Below are positions 1-64,000 of a stretch of 64,000 bases of DNA, one piece after another. Source of the DNA: Rhizobiaceae bacterium (GTDB lineage Bacteria; Pseudomonadota; Alphaproteobacteria; Rhizobiales; Rhizobiaceae); contig JANQKQ010000067.1 in the NCBI GenBank assembly GCA_028281105.1, positions 3,200-67,199 of the forward strand, written 5' to 3'. Made by a program: the position numbers and the translations under genes. Positions within the stretch are counted from its first letter, which is position 1. Every line of letters starts with the position of its first letter. The notes under the pieces are model-generated. The model did not search any database. It saw nothing but the letters and a program-made list of their open reading frames with translations, and was not told the DNA's origin.

Positions 1-1252
<1,252 letters not shown>

Positions 1253-1256
<4 letters not shown>

Positions 1257-2962
1257 GGGAACAGGCCGTGCATGTACCATTTCGGCGCGGCCGTCTCGCG
1301 GCCGTAAAGACCGTGGCGGAACAGCCAGAAGCGGTAGCCTTCATCGTCCTCGACGCGGAAATAATCGCGTGAATGGGCGGCCCGGCCGTCGCGCCACCAT
1401 TCGCAGGCGATCCGTTCGGGCCCTTCGCAGCGTTCGACCCGGTAGAGCGCTTTGCGCCAGCGGAACCGGGTGGGCGGGCCTTCGGGCACGGCGGCAATCA
1501 CATCGATCATCTCCGGCCGTGTCAGCAGCAGGATCGGCCGGGTGAGAGGGTCGGCTTCGGGGGACATAATTTGATCTATCTCACGGCACTTCCTCGCTGC
1601 GCTCGGGCCTGCGATGGCGCGGCCTGACCGGCCGGCGCGCGTTCGCGCTTGCGAACCCTTCGGGTTCGATGTTTCTCCTACAAGGGCGGCGGAAGCGATC
1701 GGGGCCAGGGCGAAGGTGCGTTCGGGGATGTGGGTGTCGGCACGGTGGAAGCACATGACGCGATCCGGCCCGAGCCGGGCGCCCAGCCGGTCGACGAGCG
1801 CGTGATAGGTTTCCCGTTCGCTGCGGTCGTCGACCAGATCGATTTGGGAGGCGTCGAGCCTGTCGCTGGCGGTAACATCGAGGCGCACCAAATCGAAGCC
1901 GAAACCGACATCGAGATCATCGTGCAGGCCGGCGATGCGCTCGCGGAACAGACCGGTGATGCGGATCGGATCGCGCAAGGGCGCGGCGGTGCGCACCGCC
2001 AGCCGCAATTGTTCGCCGTCGACGCGGAACAGTTTCAGTTCCAGGGACCGCGCACCCATCCCACGCTTTTCCAGCATCGACTCCAGGTGATGGGCGAGAT
2101 GGGCAATCGTGCGCTCGATATCCTCGGCCATGCAGATGAGATCGGCGAATTTACGCTCGTAAGAGAGTTCGGCCACCGGTTGGTGCGGGCAGATGGCTTC
2201 CTTTTCGCGACCGAGCGCCTGGTCGAGACGGCGTAACAGCAAAGCCCCGAACCGGGCCGCCAACGGCGCGCGCGGCAGATCGGCGATGCAGCCGATGGTG
2301 CGCAGTCCCACCTGTTTCAGCGCCAGCACCGTTTCATGGTCGATGCGCAGGCCGGTAAGCGGCAGCGGCGCAATCGCCCGGTCAGTCCCGCCATCGGGAA
2401 CGATCGCCGCGCCCTGCCCGCCATAACGGGCCACCGCCCAGGCCCCGCCCGGCGTATCGGCGACCGCCGCGCGAGCGGCGATGCCCTGGGCGGTAAGCCG
2501 TATCAACAGGTCCTCGACCAACCGCGCCTCGCCGCCGAACAGATGGGCGCAACCGGTGATGTCGAGAAACAGGCCGGCAAAACCGTCAAGCGCCACCAAG
2601 GGGGTATAGCGTTCGCACCAACCGGCGATCGATTCGAGCAGCGTCTTGTCGCGGCCGTCGTCCTCGTCCACCACTTCGAGAGCCGGGACCAGCGCGCGCG
2701 CATCGGCCAGGGTCTGGCCGACATAAAGTCCGATCGCCTCGGCCATCTCGTCCAACGCCACCAGCCGCACCGCGTTTCTGACCCTGGCGACGATGACAAT
2801 CGGTGCCGGGGCAGCCTGCGTCTGCGACGATGACCTACCCGGCTCGTTGGAGCGGCCATCGGTGCGCCATGTGCGACCCCATCTGGCCCGGGCGACGCGG
2901 TCGGTCGAAAGCGTGGGCAGCACGATCGAGACGATCCTCTGCCTGGGATGGTTGGGGCGCAT
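1253..2962 (-). CDS. imuB: ImuB, Y-family-polymerase-like SOS mutagenesis protein
   Basis: ORF 1253..3061. Start moved to ATG 2962 ([23 protein letters not shown]...). Y-family-like N-terminal half and a C-terminal [12 protein letters not shown]...[11 protein letters not shown] tail typical of ImuB. Lies between imuA and dnaE2. Confidence 0.85.
1621..1690. repeat. Copy A of a roughly 70-100 bp GTTCG/CGAAC hairpin repeat, lying inside the imuB reading frame
   Basis: 1621-1668 matches 63721-63768 at 41 of 48 ungapped positions (manual count). This includes an identical 21-mer, cttgcgaacccttcgggttcg (1648-1668 = 63748-63768). The core folds as CGAACCC-TTC-GGGTTCG. Confidence 0.7.
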
Positions 2963-3722
2963 ACTCGAACCTCTTGTGATTGTGATCCCATGCGATCGGC
3001 CACTGCCCCGTGCGACCGTTGCGATTGCGTTCCAAGGTGACCGACAACCGCGCCTGCCCAAGGCCGCGCGCCAGATTATCGGGGCGATCTGAAACCAGCG
3101 GCTTCACATGCCAGCGGGTCGCCGCCGCGGTGGCCTCCTCCTCGCCGCTGTGGCGCAGGATGATGCTCAATACGCCGCTGGCGCGCGAACGCAGCATCAG
3201 CCGCCGTGTCGCCGTCATATCGAGCGCACCCGGATTGCCCTTCACGTGCAGGATCGCCGCGGCCAGATCGTTGCAGCGGGCCGCCTCGTCCGCCGTCCAC
3301 AACGCATCGGTCAGGCGCATGGGCCTGACCATAGTGAATGCAGTCGGATCGAGGCCCCACTCCTCCAGTCCGCACGGATAAAGCCCGCCGTCATCGGCCG
3401 CCGCCGCCGGATCGGTGATCCAGACGATCGCGTTGCCTTGACGGGCGGCCCTTTCATCGGCATGGCGGCGCGCCAGCAGGCCCAGGATGAAGCCGGCCGC
3501 GCTGCCCACATCGCGCGCCAGCGAACAGCGCACCTCGTGCAATGAACCGGCTTGCCGGTCGCTCGCAATGGCGTCGTTGAGGATTTCGGCGATGGAAGAA
3601 TCCTGGGTAACGACAAGCGGCGCATCCGCGCGTGATCCGTTCTTCTGGGCGAAGCTTTCGCCCTCGCCGCCCAGCAAGGTACGTAGCGAAGCGAAGGCCT
3701 GTGCCTTCGACGACGCGTCCAT
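2835..3722 (-). CDS. imuA: ImuA, SOS cell-division-inhibitor/RecA-like mutagenesis protein
   Basis: ORF 2835..3890, with an ImuA-like core ...AGSLHEVRCSLARDVGSAAGFILGLLAR.... I prefer ATG 3722 (MDASSKAQAFASLR..., AAGGG 5 nt upstream) because 3730-3774 is a near-perfect palindrome and unlikely to be coding. GTG 3890 is the alternative start. First gene of the cassette. Confidence 0.75.
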   Translation of the reverse strand: MDASSKAQAFASLRTLLGGEGESFAQKNGSRADAPLVVTQDSSIAEILNDAIASDRQAGSLHEVRCSLARDVGSAAGFILGLLARRHADERAARQGNAIVWITDPAAAADDGGLYPCGLEEWGLDPTAFTMVRPMRLTDALWTADEAARCNDLAAAILHVKGNPGALDMTATRRLMLRSRASGVLSIILRHSGEEEATAAATRWHVKPLVSDRPDNLARGLGQARLSVTLERNRNGRTGQWPIAWDHNHKRFEYAPQPSQAEDRLDRAAHAFDRPRRPGQMGSHMAHRWPLQRAG

Positions 3723-3729
3723 AGAGGCC

Positions 3730-3774
3730 CTTAGAGCCTGTTCGGTTTTGATTAAATCAAAACCGGGCTCTAAG
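3730..3774 (-). promoter_or_regulatory. 45-nt imperfect palindrome/hairpin in the imuA leader
   Basis: CTTAGAGCC-tgttc-GGTTTTGATT-a-AATCAAAACC-g-GGCTCTAAG. Arms of 9 and 10 bp are perfectly complementary. Located between the LexA box and ATG 3722. Confidence 0.45.
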
Positions 3775-3920
3775 TCTTTGTTCTTGCGCACATCCGGACG
3801 GATAACCGGTGTCCACTTATCCTGGATGTGCTCTAATGGCGTTTGGGGTAGCGCCATCGCTGATGCCGATAGGTTTGAAGCCGGTTGCACGCGATACTCC
3901 CGGTCTTATAGGATTTGTAT

Positions 3921-3935
3921 GTTCCTGTTTTGTTC
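3921..3935. promoter_or_regulatory. Alphaproteobacterial LexA (SOS) box
   Basis: GTTCctgttttGTTC is an exact GTTC-N7-GTTC direct repeat (GAAC-N7-GAAC on the gene strand), about 30 nt upstream of the longest imuA ORF. Confidence 0.8.
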
Positions 3936-3986
3936 TAAGATAGATTTGCAATCGAGCGGAGTCAAGACAATGGCGTCGGCGGGAGT

Positions 3987-5207
3987 TTACGCCTCTGGAT
4001 GATCCGCGCCCAGCAGTTCATCCAAAACTTCGTCGGTGTGTTCGCCGCACAGGGGCGGGTGCCGGCGGTAGGTCACCGGACTGGCGGCGAATTTCACCGG
4101 GTTGCCGATGAGATCGACCTTGCCGGAACCGGCCAGCGGATGGGGGACCGATATCTTCATTTCGCGCGCGGCGACCTGTTCGCTGGCGAAGACTTCCGGC
4201 AGCGTGTGGATCGCGCCGCCGGGCACCTTGCGCGCCTCCAGGGCGGCGACCAGATCGGCTTTGTCCATCCTGGCGACGGCCGCGGCCAATATCGGCACCA
4301 GCTCCGCCCGGTTTCTAACCCGCATCCGGTTGGTGGCGAATTTTTCATCGCCCGCCAGGCCGGGCAGCGAAAGCGCGTCGCAGAAACGAGCGAACTGGGC
4401 ATCGTTGCCGGCGGCGACGATCACATGGCCGTCGGCGGCCTGAAACACCTGATAAGGCACGATGTTGGGATGCTGGTTGCCGCTGCGCCGCGGAGCTTCA
4501 CCGGAGGTGAGATAATTGGTGCCCTGATTGGTGAGCCACGAGACCTGGGTGTCGGCCAGCGAGATGTCGATGTGCTGGCCTTCGCCGGTGCGATCGCGGT
4601 GGCGCAGCGCGGCCAGGACCGCGGTCGCCGCATACATGCCGCACATGATGTCGGCGATGGCCACGCCCACCTTCATCGGCTCGCCGTCGGGCTCGCCGGT
4701 CAGGCTCATGATACCACCCGACGCCTGGACCAGCAGGTCGTAGCCGGGCAGGTGCGCGTTCGGCCCGGTATGGCCGAAGCCGGTGATCGAGCAGTAGATA
4801 AGGCCCGGATTGAGGCCGAGCAGGGTCTTATGGTCCAGTCCGTATTTGTCGAGCCCGCCGGTCTTGAAATTCTCCACCACGATATCGCAGCGCCGCGCCA
4901 GCGCACGCACGGTGTCGGCCCCCTCCCGCGTCGAGATATCGATCGCCACCGAACGCTTGTTGCGGTTGGCGGACAGATAATAGGCGCTTTCGCTAGTCGG
5001 ATCGCCATCGCTGCCGGTCACATAGGGCGGCCCCCAGGATCGGGTGTCGTCGCCTGTGCCTGGCCGCTCAACCTTGATGATGTCGGCGCCATAATCGCCC
5101 AACAACTGGGTGCAGAAAGGCCCGGCCAGAACGCGCGACAAATCGAGCACGCGAATACCTGCAAGCGGTCCGGTTTCGCCCGATGGCGTTCCTTGATCGG
5201 TTTTCAT
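3987..5207 (-). CDS. Family III CoA-transferase (CaiB/BaiF type)
   Basis: ORF 3987..5246. LAGIRVLDLSRVLAGPFCTQLLGDYGADIIKVERPGTGDDTRSWGPP is the family III CoA-transferase N-terminal signature. Start set to ATG 5207 (MKTDQ), 7 nt after AGGGGA. Confidence 0.85.
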   Translation of the reverse strand: MKTDQGTPSGETGPLAGIRVLDLSRVLAGPFCTQLLGDYGADIIKVERPGTGDDTRSWGPPYVTGSDGDPTSESAYYLSANRNKRSVAIDISTREGADTVRALARRCDIVVENFKTGGLDKYGLDHKTLLGLNPGLIYCSITGFGHTGPNAHLPGYDLLVQASGGIMSLTGEPDGEPMKVGVAIADIMCGMYAATAVLAALRHRDRTGEGQHIDISLADTQVSWLTNQGTNYLTSGEAPRRSGNQHPNIVPYQVFQAADGHVIVAAGNDAQFARFCDALSLPGLAGDEKFATNRMRVRNRAELVPILAAAVARMDKADLVAALEARKVPGGAIHTLPEVFASEQVAAREMKISVPHPLAGSGKVDLIGNPVKFAASPVTYRRHPPLCGEHTDEVLDELLGADHPEA

Positions 5208-5382
5208 GCCCATATCCCCTGGCCTGCTTCGGCGGATGGTGGGCAAACCCGGTTCACCGCGCCGTCAATGCCCGCTCAGCGAAAATAGGTGGGCATCGAG
5301 CGATTGCCAAACGCAAAGATGGCTGTTGAAATCGACGCCGATGCGGGGCCATACACGCGGCCAACGCGCAGGAGAGGCGAAA

Positions 5383-5871
5383 ATGCTGGTCACCAAGCAA
5401 AGTCACCTGGACGATTGGTTCGAACGGGCCGTCCAGGACCCGCAGACGCGACGATGGATGTCCCCTAAATCGGTCCTCATTCCACCCAAGGTCGGGGCCG
5501 ATACCTGGGATGCGATGCATTTTCTCGTCGGCGACGCGCTGGTCAGCCTGCGGTTCGATCGTGCTTTGATGGAAGCGTCCATCGCCATGTACAATTGCGG
5601 CAAGGTGGCGGACGGCGCCGTGGCGTTGGAGGAGGCATTGCAGATCGGCTACAAGTCCGGCCTGTGGCGGGCGCTGCGCTCGGCCTGCTGCGTCACCAAC
5701 GAGCGTTCGATGAAGGTCAACCGGAAGGTGTTCGGCGATCCGTGGGGAATTTCCGAACGTTCGGCCTGGGACGCCGGTTTGAGCGAGTGGGTCGACGAGG
5801 CGCATTACAGGCGCATGCGCGAGACCTTCTCCATCGACGATCTGCAAGGCCTGTTCGGCGGTAGCCGTTAG
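5383..5871 (+). CDS. Hypothetical protein (162 aa)
   Basis: In-frame part of ORF 5206..5871, starting at ATG 5383 behind GGAGAGG. No family recognised by eye. Confidence 0.55.
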   Translation: MLVTKQSHLDDWFERAVQDPQTRRWMSPKSVLIPPKVGADTWDAMHFLVGDALVSLRFDRALMEASIAMYNCGKVADGAVALEEALQIGYKSGLWRALRSACCVTNERSMKVNRKVFGDPWGISERSAWDAGLSEWVDEAHYRRMRETFSIDDLQGLFGGSR

Positions 5872-5907
5872 CACAGGCGCCGACGGGAAAGCCAATCCGG
5901 ACATGCG

Positions 5908-7206
5908 ATGAGCGCGCCCATGTACACGCATCCGTTCTGGTGGGATGAGGTCGAGGCACCCCGACCCACCGGTGCCAGCATGCCCGCCACTTGCGATACC
6001 CTCGTGGTCGGCTCTGGCTATACAGGACTGTCGGCGGCGATCGAGCTCGCCGGCGCCGGCCACGGCGTGGTAGTGGTCGATGCCGAGCGGATCGGCCACG
6101 GCGCCAGTTCGCGCAATGGCGGCATGATCGGCGCCGGCCATCGGCTGTCGATATTCGATCTGAGCAAGCGATACGGACCTGAAGCGGCGCGCGCCATCCT
6201 GCAGGAGGGCGAGAACGCGCTGGCGTTCGCGGTCGATCTGATCGAAACTCATGGACTCCAGTGCGATTTTGCCCGCACCGGCCGGCTGCTGTCGGCGTGT
6301 ACGTCCAAGCAGTTCCGCACGCTGGCCGATCAACTGGAGGCGCTTCGGGAGGAGACCGAGCTCGACGCCGAACCGGTTCCGGCGTCGGTGATGGGCCGGC
6401 AGATCGCCACCGAGTTCTACCACGGCGGCATCCTCTATCGTCATCACGGCGGGCTGCAGCCGGCCAAGTTCCACGCCGAACTGGCGCGGCTTGCGGCCGA
6501 GCGTGGCGCGGTAATGATCGAAAAAACAGCGGTAACGGGCGTTCGCGGTCATTCGGGAGATTTCCACGTCGATACCGCCAGCGGCGAGATCGCCTGCAAG
6601 AACGTGCTGTTCGCCACCAACGGCTACACCCCACCCGCCTTCGGCTGGCTGCGCGCGCGGCTGGTGCCGATCTACTCGTACATCATCGCGACCGAGGAAC
6701 TGGGCGGCGATACCGTCAAGCGTCTGTTCCCCGGAGGGCGGATGATGGTGGAGACCCGGCCCTTGCACGGTTACTATCGTCCCTCGCCGGACGGCAAGCG
6801 GATCATCTTCGGCGGCCGCGCCGCGCTTGGCGCCATCGAGCCCGCCACCGCCGCGCGCCGTCTCAAACATGCTCTCGTCGAGCTGTTTGCGGAACTGGCC
6901 GATGTGAAAATCACCCACTGCTGGAGCGGAAGAGTGTGTTTCACGCGCGAAATGATGCCGCGTTTCGGCGTGGCGAACGGCATCCACTACGCTGCGGGCT
7001 ATGGCGGCTCGGGGGTGGCGATGGCGCCTTATCTGGGCCACCTGGCGGCCAGGGCGGTGCTGGGCGAGGACTTCACCGCCAATCCGCTTCATTCCACGCC
7101 GTTGCGCGCGGTGCCGTTCAACGTGCGCACGCCGTCCGGGGTTCCCTGGTTCGCGCCGTTCATGGATCTGTGGCGCACCGTGAACGGCCGCTTCAGCCGC
7201 GATTAA
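5908..7206 (+). CDS. FAD-dependent oxidoreductase (DadA / amine-oxidase-like)
   Basis: 432-aa ORF. Dinucleotide-binding motif VVGSGYTGLSAAIELAGAGHGVVVVD followed by GASSRNGG. Confidence 0.85.
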   Translation: MSAPMYTHPFWWDEVEAPRPTGASMPATCDTLVVGSGYTGLSAAIELAGAGHGVVVVDAERIGHGASSRNGGMIGAGHRLSIFDLSKRYGPEAARAILQEGENALAFAVDLIETHGLQCDFARTGRLLSACTSKQFRTLADQLEALREETELDAEPVPASVMGRQIATEFYHGGILYRHHGGLQPAKFHAELARLAAERGAVMIEKTAVTGVRGHSGDFHVDTASGEIACKNVLFATNGYTPPAFGWLRARLVPIYSYIIATEELGGDTVKRLFPGGRMMVETRPLHGYYRPSPDGKRIIFGGRAALGAIEPATAARRLKHALVELFAELADVKITHCWSGRVCFTREMMPRFGVANGIHYAAGYGGSGVAMAPYLGHLAARAVLGEDFTANPLHSTPLRAVPFNVRTPSGVPWFAPFMDLWRTVNGRFSRD

Positions 7207-7320
7207 CCATCGCCGCGGCCGCCCGGCAAAAGACATCTTGCCGCGTTGTAATTTGCGCCATTCAGGCCGATGTAGGAGCCGACTGTTTAGTTCGCGCAAA
7301 TGTTTCAAAGGAGCAGAGAC

Positions 7321-7791
7321 ATGAAGCCGGCAATTATTGCGCTTTCCGCCATTCTCGCGGCAGGCTTTACGGCGCCGGCCTTCGCCGAGGCCGACCTCAA
7401 GCGGGGCGAGCGGGTTTTCCGCAAATGCAAGGCATGCCACCAGGTGGGCGAGGAAGCCAAGCATAAGACCGGTCCGCTCCTCAACGACATCTTCGGCCGA
7501 GCAGCGGGGACCATGGAAGGCTTTGAGAACAAATATTCCAACGCGATGAAGGAAGCCGGCGCGGAAGGCCTGATATGGACCGAGGAGACGCTCGGCGAAT
7601 ATCTGGTCAAGCCGAAGAAGTTCATTCCCAAGACCAAGATGAGTTTCGCCGGCATAAAGAAGGAAGACGACATCGCCAATCTGATGGGCTATCTGCTGCA
7701 GTTCTCCCCGGACTATGTGGCCGGTGGCGGCGAAGAAGCCGACGGCGAGGAAGGCGATCAGGAAGGCGCGAGCGAGCAGACCGACAGCTAG
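7321..7791 (+). CDS. Class I c-type cytochrome (c2/c550-like) with acidic C-terminal tail
   Basis: Signal peptide MKPAIIALSAILAAGFTAPAFA, haem motif CKACH, distal Met region KTKMSFAG, tail GGGEEADGEEGDQEGASEQTDS. AAAGGAG precedes ATG 7321. Confidence 0.85.
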   Translation: MKPAIIALSAILAAGFTAPAFAEADLKRGERVFRKCKACHQVGEEAKHKTGPLLNDIFGRAAGTMEGFENKYSNAMKEAGAEGLIWTEETLGEYLVKPKKFIPKTKMSFAGIKKEDDIANLMGYLLQFSPDYVAGGGEEADGEEGDQEGASEQTDS

Positions 7792-7819
7792 GTTCGGCCC
7801 GCGCTTCGCGTACGGATCG

Positions 7820-8215
7820 ATGATTGTTTGCCAATGTAACGTATTGCTGGAGCGCGAGATCGAGGAAACGATTCTGGCGCTGCTGATGGACGACCCGTGG
7901 CAGCTCGTCGTGCCCAGCCGCGTCTATCATGCCATGGGCAAACGTGGCCGCTGTTGTCAGTGCTTTCCGGCGGTCGTGTCGGTCATTCTGCGGGTGATGG
8001 ATGACCTGTGTCACTCCGATAATTCACATTCGGGTCTTGCTCCTGCGCTGGAAATGCGGATGATGGAACTTAAGAATCATTCTAATGTAGGTCTCGGCGC
8101 CAGGGGCGACATGTCCCATCGCCGGCCAAAGCTGAAGGAGCGGCGTCATGAAAGGCGACAAGGCGGTCATCGAATGTCTCAACGAAGCGCTCAAGCACGA
8201 GCTCGGCGCGGTTAA
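7820..8215 (+). CDS. bfd: Bacterioferritin-associated ferredoxin (Bfd) with unusual C-terminal extension
   Basis: [18 protein letters not shown]...[13 protein letters not shown] carries the four-Cys Bfd [2Fe-2S] pattern. The frame stays open to 8215 and overlaps the bfr start by 68 nt. Confidence 0.7.
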
Positions 8216-8636
8216 CCAGTACTGGCTGCACTACCGTCTGTTGGAAGACTGGGGCCTTACCCGGCTTGCCAAGAAGGAACGCGAAGAATCGATCGAGGAG
8301 ATGCAGCACGCCGACAAGCTGGTGGAGCGCATCATCTTCCTCGAAGGCCACCCCAACCTCCAGGTCATCGGCGCGCTGCGCATCGGCCAGAACGTCAAGG
8401 AAGTGCTGGAAGCCGATCTGGCCGGCGAATATGACGCGCGCACGCTGTATCGCGACTCGCGGGTGCTGTGCCAGAAGAAGGGCGATTTCGTTTCCATGAA
8501 CCTGTTCGAGGAACTGCTGGCGGACGAGGAAGGCCATATCGACTTCCTGGAGACCCAGCTCGATCTGCTCGAAGAGATCGGCGTGGAGCGCTACAGCCTG
8601 CTGCAGGCCGATCCGGCCAACGAAGCCGAAGACTGA
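8148..8636 (+). CDS. bfr: Bacterioferritin
   Basis: [37 protein letters not shown]...[22 protein letters not shown], a classic Bfr sequence of 162 aa. Confidence 0.95.
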
Positions 8637-8722
8637 GCGACGCCGACCGGGTACTGCGCGGCGACCCTTGTCCGGCCGGGACCGGCTGGTAGAGTGGCCG
8701 GCCGATCAACCGGACCGCCGCT

Positions 8723-9346
8723 ATGGCCGAAAAGCCAAAAGACCATGATCACAGCCATCTGTCGGACACGGAGCTGCGCGTGCGCGCGCTGGAGTCGCTG
8801 CTGACGGAAAAGGGCTATATCGATCCGGCCGCTCTCGACGAAATCGTCGAGACCTATGAGACCAGGATCGGGCCGCGAAACGGCGCCCAGGTGGTGGCGG
8901 CCGCCTGGACCGACCCCGATTATCTGACCCGCCTGCGCGAAGACGCCACCGCCGCGATCGCCGAACTGGGTTTCACCGGCCGCCAGGGCGAGCACATGCG
9001 CATCGTCGAGAATGCGCCGGACACCCACAATATGGTCGTGTGCACCTTATGCTCATGCTATCCGTGGTCCGTGCTCGGCCTGCCGCCGGTATGGTACAAG
9101 TCGCCGGCCTATCGCTCGCGCGCGGTCAGCGAACCGCGGGCGGTGCTCGCGGAGTTCGGTGTCGAACTGCCCGCGGACAAGCGCATCCGGGTTTGGGATT
9201 CGACTGCCGAGGTGCGCTATCTGGTCATACCGGAACGGCCGGCCGGCACCGATGGGTGGGATCGCGACGCGCTCGCCCAATTGGTTACCCGCGATTCGAT
9301 GATCGGGACGGGACTGGCGCTCGATCCCGGTGAGTTAGGCGGCTAG
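8723..9346 (+). CDS. nthA: Nitrile hydratase alpha subunit, cobalt type
   Basis: Metal-site motif [10 protein letters not shown] (Thr at the position that is Ser in Fe-type enzymes). 207 aa. Confidence 0.9.
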
Positions 9347-9348
9347 CA

Positions 9349-9999
9349 GTGAACGGCCCCCACGACATGGGCGGCATGCAGTGCTACGGGCCGGTGGTGC
9401 CCGAGGTGGACGAGCCGGTCTTCCACGCCGAATGGGAAAAGCGCGCCCTGGCGCTGACCGTGGCCATGGGTTTCTGCGGTGTGTGGAACATCGACAAGTC
9501 CCGCTTCGCCCGCGAGCGCATCGCGCCGGCGCAATATCTGTCTTCGAGCTACTATCAGATCTGGATCGCCGGCCTTGAACGGCTGTTGGCCGAAAACGGG
9601 CTGGCGACGAACGAGGAACTGGCAAGCGGCAGGGCGAGCGAACCGGCCAGCACCGTCAAACGTGTGTTGACCGGCGGCGACGTCGCCGCCGCGTTGGCAG
9701 CCGGCAGCCCGGTCGAACGCCAGGCGACGACCAAACCGAAATTCGCCGTCGGCGATACCGTCACCACCGGTAACTCCAGCCCGCAAGGGCACACACGCCT
9801 GCCGCGCTATGCGCGCGGGCGGACCGGTGTGATCGAGGCGGTGCATGGGGTGCATGTGTTTCCCGACGCCAACGCCGCCGGCGAGGGCGAACAGCCGCAC
9901 TGGCTCTATGCGGTGCGCTTCGAAGGCGTCGAGCTGTTCGGGCCCGGCAACGACCAGCAGGTCGTTGTCGACTGCTGGGAGCCGTATCTTGAAAGCTGA
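9349..9999 (+). CDS. nthB: Nitrile hydratase beta subunit
   Basis: GTG start 3 nt after the nthA stop. MNGPHDMGGMQCYGPV...FHAEWEKRALAL is the canonical beta-subunit N-terminus. Confidence 0.9.
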   Translation: MNGPHDMGGMQCYGPVVPEVDEPVFHAEWEKRALALTVAMGFCGVWNIDKSRFARERIAPAQYLSSSYYQIWIAGLERLLAENGLATNEELASGRASEPASTVKRVLTGGDVAAALAAGSPVERQATTKPKFAVGDTVTTGNSSPQGHTRLPRYARGRTGVIEAVHGVHVFPDANAAGEGEQPHWLYAVRFEGVELFGPGNDQQVVVDCWEPYLES

Positions 10000-10342
10000 A
10001 GACGACCTGCTCGCCGCCGTCGACACGATCCCGCGCGATGAGGATGGGCCGGCGTTTAGCGAACCCTGGGAGGCACAGGCCTTCGCCATGGCTGTCTGCC
10101 TGAATGCACGTGGTCTTTTTACCTGGAATGAATGGGCCAAGACCCTAGGCGCCGTGATCAACGCCGATGACGGCCGCACACCGGCGCGGGACTACTATCT
10201 GCTTTGGCTGACGGCGCTGGAACGCATCGTGTGCGAGGAAAGCGAACTTGCCGCTCAAGACCTTGCCCGACGAAAGCATGCCTGGGCCGAAGCAGCGGCG
10301 CGAACGCCGCATGGAAAGGCGGTCGAACTGCCTGCACGATAG
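9989..10342 (+). CDS. Nitrile hydratase accessory (activator/metallochaperone) protein
   Basis: C-terminal part of ORF 9845..10342. FSEPWEAQAFAMAVCLNARGLFTWNEWAKTLG resembles the beta-subunit-like accessory proteins. Probable TTG start at 9989, overlapping the nthB stop; exact start uncertain. Confidence 0.7.
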   Translation: MKAEDDLLAAVDTIPRDEDGPAFSEPWEAQAFAMAVCLNARGLFTWNEWAKTLGAVINADDGRTPARDYYLLWLTALERIVCEESELAAQDLARRKHAWAEAAARTPHGKAVELPAR

Positions 10343-10477
10343 TTCCACCGCCGGGTTTTAGCTCGTACTCGCTTCAAATCCCGCCGAGGCCTTCCTATAT
10401 TCGGGCCACGTTCGGCGGCCGCTGAGGGGACGTTCAAGCGCGCCCGCCATCATCGCAAAGCAGGAGGACGACACCCT

Positions 10478-11563
10478 ATGGCGACGTTGCAGGAGTTTGA
10501 TTCGCAGATCGAGCAGACCCGGCAGACGGTCGAGGACATGCGCGACAAGCTGGAGAAAAGCGGCGTCATTCTGGACAAGCTTGCCGAGACCGAGACCATC
10601 GGCGAAATCGACTTCGACATCGAAAACGCCCGCATCAGGGATGTGCTCGCCCAGCAGAAGACGATGGAGGCCAACATCGCCGATCTGATCATCGGCCTTG
10701 AAGACGCCACCAACGTGTTCGGCGCCGAGTTCGAGAGCATGAAGAGCTATTCGGGCTGGGAGAAGTTCATCGGCGTCTTCTCCAAGGAACGCATGCAGCG
10801 CATGCGTTCGGATCGGGTGCGCAACATGTCGCTCGCCGGCAATCTGCAGGAGTTGCTCGCCAAGTCGGACACCATCGTCGGTATTCTCAAGGCCCAGAAG
10901 GATGCGCTGGATTCGCGTTACGCCGCCTCCGAAGCCAGCCTGCGCAAGGTGATCGACCGGCGCACGGCGACGATGAGCGAGTTGGAGGAGGTGCAAAAGC
11001 GCATCGAGGAGCTGAACCCGATGCTGCTCGATCTGGAGAACCAAATCTCGGCAGCGACCAAGCAGAAGAAGCGCGCCGAACTGGAGGGGCAGCGCTCGGA
11101 ACTGGCCACCGAGTACAACCAGAGTCAGGCGCGCGAGCAGGAGCTGCTGGCCGAGAGCCAGACCCTAGAGCGCTACACCTCGATGTTCCAGACCTTCGTC
11201 GATTCGCTCAACAACCAGCTCGCCGCCCAGCAGACACTGATCAACAAGCTGACCATCGACACCGAGCAGCGGGTCGTTCTGTACAAGGCACTGGAAGATT
11301 CGCTGAAAACCGCCGCCCAACAGGACGTGGCCCACAAGATCAACACGCTGGGCAACCGGGTCGACACCGCGGCCGAGGAGACCATGGCGGGCATCGGCGC
11401 CGCCGCCCAGTCGCATATCGGCGATCTTCTGGAAATGCATGAAAAAAACATGGCCTCGACCAAGGACATCCAGCGGCGCAAGAAGCTCGCCGACGAGGCG
11501 TTCGCCCGCCGGTTCGAAGAGGTGATGGCCAAGCACAACTCGGCCAACTATGTCACCGGCTAG
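10478..11563 (+). CDS. Long coiled-coil protein of unknown function (361 aa), first gene of the AAA module
   Basis: ATG 10478 lies 9 nt after AGGAGGA. The sequence is almost entirely heptad-like, charged and helical (…ELEEVQKRIEELNPMLLDLENQISAATKQKKRAELEGQRSELATEYNQSQAREQELLAESQTLERY…). No TM segment or signal peptide. Confidence 0.8.
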   Translation: MATLQEFDSQIEQTRQTVEDMRDKLEKSGVILDKLAETETIGEIDFDIENARIRDVLAQQKTMEANIADLIIGLEDATNVFGAEFESMKSYSGWEKFIGVFSKERMQRMRSDRVRNMSLAGNLQELLAKSDTIVGILKAQKDALDSRYAASEASLRKVIDRRTATMSELEEVQKRIEELNPMLLDLENQISAATKQKKRAELEGQRSELATEYNQSQAREQELLAESQTLERYTSMFQTFVDSLNNQLAAQQTLINKLTIDTEQRVVLYKALEDSLKTAAQQDVAHKINTLGNRVDTAAEETMAGIGAAAQSHIGDLLEMHEKNMASTKDIQRRKKLADEAFARRFEEVMAKHNSANYVTG

Positions 11564-11600
11564 GACGGGCCGATGCGCGCGATAGACGGAGTGCGGGCGG

Positions 11601-12746
11601 TTGCACGCTGACGTGACGGCGGCAGGGCGCTACTTTCGCGCCATCGATCGCGCATTCGACGGGCTCGATACCTTTCTGCGCGAGGACGATTCCCCGCTCT
11701 ACAAGCACGACGTGATCGGCGCGGTGGTCTCCAACTATCTGAAGCGCCTGCGGGGTTCCTTCGAAAGCTGGCACGACCGCATCTCGTTTGCCGAACGGTT
11801 CCGCATCTCCCAGGCCGAAAGCGGCTTCCCCGCCTTTCAGCACGTGCTCGACCTCGACAACGACCGTAAGACGGCAAAGTCGCGGCTCGCCTCGATGCCG
11901 GATGAGGAGACCATCCGCGAAGAGATGGTCGATTTCATTCTGCGCAAGAAGGCGTTTCCCGGCGCGCTGCAGAAGACGATGGCGGAGCGGCGCTATCTGG
12001 AGACGGTGCTGGACGGCAGGCATTTCGGCCCGTTCGTGCTGCCGCGCACCATCCGGGTTTCGGTCAATCCGAAGACGAAACGGCCTTACTACATCGTTCA
12101 CTGGGGCTATTACGACGGTTCGGCCAACCTGCCCCTGGTCTATATGGCGTCGGTGGAGGATTCATCGGAAGACCTGGTCAAGACCCTGGTCACCAAGAAG
12201 GGCAAGCTCAACCGGAAGGTCGACATCCCGCTGCCGGTGGAAGGCCTGCTCAATCCGGCGCTGGCGCATCAGTTCGACGATTTCTGCGAGAAAAACTCAG
12301 CCTACTCGCTGACGCTCGCGACCATCGCCACCAACATGGACAAAGACTTCGACCGGTTGCATCCCAAGCAACTGCGCCGCTTCGTGCTGGGGCCGTTCTA
12401 CCACGCCGGGATCACCGAGCACGGGCACACGGTCGACAAGATCCTGGCCAAGATCAAGCGAAGCGACGATGCCTGGCTGCTCACCTGGACGCTGCAGGAA
12501 ATCTACTCGACGAGCGAGACCCCGGCCAAATGGGGCTTGTGGGGCGGCCAGCCCGCGCGCGATGAATATCACATCAACACCGACGATCTCGACTGCGCGC
12601 GCCAGGGTGTGAGCGCCTTTCAGCGCCATGCGCTGGTGCCGCACGAGGCCTACCAGGCGATCTACGCCGCCGGCCAGGCCGACGAGGTGTTTGACGGCTA
12701 CCACAAGCACATCATCTCCGGCGGTGAAGTGTTGCGGGATATGTGA
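11601..12746 (+). CDS. Orphan protein (381 aa), second gene of the AAA module
   Basis: ORF 11601..12746 with a TTG start (GTG 13 nt downstream is the alternative), 37 nt after the previous stop. No recognisable motif by eye. Confidence 0.65.
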   Translation: MHADVTAAGRYFRAIDRAFDGLDTFLREDDSPLYKHDVIGAVVSNYLKRLRGSFESWHDRISFAERFRISQAESGFPAFQHVLDLDNDRKTAKSRLASMPDEETIREEMVDFILRKKAFPGALQKTMAERRYLETVLDGRHFGPFVLPRTIRVSVNPKTKRPYYIVHWGYYDGSANLPLVYMASVEDSSEDLVKTLVTKKGKLNRKVDIPLPVEGLLNPALAHQFDDFCEKNSAYSLTLATIATNMDKDFDRLHPKQLRRFVLGPFYHAGITEHGHTVDKILAKIKRSDDAWLLTWTLQEIYSTSETPAKWGLWGGQPARDEYHINTDDLDCARQGVSAFQRHALVPHEAYQAIYAAGQADEVFDGYHKHIISGGEVLRDM

Positions 12747-12768
12747 GCGGCAAAATGCGGAAGACGCC

Positions 12769-14679
12769 ATGGACATCGGACTGACCACCCTACCCGAAGG
12801 CGACATCGCCAAGCATCTGGCCACTGCGCAAAGCCTGGTGACCCGTCTGGTGGTGCTGGAAGCGTCTAAGGGCAAGTCGCAGACCGAGCTGGCCGGCACA
12901 AGACGGCGGTTCGTCTCGACCGTGTCGACCGCCGGCGCGCGGTCCTCGCGCGAGGTGGAACTGGCCAAGACCCTGGCGGCGGTGAACCCCGACGATGCGA
13001 TGCTGTCGCCGGTCCAGCACGCGGTGCTGTTCAAGACGCGCCGGGCGCTGGCGGTGGCTCTGTCCGTGGGCGATCTGTTCGCGCGGCAAACCGGGCTCGA
13101 TGCGCTGAAAGACCGCAACGCCGCCTCGACCCTGGAAGGGGATACGGCCGACCGGTTCCGCGCTCTGCTGGAGGCGAGCGCCTATGTGGCCGCGTTCACG
13201 GCGGCCGCCTATCTCAAGCAGATGATAGAGGCGGGCGGCGAGGCGCCGGGCGATGTTTCACCGCCCAGCTGGAACTTCGACACCCCGCACGATGCGCTCA
13301 AGACCCTGGTCGCCGGGCTGGAGGCGGCGGTCGAAGGCGCGCCGGACGATCCCGCCCTGCAGGCCCGGGTGAGCGCCTTCGTCGGCGAGGCGATCGAGGA
13401 TCTGTTGTCGCGCAAGTCCCGGTTCTCGGCGCTGGGTGGGTTCGAAGAGACCCATCTGCGGCTCGATGCCGACGGGTTCGAGCTCAACGGCTTCGACGTG
13501 GCGCCGGGCGCGAAATCCAAACCGTTGGTGATGACGTTCAAGCAGCCGAACGAGATCATCGGCAACCACATCGCCAAATACCAGGCGATGAAGCTGGCCA
13601 AGATGCTGATGGCCTACGACTTCGACCGGCAGATGAACCCATTCGTGGAGCTTGGCGGCTTCCTGTTCACCTTCATCGGCGACGGCGCGCCCGGAACGGG
13701 AAAGACCATCCTGATCCAGATGATCGCGGGGATGATCCACGACTACTGCCAGGTGGCCGGCTACGGCTTTACCTACGAGAATTTCGGCGTCGACCAGATT
13801 TCGTCGTATCAGGGCAAGTCGGGGCAGAACTGCAAGCAGTTCATCTCAAACGTGCTCAACCCGCGCACGATCGGTTTCGGCACCGTCGACGACATCGACC
13901 AGGTCGCCGCCAAGCGCTCCGACGACCGCGCCTCGGCCGGCCAGCAGGAGGTGACCGCGGTGCTGATGGAGAGCTTCGCCGGCGCCACCACAGTGGTGCG
14001 CGGCAACTGCTCATTCGGCATGTTTTCGAACTATCCCGAAAACGTCGACGACGCCCTGCGCCAGCGCGCCGGCGCGCGCTGGCTCGTTGACGGGCCACAG
14101 ACCCGCGATGACTATATCGACATCTTCGTGCTGCTGGCCGGCGACAACCACGCCATCAAGCTCGGCAAGCATGACCTGTATGAAGCGCAGGCGATCAAGC
14201 GGGCGGTGGCGGCCGCGTATGAAGGCCACGACGAACCGGACGAGGAAGGGCTGGCCGCAGTCTACGATCGGGTCGTCGCCGAGCACGGCAAGTTCAAGAC
14301 CATGGCCGACATCGGCACCTATCTGCACCAGATCAAACTGGCCGAGCCGCGCTTCACCGGCCGGGCCATCAAGAACATCACCGACGCGATCAAGATGCGC
14401 GCAATGGACGTCGAGTTACCCGACGAATGGTTCGAGACGCCGGAAGCGTTCATGCACAAGTCCTATGACGACAAGAAAGCGATGATCGAGGAACTGCGCG
14501 GGCCGTTCACCATCGAAATGGTGATCCAGGAGATCAACCGCTACGCCGATTCCGAGTTCCGCTACACCGACCGCGCCGACGAGGCGGCGGTCGACGAAAT
14601 TATCCACCGGGAACGGCAGCGGGAGAAGGCGGTGGAGAGGATCGGCAGGATGAAGGAAGATGGCAGTTGGAGCGGGTAG
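12769..14679 (+). CDS. Classical-clade AAA ATPase with long helical N-terminal domain (636 aa)
   Basis: ORF 12628..14679, start set to ATG 12769 (MDIGLTTLPEG). Walker A GDGAPGTGKT (13678-13707). Walker B GTVDD (DD at 13888-13893). SRH-like NVDDALRQRAGARWLVDGP. The core aligns motif by motif with Vps4/FtsH-type AAA domains. Confidence 0.85.
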   Translation: MDIGLTTLPEGDIAKHLATAQSLVTRLVVLEASKGKSQTELAGTRRRFVSTVSTAGARSSREVELAKTLAAVNPDDAMLSPVQHAVLFKTRRALAVALSVGDLFARQTGLDALKDRNAASTLEGDTADRFRALLEASAYVAAFTAAAYLKQMIEAGGEAPGDVSPPSWNFDTPHDALKTLVAGLEAAVEGAPDDPALQARVSAFVGEAIEDLLSRKSRFSALGGFEETHLRLDADGFELNGFDVAPGAKSKPLVMTFKQPNEIIGNHIAKYQAMKLAKMLMAYDFDRQMNPFVELGGFLFTFIGDGAPGTGKTILIQMIAGMIHDYCQVAGYGFTYENFGVDQISSYQGKSGQNCKQFISNVLNPRTIGFGTVDDIDQVAAKRSDDRASAGQQEVTAVLMESFAGATTVVRGNCSFGMFSNYPENVDDALRQRAGARWLVDGPQTRDDYIDIFVLLAGDNHAIKLGKHDLYEAQAIKRAVAAAYEGHDEPDEEGLAAVYDRVVAEHGKFKTMADIGTYLHQIKLAEPRFTGRAIKNITDAIKMRAMDVELPDEWFETPEAFMHKSYDDKKAMIEELRGPFTIEMVIQEINRYADSEFRYTDRADEAAVDEIIHRERQREKAVERIGRMKEDGSWSG

Positions 14680-14746
14680 TGGGCGACGCCGTCGGGCGGG
14701 TTTTCCGGCAGTCGGCCCAGCCTTTGCCGTTCCGTCGACCTGAGAC

Positions 14747-15457
14747 TCAGGCCGGAATCTTCCTGAAATGCGCGTTCGGGCTTCGAGCGAATGAGCTCAG
14801 GATGAACCAGCGCGTCACGGTTTTCTCCAGCACGGGATTGCCGATCAGCTGAATCCCGTCCGCGTCGATCTCGGCCTGCAGCGGCGTATGGCCCATATAG
14901 GCCGAGACCATGGCGCGCAGATCGCAGATCACGAACAGGTCCACATCGAAGCCGGGATCGATGTAGCACACGTCCACCTGGGCGCCGGGCTTGGAGATGG
15001 TCCAGAAGTTCTGCGGTGCCTTGTCCGGCTCGTTGAAGATGAATTGCATGACGATGCGTCTGGGCGGCAGTTCCTCGGGAAGGATGCAGCGCCGCAGGTT
15101 CCACATCAGGCAACTGGCATCCAGACGGCAAAGCGCGTCTTCCGACGTGGTGTTCTTATAGGCCCAGTCGCCCAGGGCCTGAATGATCGGCTCCAGTTCG
15201 ACGGCCATCTGCGTTCGCAAATAGTCTATCGAACCGGAGTTCGGATCCTCGACCCGCTCGATCAACCCGTGGGCTTCCAGTTCCTTGAGCCGCTTGGTGA
15301 GCAACGTCGGCGAGATGCCGGGAACACCGCGACGAATATCGTTGAACCGGCTCGATCCCCACCACATCTCGGTGAGGATCAACAGGGTCCAGCGGGGTTC
15401 GAGTATCTCGCAAGCCTTGGTGACCGGGCAGAACAGCGCGAACTTGTTGATCGGCAT
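14747..15457 (-). CDS. HxlR-family transcriptional regulator with C-terminal extension
   Basis: CPVTKACEILEPRWTLLILTEMWWGSSRFNDIRRGVPGISPTLLTKRLKELEAHGLIER is the HxlR winged-helix signature. GGAGG precedes ATG 15457. Confidence 0.85.
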   Translation of the reverse strand: MPINKFALFCPVTKACEILEPRWTLLILTEMWWGSSRFNDIRRGVPGISPTLLTKRLKELEAHGLIERVEDPNSGSIDYLRTQMAVELEPIIQALGDWAYKNTTSEDALCRLDASCLMWNLRRCILPEELPPRRIVMQFIFNEPDKAPQNFWTISKPGAQVDVCYIDPGFDVDLFVICDLRAMVSAYMGHTPLQAEIDADGIQLIGNPVLEKTVTRWFILSSFARSPNAHFRKIPA

Positions 15458-15500
15458 GGCAAACCTCCAGCCGCCATGATGGAGAATGCGGGCGAATTAT

Positions 15501-15521
15501 CCAGTACAGATTTTGTACCGG
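15501..15521. promoter_or_regulatory. 21-bp imperfect palindrome in the HxlR divergent intergenic region (candidate operator)
   Basis: CCAGTACAgatttTGTACCGG, 8 of 10 arm positions complementary. Lies between the divergent genes at 15457 and 15618. Confidence 0.3.
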
Positions 15522-15617
15522 GCGCAATCCATCTCCTACACTGGCTGGCGCCCGGCGTCTGGTGGGACGCTTGCGGGGGTTCCCTGAGAACCGAATTCCA
15601 GCAAGCGGAGAAAACTG

Positions 15618-15932
15618 ATGATGATCGCACGTTGGAGCGTTGAAGCCCGGTTTGGACACAAATCCCAGGCCATCGACCTGCTACAGCAATGGTACCAAGA
15701 GATCGGCAGCCAGACGGATATCGATCTGGCCACCAAACGCATCATCACCGGATCGGTGGGCGCCGGCGAGGCGGTGATCGAGACCGAGTTCGAAATCGGC
15801 GGGCTTGGCGAGCTCCAGGATTTCTTCAACAAGATCGGCTCGATCAAGATGCACGAGGACTGGGGGCCGAAGATGGGCGAAGTCATCGTCTCTGGCTCGG
15901 CGGTCTGGCACGTCTACCGGATAATCGCGTAG
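15618..15932 (+). CDS. Small hypothetical protein (104 aa) divergent from the HxlR gene
   Basis: ORF with GGAGAAA upstream of ATG 15618. No family recognised. Confidence 0.55.
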   Translation: MMIARWSVEARFGHKSQAIDLLQQWYQEIGSQTDIDLATKRIITGSVGAGEAVIETEFEIGGLGELQDFFNKIGSIKMHEDWGPKMGEVIVSGSAVWHVYRIIA

Positions 15933-16058
15933 AGCGCCCAGGGGCTCGGCTGGCGCCGTGGCCGGCCGGCACTTACATCCAATCGGCGCCCGGTGCAGTG
16001 TCGGGTGATTATCAGCGTACATGCTTGCGTCGTTGAACTTCGTGCCCGCGATACCTAT

Positions 16059-16083
16059 ATTAAGCTAGCTTAGCTAGCTTAAT
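16059..16083. promoter_or_regulatory. 25-bp perfect palindrome, probable antitoxin/TA-complex operator
   Basis: ATTAAGCTAGCT-T-AGCTAGCTTAAT, 12-bp arms around one central base, ending 13 nt before the antitoxin ATG. Confidence 0.6.
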
Positions 16084-16096
16084 TGGATAGCTTTCT

Positions 16097-16345
16097 ATGA
16101 CCGTTCATACCTTCGGCACCTTCGACGCCAAGAACAAGCTCAGCCATCTGCTCGATCTGGTCGAGGCGGGAGATGAGGTCATCATCACCCGCAACGGCAA
16201 GCCGGTGGCGCGGCTCGTGGCGGATGTCGCGCGGGACGTCGAGCGGGCGCGCAAGGCGGTCGAATGGATCAAGGCCAACCGCTCGGCAAACAGCCTCGGC
16301 GACGACACGATCAAGGGCTTGATTGAGGCGGGGCGGCGATATTGA
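16097..16345 (+). CDS. Type II antitoxin, Phd/YefM family
   Basis: MTVHTFGTFDAKNKLSHLLDLVEAGDEVIITRNGKPVARLV is a typical Phd/YefM N-terminus. 4-nt TTGA overlap with the downstream PIN gene. Confidence 0.85.
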   Translation: MTVHTFGTFDAKNKLSHLLDLVEAGDEVIITRNGKPVARLVADVARDVERARKAVEWIKANRSANSLGDDTIKGLIEAGRRY

Positions 16346-16755
16346 GCATTGTGGTCGACGCTTCCATCGTCCTCGCCTTTCATTTCGAGGACGAAAGCAG
16401 TGTGACGGCCGACCGCGTGTTCGAAATGCTGCTGAGCCACGAAGCTCTGGTTCCAGTCCATTGGCACGCCGAGGTGGCCAACGGATTCGCGATCGCGGTA
16501 CGGCGCAATCGGATGACGCGTGAATTTCGCACCGGCGCTTTAAATCGCCTGGGGGGCCTTCGGTTCGTCGTTGACGAAACAAGTCGCAGTGCGCTGTGGT
16601 CTGACACGATCGAGATTTGCGACCGCCATGCCCTGACAGCCTATGACGCCGCCTATCTTGAGCTCGCCTTGCGCAAGCACCTGCCACTCGCCACGCTGGA
16701 CAAGTCGTTGGCGAGCGCGGCCGTCGCGGAAGGCGCTGATGTTTTCAACGGATAG
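16342..16755 (+). CDS. vapC: PIN-domain toxin VapC
   Basis: IVVDASIVLAFHFEDE ... TAYDAAYLELALRKHLPLATLDKSL carries the conserved PIN acidic residues (D near the N-terminus, E, D, D). TTG start. Confidence 0.85.
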   Translation: MSIVVDASIVLAFHFEDESSVTADRVFEMLLSHEALVPVHWHAEVANGFAIAVRRNRMTREFRTGALNRLGGLRFVVDETSRSALWSDTIEICDRHALTAYDAAYLELALRKHLPLATLDKSLASAAVAEGADVFNG

Positions 16756-16758
16756 CCC

Positions 16759-18030
16759 ATGCATCGCCTGATCGACAACGAGCTCATCTTCGGCACGCTG
16801 ATGAGCGTCTCCGAGCCGCATCTGGTGGCCCGCTACAACCAGGCGCTGGCCGGTTTCGGCCTGTCGGCCACCAAGCGTGACGAATTCACGATCGACATGA
16901 CCGGGTTCTCGCCGCAGATCGCCGAGGAGTTGGGTGATCCGCAATATCTCGATCCCGCGGGCATCAACCGGCGTTTTATCATACTCACGCCGGACCAGGC
17001 GGAGCTGCCGGTGGTGCATACGCAGTTCTCCAATACCGAGGATTTAATGGCGGCGTTCTTCGAGCACAACCGGCGCGCGCTCCACGCGCTCACCATCAAG
17101 GACGTGGTCTATGGCGAGATCGAGGATTCGATCTTCCAGGCGCACGATATCGAAGACCTGCTGGCGATCGAGCAAGTCGAGTTCAAGGTATCGACCGTGA
17201 CCGATCTGCTGGGGCGCACCGGCGAACTCAAGACCTTGATCGAGCGGCTCACCAAAGAGCCGGATGCGTGGCGCGAAGACGCTCTGCTCGAACGTATGGT
17301 CGAATGTGCCAAGGTCACCGGAGACATCCGCACCAACGAGCTGGTCCCCGATCAGGTGCTGTTCCGCCACAATACGTTCTGGACCGGGCATTTTGGCGGC
17401 GTCTACGTGTTCATCGACGAGACGGCCACCACGGTGATCGCCGATCCCGCCGCCCCCGGCTTCCGCCGTTCGCGTCCCTGGCAGGTCGCCTATATCGACA
17501 TTGGCGACAAAGGGGCGGTCTATCGGTTCCTGGCGCAGACCGGCCGCATCGATCCGCCGCGCGGTTCGTGGATTGAGCGCACCGGCCTGCTCGAACTGCG
17601 CGCGAAGCGGGCCGCGACCTGGCTTGCCATGCGCGACCGCCCGCCAGAAGAAAAGATCGACGAACGATGGCTCAAGTCATGGATCGGCGCCAATTCGCGA
17701 GCGATCGAAGACGATGGCACCATTCCGCTGATCAACTGGGTCAACCGACAGGTGACGAACTGGTCCAGTATCGACATGAACGAAATTCATCCCGACCACC
17801 GGTTTGCGCTGTGCCGCGCCAACCCCGAGCACGCCGATCACTATCTGGTCAACCGGCTGATAAGCGAGTATCTGCCATTCGATCACATGACCCGCTATAT
17901 CTATCACAAGCAGGGCTTCTATCGTGACTACGAGAACTGGCCGGAAGTCTATCGCGACCATGTGGTAGGCGACATCGCCAGACACTATATGAGCGATCGG
18001 CGGGGCTATCGCCAGCAGCTCTATCACTAG
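16759..18030 (+). CDS. Orphan protein (423 aa), fourth gene of the AAA module
   Basis: ATG 16759 lies only 3 nt after the vapC stop. No recognisable motif. Native-looking composition. Confidence 0.7.
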   Translation: MHRLIDNELIFGTLMSVSEPHLVARYNQALAGFGLSATKRDEFTIDMTGFSPQIAEELGDPQYLDPAGINRRFIILTPDQAELPVVHTQFSNTEDLMAAFFEHNRRALHALTIKDVVYGEIEDSIFQAHDIEDLLAIEQVEFKVSTVTDLLGRTGELKTLIERLTKEPDAWREDALLERMVECAKVTGDIRTNELVPDQVLFRHNTFWTGHFGGVYVFIDETATTVIADPAAPGFRRSRPWQVAYIDIGDKGAVYRFLAQTGRIDPPRGSWIERTGLLELRAKRAATWLAMRDRPPEEKIDERWLKSWIGANSRAIEDDGTIPLINWVNRQVTNWSSIDMNEIHPDHRFALCRANPEHADHYLVNRLISEYLPFDHMTRYIYHKQGFYRDYENWPEVYRDHVVGDIARHYMSDRRGYRQQLYH

Positions 18031-18117
18031 AGCAATTTCGATTTTGACGGAATCGGCGAAATCGAAATGCGCGATAGCAGCCAATGATCTGCTGTTACTG
18101 GCCGTTTACACCCAACG

Positions 18118-19263
18118 GTGAAACGGCCTAATCGGCCAACAGGGGTATCGAATCGGACCATGCTTGATCCCGTCATCGCATTCTTCAAGAGCATTCTGGG
18201 CTGGCTCTGGCGCGGAATCGGCCGGCTGGTCGGCTGGGTGTTGTGGCCGTTCAGAACGTTTTCGAGCTGGCTGCGCGGGCGCGGCTGGTTCGTCAAGATT
18301 CCGGTTTTCGCCATTGTCGCCCTGCTGGTCGTCGGCTACGTCCATCTGTTGGCCATCACTCAGTTCTGGTCGACGGGCGATGCCGCCCAACTGGCTCAGC
18401 ACGACAACGCCAGCTCCGCCACTCCGGTCGGCGAGCGGTTGGAAAACGGCAGCTGCCAGCAATCGGCAATGATCACGGCGACGGCCGATCTGATCGAATT
18501 CAACGTCAATGAGGGTACCTGGGTCCCCTCGAACCCGCTGCACAAGGCCGGTTTCTTCTTCATCACCGACTGGAAAAACACGCCGTTCCTCGACAACCGG
18601 GCCGCCTTTCAGCTCGGCATCAACCAGACCGTGCGGCGCACGGCGGTAGAGCTCGTCGACCGGCTGGGCCGGGTGCGAGGCACCTCATCGATCAATCAGA
18701 ACCTGCAACATGCGCGCGAGGCGGCCAACTATCGCGAGGACGCCTGGGTCGTTACGTTCTCGTGGCCCTTCCTGCAGCCGTCAACGCCGAACAAACTGCG
18801 CGAGGCGAGGCGCGAATTGCTGGAGTTCAATACCGAACTGGCCAACTGCCAGGCCGATTTCGATGCGCGGGCCGACAATCTCCTGCAGTTTCTCGACCGC
18901 GTAACCGCCGATATCGGTTCGACATCGGAGATTCTGCAGCGGCGCATGGAGCAGGCGAATTTCACCGGCATCGACCGCCGCGCGGATGATCGATTCTGGT
19001 TCACTTACGGGCAGCTATACGGCTATTTCGCGATTCTCACCGCGGCGCGCAGCGATTTCGCCAATGTGTTCGAGCAGCGCAATCTGGACAATCTGTGGAC
19101 CCGGGTCGACGACCAATTGCGCGACGCGCTCGCCGTCCGGCCATTCATCGTCGTCAACGGCACCGCCTCCAGTATCATCAAGTCGCATCTGGAATCGATC
19201 GGCTTCGACCTGCTTCGCGTGCGCTCCAATCTGGTGGAAATGCGCGACGTGCTCGATCGCTGA
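18118..19263 (+). CDS. Single-pass membrane protein (possibly DUF2333-like), fifth gene of the AAA module
   Basis: Trp/Arg-rich amphipathic N-terminus, then one TM helix (FVKIPVFAIVALLVVGYVHLLAI), then a roughly 300-aa soluble domain. GTG 18118 or ATG 18160 as start. The DUF2333 assignment is from memory of the family and is unverified. Confidence 0.7.
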   Translation: MKRPNRPTGVSNRTMLDPVIAFFKSILGWLWRGIGRLVGWVLWPFRTFSSWLRGRGWFVKIPVFAIVALLVVGYVHLLAITQFWSTGDAAQLAQHDNASSATPVGERLENGSCQQSAMITATADLIEFNVNEGTWVPSNPLHKAGFFFITDWKNTPFLDNRAAFQLGINQTVRRTAVELVDRLGRVRGTSSINQNLQHAREAANYREDAWVVTFSWPFLQPSTPNKLREARRELLEFNTELANCQADFDARADNLLQFLDRVTADIGSTSEILQRRMEQANFTGIDRRADDRFWFTYGQLYGYFAILTAARSDFANVFEQRNLDNLWTRVDDQLRDALAVRPFIVVNGTASSIIKSHLESIGFDLLRVRSNLVEMRDVLDR

Positions 19264-19287
19264 CCACCAGGCGGGATCGAAGGCCTC

Positions 19288-20175
19288 TTGTCCACTCCCA
19301 TCTCGATCGCCTGGAAGAGCCTTGTTGTCGCCGTCGTTGTGCTTGCGCTCAAGGCACTGGCCGCCTGGTGGTCGGGGTCGGTGGCCCTGTTTTCCGACGC
19401 GGTTGAAAGCATAGTCAACGTCGCCACGGCCCTGGTCGTGCTGGCGGCAATCGTCTATGCGGCGCGCCCGGCCGACGCCGGTCATCCCTACGGCCATGAG
19501 AAGGCCGAATATTTTGTCGCAATGATCGAGGCCGTGCTGATCGGCGCGGCCGCATTCGCGATACTTTCGGAAGCGTGGCAGGCGCTGACTTCCGACCATG
19601 TGGTCGATGTGCCGGGCCATGCGGTTGCCGTGGCCGTCGTCGCCGCGGCCATCAACGGCATCTGGTCTTATGTTCTGATCGCCAGGGGGCGCGAATTGCG
19701 CTCGGCTGCCCTCACCGCAGACGGCTGGCACCTGTTCGCTGACGTGTTATCCACAGCTGGTGTTCTGGTCGGAGCGGTGCTCGCCAGCGTCACCGGCATC
19801 GTCATTCTAGACCCTCTTTTGGCGATCGCCGTGGCCCTGCACATCCTGTGGTCCGGCTGGCGCATATTGAAATCGTCCATCGACGGATTGATGGACAGTG
19901 CCCCGGATTCCCGGACTATCGAGCTAATCAGGACCGCGATCGCGAGCGAGGGAGGCGGCGCCATACAGGCGCATGACCTCAAAGCGCGGCAGGCGGGCCC
20001 GGTGACGTTCATCGAATTTCATCTGGTCGTGAACGGTGAAATAAGTGTGAGAGAAGCCCACGATATCTGCGACCGTATCGAGACGGCATTGACAGAGCGG
20101 CTGTCAAACAGTCAAATTACCATACACGTGGAACCCGAGACCAAAAGCAAGAGTCGGGACTCCATTGCGATATGA
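19288..20175 (+). CDS. Cation diffusion facilitator (CDF) family metal efflux transporter
   Basis: LKALAAWWSGSVALFSDAVESIVNV ... HPYGHEKAEY ... ADGWHLFADVLS are CDF TM2/TM5 metal-site motifs, with a C-terminal cytoplasmic domain. TTG start. Confidence 0.85.
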   Translation: MSTPISIAWKSLVVAVVVLALKALAAWWSGSVALFSDAVESIVNVATALVVLAAIVYAARPADAGHPYGHEKAEYFVAMIEAVLIGAAAFAILSEAWQALTSDHVVDVPGHAVAVAVVAAAINGIWSYVLIARGRELRSAALTADGWHLFADVLSTAGVLVGAVLASVTGIVILDPLLAIAVALHILWSGWRILKSSIDGLMDSAPDSRTIELIRTAIASEGGGAIQAHDLKARQAGPVTFIEFHLVVNGEISVREAHDICDRIETALTERLSNSQITIHVEPETKSKSRDSIAI

Positions 20176-20384
20176 CTGCGGCAAAAAAAATATCCACTTT
20201 CGTGAAACCGAACGCTGATAACAGTAAATTGATATTGCGCGATTTTTCGATTGATGGTAATAAAAGTGTCGTATCTTACTTTAAGTATTTAATAGTAAAT
20301 CAATTACAACCTTTAGTAGACACTAAGTTTAATTTAGCGGCGGCAAGCCGTTACATGAGGCACGACGTGCTGATCCCCTGCTAA
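20172..20384 (+). CDS. Candidate small protein (70 aa) encoded in an AT-rich patch, ATGA-coupled to the CDF gene
   Basis: The only frame left open across a roughly 28% GC stretch; the other two forward frames hit stops within about 15 codons. The start overlaps the CDF stop (ATGA). No homolog recognised. Confidence 0.35.
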   Translation: MTAAKKISTFVKPNADNSKLILRDFSIDGNKSVVSYFKYLIVNQLQPLVDTKFNLAAASRYMRHDVLIPC

Positions 20385-20526
20385 CTTCTCAGCACGCGTG
20401 TACCTGTCTGCGGACAGGTAATAAACGGAAGATCCGGCCCAATCCGCCCGGGTCGGATCTTCCAACCCCACCCATCGATGGCATCGGCGCGCCAGCCGGG
20501 CCGGCTCGCGTTTGGCAGCGTTTTTT

Positions 20527-20555
20527 CTTGCCTGCCGGGTCCGCTCGCGCTAGGT
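20527..20555 (+). promoter_or_regulatory. Candidate sigma-70 promoter of the trp leader
   Basis: CTTGCC-N17-CTAGGT compared with the rhizobial consensus CTTGAC-N17-CTATAT. It would place the transcription start a few nt before the leader ATG. Confidence 0.3.
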
Positions 20556-20562
20556 GTCGGGC

Positions 20563-20607
20563 ATGAGCAAGTTGCACATGCAAGAATCATGGTGGCGGGG
20601 CTGCTGA
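20563..20607 (+). CDS. trpL: trp leader peptide (14 codons, tandem Trp codons)
   Basis: atg agc aag ttg cac atg caa gaa tca TGG TGG cgg ggc tgc tga = [14 protein letters not shown]. Upstream of trpE(G), the arrangement described for Sinorhizobium meliloti. Confidence 0.7.
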
Positions 20608-20645
20608 CGGCGGTCGCTGGCATCATTCGTGCACTTATCCACAGA

Positions 20646-20678
20646 CCGCCGGAGCGTTTCTCCAGGCGGTTTTTCTTT
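20646..20678 (+). terminator. trpE(G) attenuator (intrinsic terminator)
   Basis: CCGCCGGAG-cgttt-CTCC(a)GGCGG forms 9 bp with one bulge, followed by TTTTTCTTT. The 5' arm can instead pair with 20608-20615 as an antiterminator. Confidence 0.75.
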
Positions 20679-20731
20679 GCCGTAGGGACGAGACGCACCG
20701 TTCCGGCAACTCGACGAGCGAGCAAACGGCA

Positions 20732-22906
20732 ATGACTTCCGAAACCATCGAGTATCGAACCGCGGGCGGTGTCACGGTGTCCAGGCGCAGCGAAACCGTG
20801 GACTATGGCAGCGCCATCGATACCGTGCTCGGCGACCTGGACGAGCGGCGCGGGGCGGTTTTTTCGTCCAACTACGAATATCCGGGCCGCTACACCCGAT
20901 GGGATACGGCCACCGTCGATCCACCACTCGGTATCGAAGCAAGGGGCCGCACCGCGACGGTCCGCGCCTATAACGCGCGCGGGCGCGCGCTGTTGACCGC
21001 AATAGCCGACCATCTGCGCGCACACGACCATGTCGCCGACTGCGTGCTGGCCGATGATTCGGTTTCATTGAGCGTCAAGCAGCCGGGCGCCATCGTCGCG
21101 GAGGAGGAGCGCTCGCGGGCGCCGACGGTGTTTTCGGTGGTGCGGGCGTTCACGCAGCTGTTCGCCAGCGACCGCGACGACAATATCGGCCTTTACGGCG
21201 CTTTCGGCTACGACCTCGCATTCCAGTTCGACGCCGTCGACATGCGCATGGAGCGGCCGGTCGACCAGCGCGACCTGGTTCTCTACCTGCCCGACAAGAT
21301 CCTGGTCGTCGATCACCACCGGGCGATCGCCTGGTATGACTATTACGAGTTCACCATCGACGGGGCGACCACCGAAGGCATCGAGCGCGAGGCCGTGGCG
21401 GCTCCCTTCCAGCCGACGGATCGGGTGCCGCCGCGTGGCGATCACGAGCCCGGCGAATATGCCCGCTGTGTCGAGAAAGCGAAGGAGAAGTTCCGCCGCG
21501 GCGATCTGTTCGAGGTGGTGCCCGGCCAGACCTTCTTCGAGCGGTGCACCACGCAGCCGTCGCAGATCTCGCGCAAGCTCAAGGCGATCAATCCGTCGCC
21601 CTACTCCTTCTTCATCAATCTCGGCGACAACGAGTTTCTGATCGGCGCATCTCCGGAGATGTTCGTGCGTGTGTCGGGCCGACGCATCGAGACCTGTCCG
21701 ATCTCCGGCACCATAAGCCGCGGGCGGGATGCGATCGAGGACTCCCAGCAGATCCTGAAGCTGCTGAATTCGCGTAAGGACGAATCGGAGCTGACCATGT
21801 GTTCCGACGTCGATCGCAACGACAAGTCGCGGGTATGCGAACCCGGATCGGTCCGCGTGATCGGCCGGCGCCAGATCGAGATGTACTCGAAGTTGATCCA
21901 CACGGTCGACCACATCGAGGGCCGGCTGCGCGAGGACATGGACGCGTTCGACGGCTTTTTGTCGCATGCGTGGGCGGTCACGGTCACCGGCGCACCGAAG
22001 CTGTGGGCGATGCGCTATATCGAGGAAAACGAGAAGTCGCCGCGCTCGTGGTATGGCGGCGCCATCGGCATGGTGCATTTCAACGGGGACATGAACACCG
22101 GGCTGACGCTGCGCACAGTGCGGGTCAAGGATGGGATCGCGCAGGTGCGCGCCGGCGCCACCCTGTTGTACGATTCCGATCCGGAAGAAGAAGAGCGCGA
22201 GACCGAGCTCAAGGCGTCGGCCATGCTTGCGGCCGTGCGTGAGGCCGGCCGCTCGAACGCCACCACCGGAGCACGCACCGCAGCAACGGTGGGGCACGGC
22301 ACTGCCATATTGCTGGTCGACCACGAAGATTCGTTCGTGCACACGCTCGCCAACTATTTCCGCCAGACCGGCGCGGCGGTGACCACGGTGCGCAGTCCGG
22401 TGGACGAAGCCACGTTCGACCGGATCAAACCGGATCTGGTGGTGCTGTCGCCGGGGCCGGGCAATCCGGACGATTTCGATTGCATGGCGACGATTGCGCG
22501 CGCGCGCGAACGCGATCTTGCCATCTTCGGCGTATGCCTGGGCCTGCAGGCGATTGTCCAGGCTTTCGGCGGCAGGCTCAAACAGCTTGACGAACCGATG
22601 CACGGCAAGCCGTCGCGAGTGCGGATCACCGGGTCCGGCCGGCTGTTCTCCGGCCTTTCGGAGCAGGTCACCGTCGGCCGCTATCATTCGCTTCACGCCA
22701 ATCCGGACCATCTGCCCGGCGAGCTGCGCGTCACCGCGCGCTCCGACGACGATGTGATCATGGCGATCGAACACGCAAGCGAGCCGGTCGCCGCGGTGCA
22801 GTTCCATCCCGAATCGATCATGTCGCTGGGCGGCGAATCGGGCATGCGTATCATCGAAAATGTGGTTGCCCTGCTGGCAGGAAAGAAACGTCCGTCGGCA
22901 GCGTGA
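20732..22906 (+). CDS. trpE: Anthranilate synthase, fused components I and II, TrpE(G)
   Basis: 724 aa. TrpE chorismate-binding core (…[27 protein letters not shown]…GGAIGMV…) fused to a glutamine amidotransferase domain (…[11 protein letters not shown]…QFHPES…). Confidence 0.95.
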
Positions 22907-23048
22907 GCGTCAGCCCCTGTCAGCAGCCGGCGAGCCGCAATCCGCCGGGGGCTTGCATCGCCAGCGGGCTTCGCCTAGATAATTAACTGGATTGTTAATC
23001 AACAAATCCGCAGTAAAACCAGTTCTCCAAGGCGGGAAAGGAAGATCG

Positions 23049-23363
23049 ATGGCGAAGTTCGCATTTGTGTATCACGGCGGCAAAGCCCCCGAAGGCGAGG
23101 AAGAGCAGGCCAAGGTAATGGCCGCCTGGGGCGCCTGGATGCAGGGCATGGGCGCCTCGTTGGTCGAGGGCGGCAACCCGTTCGGGCCGTCCAAAACGGT
23201 CAATGCCGACGGATCGGTCGCCGATGGCGGCGGCGCCAACCCGGCTTCCGGTTATTCCATGATCGAGGCAGCGGACATCGACGAAGCCGTCGCCCACGCC
23301 AAGGGATGCCCCATCCTGGTCGATGGAGGCAGCGTCGAGGTTTGCGAAGCCTTCGACATGTGA
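23049..23363 (+). CDS. YCII-related-domain-like small protein (104 aa)
   Basis: MAKFAFVYHGGKAPEGEEEQAKVMAAWGAWM...GYSMIEAADIDEAVAHAKGCPIL...VEVCE. GGAAAGGAAG precedes ATG 23049. The family call is tentative. Confidence 0.65.
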   Translation: MAKFAFVYHGGKAPEGEEEQAKVMAAWGAWMQGMGASLVEGGNPFGPSKTVNADGSVADGGGANPASGYSMIEAADIDEAVAHAKGCPILVDGGSVEVCEAFDM

Positions 23364-23394
23364 GCCGCGCACGATCACTCTCCAACCGCGCCAT

Positions 23395-23425
23395 GAAACC
23401 GGTCGATGTTCAATCGGCCGGTTTC
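23395..23425 (+). terminator. Hairpin terminator candidate after the YCII-like gene
   Basis: GAAACCGG-t-CGAT-gttca-ATCG-g-CCGGTTTC, followed by GTGTGTTG. Confidence 0.45.
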
Positions 23426-23529
23426 GTGTGTTGATCGATCGGTCACGTTCGTCGTAAAGACCCGCATTCGCTGCAAGGGCAAAACGCCGTGCGCCTGCCG
23501 CCGGCTACGGCCTGTCATTGGGGCATTTC

Positions 23530-24681
23530 ATGCGGGCATCGGTGCTTATTTCCGCGATCATGGCGGTGCTGGTGGGTTTCGGCGGCTCGGTGGCGGTGGT
23601 GCTGGCCGCCGCCCAGGCGGTCGGCGCGAGCGCCGAGCAGACGTCATCCTGGATCGCCATGCTGTGCGTGGCGATGGCCGCGACCACGGCGTTCCTGTCG
23701 ATCCGCCACCGGTTGCCGATCGTCACCGCCTGGTCGACGCCGGGCGCGGCGCTGATCGCCACCACATCCGGCATTGCGATCGAAGCGGCGGTCGGCGCGT
23801 TTGTCCTCGCAGCGGTCCTTGTCCTGGCAACGGCGGCGTTTCGTCCGCTTGGCAGGCTGATCGAGGCCATCCCCACCTCCATCGCCTCGGCGATGTTGGC
23901 CGGGGTATTGTTCGGCTTCGTGGTAGCGATTTTCGACCATCTGGCGAGCGCGCCGGCCCTGGTCTTGCCGATGGTCGTCGCCTTCATCGTCCTGCGGCTC
24001 TATTCGCCCGCCTGGGCCACCCTGGCGGTGCTTGTGGGCGGCATCACACTGGCGATCGGCCTCGGCATGGCCGATCCGATCGAGGGTCTACGCCTTTCGA
24101 GCTTCGTGTGGATCGCGCCCGCCTTCGACCCTGCCGTGCTGATCGGCCTGGGCGTGCCGCTCTATCTGGTCACCATGGCGTCGCAGAACCTGCCCGGCTT
24201 TGCGGTGCTGCGCGCGGCCGACTATCCCGTACCGTCGCGCTCGATCCTGACGGTGACCGGGCTGGCGTCGCTGGTAAGCGCGTTCGCGGGCGCGCATACG
24301 AGCAACGCGGCGGCGATCACCGCCGCCATCTGCACCGGACCCGACGCCCATCCCGACAAGGACAAGCGCTGGCTCACCGGCCCGGTCTACGCGGCGGGCT
24401 ACGCGGTTCTGGCGCTGTTCGGCGCTTCGGTGGTGGCGGCGTTCGCTTCGTTTCCCACTGCGCTGATCGTCACCGTGGCCGGCATCGCGTTGACGGGCCC
24501 GTTAGTCGGCGCCCTGGGGACCGCCCTGGCCCAGGAGCGTGAGCGGTTCGCCGCGGTTGTGACATTCGTGGTGACCGCGTCGGGCTTTGCCGCTTACGGC
24601 ATCGGCGCGGCCTTCTGGGGACTCATCGCCGGGCTTGCGGTGTTCGCGCTTGACCGCATAGCAAAGGCCGTCGGGGGTTAG
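23530..24681 (+). CDS. benE: Benzoate/H+ symporter family (BenE) membrane transporter
   Basis: Polytopic membrane protein. MRASVLISAIMAVLVGFGGSVAVVLAAAQAVGAS...TAWSTPGAALI is typical of BenE. ATG 23530 within ORF 23518..24681. Confidence 0.8.
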   Translation: MRASVLISAIMAVLVGFGGSVAVVLAAAQAVGASAEQTSSWIAMLCVAMAATTAFLSIRHRLPIVTAWSTPGAALIATTSGIAIEAAVGAFVLAAVLVLATAAFRPLGRLIEAIPTSIASAMLAGVLFGFVVAIFDHLASAPALVLPMVVAFIVLRLYSPAWATLAVLVGGITLAIGLGMADPIEGLRLSSFVWIAPAFDPAVLIGLGVPLYLVTMASQNLPGFAVLRAADYPVPSRSILTVTGLASLVSAFAGAHTSNAAAITAAICTGPDAHPDKDKRWLTGPVYAAGYAVLALFGASVVAAFASFPTALIVTVAGIALTGPLVGALGTALAQERERFAAVVTFVVTASGFAAYGIGAAFWGLIAGLAVFALDRIAKAVGG

Positions 24682-24695
24682 CGCTTGGCAAACGG

Positions 24696-25349
24696 TCAGC
24701 CGGGCTCGTATTTCACGACGAGGTCGGCCGGCAGGGAGCGGGCGTTGACGATATCGGCGTTGGCCATGTCGTTGGCGCGAGCCCGGTTTTTCGCTGCCTT
24801 GGGCGACAGGCCGTGGTCGAGCCAGCGCCGGACCAGGCGGTTTTCCAGCTCCGCGTTGGGAACGGCAAGAAAGACCGACCAGTCGACCAGCGCCGCGAGA
24901 TCCCGCCATGCCGGCTCGTCAAGCAGCAAGTAGTTGCCTTCCACCAGGATTATCTGACGGTCTGCCGGCACGACCGCCGCGGCCGCGCGGGCGAGATCGG
25001 CGGTTCGGTCGAAAACGGGAACCGCCACCGCCACCCGGGCAGCCGCGATGCGTCGCAGATCGGCCAGAAGGCCTTCGACATCGAAGGTCTCCGGCGCACC
25101 CTTTCGCTCCAACAGTCCACGCTCGATAAGCACCCGGTTGTCGTAGTGGTAGCCGTCCATGCCGACGAGTACCGCGCGTGGCTCTTTCCTGTTCAGCTCA
25201 TCGACGAGACGGCCGGCCCAGGTGGACTTGCCCGCGCCGGGCGGTCCGGCGATGGCGACCACAAACCGGGCATGGCCTGTCGCGAGACCCGCAATATGTT
25301 CGGCAAGTCGTAGCGGCGTCCAGCTCTCGGCGGTCATGCGGTGATGCAA
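24696..25349 (-). CDS. frcK: P-loop nucleoside/sugar kinase-like protein (FrcK-like)
   Basis: Walker A GPPGAGKST, then GMDGYHYDN. Last gene of a frcB-C-A-K order matching the S. meliloti fructose uptake operon. Confidence 0.7.
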   Translation of the reverse strand: MHHRMTAESWTPLRLAEHIAGLATGHARFVVAIAGPPGAGKSTWAGRLVDELNRKEPRAVLVGMDGYHYDNRVLIERGLLERKGAPETFDVEGLLADLRRIAAARVAVAVPVFDRTADLARAAAAVVPADRQIILVEGNYLLLDEPAWRDLAALVDWSVFLAVPNAELENRLVRRWLDHGLSPKAAKNRARANDMANADIVNARSLPADLVVKYEPG

Positions 25350-25355
25350 TCGCGA

Positions 25356-26137
<782 letters not shown>

Positions 26138-26141
<4 letters not shown>

Positions 26142-27217
26142 GCGGCGACCTTCCTGATCCACTGATCGATGCCGACGGCGAGGATAATGAGCCAGCCGAT
26201 GGCGAACACCTGCCACAGCACATCGACGCCGGCGAGCCGCAGGCCGGACTGGAACACGCCGACGATGAGCGCGCCAATCAGCGGCCCCATGATGGAGCCA
26301 CGCCCGCCGAACAGGGAGATGCCGCCGATCACCACGGCGGTGATCGACTGCAGATTGCCCTCGTAGAAGCTCTGGGGCGAGACCGAGCCCACCCGGCCGA
26401 TCGACGCCCACGCGCCGACGGCGCACACAAGGCCGGCCAGGCCATAGACCTGCACCAGGGTGCGGTCGGTGCGAATGCCGGAAAGCTCGGCCGCCTCCTT
26501 GTCGTCACCGATGGCATAGACATGGCGGCCCCAGGCGGTGTGGTTGAGCAGATACCACAGCACGACGAAGACGATCACCGTCAGGATCACGCCATAGGTA
26601 AGCTGGGCGTTGCCGATCGATATGTTGGTGCCGAACAGTTTGAGCAGCGGCGCCTGAGCATCGATGTCCTGGCTGCGGATCGACTGGGCGCCGGAGAGCC
26701 ACAGATTGAGCGCGAAGAAGATGTTCCAGGTGCCCAGCGTGACGATGAAGGGCGGTAGCTTCAGGCGGGTCACCAACCAGCCGTTCACCATGCCCGCCGC
26801 CGTGCCGCCGGCGAAACCGATCACAATCGCAATGGGAGCCGGCACGCCGAAATTGACCGCCAGATTGCCCATGATCACCGACATCAGCACCATGATCGCG
26901 GCGACCGACAGATCGATGCCGGCGGTCAGGATGACCAGGCTTTGGGCGGCCGCCAGGATGCCGATGATGGAGACCTGTTGCATGATCAGCGACAGGTTGA
27001 ACGGCGAGAAGAAGCGCCCGCCGGCGATGAAGCCGAAGGCGATGACCGAGGCCACCAGCACGATGACCGGGACCATGGTCGGATAGGAGTGCAGAAACTG
27101 CTGCACCCGCTCGAGCGTGGTCTTGGGATGGGTATCGAAGGCGGCGAGCGACTGATCGGAATCGGCCAGCACCGCATCGAACTCGCGGCCCTTGTCGGCC
27201 GTCTTGGCTTTGTTCAT
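26138..27217 (-). CDS. frcC: Sugar ABC transporter permease
   Basis: Polytopic membrane protein of the ribose/fructose-type permease family. Start ATG 27217 (MNKAKTADKG) behind GGGGAGGG. Confidence 0.85.
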
Positions 27218-27338
27218 CGGCAGCCCTCCCCAACTGCTCGAAACGTCTTGCGGCAAGGTGAAAGTTAATTCGTAGCGCGGATGAAAGTCAAAGCGGCCGT
27301 TGGGCCGATCGGATTCTCACCGCGGTGACAAAGAATGG

Positions 27339-27363
27339 GCGGGGCCGGACAAGCCGGCCCCGC
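27339..27363 (-). terminator. Intercistronic hairpin after frcB (attenuator/stabiliser)
   Basis: 10-bp GC stem (GCGGGGCCGG / CCGGCCCCGC) with a 5-nt loop, followed on the gene strand by CCATTCTTTGT. Confidence 0.45.
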
Positions 27364-27386
27364 ACCGCGGTCATTGCCTTAACGGG

Positions 27387-28418
27387 CTATCCCCAGCACT
27401 TACCCAGGCCTTCCTCGGAGGAAATCGACTCGATGCCGTCGGCCGGCTGGTCGGTGATGAGCTCCACGCCGGTGTTGAAGAAGTCGAGGCCGGGCGTGTT
27501 CTCAGGCTTGGCGCCAGATTCGGCCCACGCCTTGATCGCCTCGATGCCGAGCGAGGCCATCAGCAGCGGGAACTGCATCGAGGTGGCGCCGATGATGCCT
27601 TCGGAGACGTTCTGGACGCCGGGGCAACCGCCGTCGACAGAGACGATCAATACACCGTCGGCCTTGCCGGCGGCTTTCAACGCCTCGTAGGCGCCGGCCG
27701 CGGCGGGCTCGTTGATCGTGTAGACCACGTTGACGCCGGGATCCTTCTGCAGAAGGTTTTCCATCGCCGTGCGGCCGCCTTCCTCATTGCCGTTGGTCAC
27801 GTCGTTGCCGACGATGCGCGGGTCGTCTTCGTCACCGATGTCGGTGGGGTCCTTGATGTCGATGCCGAAGCCCTTCAGGAACCCGTTGTTGCGCAGATAA
27901 TCGACCGAGATCTCCGAGGCGTTGAGATCGAGCAGTGCGATCTTGGCGTTCGCCGCATCCGCGCCGAGCTTGGCGGCGGCCCACTGGCCGATCAGCTCAC
28001 CGGCCTTGAAGTTGTCGGTGGCGAAGGTGGCGTCAGCGGTGTCGGCGGGCTCGAACGGCGTGTCGAGCGCGATCACCAGCAGGCCGGCGTCGCGGGCCTT
28101 GGTGACGATCGGGGCGAGCGCGCGCGAATCCGACGGGGTGATCAGGATGCCCTTGGCGCCCGATGCGATGCAGGTCTCCACTGCCGCCACCTGGGTCTCC
28201 ACGTCGCCGTCGATCTTGCCGGCGAAGGTCTGCAGATCGATGCCGTTGGCTTCGGCCCCCTGCAGCGCGCCTTCCTTCATCTTGACGAAGAACGGGTTGG
28301 TGTCGGTCTTGGTGATGAGACACGCGCCGATGTTCTGTGCGGCGGCGGGGGTGGCCGCGACGGCGGTCAAGGCAGCCGCGGCGAGCAAGGTGGATTTCAG
28401 CTTGGATAGTTTTGTCAC
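27387..28418 (-). CDS. frcB: Periplasmic sugar-binding protein of the ABC transporter
   Basis: GTG 28418 behind GGGAGGA. Signal peptide [27 protein letters not shown]. Ribose/fructose-type periplasmic binding protein fold motifs. Confidence 0.85.
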
Positions 28419-28562
28419 GATGGTCCTCCCAGAGTTCGTTACAAGCGAGGCAGGCCATCGGCCAGCTGTGGCCTGCCATCTTGCAAAAGTCCGCGCCAAT
28501 CCGGCCATCGGCCGGTTGCCGCCGTGACTTTATGGCTTCCAGCCAACACGAATTCACACAGG

Positions 28563-28601
28563 CTGTCAATAAATAAATCACTATGATTTAATAATTGACA
28601 G
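28563..28601. promoter_or_regulatory. AT-rich nested palindrome in the frcB/ROK-regulator divergent region (candidate operator)
   Basis: CTGTCAAT-aaat-AAATCA-cta-TGATTT-aata-ATTGACAG. The outer 8-bp and inner 6-bp arms are perfectly complementary. Confidence 0.5.
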
Positions 28602-28753
28602 TGGGCACGAGGCGGATCACAATCCGCCCCCGCCACCCGCTCTGCGCAACGAATGCGGTGCTGACTGATTGTCCGGTTTGTGCGAGGGTCGGGCCCGCGG
28701 ACGCGACGTAGGCCAACCCGCCGAATGGCCGCAAAACCATCAAGGAGAGGGGA

Positions 28754-29980
28754 TTGTCCCAAGGCGATCCGATCGAAAGCCTCGAGGAGATGCTGCCGCA
28801 TACCGCCCATCGCGGTTCCAATCAAAGCGGCATGCGGGCCTTCAACGAACGTCTGGTGCTGACCCTGCTGCGCCGGCATGGCCGGTTGTCGAAATCGGAG
28901 ATCGCGCGCGTGACCGGCCTTTCGGCGCAGACCGTATCGGTGATCATGCGCCAACTCGAGCAGGAGCACCTGTTGATCCGCGGAGAGCCGGTTCGCGGCA
29001 AGGTCGGCCAACCCTCGGTGCCCATGTCGCTTAATCCCGAAGGCGCCTTCTTTCTCGGCCTGAAGATCGGGCGGCGCAGCTGCGAACTGGTTTGCACGGA
29101 CTTCCTGGGTTCGGCCGTCTCGCACCAGCATCACGCCTATCCGTTTCCGATGCCGGGCGCGGTGATCGAGTTTGCCCGCGAGGCGGTGGGCCAGGTCAGC
29201 CGCAAACTGGGCGGCAAATCAGGACGCATTGCCGGACTGGGCATCGCCATGCCGTTCGAATTGTGGAACTGGAGCGAAGAGGTCGGCGCGCCTGCCGAGC
29301 AGATGGACGCCTGGCGCGATTTCGACATCCGCCAGACCATCGGAGAGTTCTGTGACTGGCCGATCTACCTGCACAACGATGCCACCGCGGCCTGCGGCGC
29401 GGAACTGGTTTTCGGCAAGCATGGCCATCTGCAGGATTTCATCTACTTCTACATCGGCACCTTCGCCGGCGGCGGCATCGTGCTCAACGGCAGCCTGTAT
29501 GCCGGTCGTTCGGGCAATGCGGGCGCGCTGGGATCGATGCCCGTCCCCGGCCCGAACGGCACCACCATGCAGTTGATCGATCAGGCTTCGCTGGTGATGC
29601 TGGAGCGGCAACTGGTGGCCAAGGGCATCGATCCTTCGCCACTATGGCTTGCCGACGGCGACTGGGCGGGCCTGGACGGGGAAGTGGCGTCGTGGCTGGC
29701 GGTCGCGGCGCGCGGGCTGGCGCACGCGATCATCGCCGCGGCAACGATCATCGATTTCCAGGCGGCGCTGATCGATGGCGGGTTTCCGACCTCGGTGAGG
29801 CGCGAACTGGTGCGCAAGACCGGTGAAGAGATGGGCCGGCTTGACCTTCAGGGCATCGACGCGCCTGTCCTGGAAGAAGGATCGATCGGACCGATCGCGC
29901 GCGCGCTGGGCGGCGCCAGCCTGCCTCTGTTCGACCGGCATCTGATCGACCAGAATACGTTGATGCGGGCGTCTGTGTGA
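28754..29980 (+). CDS. ROK-family transcriptional regulator
   Basis: N-terminal wHTH (NERLVLTLLRRHGRLSKSEIARVTGLSAQTVSVIMRQLEQEHLL) plus a ROK sugar-kinase-like domain. TTG 28754 behind AAGGAGAGG, or ATG 28790. Confidence 0.85.
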   Translation: MSQGDPIESLEEMLPHTAHRGSNQSGMRAFNERLVLTLLRRHGRLSKSEIARVTGLSAQTVSVIMRQLEQEHLLIRGEPVRGKVGQPSVPMSLNPEGAFFLGLKIGRRSCELVCTDFLGSAVSHQHHAYPFPMPGAVIEFAREAVGQVSRKLGGKSGRIAGLGIAMPFELWNWSEEVGAPAEQMDAWRDFDIRQTIGEFCDWPIYLHNDATAACGAELVFGKHGHLQDFIYFYIGTFAGGGIVLNGSLYAGRSGNAGALGSMPVPGPNGTTMQLIDQASLVMLERQLVAKGIDPSPLWLADGDWAGLDGEVASWLAVAARGLAHAIIAAATIIDFQAALIDGGFPTSVRRELVRKTGEEMGRLDLQGIDAPVLEEGSIGPIARALGGASLPLFDRHLIDQNTLMRASV

Positions 29981-29988
29981 AGACAATG

Positions 29989-30074
29989 ATCGGCTCCGGC
30001 CCACTCCCCCTCCCCGCCATCCCCTCGAGGATACTGCCGTGGGTAGCTGGGAGGGGGAGTGGGCCGGAGCCGAT
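29989..30074. repeat. Perfect 26-bp inverted repeat with 34-nt spacer (REP/RIME-like intergenic hairpin element)
   Basis: ATCGGCTCCGGCCCACTCCCCCTCCC (29989-30014) is the exact reverse complement of GGGAGGGGGAGTGGGCCGGAGCCGAT (30049-30074). Confidence 0.7.
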
Positions 30075-30101
30075 AACAAAAAGAGAAAGACCCCACAAAC
30101 C

Positions 30102-31019
30102 ATGATCCTTTGTTGCGGCGAAGCGCTGATCGACATGCTGCCCCGGGATATTGACGGCGGCACGGCCTATCTGCCGGCGGTTGGCGGGGCGGTCTTCAAC
30201 ACCGCAATCGCGTTGGGAAGGCTGGGCGAGGAAACGGGTTTCTTCTCGGGGCTGTCGAGCGATCTGTTCGGCCGGCAACTCGCCGCCGCGCTGGCGCAGG
30301 CGAATGTGGACCACTTGCTCTCGGTTCGTTCGACCCGGCCGACCACGCTCGCCTTCGTCGCGCTCACGAACGGCCAGGCTGAATATACCTTCTATGACGA
30401 AAACAGCGCCGGGCGGATGATCACGCGTGATGAATTGCCAGATGTTCCACCAATCGATGCGGCGCATTTCGGCGCGATCAGCCTGATCGGCGAGCCGTGC
30501 GGCGACGCCTACGAGGCGCTGGCGATGCGGCTGAAAGACGATTGCGTGATCTCGCTCGACCCCAACATTCGCCCGGGCTTCGTCACCGACGAGGCGGCCT
30601 ACCGCGCGCGGCTGGAGCGACTCGTCGCCATTGCCGACATCATCAAGGTCTCCGATGAAGACATGGCCTGGCTGGCGCCCGGTCGCGCATTCGCGGACAG
30701 CGCGGCGCAATGGCTGGCGCAAAGCGCCAAGCTGGTAATGCTGACGCGCGGAGGCGAGGGCGCGACGGCGATCAACCGTGCCGGCGAGATTTCGGTTCCC
30801 GCCGTGCCGACCCAGATCGCCGACACGGTGGGCGCGGGCGATGCCTTCAACGCCGGCCTGCTGGCGGGACTGCGCCGCGCCGGCCTTCTGGGCAAAGACC
30901 GACTGGCATCAAGCCAGCCAGAGGTGTTGCGCCCGGCGCTGGAATTGGCGGCCAGGGTCGCCGCGATCACCGTGGCGCGGCCGGGCGCCGATCCGCCCTG
31001 GGCGCACGAGATCGAATAG
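30102..31019 (+). CDS. frk: PfkB-family carbohydrate kinase, probable fructokinase
   Basis: MILCCGEALIDMLP...GGAVFNTAIALGRLG ... DTVGAGDAFNAGLL are PfkB signatures. Start ATG 30102 inside ORF 30039..31019. Confidence 0.85.
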   Translation: MILCCGEALIDMLPRDIDGGTAYLPAVGGAVFNTAIALGRLGEETGFFSGLSSDLFGRQLAAALAQANVDHLLSVRSTRPTTLAFVALTNGQAEYTFYDENSAGRMITRDELPDVPPIDAAHFGAISLIGEPCGDAYEALAMRLKDDCVISLDPNIRPGFVTDEAAYRARLERLVAIADIIKVSDEDMAWLAPGRAFADSAAQWLAQSAKLVMLTRGGEGATAINRAGEISVPAVPTQIADTVGAGDAFNAGLLAGLRRAGLLGKDRLASSQPEVLRPALELAARVAAITVARPGADPPWAHEIE

Positions 31020-31026
31020 GCGGCCG

Positions 31027-31896
31027 ATGGCGCGCAACTTCCTCAGCCAGCTGACCGGCTCGTTCGCCATGCCGGCGGCTGAGAACCCGACCGTCGCCAT
31101 GGTCGAAGCAGCCTACCGTCATCACGGCCTCGACTGGCGCTACATCAATTGCAAGGTATCGCCGGACCGGCTGGGCGACGCGGTCATCGGCGCCAGGGCG
31201 ATGGGCTGGGCCGGCTTCAACTGCTCGCTGCCGCACAAGGTGGCGGTGATCGAACATCTGGACGGACTTGGGGAATCGGCTTCGATCATCGGCGCGGTCA
31301 ACACCGTGGTGCGCCGCGACGACCAGCTCATCGGCGAGAACACCGACGGCAAGGGCTTTGTCGAGGCGATCGGCGAGATGACCGACCCGGGCGGGAAAAC
31401 AGCGCTGGTCTTCGGCGCCGGCGGTGCGGCGCGGGCGATCTGTGTGGAACTGGCGCTGGTCGGCGTCGCCCACATCGCGATCGCCAACCGGGATGAGGCG
31501 CGTGGCGGCGAACTGGCCCGGCTGGTGGCCAACGAGACGCCCGCGCAGACGAGCTACCTCGCCTGGCGAAGCACGCTCGCGGTGCCAGCGGACACCGATT
31601 TCGTCATCAACGCTACCTCCGTCGGCCTGTTTCCCGATGTCGATGCACGGCTCGACGTGGAGGTGGATTCGCTGCAACCGCATATGCTGGTGGTCGACTG
31701 CATCCCCAATCCGCCGATGACCCGCCTGCTGCGCGACGCGCGCGAACGCAGCTGCGCCATTCTCGACGGGCTGGGAATGCTGGTCAATCAGGGTGCGATC
31801 GCAATTCGGCACTGGACCGGCATCGAAGCGGACCGCGCTATCATGCGCCGGGCGGTGGAAGATGTGCTGCTGGACGGGCGAAAATCCTCGTGCTAA
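31027..31896 (+). CDS. Shikimate/quinate dehydrogenase family protein
   Basis: ATG 31027 inside ORF 30778..31896. GFNCSLPHK, GAVNTV, NTDGKGF and GAGGAARA are AroE-family motifs. Confidence 0.8.
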   Translation: MARNFLSQLTGSFAMPAAENPTVAMVEAAYRHHGLDWRYINCKVSPDRLGDAVIGARAMGWAGFNCSLPHKVAVIEHLDGLGESASIIGAVNTVVRRDDQLIGENTDGKGFVEAIGEMTDPGGKTALVFGAGGAARAICVELALVGVAHIAIANRDEARGGELARLVANETPAQTSYLAWRSTLAVPADTDFVINATSVGLFPDVDARLDVEVDSLQPHMLVVDCIPNPPMTRLLRDARERSCAILDGLGMLVNQGAIAIRHWTGIEADRAIMRRAVEDVLLDGRKSSC

Positions 31897-32068
31897 GGGG
31901 CGCGTTCCAATTCTGCGAAACGGGCTCCATCCCATGATGCCTGCGACCACTTTGCGACGACGAGCAAACGAGCGCGCAACCCGCGCCGCCGATCCGTCGT
32001 TGCCGGTCATTCGCTAGCGTTTTCACCCGGCAGCGCCCTTATCCCCACAGCCCTGCCGGAGTGAAACG

Positions 32069-32578
32069 ATGAAAACCAGCACGCTCGAAATCTCCCCCGA
32101 ACTGTTGTCGCAAGCGCAGGCGGTCGAGCAACTGGCCGCGGCCGCGTTTGGCCCGGGCCGGTTCGCGCGCACCGCGTTTCGCCTGCGCGAAGGGGTGCCG
32201 CACGAGTCGGCGCTGTCGTTCGTCGCGGCGAAGGCGGGTGAATTGGTTGGCGCGGTTCGGGTGACCGGCATCCGCATCGGCGGTGAGCCCGCGCTGGTTC
32301 TGGGGCCCCTGGTGGTCGCCCCCGACCACAAGAACGAGGGGATCGGCTCGGCGCTGATGCGGCGCGCGGTCGACGCGGCGCGCAAGCACGGGCACCAGCT
32401 GATGATCCTGGTAGGCGATCATCCCTACTATCGGCCGTTCGGCTTCGAGATCGTCCCGTGTGGTCGCATCACCCTGCCCGGACCGGTCGATCCGGAGCGG
32501 CTGCTCTACGTCGAGCTGGAGGCCGGCTGCCTGTCCCGGTTCGCCGGTCAGGCGACGCGACAAATGCCTAGCGCGTGA
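32069..32578 (+). CDS. GNAT-family N-acetyltransferase
   Basis: LVVAPDHKNEGIGSALMRRAVDAARKHGHQLMILVG is the acetyl-CoA-binding motif A. Confidence 0.8.
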   Translation: MKTSTLEISPELLSQAQAVEQLAAAAFGPGRFARTAFRLREGVPHESALSFVAAKAGELVGAVRVTGIRIGGEPALVLGPLVVAPDHKNEGIGSALMRRAVDAARKHGHQLMILVGDHPYYRPFGFEIVPCGRITLPGPVDPERLLYVELEAGCLSRFAGQATRQMPSA

Positions 32579-34166
32579 CGATTTCCGGACCCATGACCAT
32601 GGTGGGCACAGCGGTGGAGATCCACGGCACGTAGGTCACCAGGATCAGGAAGACGAACAGGATCGCCAGCCACGGCGCGGCGGCGCGCACCACGCGCATC
32701 ATCGGCATGCCGGCGACCCCGGATGTGACGAACAGGTTGAGCCCGACCGGCGGCGTGATCATGCCGATCTCCATGTTGACCACCATGATGATGCCCAGAT
32801 GAATGGGATCGATGCCCAACTCGATGGCGATCGGGAACACCAGGGGCGCCACGATCACCAGCAGGCCGGACGGTTCCATGAACTGGCCGCCGATCAGCAG
32901 GATCACGTTGACGACGATCAGGAAGAACCACCAGGACAGGCCGGCGTCGAGCATGGCGCCGGCGATCTGCTGCGGGATCTGTTCGTCGGTTAGCACGTGT
33001 TTCAAGATCAGCGCGTTGGCGATGATGAACATTAACGCGATGGTCAGCTTGCCCGCCTCGAACAGGGTGTCGCGGGTGTCGCGGTGGACGACCGCCTCGG
33101 GCAGGTAGCGCGCGGTCTGCCAGGCGGCGCGACCCATGACCGGAACCCCCGAGGCGACGGCTGCGAACAGATTGCCGCCTTCGCGCCAGAAGCCGTAGGC
33201 GAGTGAGGCCACCAGGCCGATGGCGATCGCCACCCACAGGTAGTTCGGACTGTCGGACAGGCCGGCGAAGAAGCCGATGATCAGCGCCAGAACGGCCGCC
33301 GTCGTGCCATAGATGACGATGAAATAGCCGTTGCGCGCGGCACGGCTGGTCTCATCGGTGATCAGCGGCGTTTCCTTCAGCGGCCCCATGTCACGATAGA
33401 TCATGGTGGCGGCCAGGAACGCATAGACGGAGGCGACGGCGGCAGCTTCCGTCGGCGTGAACACGCCGCCATAGATGCCGCCCAGGATGATGACGATCAG
33501 GAACAGGCCCCAGAACGCGTCGCGGGCCGAACCCAGCACCTCGCGCCAGCCGGCCCACTCGCCCTTGGGCAGATTGCGCCAGCGCGCCGCCACATAGATG
33601 CCGATCATCAGCATGCCGCCGGCGATCAGGCCGGGCACGATGCCGGCCAGGAACATGCGGCCCACCGAGACCTCGACGGCGGCGGCGTAGACCACCATGA
33701 CGATCGACGGCGGAATCAGAATGCCCAGCGTACCGGCGTTGCAGATCACGCCGGCGGCGAAGTCCTTGGTGTAGCCGACCTGGCGCATGCCGGCGATCAC
33801 GATGGTGCCGATGGCAACCACGGTGGCCGGCGAGGAACCGGAAAGGGCGGCGAACAGCATGCAGGCGAACACCCCGGCGATCGCCAGCCCGCCGTGGAAA
33901 TGGCCGACCACGGCGATGGAGAAGCGGATAATGCGCTTGGCCACTCCGCCCGTGGACATGAACGACGAAGCGAGAATGAAGAACGGGATGGCGAGCAGGG
34001 TGAAATGGCCCGCCATCGCCTCGAACAGGGTCTGTGCCACCGAGGCGAGCGAACTTTCCGACGCCGACAGCAGGAACAGGATCGAACTCAGGCCCAGCGC
34101 CACGGCGATCGGAACGCCGAGCAACAGGAGCCCGATGATCAGGGCAAAGAGGATCGCGACTTCCAT
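32568..34166 (-). CDS. dctM: TRAP transporter large permease (DctM), unusually long
   Basis: 532-aa polytopic protein with DctM-like N- and C-terminal halves. Follows dctQ and dctP. Confidence 0.9.
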   Translation of the reverse strand: MEVAILFALIIGLLLLGVPIAVALGLSSILFLLSASESSLASVAQTLFEAMAGHFTLLAIPFFILASSFMSTGGVAKRIIRFSIAVVGHFHGGLAIAGVFACMLFAALSGSSPATVVAIGTIVIAGMRQVGYTKDFAAGVICNAGTLGILIPPSIVMVVYAAAVEVSVGRMFLAGIVPGLIAGGMLMIGIYVAARWRNLPKGEWAGWREVLGSARDAFWGLFLIVIILGGIYGGVFTPTEAAAVASVYAFLAATMIYRDMGPLKETPLITDETSRAARNGYFIVIYGTTAAVLALIIGFFAGLSDSPNYLWVAIAIGLVASLAYGFWREGGNLFAAVASGVPVMGRAAWQTARYLPEAVVHRDTRDTLFEAGKLTIALMFIIANALILKHVLTDEQIPQQIAGAMLDAGLSWWFFLIVVNVILLIGGQFMEPSGLLVIVAPLVFPIAIELGIDPIHLGIIMVVNMEIGMITPPVGLNLFVTSGVAGMPMMRVVRAAAPWLAILFVFLILVTYVPWISTAVPTMVMGPEIVTR

Positions 34167-34172
34167 GGCCCG

Positions 34173-34850
34173 TCAGTCCTTCGGTGCAGCCGCGGCCGCT
34201 TCCTCGACCGCGTCCTCGGCTTCGTGGCTGACGATGATCAGATCGCGCCGGCCGTTCCAGACCGCGACGCCGGCCTGGACGAAGCGGAACAGCAGCAGCG
34301 CCATGCCGATCGGCAGCATGATGTACGGCACCAGTCGCGGCATCTTCTCGTAGGGTTCGCCTTCGTTGAACCAGACCGACAGGAACTGCAGCATCTGCGG
34401 CATCTCCACATCCTCGGTCTCGTACCAGCCCTTTGCCAGGAAATCGCTCTCAAACCCGGTGGGGAACCAGCGGCCGGTGGTGCCCGGCAGATTGGCGAAG
34501 TTGGCCCAGAAATCCCAGCCGCCCTTGAGCAGCAGGAATGCATAGGCGATGGAACAGGCCACCGCGAACAACGTGAACGCCAACCGGGTGGGTGCAGCTA
34601 GCAGGTTGACGATCGCATCAACGCCGAGATGGGCGTTGATCTTCACGCAGTAGCTCACGCCCAGCAATATCAGCCAGGCGAACAGAATGGAGGTTACCTC
34701 CAGTGCCCACAGGATGTTGGAGTTGAAGCCGTAGCGCGCCACCACGTTGGCGAAGGTGACCAGCGTCATCAGGCCTAGGATGATCGCGATCAACGTCTCC
34801 TCGAACTTATCGGTCGAGGAAGGCTGCGCTTGATGCTCGGCTGAAGACAT
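34173..34850 (-). CDS. dctQ: TRAP transporter small permease (DctQ)
   Basis: 225-aa membrane protein between dctP and dctM. Confidence 0.85.
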   Translation of the reverse strand: MSSAEHQAQPSSTDKFEETLIAIILGLMTLVTFANVVARYGFNSNILWALEVTSILFAWLILLGVSYCVKINAHLGVDAIVNLLAAPTRLAFTLFAVACSIAYAFLLLKGGWDFWANFANLPGTTGRWFPTGFESDFLAKGWYETEDVEMPQMLQFLSVWFNEGEPYEKMPRLVPYIMLPIGMALLLFRFVQAGVAVWNGRRDLIIVSHEAEDAVEEAAAAAPKD

Positions 34851-34900
34851 GGATCGGTTCGCTTCCCCCCGGAGGAACTCGATTAGGAACTCGATACCGA

Positions 34901-34929
34901 CGCCGCCCGGGACAGGAGCCCGGGCGGCG
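34901..34929 (-). terminator. Intercistronic hairpin after dctP
   Basis: CGCCGCCCGGG-acaggag-CCCGGGCGGCG, an 11-bp perfect stem 12 nt downstream of the dctP stop. Confidence 0.4.
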
Positions 34930-34940
34930 CCGTTGATGCA

Positions 34941-35945
34941 TTACTGCATCATGTTGAACTTCTGGGCGGCGGCGATGTTGTCGGCGCCCACGTCGTCCTC
35001 GAACTGATCCCAAACCGGCTTCATCGCGTCGACCCACGCGGCCCGCTGTTCGGGCGTCAGGGTGCGCACCACGCCGCCGGCGTCGATCACCGACTGCTTG
35101 GCCTGGGCGTTGACCTGGGTCGACTCGGCGTTGCGCGTTGCGGTCACCTCGTCGATGATGGTCGAGAGCTGGCTACGCACGTCGTCGGGTAGCCCGTCCC
35201 AGAACTTGGTGGAGGTCACCACCAGATAGTCGATGATGCCGTGATTGGTCTCGGTCACGCCGTCCTGAACCTCGAAGAACTTCTTGCCGTAGATGTTCGA
35301 CCAGGTGTTCTCCTGGCCGTCGACAACGCCGGTCTGCAGCGCGCCGTAGACTTCGGAGAACGCCATCTTCTGCGGGTTGGCGCCGAGCGCCTCCATCTGC
35401 GCGACCAGCACGTCGGAGGGCTGGACCCGGAACTTCAAGTCGGCAGCGTCACTGGGTTCCAGCAGAGGCTTGGAAGCCGAGAACTGCTTCATGCCGTTGT
35501 GCCAGAACGCCAGGCCCTTGAGCCCGCGATTGACCATGGAATCCTTCATCGCCTGGCCGACTTCCGAATTCTGGAAGGCGTCGACCGCGTTGATGTCGGC
35601 GAACATGAATGGCAGGTCGAAGATGCGGAACTTCTTGGTGAACTTCTCGAACTTCGACAGGCTGGGCGCGGCCATCTGAACGTCGCCGTTCAGCATCGCC
35701 TCAAGCACCTTGTTGTCGTTATAGAGGCTGGAGTTGGGGAACACCTCCATGCAAGCCTTGCCGTTCATTTCCTCGTTGACCCGCTTTTCCAGCAGCGAGG
35801 CGGCGATGCCCTTGGGGTGTTTGTCGGTATTGGTGACGTGGCTGAACTTGATGACGATCTCGCCGTCATCGCACGCCGCCGAAGCAGCGCCCGACGCCAG
35901 CGCGGTCATCGCAGCGGCAGCCATCAGGGTTTTGAAGATGCGCAT
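34941..35945 (-). CDS. dctP: TRAP transporter substrate-binding protein (DctP, C4-dicarboxylate type)
   Basis: ATG 35945 behind GGGAGGGAAAG. Signal peptide MRIFKTLMAAAAMTALASGAASA. IKFSHVTNTDKHPKG and DLPFMF are DctP motifs. Confidence 0.9.
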   Translation of the reverse strand: MRIFKTLMAAAAMTALASGAASAACDDGEIVIKFSHVTNTDKHPKGIAASLLEKRVNEEMNGKACMEVFPNSSLYNDNKVLEAMLNGDVQMAAPSLSKFEKFTKKFRIFDLPFMFADINAVDAFQNSEVGQAMKDSMVNRGLKGLAFWHNGMKQFSASKPLLEPSDAADLKFRVQPSDVLVAQMEALGANPQKMAFSEVYGALQTGVVDGQENTWSNIYGKKFFEVQDGVTETNHGIIDYLVVTSTKFWDGLPDDVRSQLSTIIDEVTATRNAESTQVNAQAKQSVIDAGGVVRTLTPEQRAAWVDAMKPVWDQFEDDVGADNIAAAQKFNMMQ

Positions 35946-36196
35946 GGTTCTTTCCCTCCCATACATGATGCGTGGCGACGCGCCTTGTTCAGCCGCGCTT
36001 GGCGGTCTGCGCGTCATACGACCTCACGCAATAGACCAACCGAACCGCGAAACAATGCGCCCGACGCGGAACCCTCCTCATGAACCCGTGAAAATTTCGT
36101 GGGATGGGTGGATAGCGAACCATCGGGGTGCAAACCGTGTGGGGTAATCCACCCATGATGGCCCGTGCCGGCTGGACCGGCGGTCCGGCCATCGTG

Positions 36197-37546
36197 CTAT
36201 TCACCCTCCGTCGGGACGAAATCTTCGCGGTTGAGACGGTATTTCTGCATCTTCTCATAAAGGGTCTTACGCGACAAGCCGAGCGCTTCGTAGGTGAGTT
36301 TCAGGTTGCCGCCCCGGGAGGTCAGCTCCGCGGCGATGGCATCTCTTTCGAAGTCGGCCACACGCTGCGCAAGCGTCTCTTGCGCTCCGCCGGGCTCAAC
36401 GCTCCTGCCTTCATCGCCAAGTCCCAGAACATGTCGTTCGGCGGCATTGCGCAGTTCGCGCACATTGCCGGGCCATTCGCGCGCCGCCACTCGCGACAGC
36501 ACAGCGCCGGGTATTTGCGGCGGTTCACGGCGATATCGCGATGCCGCCTCCAGGGCGAGCTGGGTGAACAGGCGGGGGATGTCTTCGCGGCGCGCCTCGA
36601 TCGACGGCATGTGCACGGTCACGACGTTGAGGCGGTAGAGCAGGTCGGGCCGGAACTTGCCAAGCGCCGCCTGCTCTTCCAGATCGGACTTGCTGGCCGC
36701 GATAAAACGTACATCCAGCTCGACCGGATCGTTCGATCCCAGCCTGGTGACGGTGCGATCCTGAATGACCCGGAGAAGCTTGACCTGAAGCTCGGCGGGC
36801 ATGCTTTCGATCTCATCGAGGAAGATGGTGCCGCCGCGGGCGTGTTCGAACTTGCCGTAGCGCGCACGAACCGCGCCGGGAAACGCGCCCGCCTCGTGGC
36901 CGAACAGTTCGCTCTCGATCAAGTCGGGGGGCAGCGCGCCACAGTTGATGGCGACGAACGGTTTGTCCGCGCGGGCGCTCTCGCCGTGCATAGCACGTGC
37001 GGCCACTTCCTTGCCGGTGCCGGTCTCGCCGGTGATCAGCACGTCGGCGTCGGTCGCGGCAATCGCACGGATCTGTTTGCGAATTTCGACCATCACCGGA
37101 GCACGGCCGATCAGTCGCGCTTCAAGCCGGTCACGCCCGCCGGCGGCCGAGCGCAGTTGGCGCACCTCCAGGGTCAGCCGGCGCTTTTCAACCGCGCGGG
37201 CCACCACTTCGACCAGGTGGCTGGAGGCGAACGGCTTTTCGATGAAGTCGTACGCCCCCCGGCGCATCGCCTCGACGGCGAGCTGGACGTCCCCGTGCCC
37301 GGTGATGAGCACGACGGGCAGCTCGGGGTCGATCTCCAGCAGCCGGTCCATCAGCGCCATTCCGTCTATTCCGGGCATGCGGATGTCGGTGATGACGACC
37401 CCGTCGAAACCGCGATTGATCAGATCGGGGATGAGCAGAGGGTCGTCGAACAGCTCCACATCGAACTCGGCCAGTTCCAACGCCTGGCGGGCGGCGAGGC
37501 GGATGTGCTCCTCATCGTCGACGAAAATGATGCGTCCGACGCTCAC
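36197..37546 (-). CDS. dctD: Sigma-54-dependent response regulator (DctD/NtrC family)
   Basis: Receiver domain (IIFVDDE...ITDIRMPGIDG), AAA+ sigma-54 activator domain (GETGTGKE, GAFPGA), C-terminal Fis-type HTH. Confidence 0.9.
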   Translation of the reverse strand: MSVGRIIFVDDEEHIRLAARQALELAEFDVELFDDPLLIPDLINRGFDGVVITDIRMPGIDGMALMDRLLEIDPELPVVLITGHGDVQLAVEAMRRGAYDFIEKPFASSHLVEVVARAVEKRRLTLEVRQLRSAAGGRDRLEARLIGRAPVMVEIRKQIRAIAATDADVLITGETGTGKEVAARAMHGESARADKPFVAINCGALPPDLIESELFGHEAGAFPGAVRARYGKFEHARGGTIFLDEIESMPAELQVKLLRVIQDRTVTRLGSNDPVELDVRFIAASKSDLEEQAALGKFRPDLLYRLNVVTVHMPSIEARREDIPRLFTQLALEAASRYRREPPQIPGAVLSRVAAREWPGNVRELRNAAERHVLGLGDEGRSVEPGGAQETLAQRVADFERDAIAAELTSRGGNLKLTYEALGLSRKTLYEKMQKYRLNREDFVPTEGE

Positions 37547-39390
37547 TCCGCAGCCGCCTCCGGCACTTCGCGAGCGCGCTCCAGGTCCACGATGAATACG
37601 GCCCCACCCTCGGGATGGCTTTCCACCGTAAGCCTTCCACCAAAGTCCTTGACGATGTTGTAGGAGATCGAAAGACCCAGTCCGAGGCCCTTGCCGACCC
37701 CCTTCGTGGTGAAGAACGGGTCGAAGATCTTACCCGTCGCCGCTTCGTCGATGCCTTCTCCGTGATCGCGCACCTTGATAAGGATGCGACCGGCTCCAGC
37801 CGACATCGCGGAAATCTCAATCCTGGGTTCGGCCGCCGTTTCCATCGCGTCGAGCGCGTTGGACAGCAGGTTGACGAGTACCTGCTGCAGCCGGTTCATG
37901 CCCCCCAGCGCATAGAGCGGTTCCTCGCCGGGTTCGATGGTGATCTGTGCAGAGCGGTCCCTGACATGGCCGGCGACGATCTCGACTGCATCGTTGATCA
38001 CCTGGCCGACCGGGACGGCGGCCAGCTTGTCGTCGGGCTTGCGGGCGAAGTTGCGCAGATGCTTGCCGATGGCGGCCATGCGATCGACCAGGGTGCTGAT
38101 CCTGGTAATATTGTCGCGCGCCTCACCGATGCGCCCGCGATCGATGTAGCTGGCGGCGTTGTCGGCGTAGGATTTGGCCGCGCCCAGCGGCTGGTTGAAC
38201 TCATGGGAAAGCGCCGCCGACATCTGGCCCAGCGCGGCGAGCTTGCTCGCCTGGATGAGATCCGCCTGCGCCTGACGCAGTTCTTCTTCGGCCGATTTGC
38301 GCTCGGCAACCTCCGCAACCAGTTTCTCGTTGGCCCGGTTGAGGTCGGCCGTCCTTTCGTCGACCCGCCTTTCCAGTTGGTTCTGCGCGGCCTGTTGCGC
38401 GGCGATGCGGTCCATCAGGCTTTGGCGTCGCTGGATGAAGAAAGTGCCGGTCAGGATAAGCGTCAGGAGCAGCAGCAGGCCGACCGCGAGGCTGACATAG
38501 GCCTGGGTGCGTGCCGGCGCGGTCTTGGCCAGCACGTGAACCGTCCAACCCGCCGCCGGCATCGCGGCGCTCTTGACGAGATACTCGGTATGCGTCCCCT
38601 CTTGGTCGACCGACGCCAGAAGGTGCCCGCCGCCTGAACCTTCCAGATAGGCGAACGGCAGTTCCAGCAGGCTGGACGTGGGATATCTGCGCGTCGCTTC
38701 GATGCGTTCTAAGATCGCCGGCGAAAGCGGCCGGATGGCCTTGAACCGCCATTCGGGACGGCCCGACATGAAGATGATGCCGTATTCGTCGACCACGATG
38801 ATCTCATGTTCGGCGCTTCTCCATGCGGTCTCGATCTCGTCCACGTCCATCTTCACGGCCACGACGCCGAGCACGGTATCGACATGGCGCACCGGCGCCG
38901 CGAAGTAGTAGCCACGTTTGAGCGAAGTCGTCCCCAACGCGAAGTAGCGGCCCTGGCCGCCGGCGATGGCGTCCGTGTAGTAGGGGCGGTAGCTGAAGTT
39001 CTTGCCAATGAACGACTTGTCCGTATCGAAGTTGCTCGCAGCGATGGTCAGCCCGTCAGGCTTCATGATGTAGATGTCAGACGCTTCGACGACGTCGTTG
39101 ATCTTCTTCAGTTGCCCGTTGAGCTGGGAAACAAGGCCCGTCTGCGAAGATCGCTCGAGCAGGGCGCGCACATCCGGCGAATCGGCGATCAGTTCGGGTA
39201 GCGGGCCGAAGCGGCTCAGCGCGCCACTCAGCGCGGCCACGGTCAGCCGCAGCGTGCTTTCGGCACGTTGCGCGGTCTGGTCGAAGAAGAAACGGGTCGC
39301 ATAGCCCGATCCCAGCGACGCAATGAGCAACGCGCCCGCGACGCCGGCGATACCGATCGCCAGGTAGATTCTCGACCGCAGAGTTTTCAT
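37543..39390 (-). CDS. dctB: Sensor histidine kinase (DctB type)
   Basis: TM, periplasmic sensor, TM, then HisKA (ALSHEFNQPL) and an HATPase domain (…DHGEGI…GKGLGLGLSIS). 4-nt overlap with dctD. Confidence 0.85.
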   Translation of the reverse strand: MKTLRSRIYLAIGIAGVAGALLIASLGSGYATRFFFDQTAQRAESTLRLTVAALSGALSRFGPLPELIADSPDVRALLERSSQTGLVSQLNGQLKKINDVVEASDIYIMKPDGLTIAASNFDTDKSFIGKNFSYRPYYTDAIAGGQGRYFALGTTSLKRGYYFAAPVRHVDTVLGVVAVKMDVDEIETAWRSAEHEIIVVDEYGIIFMSGRPEWRFKAIRPLSPAILERIEATRRYPTSSLLELPFAYLEGSGGGHLLASVDQEGTHTEYLVKSAAMPAAGWTVHVLAKTAPARTQAYVSLAVGLLLLLTLILTGTFFIQRRQSLMDRIAAQQAAQNQLERRVDERTADLNRANEKLVAEVAERKSAEEELRQAQADLIQASKLAALGQMSAALSHEFNQPLGAAKSYADNAASYIDRGRIGEARDNITRISTLVDRMAAIGKHLRNFARKPDDKLAAVPVGQVINDAVEIVAGHVRDRSAQITIEPGEEPLYALGGMNRLQQVLVNLLSNALDAMETAAEPRIEISAMSAGAGRILIKVRDHGEGIDEAATGKIFDPFFTTKGVGKGLGLGLSISYNIVKDFGGRLTVESHPEGGAVFIVDLERAREVPEAAAE

Positions 39391-39502
39391 CGCTCAACCA
39401 TAACACAGCGTATCCGAGCGAGCCGAAGCTCTCGCGTCCCGTCGAACTGCGGACGCGGTTCAGTCAATACGCTTGGCGCACGGTATGCAAGCTAGCCGCC
39501 GC

Positions 39503-40618
39503 CTAGCCACCCGCGACGCGCAAGGTTCGCGGCAGGCCACGGCCTTCCAGAGCGACCGTCTTCAGCAAGGCGTGACAGTCCATGCCACTGACCAGACGCA
39601 AGTCCGCCATCGCCTTGGCCGTGATGAGGGCGCGCAGCTTCTGGCCCCCGACCGCCAGCTCCACGTCCACCTCTCCATCCGCGCGTACGGCGATCGCGGA
39701 TATGGTGCAGGCCAGCTCGTTCTGAATGCTGATGCCCGTGGGCGCGTGCAGCGCCAGCGCCACATCGCGCGGTTGGATGCGCAGGCGCACCTTCTCACCC
39801 GGCTGCGGACGGTGGGTGAACGAGCGGGCCGAAAGAACTATGGGCCGGCCCTCGAAGTCGACCACCACCAGCCGGTGGGTGTCGTCATGGCCGCGCACGG
39901 TGCCGGTCACCAGCGTCCCCGCCGCACGCAGGCCGCCGGTGCCGAAGATTTCCGTGTGCGAAAGCACGGTTTCGATGTCGCCCGCAGCCACCGTGCGGCC
40001 TGCCTCGATAATCACCAGATGGTTGGCGAGCCGGGTCACCTCGTCGACCGAATGGCTGACATAGACGATGGGAAGGTCGAACTCATCGCGAACCGCTTCG
40101 AAAAACGGCAGCACCTCCTGTTTCAGCGCCTCGTCCAGCGCGGACAGGGGTTCATCCAACAGCAGGATGGCGGGATCGGACAGCAAGGCACGCCCGAGCG
40201 CCACGCGCTGAACCTCGCCGCCCGACAGCGCCGCCGGGCGGCGCTCAAGCAGGTCACGGATATCGAGCAAAGCGGTGATCGTATCCAACGCGAACCGGGC
40301 GGTGCGCCTGCCGGCCCATCCCGCATAGGTCAGATTGGAGCGCACGCTCAGATGCGGAAACAACAGGGGGTTCTGCATCACCACGCCGACGCGGCGGCGA
40401 TGGGCTGGCAGATCGACCGCACGATCGGCGTCGAACACTGTCTCACCATGGATGGCGATGCGGCCGGCATCGGGGCGCGCCAATCCGGCGATCATGCGAA
40501 TGAGCGATGTTTTGCCGGCACCCGAAGGACCGAACAGGGCGGTGACACCGGCGCCGGAAGCAAACTCGGCCTTGAGCGAAAAGTCACCGAGGCGGGTGGC
40601 AACGGAAACTTCAAGCAT
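39503..40618 (-). CDS. modC: Molybdate ABC transporter ATP-binding protein
   Basis: ATG 40618 (MLEVSV) inside ORF 39503..40696. GPSGAGKTS, LSGGEVQRVALGRAL, LLLDEPLSALD, plus a C-terminal TOBE/Mop-like domain. Confidence 0.85.
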   Translation of the reverse strand: MLEVSVATRLGDFSLKAEFASGAGVTALFGPSGAGKTSLIRMIAGLARPDAGRIAIHGETVFDADRAVDLPAHRRRVGVVMQNPLLFPHLSVRSNLTYAGWAGRRTARFALDTITALLDIRDLLERRPAALSGGEVQRVALGRALLSDPAILLLDEPLSALDEALKQEVLPFFEAVRDEFDLPIVYVSHSVDEVTRLANHLVIIEAGRTVAAGDIETVLSHTEIFGTGGLRAAGTLVTGTVRGHDDTHRLVVVDFEGRPIVLSARSFTHRPQPGEKVRLRIQPRDVALALHAPTGISIQNELACTISAIAVRADGEVDVELAVGGQKLRALITAKAMADLRLVSGMDCHALLKTVALEGRGLPRTLRVAGG

Positions 40619-41309
40619 TGCGCCCTCCGCGTCCGTTGACGCCGATACGACCGGATATCCACTCCGAAACCGCCACGGCCGCCAGCGACACAACAACAGC
40701 GGCGCCGATAAGAATCAGCGCCCGGCGATCGCCCGTGGGATCCTGAAGCAGGGAATAGACCGCCAGCGAGATGGTGCGGGTTTCGCCGGGAATGTTTGAG
40801 ACGAAGGTTATGGTGGCGCCGAATTCGCCCAGCGCCTTGGCGAATCCCAGCACCGCACCGGCCAGAATGCCGGGCAGCGCGAGCGGCAGGGAAATGGTGA
40901 CGAACACCATCGCCCGTCCCGCGCCAAGCGTCTGGCCGGTCTCCGCAAGCCTTCGGTCGACGGCCTCGAAGGCCAGCTTCATCGGCCGTACCAGCAACGG
41001 AAATGCCATGATCGCGGCGGCCAGCGCTGCGCCGGTCCAGCGAAAGCCCAGCACCAGGCCGGTGGTCGCCTCGACGAACTGGCCGGCCGGGCCGCGCGGA
41101 CCAAAGGCCAGCAACAGCAGATAGCCGGTGACCACCGGCGGCAGCACCAGCGGCAGATGCACCAGCGCGTTGACCAGGCCACGCCCGAAAAACCGCCAGC
41201 GGGCCAGCGCGTATGCAACCAAAATCGCGACCGGCAGCGAGACGATGATCGCGGTGAACGCGACGCGCATCGACAACGCGATGATCTGGGCGATTTCGCC
41301 GGAGAACAC
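40611..41309 (-). CDS. modB: Molybdate ABC transporter permease
   Basis: 232-aa permease between modA and modC. FGRGLVNALVHLPLVLPPVVTGYLLL is typical of ModB. Confidence 0.85.
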   Translation of the reverse strand: MFSGEIAQIIALSMRVAFTAIIVSLPVAILVAYALARWRFFGRGLVNALVHLPLVLPPVVTGYLLLLAFGPRGPAGQFVEATTGLVLGFRWTGAALAAAIMAFPLLVRPMKLAFEAVDRRLAETGQTLGAGRAMVFVTISLPLALPGILAGAVLGFAKALGEFGATITFVSNIPGETRTISLAVYSLLQDPTGDRRALILIGAAVVVSLAAVAVSEWISGRIGVNGRGGRNA

Positions 41310-41313
41310 GGGT

Positions 41314-42141
41314 TCAACCGTCCGGTTGGCTTGGCGCGCCCGGCACTGCGGCGAAACCGAGTTCGACGAAGCGACGAGCGGCGGACGGTGAAGCGAGGAA
41401 AGCGGCGAAACGCCTGGCGGTGTCGGACGCGGTTGGCGTTAACGCCGCGGCATAGACGATCGGCGGATGTTCGGTTGCGGCGAATTCATGGGCGGCGCGC
41501 ACTCCGGGCTCCAGCCGCAGATCGGACCGGTATACCACGGCTGCTCCCACATCTGCGCGCGCGACCATCGCAAGCGCCACGCGAACATTCTCGGTGAATA
41601 CCGCGTTGGCCGATACCTGCCGCCATAGCGAACGGCTTTCTAGGGCGGCCCTGCCGTATCTGCCGGCGGGAACCGACGCGGGATCGCCGATGGCGAAGCG
41701 ATTCTGCGACAGCAGCGCCGCCAGGTCTCTTTCAGCTGCGGCCTGGGGCACAGCCACAACCAGCCGGTTGGTAGCGACGACCTTCATCGTCGCCTTATCA
41801 ACACCGGCGCGGTCGATGAGCCAGTCCATCCAGACGATATCTGCTGAAACGAACAGATCGGCCGGCGCGCCGGCTGCGATCTGACGGGCCAACGTACCGG
41901 AACCGCCAAGCACGGTGCGTATGGTGCAACCGCATGCATCCTCGTGGTCGTGCGCAAGGCTCTCCACTGCTTCCTTCAGGCTTGCTGCGGCAAACACCGT
42001 CACCTCATCATCGGCCCCTGCCGGCTGCCATGCCGTGGCCAGCACCAGCGCAATCGACCCGGCCAGCGACGAAGCGAACTTGAGCGAACCGCCGTGCCAC
42101 GACCAACGGAGCAGAAACGGGAACCGCCGGACCCGGCTCAT
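41314..42141 (-). CDS. modA: Molybdate-binding periplasmic protein
   Basis: VTVFAAASLKEAV...GGSGTLARQIAAGAPADLFVSAD are ModA motifs. ATG 42141, or GTG 42159 which would overlap the eda stop. Confidence 0.8.
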   Translation of the reverse strand: MSRVRRFPFLLRWSWHGGSLKFASSLAGSIALVLATAWQPAGADDEVTVFAAASLKEAVESLAHDHEDACGCTIRTVLGGSGTLARQIAAGAPADLFVSADIVWMDWLIDRAGVDKATMKVVATNRLVVAVPQAAAERDLAALLSQNRFAIGDPASVPAGRYGRAALESRSLWRQVSANAVFTENVRVALAMVARADVGAAVVYRSDLRLEPGVRAAHEFAATEHPPIVYAAALTPTASDTARRFAAFLASPSAARRFVELGFAAVPGAPSQPDG

Positions 42142-42151
42142 CGACGACGAC

Positions 42152-42802
42152 CTAGCCACGCGCCAGTCGGCTGGCCTTGCTCGCTAGCGCCGTGATTGCC
42201 GGCCAGTCCTCGTTCGCCATCAACTTGGATGGCGCCACCCAGGAGCCGCCGACGCACACGACGTTGGGCAGCGCCAGGTATTGGGCAGCGTTGTCCGGGC
42301 CGATACCGCCGGTCGGGCAGAAGCGAAACTGCGGCAGCGGCGCAGAGATCGACTTGAGATATTCCGGTCCGCCGGCGGGCCCGGCCGGAAAGAACTTCAG
42401 GAACCGGTAGCCGGCCTCTCCCAGCGCCATCATTTCGCCGGCTGTCGCCACACCCGGCAGGAGCGGGACGGGGCAGTCCGCCGCTGCGGCCAGCAAGCCC
42501 GGTGACGCGCCGGGCGACACCATGAACCGGGCGCCCACCTTCTCCGCCACGGACATCTGAGGGGGCGTAAGGACCGTCCCGGCGCCGACGATCGCACCTT
42601 CGACTTCACCGGCGATCGCCGCGATCGCCTCCGTCGCTTTAGGGGTCCGCAGCGTTACCTCGATGCAGGCAAGACCGCCGGCGACCAGTGCGCGGGCCAG
42701 TTCCACAGCGCCGGCCACGTCGGTTACGGTCACCACCGGCACCACCGGCGCGGTGTTTAAAATCGCTTCGATGCGCTCGTCCTTGTCGGCAGCCTTGTTC
42801 AT
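42152..42802 (-). CDS. eda: KDPG / KHG aldolase
   Basis: PVVPVVTV...GGLACIEVTLRTP...GAGTVLTP...MVSPG...LPGVATAGEMM...LKFFPA...FCPTGGI is the classic Eda pattern. Confidence 0.9.
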   Translation of the reverse strand: MNKAADKDERIEAILNTAPVVPVVTVTDVAGAVELARALVAGGLACIEVTLRTPKATEAIAAIAGEVEGAIVGAGTVLTPPQMSVAEKVGARFMVSPGASPGLLAAAADCPVPLLPGVATAGEMMALGEAGYRFLKFFPAGPAGGPEYLKSISAPLPQFRFCPTGGIGPDNAAQYLALPNVVCVGGSWVAPSKLMANEDWPAITALASKASRLARG

Positions 42803-42907
42803 CGCCCGGTCATAGCCGAAACGGCAGCGAGGTCAAAGCCGAACCCCGGTCCGCGATTGACTTTTGAGTGAAACCCGCTAGGAAACCGGCGTTGAGAGGA
42901 AGTTCCG

Positions 42908-43048
42908 TTGAGACCGTCCGCCGCCCGCCATTGTGAGCCCTTTTTGACGACCGTTTCGAGCGGCCGGGCCGCTTTTGGCGCGCCTTATACGGTTGAGCTG
43001 CCCACAATCACCAAAACCATCAAAACGCACAAGACCAAGCCGGTCTGA
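42908..43048 (+). CDS. Candidate upstream ORF / leader peptide in the asd leader (46 codons, ends PTITKTIKTHKTKPV)
   Basis: TTG 42908 lies 5 nt after GAGAGGAAG. My translation is MRPSAARHCEPFLTTVSSGRAAFGAPYTVELPTITKTIKTHKTKPV*. Below the ORF-track length cutoff. Confidence 0.25.
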   Translation: MRPSAARHCEPFLTTVSSGRAAFGAPYTVELPTITKTIKTHKTKPV

Positions 43049-43168
43049 CGCTCCTCGCCTGTTCCCAAAAACGCTCTCCCTGGGTCAGGCCGAGAGCGCA
43101 AGCTACGGCGGCAGGTGCCGTTGGTTAAACGGGAGAGCAAGGGCTTCAAGCCCAAGGAGACAGTGAAA

Positions 43169-44200
43169 ATGGGCTATAATGTTGCCGTCGTCGGCGCCAC
43201 CGGCAATGTGGGCCGGGAGATGCTCGACATTCTGCACGAACGCGGCTTTCCCGCCGATCGGGTGGACGCGATCGCCTCGCGGCGCAGCCAGGGAACGGAA
43301 ACCTCGTTCGGCGACGCGACGCTGAAGGTGCGAGCGCTCGACAATTACGATTTTTCCGGCGCCGATATCGCGTTGATGTCGGCGGGCGGGGCAATCTCCA
43401 AGGAATGGTCGCCGAAGATCGCCAAGCAGGGCTGCGTGGTGATCGATAACTCGTCGGCCTGGCGCTACGACGCGGACGTGCCGCTGATCGTGCCGGAGGT
43501 CAACGCCGACGCGATCGAGAAGTTTTCCCGGCGCAACATCATCGCCAATCCCAACTGCTCGACCGCCCAGCTGGTCGTCGCGCTCAAGCCCCTGCACGAT
43601 GCGGCGACGATCAGGCGCGTGGTGGTTGCCACCTATCAGTCGGTCTCGGGTGCCGGCAAGGCGGCTATGGACGATCTGTTCAACCAGACCCGCGCGGTGT
43701 TCGTAGGCGATCCGATCGAGGCCGAGGATGGCAAGAAGCGGATCGCATTCAACTGCGTGCCGCACATCGACGTGTTCATGGAGGACGGCTCCACCAAGGA
43801 GGAATGGAAGGTGGTGGCCGAGACCAAGAAGATCGTCGATCCCGCGATCAAGGTCACCTGCACCGCCGTGCGCGTTCCGGTGTTCGTCTCCCATTCCGAA
43901 GCAGTGAACATCGAGTTCGAGAAGCCGATCTCGGCCGACGAAGCCCGTGAGATCCTGCGAGGCGCGCCGGGCTGCCTGGTCGTCGACAAGCGCGAGGATG
44001 GCGGTTACGTCACCCCGTTCGAAGCGGCGGGAGAGGACGCGACCTATATTTCGCGCATTCGCGAGGATTCAACGGTCGAAAACGGGCTCAACATGTGGGT
44101 GGTGTCGGACAATCTGCGCAAGGGCGCGGCGCTCAATACGATCCAGATCGCCGAGCTGCTGGTCAATCGTGGCCTCCTGAAGGAACGGCAGGCAGCCTGA
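43169..44200 (+). CDS. asd: Aspartate-semialdehyde dehydrogenase
   Basis: ATG 43169 behind AAGGAGA. MGYNVAVVGATGNVGREML...NPNCSTAQLV...SGAG are Asd motifs. Confidence 0.95.
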   Translation: MGYNVAVVGATGNVGREMLDILHERGFPADRVDAIASRRSQGTETSFGDATLKVRALDNYDFSGADIALMSAGGAISKEWSPKIAKQGCVVIDNSSAWRYDADVPLIVPEVNADAIEKFSRRNIIANPNCSTAQLVVALKPLHDAATIRRVVVATYQSVSGAGKAAMDDLFNQTRAVFVGDPIEAEDGKKRIAFNCVPHIDVFMEDGSTKEEWKVVAETKKIVDPAIKVTCTAVRVPVFVSHSEAVNIEFEKPISADEAREILRGAPGCLVVDKREDGGYVTPFEAAGEDATYISRIREDSTVENGLNMWVVSDNLRKGAALNTIQIAELLVNRGLLKERQAA

Positions 44201-44298
44201 CCGCTGCATCACAGGCACCCGACCCGGCGCGAAAGATCGTTTTGAGGCAGATGTTGCACCGACGGGCTTTCTCCAACATGCTTGACGTGGCGGCGGAA

Positions 44299-44322
44299 TT
44301 ATTTAACTAGTGCGTTAAATAA
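44299..44322. promoter_or_regulatory. 9-6-9 perfect inverted repeat, candidate ArsR/SmtB operator
   Basis: TTATTTAAC-tagtgc-GTTAAATAA, directly abutting the first ATG of the ArsR-family gene. Confidence 0.5.
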
Positions 44323-44697
44323 ATGAGACCCGACATGCATCAGATCATGGACGCCCTGGGCGACCCGACCCGCTTCGCCATTGTCGAGCGGCTGCTCAAC
44401 GAGGGAGAGTTGTCCGCGGGAAAGCTGTCGCAACCGTTCGCGATGTCGAAACCGGCCGTCTCGCGCCACCTGCGGGTGCTTGAGGAGGCCGGCCTGATCG
44501 AGCGCGAAGTGCGCGCGCAGTTTCGCGTGTTCCGGGCCCGGCCGGAAGCGTTCCGCAAGCTGGACGACTGGCTGCGCCGCTATCGCCGGTTCTGGGAGAC
44601 CTCGTTCGATCGGCTGGAGGAATATCTGGTCGAAAACAGCCGCGACACACGCAAACCCGGCAAAGGGCCTGCCCGTAACGGAGAAGACGATGAGTGA
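44323..44697 (+). CDS. ArsR/SmtB-family transcriptional regulator
   Basis: ALGDPTRFAIVERLLNEGELSAGKLSQPFAMSKPAVSRHLRVLEEAGLI. The start could instead be ATG 44335. Confidence 0.85.
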   Translation: MRPDMHQIMDALGDPTRFAIVERLLNEGELSAGKLSQPFAMSKPAVSRHLRVLEEAGLIEREVRAQFRVFRARPEAFRKLDDWLRRYRRFWETSFDRLEEYLVENSRDTRKPGKGPARNGEDDE

Positions 44698-45139
44698 CGA
44701 TACCACCCTGGTGATCGAGCGGATTCTGCCGGCCGATCCGGAAACGGTCTTCGAGGCATGGACCAATCCGGATATCCTGGCGAAGTGGTGGGGACCGGAC
44801 GGCGTCACCATCCCCAACCACGAATTGGATGTGAGGCCGGGCGGCAAATGGTCGACGACCATGCATTCCGATGAGATGGGGAATCGAACCGTGTCCGGCG
44901 AATATCGCACCATCGATCCTCCCAAGCGGCTGGTGTTCACCTGGGGCTGGATCGACGATGACGGCACTCGCGGCCATGAAACCGAAGTGGACGTCACGTT
45001 CGACAGAATCGAAACCGGCACCCGGATGAAGCTGGTTCAAACGGTGTTCGAGAACGCCCACCAGCGCGACATGCACAATATGGGCTGGGATTCGTCGTTC
45101 GATTGCCTGGAGCGCAGTTTGGGCGAACTGGTGTCGTAA
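44690..45139 (+). CDS. SRPBCC-superfamily protein (Aha1/activator of Hsp90 ATPase-like)
   Basis: IERILPADPETVFEAWTNPDILAKWWGPDG...RLVFTWGW. 8-nt overlap with the ArsR gene, a common pairing. Confidence 0.8.
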   Translation: MSDDTTLVIERILPADPETVFEAWTNPDILAKWWGPDGVTIPNHELDVRPGGKWSTTMHSDEMGNRTVSGEYRTIDPPKRLVFTWGWIDDDGTRGHETEVDVTFDRIETGTRMKLVQTVFENAHQRDMHNMGWDSSFDCLERSLGELVS

Positions 45140-45154
45140 GAACACCGTTCGGCG

Positions 45155-45607
45155 CTAAAACCCCTCACAGACCGGGCCGCGGCTTTCCTGTACGCTGCCG
45201 GTGATCTGGTCGGCCGAGTGGAAGAAGGTCTCCACGTTGAACTGCTCGTTCTGCGAGAACCGGTAGCACACCTCGACCACCGCCTCGCCCTCGCCGATCT
45301 CCACCAGCCGGCTCAGGATGACCGCGTCGCGCGTGGTCCGCTCCCATTCGTCGAGCGCGGCGATGAATTCGTCGCGGGTCTGCTCGACGCCCAGGTCCTT
45401 GAGTGCGATCACTGCATCCTCGCTGATGAGTTCGACAAATGCCGGCCGGTCGACTGCTCCCAGGGCCGCGAACCATTTCAATACCGGCTCCGGCATCTGC
45501 TCTTGTGACAATGCGGGGAAGGTTGCCGCCATAAAAGCGGCCAGCAGGCAGCCGGCCAGGGGATGGATGGTGCGAGCCAAGGCTGTCGCCATGACGATTC
45601 CCGTCAA
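45155..45607 (-). CDS. Hypothetical exported protein (possible NTF2/SnoaL-like fold)
   Basis: 150-aa ORF with an N-terminal hydrophobic signal-like segment. The fold guess is tentative. Confidence 0.55.
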   Translation of the reverse strand: MTGIVMATALARTIHPLAGCLLAAFMAATFPALSQEQMPEPVLKWFAALGAVDRPAFVELISEDAVIALKDLGVEQTRDEFIAALDEWERTTRDAVILSRLVEIGEGEAVVEVCYRFSQNEQFNVETFFHSADQITGSVQESRGPVCEGF

Positions 45608-45709
45608 CGGTTGAGGCTCGGGCGGCGAGCTATCGATTCGCGAACCTATGGTCGCAGCGGCGACCGGTCAAGCGACGCGGCCGCCTGTCACCAGTGCGAT
45701 CCTATCATT

Positions 45710-46597
45710 TCAGACCCGCAACGGTCTCATGACGACCTCGGTCATCGGGCTGGTGATGCTATCGAAATCGCCCTCCAACAACAGTTCGTCGGAACCGGCA
45801 TTGACGGCGCGCGCGACGATTTGCGCAACGCTGGCGCTGGCGAGCCGCAGCGCTTCGGCCGGATCGTGGTTGCAAACGAGTCGCGACGTCAGCAGGGCGC
45901 ACAACAAGTCGCCGGAACCGTTGGGCGCTTGGGCGGTGAGTTCATGCTCGGCGCATACCGCCTCCCCGCGTCCCAGCAAATGGTTGGCAATGCGACCAGG
46001 GTCGAGACCCGGCATTGAAGTCGCGACAGTCAGCTCCGCGCCAAGGTCGCCGGCCGCTTTCGCAAACTCGCGATCGCTCGCCACCATGTCTTGCCCGGAG
46101 AGCCACGATAGTTCGAACCGGTTCGGGGTGATGACATCGGCACGGGGTACCAGCTCATCGCGGATCGCGCATGCAACCGTCTCATCCACGTAGAGCCGGC
46201 CCTTATCGAGACTTGTGCCGTCGCCGATGACCGGGTCGCAGCAGAAAAGGAGCTCGCTGTTTAGCGATTTCAAGGCATCGACCAGCCGTCCCACGGCATC
46301 GGCCTGGCCGGCATCGGCCATATATCCCGATATCACCGCGCCGATCTCGCCCGCCCAGCGGGCGGACGCCAATTCATCGAGAAGGTCTGCGAACTCATCG
46401 TCGCCAATGGCGATGCGCCGGCCGGGACCATGGCCCGGATGCCATGGCAGCAGCACTGTGGGCACTGCCCACACCTGGTGGCCAAGAGCCTGCAGCGCGG
46501 GCACGATGGCGCGGTTGCCCACGCAGCCCCGCGCCACATGGCTCGATATGGCGAGTACCGCCGGCAGGTCGTTTGACCGGGATCGCGAAGACGGCAT
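45710..46597 (-). CDS. pdxY: Pyridoxal/pyridoxamine kinase
   Basis: VLAISSHVARGCVGNRAIVPALQALG...DPVIGD...GSGDLL are ribokinase-fold PdxK/PdxY motifs. Confidence 0.85.
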   Translation of the reverse strand: MPSSRSRSNDLPAVLAISSHVARGCVGNRAIVPALQALGHQVWAVPTVLLPWHPGHGPGRRIAIGDDEFADLLDELASARWAGEIGAVISGYMADAGQADAVGRLVDALKSLNSELLFCCDPVIGDGTSLDKGRLYVDETVACAIRDELVPRADVITPNRFELSWLSGQDMVASDREFAKAAGDLGAELTVATSMPGLDPGRIANHLLGRGEAVCAEHELTAQAPNGSGDLLCALLTSRLVCNHDPAEALRLASASVAQIVARAVNAGSDELLLEGDFDSITSPMTEVVMRPLRV

Positions 46598-46611
46598 GGG
46601 CGGAACGGCGC

Positions 46612-46869
46612 CTATTGCGGCGCGATGTATTTGACGTAGAGCGAAGTCGCCAAGGCGATGACGGCGATGAGCGCCAGAACGCGGGCGATGCGCTTGCCAA
46701 GCACCTCGACGCGATCGTCGGCCGGCGCATCCTTGCCCATGAAATGATCGCGCACCTTGCCGGCCGTTCGAGCCATCGACGAGGTGCCGAACGTCTCGCT
46801 TTCGCGTTCGATGCGGTCGAGAATGCGCTGGGCTTCGCGCTTATCGTCGTTGTTTCGTGCGTTCGCCAT
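46612..46869 (-). CDS. Small tail-anchored membrane protein (85 aa)
   Basis: ATG 46869 (MANARNNDDKREAQ...) inside ORF 46612..47031. Single C-terminal TM helix IARVLALIAVIALATSLYV. Confidence 0.5.
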   Translation of the reverse strand: MANARNNDDKREAQRILDRIERESETFGTSSMARTAGKVRDHFMGKDAPADDRVEVLGKRIARVLALIAVIALATSLYVKYIAPQ

Positions 46870-47010
46870 CGCCGGCCAGCTTATAGCAACCCGGGTCTGG
46901 TTCAACCGCCGGCCCCGACAAATGGCCGTGGCCACGTTCCAATTGTCACAAAAGCCTGACATATTCTGCGCACAGGTGCGGCCGGGCAGCCGCAGCGGGA
47001 GGAACACGGC

Positions 47011-48426
47011 ATGAGCGACATCGCGGCGCAATCAGGCACCGGTCCGGGAGTCGACAAGAAAGGCATCTGGGGCTGGATGTTGTTCGATTGGGCCGCCCAG
47101 CCGTTTCACACCCTGCTGCTCACCTTCTTCTTCGCACGCTATTTCACCACGGAAGTCGCCCCCGACCCTGCCACCGGCCAGACCTGGTGGGCGATCATGC
47201 TGACCGTCACGGGGCTGACGATCGCGTTCCTGTCGCCGATTCTCGGCGCGATCGCCGACGCGACGGGCCCGCGCAAGCCGTGGATCGCGATGTTCGCACT
47301 GCTGTGCATCGCCGGCTGCGTGTTCCTGTGGAACGCGGTGCCCGGCGGCGGCGGCATTGTGTTCTGGATTCTGGTCGCGTTCGGCCTCGGCATGATCGGC
47401 GTCGAATTCGCCGCCGTGTTCAACAATGCCTATCTGCCGGAGCTGGCCCCACGCGATTCCATGGGCAGCCTGTCGGGGAACGGCTGGGCGTTGGGCTATC
47501 TCGGCGGCGTCGTGGCGCTGTTCGTCGTTCTGTTGTTCATGGTCGAATCCTCGCCGGGCAGCGGCCACACTCTTGTCGGCATTGCACCGGTTTTCGGACT
47601 GGACGGGGTGGAGCGCGGTGGCGAGCGCGCCACGGGGGTTCTGACCGCGTTGTGGCTGGCGGTTTTCATCATCCCGTTCTTCTTGTTTACCCCCGACACG
47701 CCAAAAAGGGTCCGCATCGAGGGCGCGATCCGCAAGGGCCTGGCCGATCTGGGCCGGACCCTGCGCCGCCTGCCGTCGAACCGCTCCATGTTCGCCTATC
47801 TGGGCTCGTCGATGTTCTACCGCGACGCCCTCAACGGCCTGTACGGCTTTGGCGGCGTCTATGCCGGCGGCGTGCTGAAGTGGGAGCCGACCCAACTGGG
47901 ATTGTTCGGCATTCTCGCCGCGCTCACCGGCGCTCTTGGCGCCTGGCTTGGCGGGCGGCTGGACGATCGCTTCGGACCAAAGCCGGTGGTCACCGTATCG
48001 ATCGTGTTTCTGACCATCGTCAGTTTTATGATCGTCACCACCGACCGCGACACGCTGCTGCTGATGTCGATCGAGCCTGGCGAAGGCATGTTCACCGCAC
48101 CCGATATCCTGTTCTACATCTGCGGCGCGGTCATCGGCGCGGCGGGCGGATCGTTGCAGGCGGCCTCGCGCACCCTGCTGGTGGACCAGGCCGAGGAAGG
48201 CCGTATGACCGAAGCCTTCGGGCTTTATGCGCTGTCGGGCAAGGCGACCAGTTTTCTCGCACCCGCGCTCATCGCCTTTTCCACCGGCGTGGTGGCCCAG
48301 GGCATGCTGGGCTTAGGGGGCGATGACGCCCAACGGCTCGGTATCTCGCCGATTGTTTTGCTGTTCATCGTCGGTCTCGTGCTGCTCGCCTGGGTGCAGC
48401 AGAAACCCGGCGCGCGAGGCGGGTAG
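47011..48426 (+). CDS. MFS transporter (UMF1/Atg22-like family)
   Basis: GGAGGAA precedes ATG 47011. [24 protein letters not shown] is typical of the UMF1 family. Roughly 12 TM segments. Confidence 0.8.
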
Positions 48427-48441
48427 CCCGACGCAGCACCA

Positions 48442-50046
48442 TCAGTGCCTGAAGTGGCGCATGCCGGTGAACACCATGGCGATGTCGGCTTCATCGGCTG
48501 CGGCAATCACCTCGTCATCGCGCATGGAACCGCCCGGCTGAATGACGGCGGTGGCGCCGGCCTCAAGCGCGGCGACCAACCCGTCGGCGAACGGAAAGAA
48601 CGCGTCGGAGGCCGCTACGCAGCCCTTCGTCAGTGGTTGGGCCAACCCCGCGGCCCGTGCCGCGTCCTGCGCTTTCTGCGCGGCGATGCGCGCTGAATCC
48701 ACCCGGCTCATCTGGCCGGCGCCGATGCCCACGGTGGCCCCGTCCTTCGCGTAGACGATGGCATTGGATTTGACGTGCTTGGCGACGGAGAAGGCGAACT
48801 TCAGATCGGCCATCTGCCGCTCGTCCGGCTGACGCTTGGTAACCACTTCAAGCCTGAGATCGTCGACCACCCCGTTATCGCGCGACTGAACCAGAAGGCC
48901 GCCGGCGACGGTCTTTGCCGCCAGGCCCGGCGCCCTGGGATCGGCCAAACCACCGGTGAGCAGCAGCCTCAGGTTCTTTTTCCCCGCGAAAACTTCAAGC
49001 GCCTCGGGCGAAGCGTCGGGCGCGATGACGACCTCGGTGAATATTTCGGCGATCTTCCGCGCCGCCGTTTCGTCTATCGGCTGGTTGAGCGCGACGATGC
49101 CCCCGAACGCTGACACGCAATCACAGGCGAGCGCCTTTTCATAAGCGTCAAGCGGTTCTTTACCGACCGCAACGCCACATGGGTTGGCATGCTTGATGAT
49201 GGCGACGGCGGCCTTGGCCGGATCGAACTCGCACACCAGTTCGAACGCCGCGTCAGTGTCGTTGATGTTGTTGTAAGACAGCGTCTTGCCCTGCACCTGG
49301 CGCGCGCTCGACACGCCTGGCCGGTCCCGGCCACCCACATAGAATGCAGCCGACTGATGCGGGTTTTCGCCATATCGCATGACCTGCGAAAGGGTGCCGG
49401 CAAGGATGCGCTTTTGCGGCGCCGTCTCTTGCGTCTGCTCGGCGAACCAGGTGGCGATCGCCGCGTCGTAGGCCGCGGTATGGGCGAACGCTTTTGCGGC
49501 GAGCCGTCGGCGCAGTTCGCCCGGCACGCCGCCTTCCTGCCTGAGCGCTTGCAGGACCAGCTGCCCGTCGGCCGGGTCGGTGATGATGGTGACGAACCGG
49601 TGGTTCTTTGCGGCGGCGCGGATCATCGCCGGCCCGCCAATGTCGATGTTCTCGACACAAGCCGCGAAATCGCCTCCCGAACGGACGGTCTGCTCAAACG
49701 GATACAGGTTGATCACCGCCAGATCGATGGGTGCGATATGGTGCTCGGCCATCGCCGCCTCGTGTTCGGCATCGCCGCGAACGCCGAGGAAGCCGCCGTG
49801 AATGGCCGGATGCAGGGTCTTGACCCTGCCGTCCATGATCTCGGGAAATCCGGTTACCGCGCTGACATCGCTCACCGTCAGCCCGTGTTCGCGAAGCGCG
49901 CGCGCGGTGCCGCCGGTGGAGATCAATTCCACGCCCAGGTCGGCGAGCCCGGCGGCGAGTTCCGCCAGGCCGGTCTTGTCGGAGGTCGACAGAAGTGCGC
50001 GCGCGACCATGATGCGATCGTCGGTTTTGTTGGATTTGGCGTTCAT
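48442..50046 (-). CDS. purH: Bifunctional AICAR transformylase / IMP cyclohydrolase
   Basis: [11 protein letters not shown]...ISTGGTA...[10 protein letters not shown]...FTGMRHFRH is canonical PurH. Confidence 0.95.
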
Positions 50047-50117
50047 CGGAAAGCTCGTGCTGGGAAAACTACGGATCAGGCGGCCATCCGCCGGAAGCTG
50101 CGAAGGTCGGCGGGAAA

Positions 50118-51893
50118 TCAGGCTTTGGTCTCGGTTCCGAGCGGTAGTCGCTCGCTGGCTTTATCGCCGTCCTTGGTCATCGGTCGGGTACCTACATGGC
50201 GTTCCAGCTTCCAGCGCAGCCTGTCAGTACGGGCGATGTTCGCGCGCACGACAATCTGACTGGTCCGGCGCGGCCCGGCGGCCGAGGCGAAGAAGATGCT
50301 CTCCTCCAGGCTTGCGGGCGCATCGGCGCAGGTGAATTTCCATGCAAGCCGCTGGTTGGCGACCAGCAGCACGCTGGTCTTGTCCGCCGACACGCTGGCC
50401 TTGATTCGGGGATGAATATGGAAGCGCAGGGCGCATTCGTCCTTGCGCATGCCGAGCGGCTTCATGCCGCCGGTCTCGTAGACGCGATCGACACCGGAGA
50501 TCGAATTGCCGTCGCCGGCCAGCCGCAGCGTGCGCTCGTGCCAGATGCCGAACTGGCGGACATAGCCGTTGTGTGCGGCGACGATGCTCACCCCTTCTTC
50601 GTCTTCACGGCGCTCGACATCAACCTGTGTAGGACCGGAAAGAACGCGGTTGCCCAGATAGCGGTTGAACACGCCTCCGCTGTGGAACTTGCAGAACGAC
50701 GTGTCGTTGAGCACCAGGGTGGAGTGGGCGGCGGTGGCGCGGCCGGCGGCGATCGTCTGGCTGTCCCCGAACAGTGGCGCACCGCAATTGGTGATGAAGC
50801 AGGCGTTGACCGACGACATCTCGAACGACAGGCAGCCGGCATGGGCCGTGGCCGAAAGCTCGTTTTCGGCCGGCTTGCCGGTGTCCATGATCACGGTGGT
50901 TCCGCCGCCGGTCAGGCGCTGAAAGTTCGAATGGCCGGCATTTTCCGCCGGCTCGCCCAAGGCATCGTCGTAACGCAGGATCGTCGCCATCAGGTCGCGC
51001 TCGGTGGCCGACGTGCTGTTGAAACGGGCGAAGTTGCCGTCGCGGTGGCGGAAGAACCGAACCATCGGCATCATGCGGTCGATCGCCGAGATCAGCTCAT
51101 CGGGCGGGGCGGTTCCCACCCGTTCGTAGGCCTGGCGAAGCGGCAACAAGTCGGTGAGGATTTCGATCAGCACCGCAGGCTGGCGCGACTGGTGTCCCCC
51201 GTCCGGCAAAATCTGCCGCGCCAGCTCGCGGCCCAGCTGGGTGCGCGCGGCTTTGATCAGGCTGGTCTGGTCGGACACCGAAAGCGAGGCCAGCGCCAGT
51301 GCGATCATCGCCTGCAGACGCGGCAGACCGGCAGGCGCCTCGTTAACGTTTCGGCCCAGGAACAGGATATGGGCGCCGATCGACCGAAGGAACATCTTAT
51401 AGAACTGGTGATCGGCATCTTCGACCAGGATCACCGAGTGGCTGAGCCAGGCGATCAGCCGCCGGGCGGCCACATCGACCTGCCAGGCCGGACCGGTTTT
51501 CTTGTTGCCGTGGATCGCGATCCAGTCGTTGGTCAGAGCGCGGGCGTTAGAGCCGGAAACCGCAGTGCCGGCGGCGCGCAGGTGACGCAACCATCGGAAA
51601 CCATGCAGCTCGCTCTCCCAATCGGCGCTGGGCGGCGGCACCGAAAACGGGCTCTTAGCGCCGACGTCCACGGTCTTGGTGGCGAAATGAAAGACGCCCG
51701 AGTAGAACTCCTTGGCGCGCTGCGGATCGCCGGTGCGCAGGTCCTGCGGCGCGATCTGCAACTGTCGAGGCGCCGAGCCGGAAAGCCGCAGCACCATTAG
51801 CGAGCCGGGCTGCAGGCGGCTCGTCAGCCGCCGCCAGCCTTCCGCGATCAACTGCCCCAAAGCCCGGGGCCGGTCTGTCAGCGTGTTGTTCAT
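50118..51893 (-). CDS. Heparinase II/III-family protein
   Basis: ATG 51893 (MNNTLTDRP) inside ORF 50118..51968. Conserved position between rsmB and purH as in many Rhizobiales. The family call comes from that synteny plus general sequence appearance. Confidence 0.7.
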
Positions 51894-52007
51894 GAGCCGC
51901 GTTCGCCGCGCGAGTCCTCGACTTGTGGCGGGCCCGATTATACCGGCCAAGCCGGCCACTTCCACCACGCAGGTGAGAACGATAGCGATTTTCCGCGCCG
52001 AAGTGGC

Positions 52008-53351
52008 TCAAGGGCCTGTTCTTTGGAGCCGGCCTGCGAAGAAACCGTCCAGGCCACCCAGCCTTTTCGGCTCCATCGCCATTTGGTGCGGCAGGGTTCG
52101 CACCGTGCCGTCATTGTTCAGAAATTCGTGCAGTCCACCGATTTCGCCGGCGGCGACCGGTGAAATCGTCACCCGGCGGTCCGCGGCCGCGTCGGCGAAC
52201 ACGGCTTCGCCTTCAAGCTTGAACAGCGAGCAGGTTGAGAACACCAGCATGCCGCCCGGTCGAACCCAGTCGATCGCCCGATCCAGCATGCGGGCCTGCA
52301 TTTCGCTCATCGTGGCGACATCTTGCGCCGTCTTGGCCCACATCACGTCGGGATGACGCCGCAGAGTTCCCGACGACGTGCACGGCGCGTCGAGCAGCAC
52401 TGCATCGAACTGCTCATCCGGCTGCCACTGCAGCACGTCTGCCTCAATCAGATGGGCATCCATCGCCAGGCGGGTCAGGTTCTGCTGCAATCGCCTGAGC
52501 CGGGCCGGCGAGGAATCCAGCGCCGTCACCCGGGCGCCGGCGGTGATCAGCTGGCACGTCTTGCCGCCAGGCGCGGCGCATAGATCGGCGACGGATTTTC
52601 CGGCCACATCGCCAAGCAGCCTGGCCGGCAGCGCAGCAGCGGCATCCTGCACCCACCACGCCCCTTCGTCGTAGCCCGGCAACCGCGTCACCGCCGTTGC
52701 GGCCTCCAGACGCAGGCTGCCGGTGGGCAGCACAAGTGCATCCAGGCGGTCCGCCCATGCCTGGGGATCGTTCCGGACCGTGATGTCGAGAAGCGGCTCC
52801 AGTGCCATCGCCGCCGCGATCGCCTGCGCGGCAGCCTCACTATGATCGGCTCGAAGCTGTTTTTCCATCCAGTCCGGCAGAACGGGTGCGCCGGATGCAA
52901 TCGTCAACGTGAGCCGATCCTTTTCGCGGGCGATCCGGCGCAGAACCGCATTGGCGAAACCCCTGAAACGGGTCGTGGCCCGGTTGTCGGCGATGGAGGT
53001 GACGGCCAGGTTGACCGCGGCGCTGTCGGGCAGCGCCATGAACAGGATTTGCGCCGTCGCCGCGTGCAGGGTGTGGGCGAGCGTTCTGGCGCGTTTGGGG
53101 GCGGGGCGATCCATCACATGGGCGAGAACCGCTTCGATCGCGCGCCGGTGCCGCAGGGCGGTAGTCGCGATCGCGCGGGCCAGCGCACGGTCGCGTTCGT
53201 CGAGCACGAGAAATCCGGCGGCACCCGAACTCCCATCCGTCAGGCCGGCAAGACTGACGCCGTCGTCGATCACACGCCCCAACAGCCGCGCGGCGGCTTT
53301 CCGCGCCGCCAGGCCGGCGATCTCGTGTTTTCGCTCGCGTTGATCGTTCAT
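52008..53351 (-). CDS. rsmB: 16S rRNA (cytosine-C5)-methyltransferase RsmB/Sun
   Basis: ATG 53351 (MNDQRERK). NusB-like N-domain plus a SAM methyltransferase domain with DLCAAPGGKT and LDAPCTSSGTLRRHPD. Confidence 0.9.
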   Translation of the reverse strand: MNDQRERKHEIAGLAARKAAARLLGRVIDDGVSLAGLTDGSSGAAGFLVLDERDRALARAIATTALRHRRAIEAVLAHVMDRPAPKRARTLAHTLHAATAQILFMALPDSAAVNLAVTSIADNRATTRFRGFANAVLRRIAREKDRLTLTIASGAPVLPDWMEKQLRADHSEAAAQAIAAAMALEPLLDITVRNDPQAWADRLDALVLPTGSLRLEAATAVTRLPGYDEGAWWVQDAAAALPARLLGDVAGKSVADLCAAPGGKTCQLITAGARVTALDSSPARLRRLQQNLTRLAMDAHLIEADVLQWQPDEQFDAVLLDAPCTSSGTLRRHPDVMWAKTAQDVATMSEMQARMLDRAIDWVRPGGMLVFSTCSLFKLEGEAVFADAAADRRVTISPVAAGEIGGLHEFLNNDGTVRTLPHQMAMEPKRLGGLDGFFAGRLQRTGP

Positions 53352-53418
53352 GAGACGGCCCTGGCCAAGACTTGGTCGGTTTCTATAGGATGGCCGGCGG
53401 CAAAGCGAGTGAGACCCG

Positions 53419-53610
53419 ATGACGAACACTGAACCGAACAAAGCCGATCTGCCTGAAGCGGCCAAGCGGGCGCTGGTCGAGGCCGAGCAGCGCAGGGCTC
53501 ACGCCGAGCGCGCGGAGAGGAAGAAGGCAAAGGAGCTCGGCGGACGCAAGGGGCCGGACCCGGCGCGCTATGGCGATTGGGAGAAGAACGGCATCGCCAG
53601 CGACTTCTGA
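53419..53610 (+). CDS. DUF1674 / SDHAF4-like small protein
   Basis: 63 aa ending GPDPARYGDWEKNGIASDF, the conserved C-terminal motif of this family. Confidence 0.8.
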   Translation: MTNTEPNKADLPEAAKRALVEAEQRRAHAERAERKKAKELGGRKGPDPARYGDWEKNGIASDF

Positions 53611-53629
53611 CCAGGCGCGCCAAGGAAAA

Positions 53630-53651
53630 GGGCCGCCCGAGAGGGCGGCCC
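53630..53651. terminator. Bidirectional hairpin terminator
   Basis: GGGCCGCCC-gaga-GGGCGGCCC. On the minus strand it is followed by CTTTTCCTTG. On the plus strand it sits 20 nt after the DUF1674 stop. Confidence 0.6.
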
Positions 53652-53695
53652 CGCAATTTCCGTTTCCGGAAATCGGAAAGAAACTTGTCAGCGAA

Positions 53696-53773
53696 CTAGT
53701 GGAGCGTCGAAGGCTGCTCCAACGCTCGAATTGTCCGCATCCGCATTTCCGGAAAACTGAAACCACTCGACAT
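53696..53773 (-). CDS. Candidate 25-aa small ORF behind a perfect extended Shine-Dalgarno
   Basis: Minus strand reads AAAGGAGGTGATCCA-ATG. MSSGFSFPEMRMRTIRALEQPSTLH*. The terminator at 53651-53620 lies downstream. Confidence 0.35.
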   Translation of the reverse strand: MSSGFSFPEMRMRTIRALEQPSTLH

Positions 53774-53870
53774 TGGATCACCTCCTTTCGGTTGTTGACG
53801 ATTCACCGACAGTTTTGAACCAAGCAGCAGCACCTGGCAAGCCTGTTGGCGCGTCGCATGGCGATCGCTT

Positions 53871-55718
53871 GTGTTTTTGCCCGTCATGCCGCAATGCTTG
53901 CGCGCCCGACTTAATCCAACCGCTGTAGTGAGACCGGGTTTGACCAGCGACCAGACGATCCTTTTCGCCATTTTCGCCGTCGTGTTCGCTTTGTTCCTGT
54001 GGGGGCGATGGCGCTATGATCTGGTCGCGTTCGCCGCGCTGCTGGTGGGCGTGGTCGTGGGCGTGGTGCCGACGAGCGAAGCGTTTTCCGGCTTCGGCCA
54101 TCCGGCGACCATCATCGTGGCGCTGGTGCTGGTGGTCTCGGCGGGGCTCGTTAAATCGGGCGCCGTGCACCTGATCACCCGCACCCTGGTGGACGCGGGC
54201 CGTGCCCTGGCACTCCACATCGCCATCATGGGCGGGATCGGCGCGGTGCTGTCGGCGTTCATGAACAATGTGGCCGCGCTGGCGCTGCTGATGCCGGTCG
54301 ACCTCAATACCGCGGCCAAGGCCAAGCGAAGTCCGGGCCTGACGCTGATGCCGCTGTCGTTCGCCACCATTCTGGGCGGGCTGGCGACGCTGATCGGCAC
54401 GCCACCCAACATCATCATCGCCTCGGTGCGCGAACAATCCCTGGGCGCGCCCTTCCTGATGTTCGATTTCGCCCCGGTGGGCGTAGCCTGCGCCATCGCC
54501 GGCCTGTTGTTCGTGGCCATCGTCGGCTGGCGGCTCATCCCGGTCTCCGGCAGCGATGAAGGCGCCGCCGCCAAGCTGTTCGAATTGGCCGACTATGTGG
54601 CCGAGATGGCGGTGCCGGAGGGTTCGGCGATCGTCGGGCAGAAGCTGCGCGATCTCGACGACGAGGCGGACAAGGCCGACGTGGCGGTAATCGGGCTGAT
54701 CCGCGCCGGCCGCCGGCTGTATGGCGGCGCGCGCACTGCGACCATCCAGGCCGGCGATGCGCTGGTGGTGGAGGCCGGACCGGAAGCGATCGACGAGTTC
54801 CGCACCAGTCTGAAACTCGAATTCGGTGACGATGAAACGGTAAAAACTTCCGCCGCCGGCGAAGGCCAGTCCCTGATCGAGGTGGTAGTGCCGGAAAACG
54901 CGCGTATATCGGGCAAGACCGCTTTGGCGGTCGGTCTTCTGTGGCGGCGTGGCGTCACCCTGTTGGGCATTTCGCGGCAGGGCAGGCGCATCACCCAACG
55001 GGTGCGCCGCACGGTCGTCAAGCCCGGCGACATCCTGCTGCTGCTTGGGCCGTCGGAGCGGCTGGACGACGTCACCGGCTGGCTCGGCTGCCTGCCGCTG
55101 GCGGAACGCGGCCTGCAGGTGACCCGCGACAACAAGACCTGGCTTGCCGTCGGCATCTTCGTCGCCGCGATCGCCGCATCGAGCTTCGGGCTCGTCTACC
55201 TGCCGGTGGCGCTGGGCTGTGTCGTCGCGCTCTACGTGCTGTCGGACATCGTGCCGCTGCGGGAGGTCTACGACCAGATCGAGTGGCCGGTGGTGGTGTT
55301 GCTGGGCTCGATGATTCCCCTGGGTGCGGCGTTGGACGAGGCAGGCGGGACGGCGCTGATCGCCGGCGGCATCGTCACCGCGACCGAGGGCCTGCCAGTG
55401 TGGGCCGTGCTCGCCGTGCTGATGGCGGTGACCATGACCCTGTCGGACGTTCTCAACAACACCGCCACCACGATCGTGGCCGCGCCGATCGCCATCGATA
55501 TCGCCGGCCGGCTGGGCGTCAGCGCCGATCCGTTCCTGATGGCGGTAGCGGTGGCAGCTTCATGCGCGTTCCTCACCCCCATCGGCCATAAGAACAACAC
55601 GCTCATTCTGGGTCCGGGCGGCTATTCTTTCGGTGATTATTGGCGCATGGGCCTACCGCTCGAGGTGATCATCCTCATCGTGGGGGTGCCGGCGATCCTG
55701 GTCTTCTGGCCGCTGTAG
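53871..55718 (+). CDS. SLC13/DASS-family anion permease with two internal TrkA-C (RCK_C) domains
   Basis: Two polytopic membrane halves flank two RCK_C-like repeats (…GSAIVGQKLRDL…VIGLIR… and …ISGKTALAVGL…LLGISR…). The start may be GTG 53928. Confidence 0.85.
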   Translation: MFLPVMPQCLRARLNPTAVVRPGLTSDQTILFAIFAVVFALFLWGRWRYDLVAFAALLVGVVVGVVPTSEAFSGFGHPATIIVALVLVVSAGLVKSGAVHLITRTLVDAGRALALHIAIMGGIGAVLSAFMNNVAALALLMPVDLNTAAKAKRSPGLTLMPLSFATILGGLATLIGTPPNIIIASVREQSLGAPFLMFDFAPVGVACAIAGLLFVAIVGWRLIPVSGSDEGAAAKLFELADYVAEMAVPEGSAIVGQKLRDLDDEADKADVAVIGLIRAGRRLYGGARTATIQAGDALVVEAGPEAIDEFRTSLKLEFGDDETVKTSAAGEGQSLIEVVVPENARISGKTALAVGLLWRRGVTLLGISRQGRRITQRVRRTVVKPGDILLLLGPSERLDDVTGWLGCLPLAERGLQVTRDNKTWLAVGIFVAAIAASSFGLVYLPVALGCVVALYVLSDIVPLREVYDQIEWPVVVLLGSMIPLGAALDEAGGTALIAGGIVTATEGLPVWAVLAVLMAVTMTLSDVLNNTATTIVAAPIAIDIAGRLGVSADPFLMAVAVAASCAFLTPIGHKNNTLILGPGGYSFGDYWRMGLPLEVIILIVGVPAILVFWPL

Positions 55719-55729
55719 GCGGCATCGCA

Positions 55730-56431
55730 TCAGGTTCGGTCGCCGCGAAATCCCTTCGCCAGGATATAAAGTTCCACCGAGCGATCGCGCGAAGCCGGCG
55801 GCTTGACGTGGTGAACGGCGGCGAAACTGCGTTTAAGAGAGGCGAGCAGGTCCGCCTCGGTGCCGCCGCGAAAGGTCTTCGCCAGAAAGTGCCCGCCCGG
55901 CTTGAGCACCTGGACGGCGAAGTCGGCCGCCACCTCCACCAGATGCATGGTGCGCAGATGGTCGGTGCGCCGGTGCCCGGTGGTCGACGTGGCCATGTCG
56001 GAAAGCACCACGTCGGGCGCGTGGCCGCCCAGCGCGGCGATCAACGCCTCGGGTGCATCGTCGTCCAGAAAGTCCTTCTGCAACACCGTCACGCCTGCGA
56101 GCGAACCCATTTCGATCGGATCGATGCCGACCACGCGGATATCGTCATGGTGGGAGCCGACGGCGGCGGCGGCGATTTGGCACCAGCCGCCCGGCGCGGC
56201 GCCCAGATCGATCACCCGGTCGCCCGGCTTCAGCAGCCGGTAGCGCTCATCGATCTCCTTGAGCTTATAGGCCGCGCGCGAGGCGTAGCCTTCCTCTTTG
56301 GCGCGCTGCACGTAGGGATCGTTAAGCTGGCGTTCCAGCCAAAGGGTGGACGACAGTTTGCGGCCCCTGGCGCTCTTGACCTTGGTGCGCAGGTTTCGCG
56401 CGCCCGGGCCGCGCCGTCGCGCGCCGGTCAA
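55730..56431 (-). CDS. rlmE: 23S rRNA 2'-O-ribose U2552 methyltransferase RlmE (FtsJ)
   Basis: [34 protein letters not shown]...[11 protein letters not shown]...VLSDMA. Confidence 0.9.
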
Positions 56432-57945
56432 TGGGTCGTCTCGCCGGCGGCGGCCCGGTCATTATCGCGGGCGGCGCGCCGCCCGCCCGCCCGCCGCGAC
56501 TTTCGGCCCCGCCTGGGCGATCTCCACACCCGATCCTCGTGCATCATCTGCATCAACAGCCCTTCGCGCAGGCCGCGGTCGGCGACGCGCAGCCACGGGC
56601 TGGGCCAGTTGTCGCGGATCGCCTGCAGTATGGCGCAGCCTGCCAGGACCAGATCGGCCCGGTCCGAGCCGATGCACGGATTGCGGGCGCGCTCCTCGAA
56701 CTTCATCGCCAACAGCTGATCGGTCACCCGGTCGATCTGGTTGGCGGCCAGCCAGATGCCGTCGACCTTGCGTCGGTCATAGCGTGGCAGTTCCAGGTGC
56801 ACGCCTGCGAGCGTGGTCACCGTGCCCGACGTGCCGAGCAGGTGGACGCGGCCGCTGCCCCAGACCTCGCCAAGCGGGCTTTCGTCGGCGAACTGGCGCA
56901 ACTGCTGTCGGACCTCTTCGACCATCGTCTCGAACAGGGGGCGGGTGACGACCCGGCCGCCATGACGTTCGGCGAGCGTGATCACGCCCACCGGCAGCGA
57001 GGTCCAGGCACGCACCTGGTCGCTCAGCCGCCGACGGGCGGGATCGCGCCGGTCGATCAGGATCAGCTCGGTGGAGCCGCCGCCGATGTCGAACAGCATG
57101 GCCGCATCGCACTTGCGGTCGACCAGGGTGCCGCAACCCTCCGCCGCCAACCGGGCCTCGGTCTCGCGATCGACGATCTCCAGGTTCATGCCGGTGTCGC
57201 GCTTGACCCGTTCGAGGAACTGGGCGCCGTTGGCCGCCTTGCGGCAGGCCTCGGTGGCGATCAGGCGATAGCGATGGATGCGGCGTGATCCTAGTTTGGC
57301 CGCGCAAATCTTCAAGGCGGCGAGCGCGCGATCCATCGCGGCTTCGCCAAGCCTGCCGGAGCTTCCAATGCCTTCGCCCAGACGCACGATGCGCGAAAAC
57401 GAATCGACCACACGAAAGTGTCCGTGGCGGCGCGGTACGGCAACGAGCAATCGACAGTTGTTGGTGCCCAAGTCGAGCGCCGCATAGGCGGGCCCGGGCG
57501 CCGTACCGGCCGCAGGTGCGCGCCGATGTCGGGACGGCGATTGACCGTCGACTTGACGACTGTCGTTTGCCGGCTTCTGCTTCTTGTTCGGGTAGGACTG
57601 CTTATCGGCCGCCGCGCCTTTCACGCGTCGCCGCACCCGACGCTTCTTGCCGTTGGCCGCGCCGCCGCTGGGGCCTCGTTCCCTTGATCCGGCTTCAGCC
57701 GCCTCGCCGCCGCGGCTGCCGAACCGGCTTTCCTCGCCCGGCTCACCGATCAGATCGGAAACCGGGTCGTGACGGGCGCCCTCCTGGCGATCGCCGGAAA
57801 AGCTGGAGGCCCCCGTTTGCGGCATCCGGCCGCCTGATGGGGGTCCACTCACGCTAAACGCCTTTCGCGTCACGCGCGGCCGCCGCGCCCGACGCTTCAT
57901 GTTTGTCGTTGGGGACAGATTAGCATCGCCGACTGGTTTGACCAA
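56428..57945 (-). CDS. ppx: Ppx/GppA-family phosphatase with basic low-complexity N-terminal region
   Basis: The core starts at [16 protein letters not shown]...DIGGGSTEL. The roughly 150 aa upstream is Arg/Gly/Lys-rich, so the true start is uncertain. Confidence 0.75.
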
Positions 57946-57982
57946 TACCTCGCGCGACGCGCTGTTGCCCCTTCGGCGTTAT

Positions 57983-58011
57983 TTGCCAAACCGAAAGCAA
58001 CCGATTATATC
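57983..58011 (+). promoter_or_regulatory. Candidate sigma-70 promoter for tRNA-Gln
   Basis: TTGCCA-N17-TATATC, about 35 nt upstream of the tRNA 5' end. Confidence 0.35.
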
Positions 58012-58046
58012 GGCACGACGCTGCGCCGGACATCCGCGCGCGCCGC

Positions 58047-58120
58047 TGGGGATTAGTTTAACGGTAGAACAGCGGACTCTGACTCCGTCGGTCCTGGTTC
58101 GAATCCAGGATCCCCAGCCA
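58047..58120 (+). tRNA. tRNA-Gln (anticodon CUG)
   Basis: Acceptor stem TGGGGAT/ATCCCCA with discriminator G and encoded CCA. Anticodon loop CT-CTG-AC. T-arm CTGGTTCGAATCCAG. 74 nt, closely resembles E. coli tRNA-Gln. Confidence 0.9.
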
Positions 58121-58122
58121 GT

Positions 58123-59109
58123 TCAAATGCGAACCCGTTTCCCCGTCTGCGCAGCGCGTGTGGCCGCATCGGCGAGAACCTGCGCGCGCAGGCCGTCCTC
58201 GCCGTTCGGTGACGGCGACGCGCCGCTTTCGACGCAATCAAGGAAGTGGTCGAGTTCGCCGGCGTAGGCGGCCGCGTAGCGCTCCATAAAGAAATCCTCC
58301 AGCGGATCGGCGGTGAAGCCGTCCGCCTTAGCGATCTCCACCGTGGTCTCGTGCACATTGCCTGCTCGAAGCATGCCGGCCGAGCCGTGGACCTCGATGC
58401 GCTGGTCGTAGCCGTAGGTGGCCCGGCGGGAGCAGGAGATCTGGCACAGCTTGCCGCTCTTTGTCTTCAGTTGGACAAGCGCGGTGTCCACGTCGCCGGT
58501 TTCCCCGATCGCCGGGTCGACCAGCGCCGATCCGGCGACCTGAAGCTCCACCGGCTCTTCACCCAGCAGGAAGCGGGCCATGTCGAAGTCGTGGATCATC
58601 ATGTCGCGGAACAGTCCGCCCGAGCGCTTCACATATTCGAGCGGCGGCGGGGCGGGATCGCGCGAAGTGATCGTGACCAGTTCGACGGCGCCGATCTCGC
58701 CGGCGGCCAGGCGCTTCTGGAGGCGGGCAAACGAAGGGTCGAAGCGGCGGTTGAAGCCGACCATCAGCGACGCGTCGTACGGTGCGATGGTGTCGAGGCA
58801 TTGGCGCACTCGTTCGGCTGACAGATCGACCGGCTTTTCGCACAGAATCGCCTTGCCGCGCGCGGCGGCCGCTTCGATCAGGTCCGCATGGGTGTCGGTG
58901 GGGGTGCAGATGACCACCGCGTCGATCGCCTTGTCGGCGACTATGTCCTCGACACCGGCTACCGCCGCCCCGGTCTCGTCCGCGAGCGCGTTGGCGGCCT
59001 CGGCGACCGCGTCGCTGACCATCGCCAGCCGCGCCCGGCGCGAGCGGTGGATCGAGGCGGCGTGCACCTGGCCGATGCGGCCGCAGCCGATAAGCGCGAT
59101 CCCGATCAT
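58123..59109 (-). CDS. iolG: myo-Inositol 2-dehydrogenase (Gfo/Idh/MocA family)
   Basis: MIGIALIGCGRIGQVHA...ILCEKP...GFNRRFDP. Last gene of the iol operon. Confidence 0.85.
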   Translation of the reverse strand: MIGIALIGCGRIGQVHAASIHRSRRARLAMVSDAVAEAANALADETGAAVAGVEDIVADKAIDAVVICTPTDTHADLIEAAAARGKAILCEKPVDLSAERVRQCLDTIAPYDASLMVGFNRRFDPSFARLQKRLAAGEIGAVELVTITSRDPAPPPLEYVKRSGGLFRDMMIHDFDMARFLLGEEPVELQVAGSALVDPAIGETGDVDTALVQLKTKSGKLCQISCSRRATYGYDQRIEVHGSAGMLRAGNVHETTVEIAKADGFTADPLEDFFMERYAAAYAGELDHFLDCVESGASPSPNGEDGLRAQVLADAATRAAQTGKRVRI

Positions 59110-59936
59110 GGCCGGCCAATCTCCCGGATAACCCTTACGGCCTCCGTCTTCACCGCGTCGACGGTCGGCGATAACAGGGCGACGCGGTCGAACACCGCTT
59201 TGTCGGCATTGACCGAGCGGCGCAGCGCCTGGCCGAACGCCATGCGCAGTTCGGTGCCTACGTTGAACTTGGCGACTCGGGAAGTCGAGGCGATCTCGCG
59301 CCTTAGTTCACCGGGAATGCCGCTGGCGCCGTGCAGCACCAGAGGAATGCTCGTAGCCGCCTCGATCTCGCGCAATCGGCTGAAATCGATAACTGCGCTC
59401 TTGTCCGTCTGCAGGTGGGTGTTGCCGATAGAGACAGCCAGCGCGTCAGCGCCCGCTTCGCGGTCGAAACGTTCCGCTTCGCCCGGATCGGTGGCTGCCG
59501 AACTGGCGCCTTGCGCGTAGCCGACGAAGCCCACCTCGCCTTCCACCGACACGCCGGCGTCGTGGGCCTTCTCGACGATCGCGGCGGTGGTGTCGATGTT
59601 TTGCGAGATCGGCAGCTTCGAGCCGTCGAACATCACCGAGGTGAACCCGTGCTCGATTCCCTCGACGCATTCGTCGATCGAGTAGCCGTGGTCGATGTGA
59701 CAGACCACCGGCACGTCGGCTTGGTCGGCCAGGTGCCGGAACATCTTGCCCAGCACCGGTACCGGCGTGTGCTTTCGGCAGCCCGGCCCCGCCTGCAGGA
59801 TGATCGGGAGCCCGGTCTCCACGCCGGCCTGCACATAGGCGAGGGCGTCCTCCCAGCCCAGCACCACCAGGCCGGCGATCGCATAACCGTCTTGCGCGGC
59901 GGCTGGCAGCACGTCGGAAAGGGTAGCCGCGGTCAT
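59106..59936 (-). CDS. Class II fructose-bisphosphate-aldolase-family protein (IolJ-like)
   Basis: ATG 59936 (MTAATLSDVL). VVCHIDHGYS and FTSVMFDGS are class II aldolase motifs. ATGA overlaps on both sides. Confidence 0.8.
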   Translation of the reverse strand: MTAATLSDVLPAAAQDGYAIAGLVVLGWEDALAYVQAGVETGLPIILQAGPGCRKHTPVPVLGKMFRHLADQADVPVVCHIDHGYSIDECVEGIEHGFTSVMFDGSKLPISQNIDTTAAIVEKAHDAGVSVEGEVGFVGYAQGASSAATDPGEAERFDREAGADALAVSIGNTHLQTDKSAVIDFSRLREIEAATSIPLVLHGASGIPGELRREIASTSRVAKFNVGTELRMAFGQALRRSVNADKAVFDRVALLSPTVDAVKTEAVRVIREIGRP

Positions 59937-60775
59937 TTGAACTTCGCGATCATGTCCTTGATGCCGGGAATGGTCTCCACCTGGTAAGCGTGGGTCGGCT
60001 GGAAGAATTGCACCAGCGAACGCTGAGACTGGCCGGCGAGAATGGTGAAATAATACATCTCGTAGCCCGGAGCGGCCACGCACGGGTGATAGCCTTTGTC
60101 GATGGCGAAGGTGGAGCCGTCGACCACGTGGAAGGCCTCGCCCACCGCGCCGTCTTCACCCTGCAAAAGCTGCATGCCAAAGCCATGGCCTGGTCGGAAG
60201 CGGAAATTGTAGACCTCGTCGTGGTGGGTCTCGTCGGGCAGGCGGTCGGTGTCGTGCTTGTGCGGAGGAAAGCCGGACCAGCCGCCGGCGCCCACGGTGA
60301 ACAATTCCGAGACCAGCAGCCGACCCACCCGGTCGTGAACCTGGCCGCCGAGAATGTGCTTGATCTTGCGGTGGGTCTTGGTGTCGTCGGAGCCGTATTG
60401 CACCAGGTCGAGATCGTCGGCCCGCACCGCGAACGGTTCGAACACGCCGTCGAACCGGGCGCCGGCGATGAACACCTCGCAATGGTCCGACGCGCAGGTA
60501 AACCGCGCCGGCGCGCCGGTGGGCACATAGACCCCTTCCGGCTCGCCGTCCCACACATCTGCGCCGCGTCCGCCGATGCCGGCGAAGGGCTCACCGTCCA
60601 CGTCCACATCGACCGACCCGGTCGCCGGCACGATGGCGGTTTCGTAGCCGGGGACTGAGCTTTCGAAGCTCTCGCCGCGCGCCAGCCGGACGATGTTGAA
60701 GTAGACCAGCGGTACGAGTTCGTCGTCCACGTCGATGATCGGCCGGTTGGCGTTTTCGAAAGGGGGGATGTGCAT
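59933..60775 (-). CDS. iolB: 5-Deoxy-glucuronate isomerase
   Basis: 280-aa cupin. Sequence and operon position between iolC and the aldolase are typical of IolB. Confidence 0.8.
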   Translation of the reverse strand: MHIPPFENANRPIIDVDDELVPLVYFNIVRLARGESFESSVPGYETAIVPATGSVDVDVDGEPFAGIGGRGADVWDGEPEGVYVPTGAPARFTCASDHCEVFIAGARFDGVFEPFAVRADDLDLVQYGSDDTKTHRKIKHILGGQVHDRVGRLLVSELFTVGAGGWSGFPPHKHDTDRLPDETHHDEVYNFRFRPGHGFGMQLLQGEDGAVGEAFHVVDGSTFAIDKGYHPCVAAPGYEMYYFTILAGQSQRSLVQFFQPTHAYQVETIPGIKDMIAKFK

Positions 60776-60781
60776 TGGAGT

Positions 60782-61786
60782 TCAGGCCGCCTCGTCGGGT
60801 TTCGTCTGGCCGGGATGGTCGGCGAGGAACCGTTCCAGTTCCTCGCGTGTGGGCATGGCGGGCGCGCAGGCGAATTTCGACACCACGATGGCGGCGGCGG
60901 CCGAGCCCAGGCGCACGCATTCGCCCAACTCGCGCCCGGCGGCGAAGGCGGCGAGGAAATTGCCCATGAACGCATCGCCGGCCCCGGTCGGCTTCAACGC
61001 GGTGACCGGGAAGATGCCCTGTCGCAGGGCGGTCTCGCCGGTCAAGGTGATCGAGCCCTCATGACCCATCTTGTAGAGGACGATGCGGCCGTCCTGGCGT
61101 GCCAGTTGCTTTGCCAGGGCGAAGCCGGCCTCGCGGTCGCCGCCGGCCATCACCGCGAATTCTTCGTCATTGCCCACCAGGATGTCGCAGAAATCGGCCG
61201 CCGTGCGATAGACCCGCTCGGATTCTTCAGCGCTCGCCCAGGTGTAGGGCCGGTAATCGAGATCGATTACCACCGGCAGGCCGGCGGCACGGGCCTTCTC
61301 CAGCGCCATGAACCCGGCCGAGCGCGACGGCTCAAGCGCGAACACGGTTCCGGTGATCACCAGGGCGCCGAAATCTTCGTAGGCCAGGTCGGCCACATCG
61401 CTTTCGTCCATCAACAGGTCAGCCGCGCCGTTGCGATAGATGATCGACTGATGGTCCTCGACCCGGCTTTCGACCACGGCGAACGAGGTGCGCGCCTGGC
61501 CGCCGACCGTGCCCACATGGGCCGCGTCGACGCCGTAATGGGCGAGTTGGTTGATGGCGTGCCGGCCGAGCGCGTCGTCGGAGACGCGGGTGACCAGCGA
61601 AGCGCGGCCGCCCTGCCTGACGATCGCCACCGCGATGTTCGCCGACGAGCCACCCAGCGCGGCCTGGAAGAACTCGGCGTCCTCGGTGCGCGTGCCCGGC
61701 GGATGGGGATAGACGTCGACGCCGGCGCGGCCGATCACCAGGAAACGGTTTTGTCGAATGCGCTCGAGCTTCGCCGTCGGCGCCAT
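60782..61786 (-). CDS. iolC: 5-Dehydro-2-deoxygluconokinase (PfkB family)
   Basis: ATG 61786 (MAPTAKLERIRQNRFLVIGRAGVD). GGSSANIAV and TGAGDAFMG are PfkB motifs. Confidence 0.85.
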   Translation of the reverse strand: MAPTAKLERIRQNRFLVIGRAGVDVYPHPPGTRTEDAEFFQAALGGSSANIAVAIVRQGGRASLVTRVSDDALGRHAINQLAHYGVDAAHVGTVGGQARTSFAVVESRVEDHQSIIYRNGAADLLMDESDVADLAYEDFGALVITGTVFALEPSRSAGFMALEKARAAGLPVVIDLDYRPYTWASAEESERVYRTAADFCDILVGNDEEFAVMAGGDREAGFALAKQLARQDGRIVLYKMGHEGSITLTGETALRQGIFPVTALKPTGAGDAFMGNFLAAFAAGRELGECVRLGSAAAAIVVSKFACAPAMPTREELERFLADHPGQTKPDEAA

Positions 61787-61788
61787 GC

Positions 61789-63663
61789 TCAAACGCCCCT
61801 GCGCTGAAACTTGGCGCGGGTCGCCTCGGCCTCTTCGCGGGCGGCGTTGACGGTCTCGCGGCTGGAGATGGCGGGAATGCCGGTCTCCCACCATGCGTGG
61901 CCCTCGCCGGTCCAGCCCTCATGGGCGTCCACCTTCATGGAGATGATGTAGGTCTTCTGCGACGCCTTGGCCCGGGCGAAGGCGTCGTCGAACTCGGCCA
62001 TCGAGGAAATCGTCTCGCCGTCGGCGCCCATGGCCTTCGCATGGGCTTCGAAGTCGACGGCGAACGGCTCGCCCGCCAGCCGGCAGTCGGCGAGCAGGTT
62101 GTTGAACGAGGCGTTGCCGGTGTTGTTCTGTAGCTTGTTGATGACGGCGAAGCCGCCATTGTCGCACAGCACGATGATGATCTTGTGCCCGGCGAGCACC
62201 GAGGAATAGATGTCGGAATTGAGCATCATGTAGGAGCCGTCGCCGACGAAGGCGATGGTGTCGTTGTCGGGCTCGGTCTCCATCTGCGCCATGCGCGCGC
62301 CCCAGGCGCCCGAGATCTCGTAGCCCATGCAGGAGAAGCCGAACTCCACATCGACGGTGCCGGGCGACCTGGTGCGCCAGTTGGCGGTGACCTCCGCCGG
62401 CAGGCCGCCGGCCGAGGCGACGACGCGGTCGCGCTCGTCACACAACCGATTGACCGCGCCGACCGCCTGCGCATACGAAGCCGGCCGGTTGCCGAGTTTG
62501 ACGTTGTCATCGACATAGGCGTTCCAGGCGGTGACTTCGTCACTCGCCCGCTTGACCCAGGCCTCTGGCGATTTGTGATCGGCCAGCGCCTCGCCTAGTG
62601 CATCGAGCGCCAGTTTGGCGTCGCCGACGACGGCCAGGCCCAGATGTTTGGCCGCGTCGAAGCGGGCGACGTTGATACCGATGAGCTTCGCGTCGCCCTC
62701 GAACGCTGTCCATGAGCCGGTGGTGAAATCCTGCAATCTGGTGCCGACGGCGATGATCAGGTCGGCGTCCGCGCTCAGATGGTTGGCGCTGTTGGAGCCG
62801 GTCACCCCGACGGGGCCGCAGTTCAGCCGATGGGTGAAATCCAGGTTGGCGCGCCCGGCGATGGTCTCGACCACCGGGATATCATGCGCCTCGGCGAACC
62901 GGGCAAGCTCGGCCTCCGCCCCGCTATACTGCACCCCGCCGCCGGCAATCATCACCGGGCGTTTGGCCGAGCGAATGAGGTCGGCCGCGTCGACGATCTC
63001 GCGCGCATCGGGCGCCTGGCGGCGGATGCGGTGCACACGCTCTTCGAAGAAGGCCAGCGGATAGTCCCAGGCCCAGCCCTGCACGTCCTGGGGCAGGCCG
63101 AGGAACGCCGGGCCGCAATCGGCCGGGTCGAGCAACGTATTGATGGCCGCCGGCAGCGACTGCACGAGTTGGGCCGGATGCATGATGCGGTCCCAGTAGC
63201 GGGCGACGGACTGGAAGGCGTCGTTGACCGTCAACGCCGGCTGGTGGAAGTGCTCGACCTGCTGCAGCACAGGATCGGGCAGCCGGGTAGCGAAAGTGTC
63301 GCCCGCCAGCAGCAGCAGCGGCAGGCGGTTGGTGTGGGCGACGCCGGCGGCGGTGAGCATATTCGTGGTGCCCGGACCGGCCGAGGCGGTGGCGAACATG
63401 AAGCGGCGGCGCAGCTTCTGCTTGGCGTAGCCGGTCGCGGCCATCGCCATCGCCTGCTCGTTCTGGCCGCGCCACACGGGCAGTTCGTCGCGAAACTCGT
63501 ACAGCGCCTCGCCCAGGCAGGTGACATTGCCATGGCCGAAGATGGCGAAGCCGCCGGCGCACAGGCGCTGCCTCTGGCCGTCGATTTCAATGAACTGGTT
63601 GGCCAGATGGCGCACCAGCGCCTGGGCCATCGTCAGCCGGATTGTGCCCGCGCCCTTGCTCAT
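61789..63663 (-). CDS. iolD: 3D-(3,5/4)-trihydroxycyclohexane-1,2-dione acylhydrolase (ThDP enzyme)
   Basis: 624-aa ThDP-dependent enzyme (…GDGSYMMLNSD…). First gene of the iol operon. Confidence 0.85.
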   Translation of the reverse strand: MSKGAGTIRLTMAQALVRHLANQFIEIDGQRQRLCAGGFAIFGHGNVTCLGEALYEFRDELPVWRGQNEQAMAMAATGYAKQKLRRRFMFATASAGPGTTNMLTAAGVAHTNRLPLLLLAGDTFATRLPDPVLQQVEHFHQPALTVNDAFQSVARYWDRIMHPAQLVQSLPAAINTLLDPADCGPAFLGLPQDVQGWAWDYPLAFFEERVHRIRRQAPDAREIVDAADLIRSAKRPVMIAGGGVQYSGAEAELARFAEAHDIPVVETIAGRANLDFTHRLNCGPVGVTGSNSANHLSADADLIIAVGTRLQDFTTGSWTAFEGDAKLIGINVARFDAAKHLGLAVVGDAKLALDALGEALADHKSPEAWVKRASDEVTAWNAYVDDNVKLGNRPASYAQAVGAVNRLCDERDRVVASAGGLPAEVTANWRTRSPGTVDVEFGFSCMGYEISGAWGARMAQMETEPDNDTIAFVGDGSYMMLNSDIYSSVLAGHKIIIVLCDNGGFAVINKLQNNTGNASFNNLLADCRLAGEPFAVDFEAHAKAMGADGETISSMAEFDDAFARAKASQKTYIISMKVDAHEGWTGEGHAWWETGIPAISSRETVNAAREEAEATRAKFQRRGV

Positions 63664-63720
63664 AACGGCTCTCTTTATTTATCTCGCGCGAGTTCGCTTC
63701 GCGAACCGCTCCGATGGGGC

Positions 63721-63790
63721 GCCCTGATCGGGCGGCGGCCGTTCGGCCTTGCGAACCCTTCGGGTTCGGGGTTCCTACGTCAAGGCCTGC
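63721..63790. repeat. Copy B of the GTTCG/CGAAC hairpin repeat (intergenic, upstream of iolD)
   Basis: See copy A at 1621-1690, including the identical 21-mer at 63748-63768. An additional GTTCGC-ttc-GCGAAC hairpin lies at 63691-63705. Confidence 0.7.
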
Positions 63791-63840
63791 CACATCGTGG
63801 CACGCCGCTTGACTGAAAACGGTAATTGGAGTTTAGCTCA

Positions 63841-63858
63841 TTTGCAACCGGTTGCAAA
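63841..63858. promoter_or_regulatory. 18-bp perfect palindrome, LacI/GalR-type operator candidate in the iol divergent region
   Basis: TTTGCAAC-CG-GTTGCAAA fits the TGnAAnCGnTTnCA pattern with a central CG. Confidence 0.5.
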
Positions 63859-63956
63859 AAAATTGGGATTGGCGCGGCCGTTTGGCGGGATAAATCATCG
63901 CAAAATGGAAAACGACAGCATCGCGGATTGACCCGAGCGGGAAGGCGGAGCAAGCC

Positions 63957-64000
63957 ATGGGAATGATCAAAATCGGCAACGCGCCATGCTCGTGGGGAGT
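63957..64000 (+). CDS. 5' end of a CDS (possibly a xylose-isomerase-like TIM-barrel / IolE-like enzyme), truncated by the window
   Basis: GGAG lies 6 nt before ATG 63957. MGMIKIGNAPCSWG. Only 14 codons are visible, so the family call is weak. Confidence 0.45.
   Translation, partial: MGMIKIGNAPCSWG

Follow-up and report, generated by a model that had tools for sequence, protein, structure and literature searches.

What five plus-strand genes of a rhizobial genome (g1 to g5) are doing together, and what a AAA ATPase in their midst may act upon, is the question raised by this locus, which lies in a 64,000-nucleotide stretch of DNA from a Rhizobiaceae bacterium (here called the window). A sequence-only reading, made without database searches, had described the genes as encoding a long helical protein, two orphans, the ATPase and a bitopic membrane protein. 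All five ORFs are present where that reading had placed them, with a revised start for g5 (Table 1), and all are real genes; their GC3 is 0.80–0.87 (0.87 for g1), compared to ~0.45–0.56 for the overlapping spurious ORFs. The gaps of 37 nt (g1–g2) and 22 nt (g2–g3) were correct as given, and the choice of 12769 as the start of g3, instead of the 12628 of the longer ORF, holds because its homologues begin at 'MDxGLTT'. Since the N-terminus 'MLDP' is conserved in all orthologues of g5, its start is most likely the ATG at 18160 and not the GTG upstream, and the g4–g5 gap therefore measures 129 nt, not 87 nt. A consensus scan also placed a promoter-like site upstream of g1; since it returned 3 sites versus 1.9 expected by chance, this site is weak evidence alone.

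Table 1. Positions in the window of the five genes, their notable segments and the genes inserted between g3 and g4.
Feature	Coordinates	Strand	Description
Promoter-like site TTCAAA-17-TATATT	10373..10401	+	Consensus scan; 77 nt upstream of g1
g1	10478..11563	+	All-helical 361-aa 'hub' protein; family without Pfam model
g1 residues ~275–312 (SLKTAxQQxxAHxINxIG...MAxIGxA)	11300..11413	+	Candidate contact/recognition element for the ATPase trio
g2	11601..12746	+	Orphan, 381 aa; core member of module
g3	12769..14679	+	AAA ATPase, 636 aa
g3 AAA core (residues ~303–460)	13675..14148	+	Sole part of g3 matching solved structures
HxlR-family regulator	14747..15457	-	Cargo; PF01638 at 1.4e-20
Phd/YefM antitoxin	16097..16345	+	Cargo; PhdYeFM_antitox at 4.6e-11
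PIN toxin	16342..16755	+	Cargo; PIN at 1.8e-8; 4-nt overlap with antitoxin gene
g4	16759..18030	+	DUF6638 protein, 423 aa; core member of module
g5	18160..19263	+	DUF2333 bitopic membrane protein, 367 aa; ORF also open from GTG 18118
g5 TM helix (residues 40–71 from ATG 18160)	18277..18372	+	Kyte-Doolittle 19-residue mean peak 2.52

Gene-neighbourhood conservation, a check that the sequence-only reading had proposed, was assessed in 80 species-representative loci anchored on DUF6638 (the family of g4), 69 of which had enough upstream DNA to be judged. The order and strand of g1–g5 are the same in 67 of these 69 loci, so their adjacency is far beyond chance, and compact versions (e.g., L002 and L093) have abutting or overlapping gene ends. 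Housekeeping genes (tdk/cho... fhs/trpE) flank the locus, which has a fixed position and is vertically inherited across genera. Collectively, the comparison shows that g1–g5 form one ancestral operon, which is strongly conserved in rhizobia, including the model Sinorhizobium meliloti (SMc02729 to about SMc02734). The five-gene operon matches no described system and no characterised pathway absorbs it; together with the strong synteny, this upholds the original view of a conserved module of undescribed function around a classical-type AAA protein.

The g3–g4 gap of 2.1 kb holds three genes, encoding an HxlR regulator, a Phd/YefM antitoxin, and a PIN toxin. The latter two fit a type II toxin-antitoxin pair (adjoining small genes with matching domains), and 11 other species loci carry homologues (38–60% identity) at this junction, likewise oriented; no HxlR gene was found at the junction of the other surveyed loci. 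Across loci, the junction contains toxin-antitoxin, DUF559 nuclease, PLD, and Fic genes; g3 and g4 are often split by long inserts, and in ~27 loci they are only 2–20 bp apart. The junction is a recurrent insertion hotspot, and the HxlR and Phd/PIN genes are unrelated cargo outside the module.

g3 is a divergent classical AAA ATPase. It consists of a family-specific N-terminal region of ~300 aa, the AAA core, and a C-terminal region of ~180 aa that is also family-specific. It matches PF00004 at E = 1.3e-10 (42.2 bits, gathering cut-off 21.2), and its PDB matches (VAT at 4e-9, Rpt2, Afg2, Cdc48, Yme1, and katanin) cover residues ~290–466 only. There are more than 4000 homologues, and the best 120 listed are 72–100% identical across genera. 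The Walker A motif GxPGTGKT (here GAPGTGKT), the pore loop S-Y-Q-G, and the SRH arginines R433/R437 are invariant in 27 sequences, including ones that are 38% identical; Walker B is an invariant D374–D375 (motif 'DDID', 27/27 sequences), and the catalytic Glu is absent. This invariant Asp-for-Glu exchange suggests a slow or cofactor-activated ATPase, and g3 may hydrolyse little ATP. The ATPase core had been recognised before, but its label 'Vps4/FtsH-clade' was too specific, the best matches being VAT/Cdc48, Rpt2, Afg2, and Yme1. As candidates, both Vps4 (no MIT or Vps4_C domain; no Vps4 among the 60 best PDB matches) and FtsH (no TM segment; no Peptidase_M41 match) were rejected.

Of the two presumed orphans, g2 is a true one, with no family match in Pfam, NCBIfam, PHROGs, or PADLOC and no sequence relative in the PDB, even with a diverse profile. 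Its homologues (21.8–28% identity) occupy the same position in distant loci; in L093, a local match of 24% over 140 aa (E = 1e-6) goes with a full-length alignment of 20%. g4, in contrast, belongs to Pfam DUF6638 (PF20343; E = 1.5e-73, 248.6 bits, cut-off 27, profile positions 1–409 of 439). Its AF2 model is confident and mixed alpha/beta (pLDDT 86.9, pTM 0.82) and has no fold match (best PDB E = 1.8; best BFVD (viral) E = 0.39), nor does g4 have a sequence relative in the PDB. g5, which had been tentatively likened to DUF2333, matches this family (PF10095; E = 6.5e-19, 68.5 bits, cut-off 22), and its orthologues bear the same name in RefSeq. Hydropathy revealed one TM helix, in agreement with the bitopic protein first described, and the charges flanking the helix (6+/1− before and 1+/4− after) predict an N-in/C-out orientation. 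Past the helix is a Cys pair ~130 residues apart, which is present in 7/7 orthologues checked and invariant in a 40-sequence alignment.

g1 is a new protein family, comprising all-helical proteins of ~355 aa. It is the most conserved protein among the five-gene genomes (74–85% identity across 65 species; mean column identity 86%); its matches comprise 287 representatives at 50% clustering, with full-length ones (340–370 aa) down to 24% identity. The AF2 model (pLDDT 81, pTM 0.72) has helices throughout and a long hairpin (120–192/196–295), which bears out the long helical protein of the sequence-only reading. We found no TM segment in g1 (maximum 19-residue hydropathy 0.91, no segment ≥ 1.6), no Cys, and no signal peptide, and the family profile searches gave no NTPase or DNA-binding domain. 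The best PDB folds for the model are ClyA-family bundles (E 5e-3 to 7e-2, TM 0.14–0.56): the top-ranked are YaxA (5.2e-3), AhlC, MakE, PaxB, AhlB, SmhB, and NheA, and ClyA is also among the matches, which are weak (nothing at E ≤ 1e-3) and cover most of the g1 length. Weak fold matches of this kind are commonly drawn by long helical bundles. PDB profile searches with g1 returned generic coiled coils only. The proposed homology of g1 to ESCRT-III/PspA or TelA found no backing in Pfam: 45 family members (35 close ones at E ≤ 10 and 10 distant ones at E ≤ 0.1) matched neither Snf7 (PF03357) nor PspA_IM30 (PF04012), and g1 and the same 45 members did not match TelA (PF05816). By fold, too, the ESCRT-III/PspA idea failed, as none of the 50 best PDB matches of the AF2 model is ESCRT-III, PspA, or Vipp1.

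Comparison of the variants shows an invariant core, g1–g2–AAA–DUF6638, whose membrane partner varies. The core is homologous over its full length in seven distant loci with a GC content of 25–63% (L083, L084, L086, L087, L089, L091, and L092), and in five of these its identity to the window is 26–54% for g1, 22–49% for g2, 38–63% for the AAA protein, and 24–44% for DUF6638; the distant clade L093 has all five genes, with g1 34% identical. The membrane partner is DUF2333 in the window and a dynamin-like GTPase with DUF1523 elsewhere: in two unrelated loci, with differing arrangements, the core is adjoined by the GTPase, DUF1523 (2 TM), and a small 2-TM protein. The two GTPases are 43% identical to each other and have a hydrophobic segment; bacterial dynamin-like proteins are reported to have a role in membrane protection (PMC12998192). 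The four-gene core also occurs, at 22–50% identity, on giant Vibrio plasmids and other elements, its plasmids measuring 0.88–1.3 Mb. Vibrio-type and R. leguminosarum-replicon cores have no adjoining membrane protein, and their neighbours are mfd, RNase H, an rpoD-like gene, and uvrD.

Rhizobium and Agrobacterium-like genomes, at the same tdk...fhs locus, have kept only g1 and DUF2333 and thus lack the ATPase trio (g2, AAA, and DUF6638). Between S. meliloti and these trio-less genomes, the flanking genes are 57–82% and DUF2333 62–63% identical, and g1 only 24–32%; between the window and S. meliloti, the identity is 78% for g1 and 44% for DUF2333. The g1 segment ~275–312 is kept in every g1 adjoining g2–AAA–DUF6638, down to 23% overall identity, and is deleted or degenerate in the trio-less loci L090 and L085 and in five more divergent members; residues 295–313 have a pLDDT below 50 in the AF2 model. 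From this evolutionary pattern we infer that g1 is extremely constrained beside the trio and that, without it, g1 diverges at about the neutral-spacer rate and loses the segment, as expected if g1 is a client and the segment a recognition element. As the sole component common to every variant, g1 appears to be the hub of the module and is likely the client of the trio.

A possible reading, which we favour tentatively, is that the module uses ATP to remodel a membrane-linked helical protein, g1, with g2 and DUF6638 as cofactors. g1 would be either a soluble bundle or assembled on the cytoplasmic face of the inner membrane, and would switch between the two; its recruitment to the membrane would fall to the ~45 conserved N-terminal residues of DUF2333 on the cytoplasmic side, and the bulk of DUF2333 would lie in the periplasm, possibly as a sensor of the envelope state. 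A hexameric AAA would then grip g1 via its pore loop and extract it from the assembly as a reset, assisted by g2 and DUF6638, and the module would serve the cell by maintaining or remodelling its membrane. For DUF6638 the cofactor role is a guess, because its fold has no match. The membrane link is suggested by the TM helix, charge-biased flanks, and Cys pair of DUF2333 and by the dynamin-like GTPase/DUF1523 neighbours in two loci. The best working model is still recycling of a membrane-linked helical protein by the AAA, in functional analogy to ESCRT-III/Vps4, and its basis is now the g1 rate collapse where the trio is gone, along with the association with dynamin-like GTPases. Switching between soluble and membrane-assembled forms is known from ClyA-family proteins, which top the fold matches of g1. 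Several observations count against the remodeller model: g1 has no hydrophobic segment and only weak fold matches; cores of the Vibrio type and of the R. leguminosarum replicon sit beside DNA-related genes, not membrane proteins; the Walker B Asp could mean little hydrolysis; and in a phosphatidylcholine-less, ChvI-activated S. meliloti mutant, the probes that probably represent g5 and g4 barely shift (M about −0.1 and +0.18). It is rather doubtful that the module is a new bacterial membrane-remodelling/repair machine, with an ESCRT-III/Vps4-like function built from unrelated parts and a cytoplasmic ClyA-fold g1 assembling on the inner membrane. If so, control of g1 would lie with a dynamin-like GTPase or with DUF2333 as a sensor facing the periplasm, and a dedicated AAA would recycle g1 with two cofactors, g2 and DUF6638 (no known fold matched).

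With pore-forming toxins as the top fold matches of g1, the module could also be an anti-phage or abortive-infection system, the AAA complex restraining a ClyA-like membrane-damaging effector, g1, that is freed on infection. The patchy large-scale distribution (~310 of 185,579 species matched DUF6638 patterns, plus megaplasmids), the partial loss in Rhizobium and Agrobacterium, the defence-island-typical genes at the g3–g4 junction, and the dynamin-like neighbours are compatible with this, DynA being implicated in phage defence (PMC12998192). We nevertheless consider it unlikely: PADLOC-DB gave only weak generic matches (for the AAA core, TRIP13 at 5.8e-4; for g1, coiled-coil noise from LmuB/JetC) and none to g2, g4, or g5; 50,697 phage records contain no homologue; a hydrophobic head is absent from g1; the locus is fixed and vertically inherited; and the very strong purifying selection on g1 is unlike that on fast-evolving defence genes. 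The same folds (YaxA, AhlC, MakE, PaxB, NheA, and ClyA) would suit a secreted ClyA-type toxin, with the AAA as its unfoldase/chaperone and DUF2333 as a membrane conduit, and EccA in type VII secretion is a precedent for ATPase-assisted export; however, g1 lacks a signal peptide and a hydrophobic tongue, a single-TM protein is unlikely as a channel, many core versions have no adjoining membrane protein, and most host species live freely in soil or the sea, which makes export very unlikely. The megaplasmid cores beside mfd, RNase H, the rpoD-like gene, and uvrD, together with the automatic annotation of some g1 members as 'chromosome segregation ATPase', could instead indicate a coiled-coil scaffold and ATPase that maintain or organise large replicons, on the nucleoid or in segregation. 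This is quite improbable, given that such names reflect coiled-coil bias in a protein without an NTPase or DNA-binding domain, that the neighbours may merely be shared plasmid backbone synteny, and that the recurring partners elsewhere are membrane proteins.

A similar cast (helical protein, classical-type AAA, and membrane anchor) and the long helical hairpin of g1 would also fit true but very distant common descent with ESCRT-III/PspA plus Vps4, or with TelA; with the profile searches of g1 negative even at permissive thresholds, no ESCRT-III, PspA, or Vipp1 among its 50 best fold matches, and an AAA devoid of Vps4 hallmarks, such descent is extremely improbable. Equally hard to credit are two independent modules, g1–g3 and g4–g5, lying merely side by side. 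Long inserts often part g3 from g4, g4–g5 lie >10 kb from g1–g3 in two species, and DUF2333 is also found alone in Pseudomonas; but DUF6638 accompanies g1–g2–AAA in all distant loci, whether DUF2333 is there or not, which already contradicts this reading for g4, the g3–g4 spacing is minimal in the ~27 compact loci, and in trio-less genomes DUF6638 has disappeared along with g2 and the AAA while DUF2333 has stayed.

Among known systems, Vps4/ESCRT-III (with PspA/Vipp1) shares with the module the logic of a classical-type AAA, a helical likely client, and a membrane link, and the poorly ordered conserved g1 segment could act as a MIM-like recognition motif; yet sequence and fold homology of g1, as well as MIT and Vps4_C, are missing, two extra obligatory proteins (g2 and DUF6638) have no counterpart there, and Walker B is DD, not DE. 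NSF/alpha-SNAP likewise pairs a AAA protein with cofactors that are not enzymes, and its target, the SNAREs, is an elongated helical bundle; the DD-type Walker B is reminiscent of NSF-D2, a domain that does not hydrolyse ATP. g3, however, has one AAA domain where NSF has two, no N-domain or SNAP homology was detected, and the substrate would be one ~360-aa protein instead of a four-chain complex. The ClyA-family alpha-PFTs (YaxAB/XaxAB, AhlABC, MakABE, and Nhe/Hbl) are the best structural matches of the g1 model and resemble it in size (~340–410 aa), elongated bundle, and distinct end domain, but the matches are weak (E at least 5e-3), g1 has neither their hydrophobic head/tongue nor a secretion signal, and none of their operons is known to have a AAA ATPase, DUF6638, or DUF2333. 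With Cdc48/VAT, Rpt/PAN, Afg2, and Yme1, the g3 core shares Walker A, the SRH arginines, and an aromatic pore-loop residue next to a following Gly, although only ~130–170 residues match and Asp replaces the catalytic Glu throughout the g3 family. Finally, the window has no dynamin, and no known dynamin operon (among bacterial modules, DynA, LeoABC, and IniAC) has the AAA core of this module; in two lineages, however, small membrane proteins and a dynamin-like GTPase adjoin the core, suggesting membrane remodelling as a common theme.

An ORF scan of the window recovered five genes on the plus strand at the positions given by the sequence-only reading, with GC3 of 0.80–0.87 (window 64% GC) vs. 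approximately 0.45–0.56 for many overlapping ORFs. The start of g3 at 12769 was upheld, and a longer ORF from 12628 was ruled out by its homologues, which start with MDxGLTT. The GTG start proposed earlier for g5 was replaced by an ATG at 18160, which is very probable because MLDP begins every orthologue. Pfam placed g4, previously taken for an orphan without a family, in DUF6638 (E = 1.5e-73) and g5 in DUF2333 (E = 6.5e-19), as had been suspected; g1 and g2 had no meaningful match in Pfam, NCBIfam, PHROGs, or PADLOC. Scanning the module region against Rfam and for repeats gave nothing, and promoter and terminator scans found no more sites than expected by chance. Downstream of the module are a cation-diffusion facilitator and a TrpE(G)-like ORF. 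The nitrile hydratase genes upstream also neighbor the module in Salaquimonas pukyongi (locus L001) and do not neighbor it in Sinorhizobium or the genome of locus L002.

Coordinates of the module, its neighbors, and features of homologous loci (window positions unless a locus handle, L, is given)
Feature	Position	Remarks
Nitrile hydratase alpha subunit, beta subunit, accessory-like ORF	8723-10342	Directly upstream of module
g1	10478-11563	Helical protein, 361 aa
g2	11601-12746	Orphan, 381 aa
g3	12769-14679	AAA ATPase, 636 aa
g3 Walker B	13888-13899	g3 residues 374-377; DDID, not DEID; Asp replaces the catalytic Glu throughout the family members examined
g3/g4 insert	14680-16758	Inserts also in L001, L006, L007, L010, L022-L025, L034-L038, L041, L042, L050, L060, L063, L069-L080, L088
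HxlR gene	14747-15457	Opposite strand
HxlR to Phd interval	15458-16096	About 640 bp
Promoter-like site	16033-16061	Upstream of Phd antitoxin
Phd/PIN pair	16097-16755
g4	16759-18030	DUF6638, 423 aa
g5	18160-19263	DUF2333, bitopic membrane protein
g1-like gene and DUF2333 only	L090 7887-10241	R. leguminosarum
g1-like gene and DUF2333 only	L085 10001-12403	Agrobacterium-like genome
Dynamin-like GTPase, DUF1523 (two TM helices), small 2-TM protein	L087 14045-16232; L092 13647-16027

Using DUF6638 as the anchor, we searched 185,579 species, each represented by a single genome, and found a relative encoded in about 310 of them. The best 80 of these species were all Hyphomicrobiales, with Mesorhizobium, Phyllobacterium, Nitratireductor, Aminobacter, Aquamicrobium, Salaquimonas, Ahrensia, and Zhengella among the genera. 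Synteny was judged in the 69 of these 80 loci whose contig extends far enough upstream; 67 of the 69 kept the order g1-g2-g3-g4-g5 on one strand. Median identities to the window were 78% (g1), 63% (g2), 70% (AAA), 56% (DUF6638), and 48% (DUF2333), and the genes overlap or abut in compact versions (e.g., L002 and L093). In the remaining two loci (L009 and L039), g4-g5 lie more than 10 kb away from g1-g3. For L009, an AAA orthologue (P0081) has a record on a contig of the same length, 264,291 bp, so the two halves seem to have been moved apart by an insertion or rearrangement of larger size and not lost. S. meliloti, Sinorhizobium spp., and Shinella also carry the cluster; the records concerned are filed as plasmids and are actually chromosomes. 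Since the five genes are colinear across these species loci and in Sinorhizobium and Shinella, accidental adjacency is refuted. The finding is real and withstands both refutation tests set by the sequence-only reading: the genes are conserved neighbors, and as a system they have no described counterpart among characterized pathways.

The g3/g4 junction is a recurrent insertion hotspot inside this operon. The two genes are 2–20 bp apart in about 27 loci and 550–1900 bp apart in about 28; in the window, the gap of 2.1 kb contains an HxlR regulator on the opposite strand and, by Pfam, a Phd/YefM-PIN toxin-antitoxin pair. Because compact loci manage without them, the genes at this junction are cargo. 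A Pfam census of 107 ORFs from g3/g4 inserts identified 12 DUF559/MTES_1575 endonuclease-like proteins, 11 PIN toxins, three Phd antitoxins, three HicB, three PLD-like proteins, one MazF, and one Fic; for example, S. pukyongi carries MazEF and HicAB, and S. meliloti Ak57 carries a DUF559-like endonuclease and ISRm16. Counterparts of the window Phd/PIN pair (38–60% identical) occupy the same site and orientation immediately upstream of DUF6638 in 11 other species, so the pair is either an old resident co-inherited with the operon or a repeated arrival with site preference. The HxlR gene was found at this junction only in the window among the loci surveyed, and the interval between it and phd has no convincing ORF (GC3 0.45–0.56) and no Rfam match. 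A few loci have smaller inserts at g2/g3, g1/g2, or g4/g5.

A search of 1.84 billion representatives returned 287 relatives of g1, most of them colinear over the full 340–370 aa and down to 24% identity. The distant members have no Pfam family, and g1 is more than a generic coiled coil. In several distant loci, g1 lies in a four-gene core, g1-g2-AAA-DUF6638. The core is followed by mfd on Vibrio-type megaplasmids and their relatives (L083, L084, L091, and L089, the last being V. parahaemolyticus pVP-19-VB00998; search matches H7–H10 and H17–H20), which are non-mobilizable, 0.88–0.94 Mb in size, carry this mfd as their own, and are common to V. parahaemolyticus, V. vulnificus, V. cholerae, V. 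fluvialis, and relatives. These plasmids also carry an RNase H family gene and an A24 peptidase; two conserved genes upstream of the core (~175 and ~295 aa) encode soluble products and are probably plasmid backbone synteny. One scaffold from a metagenome, 915,727 bp long, may represent a complete core-bearing plasmid of the Vibrio type. In R. leguminosarum, a separate copy of the four genes lies on a replicon of 1.3 Mb (L086), with g1 54% identical to that of the window. In L087 and L092 (GC 43% and 25.5%), the core is accompanied by a dynamin-like GTPase, DUF1523, and a small 2-TM protein, a set that lies between AAA and DUF6638 in one locus and after DUF6638 in the other; the two GTPases are 43% identical, and each has a hydrophobic segment. 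L092 additionally encodes a Band_7 protein, SecA, and RuvA. L093 (GC 61%, g1 34% identical) has all five genes, including DUF2333, tightly packed. In the five distant loci compared with the window (L083, L084, L086, L087, and L089), all four core proteins are homologous, with identities of 26–54% for g1, 22–49% for g2, 38–63% for AAA including its N- and C-terminal extensions, and 24–44% for DUF6638. The module thus consists of four core genes, with g1 as the hub, plus membrane partners that can replace one another, and its operon contains a hotspot for cargo.

R. leguminosarum (L090) and an Agrobacterium-like genome (L085) retain only a g1-like gene and DUF2333 at the same tdk...fhs/trpE locus, without the trio of g2, AAA, and DUF6638. 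Between S. meliloti and these two-gene genomes, the flanking choX, tdk, fhs, and extensin genes are 57–82% identical and DUF2333 is 62–63% identical, whereas g1 is 24–32% identical; between L090 and L085, DUF2333 is 71% identical and g1, which evolves very fast here, only 25%. In genomes with all five genes, g1 is better conserved than any other protein of the module (mean column identity 86%). Because g1 identity falls while the flanks and DUF2333 stay conserved, g1 loses most of its constraint once the trio is lost. A segment of g1 at residues ~275–312 (SLKTAxQQxxAHxINxIG...MAxIGxA) is conserved in every trio-linked g1 and is degenerate or deleted in the two loci that lack the trio, as well as in another five divergent members. 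Residues 295–313 have a pLDDT below 50 in the AlphaFold model, as would be typical of an element ordered only on binding. Since most of the constraint vanishes with the trio and the segment is deleted or degenerate there, we infer that g1 is a physical partner, most simply a client, of the ATPase complex and that residues ~275–312 form the contact.

The individual proteins were then compared with solved structures. Those matching the AAA cover only residues ~303–460 (best VAT, 4e-9, then Rpt2, Afg2, Cdc48, Yme1, and katanin); Vps4 is absent from the 60 best PDB matches. Walker A, the S-Y-Q-G pore loop, and the SRH arginines do not vary; the Walker B is DD in 27 of 27 aligned members, including those at 38% identity, which suggests that hydrolysis may be slow or cofactor-dependent. 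This ATPase forms a new branch within a known superfamily. The AF2 model of g1 (49 diverse sequences; pLDDT 81, pTM 0.72) has eight helices with a long hairpin (120–192/196–295). Its top PDB fold matches come almost entirely from components of ClyA-family alpha-pore-forming toxins (YaxA, AhlC, AhlB, MakE, MakA, PaxB, SmhB, NheA, XaxA/B, Hbl-B, and ClyA) and are weak (E 5e-3 to 7e-2); the modeled likeness is one of fold only; ESCRT-III, PspA, and Vipp1 are not among the top 50. Neither a hydrophobic stretch nor a cysteine is present in g1, and a profile search with its diverse alignment returned close relatives only (69–82% identity). PDB sequence-profile searches with g1, g2, g4, and g5 gave nothing or generic coiled coils only, and g2 had no family or PDB relative even with a 22-sequence profile covering 20–73% identity. 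The DUF6638 model (42 sequences) is mixed alpha/beta and confident (pLDDT 86.9, pTM 0.82), with no similar fold in 350,542 PDB chains (best E = 1.8) or viral models (best E = 0.39). DUF2333 has one strong TM helix, with flanking charges of 6+/1− before and 1+/4− after, and two cysteines ~130 residues apart in its C-terminal domain, invariant in 40 sequences and found in all seven orthologues inspected. Together, the helix, the charge bias, and the cysteine pair indicate a predicted N-in/C-out protein with a conserved cytoplasmic N-terminus of ~45 residues and a periplasmic domain with a probable disulfide. Paralogy between g2 and g4 and between g1 and g5 was rejected (hhalign probability 0.4%).

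For this operon, with its four-gene core, hub, and variable membrane partners, we propose that the AAA, together with g2 and DUF6638, would act on g1 via the 275–312 segment. g1 would cycle from a soluble bundle to an assembly at the inner membrane and back; at the membrane, the cytoplasmic tail of DUF2333 would tether or trigger it; in other lineages it would work beside the dynamin-like GTPase and DUF1523. The ATPase would then reset g1. We tentatively favor such an ESCRT-like cycle, at somewhat short of an even chance. Against it stand g1 itself, which shows no direct sign of membrane binding, the megaplasmid versions, in which the core adjoins DNA-related genes and no membrane protein, and the unusual Walker B.

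A defence or abortive-infection system, which would sit with the toxins and endonucleases of the g3/g4 junction, is unlikely; PADLOC models gave no match to the module, and phage records held no homologue of the AAA. A role in replicon maintenance recalls the core beside mfd on megaplasmids and is improbable. Toxin export, which the ClyA-like fold of g1 brings to mind, is marginally less probable again, g1 having no hydrophobic stretch. We give very little credence either to two unrelated neighboring modules, for which the long inserts between g3 and g4 speak and against which the 2–20 bp spacing in about 27 loci does, or to true ESCRT/TelA homology, for which the pairing of a helical protein with an AAA ATPase speaks and the fold matches do not.

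The preferred ESCRT-like cycle is open to standard genetics at once, because S. meliloti, Mesorhizobium, Phyllobacterium, and Nitratireductor carry the module, and its central hypothesis is directly testable because natural loss variants exist: trio-less Rhizobium/Agrobacterium, DUF2333-less megaplasmids, and dynamin-linked versions serve as natural controls. In S. meliloti 1021, the module is probably SMc02729 to about SMc02734, a correspondence inferred from gene order only. According to array entries in the supplement of PMC8343143, SMc02729 is a "hypothetical transmembrane protein" and SMc02730 a "conserved hypothetical," and the two probes show essentially no response in a phosphatidylcholine-less mutant. 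These annotations fit g5 and g4; on that reading, SMc02733 would belong to the stretch from g1 to g3. A ChvI-bound DNA fragment (F9) maps inside SMc02733 (PMC3687685), which is a lead, not evidence. If true, the proposed cycle would represent a new class of ATP-driven protein-remodelling machinery in bacterial cell-envelope biology and provide first functions for DUF6638, DUF2333, and the Pfam-less families g1 and g2; the ~0.9 Mb plasmids common to V. parahaemolyticus, V. vulnificus, and V. cholerae link the module to the accessory genomes of pathogens. Should the mechanism prove wrong, the collapse in g1 rate after partner loss and the intra-operon hotspot hold and are useful to comparative genomics, in a module that is conserved, odd in composition, and present in a genetic model organism.

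Compared with known systems, family membership was found only for PF00004 (without the catalytic Glu), DUF6638, and DUF2333. The membership of g1 in ESCRT-III/PspA or TelA, to which the gene set was likened at first, fails, as does the Vps4/FtsH identity of the ATPase, which matches in its AAA core only. For the ClyA family, the fold matches of g1 are weak (TM 0.14–0.56) and the hydrophobic head is missing. No paper on DUF6638 was found in the accessible literature, which mentions DUF2333 only incidentally. As a system, the module matches nothing described. Although no homology to ESCRT was found, the functional logic of the earlier ESCRT-like picture is retained in the proposed mechanism, under which the module would share with ESCRT the logic of remodelling.
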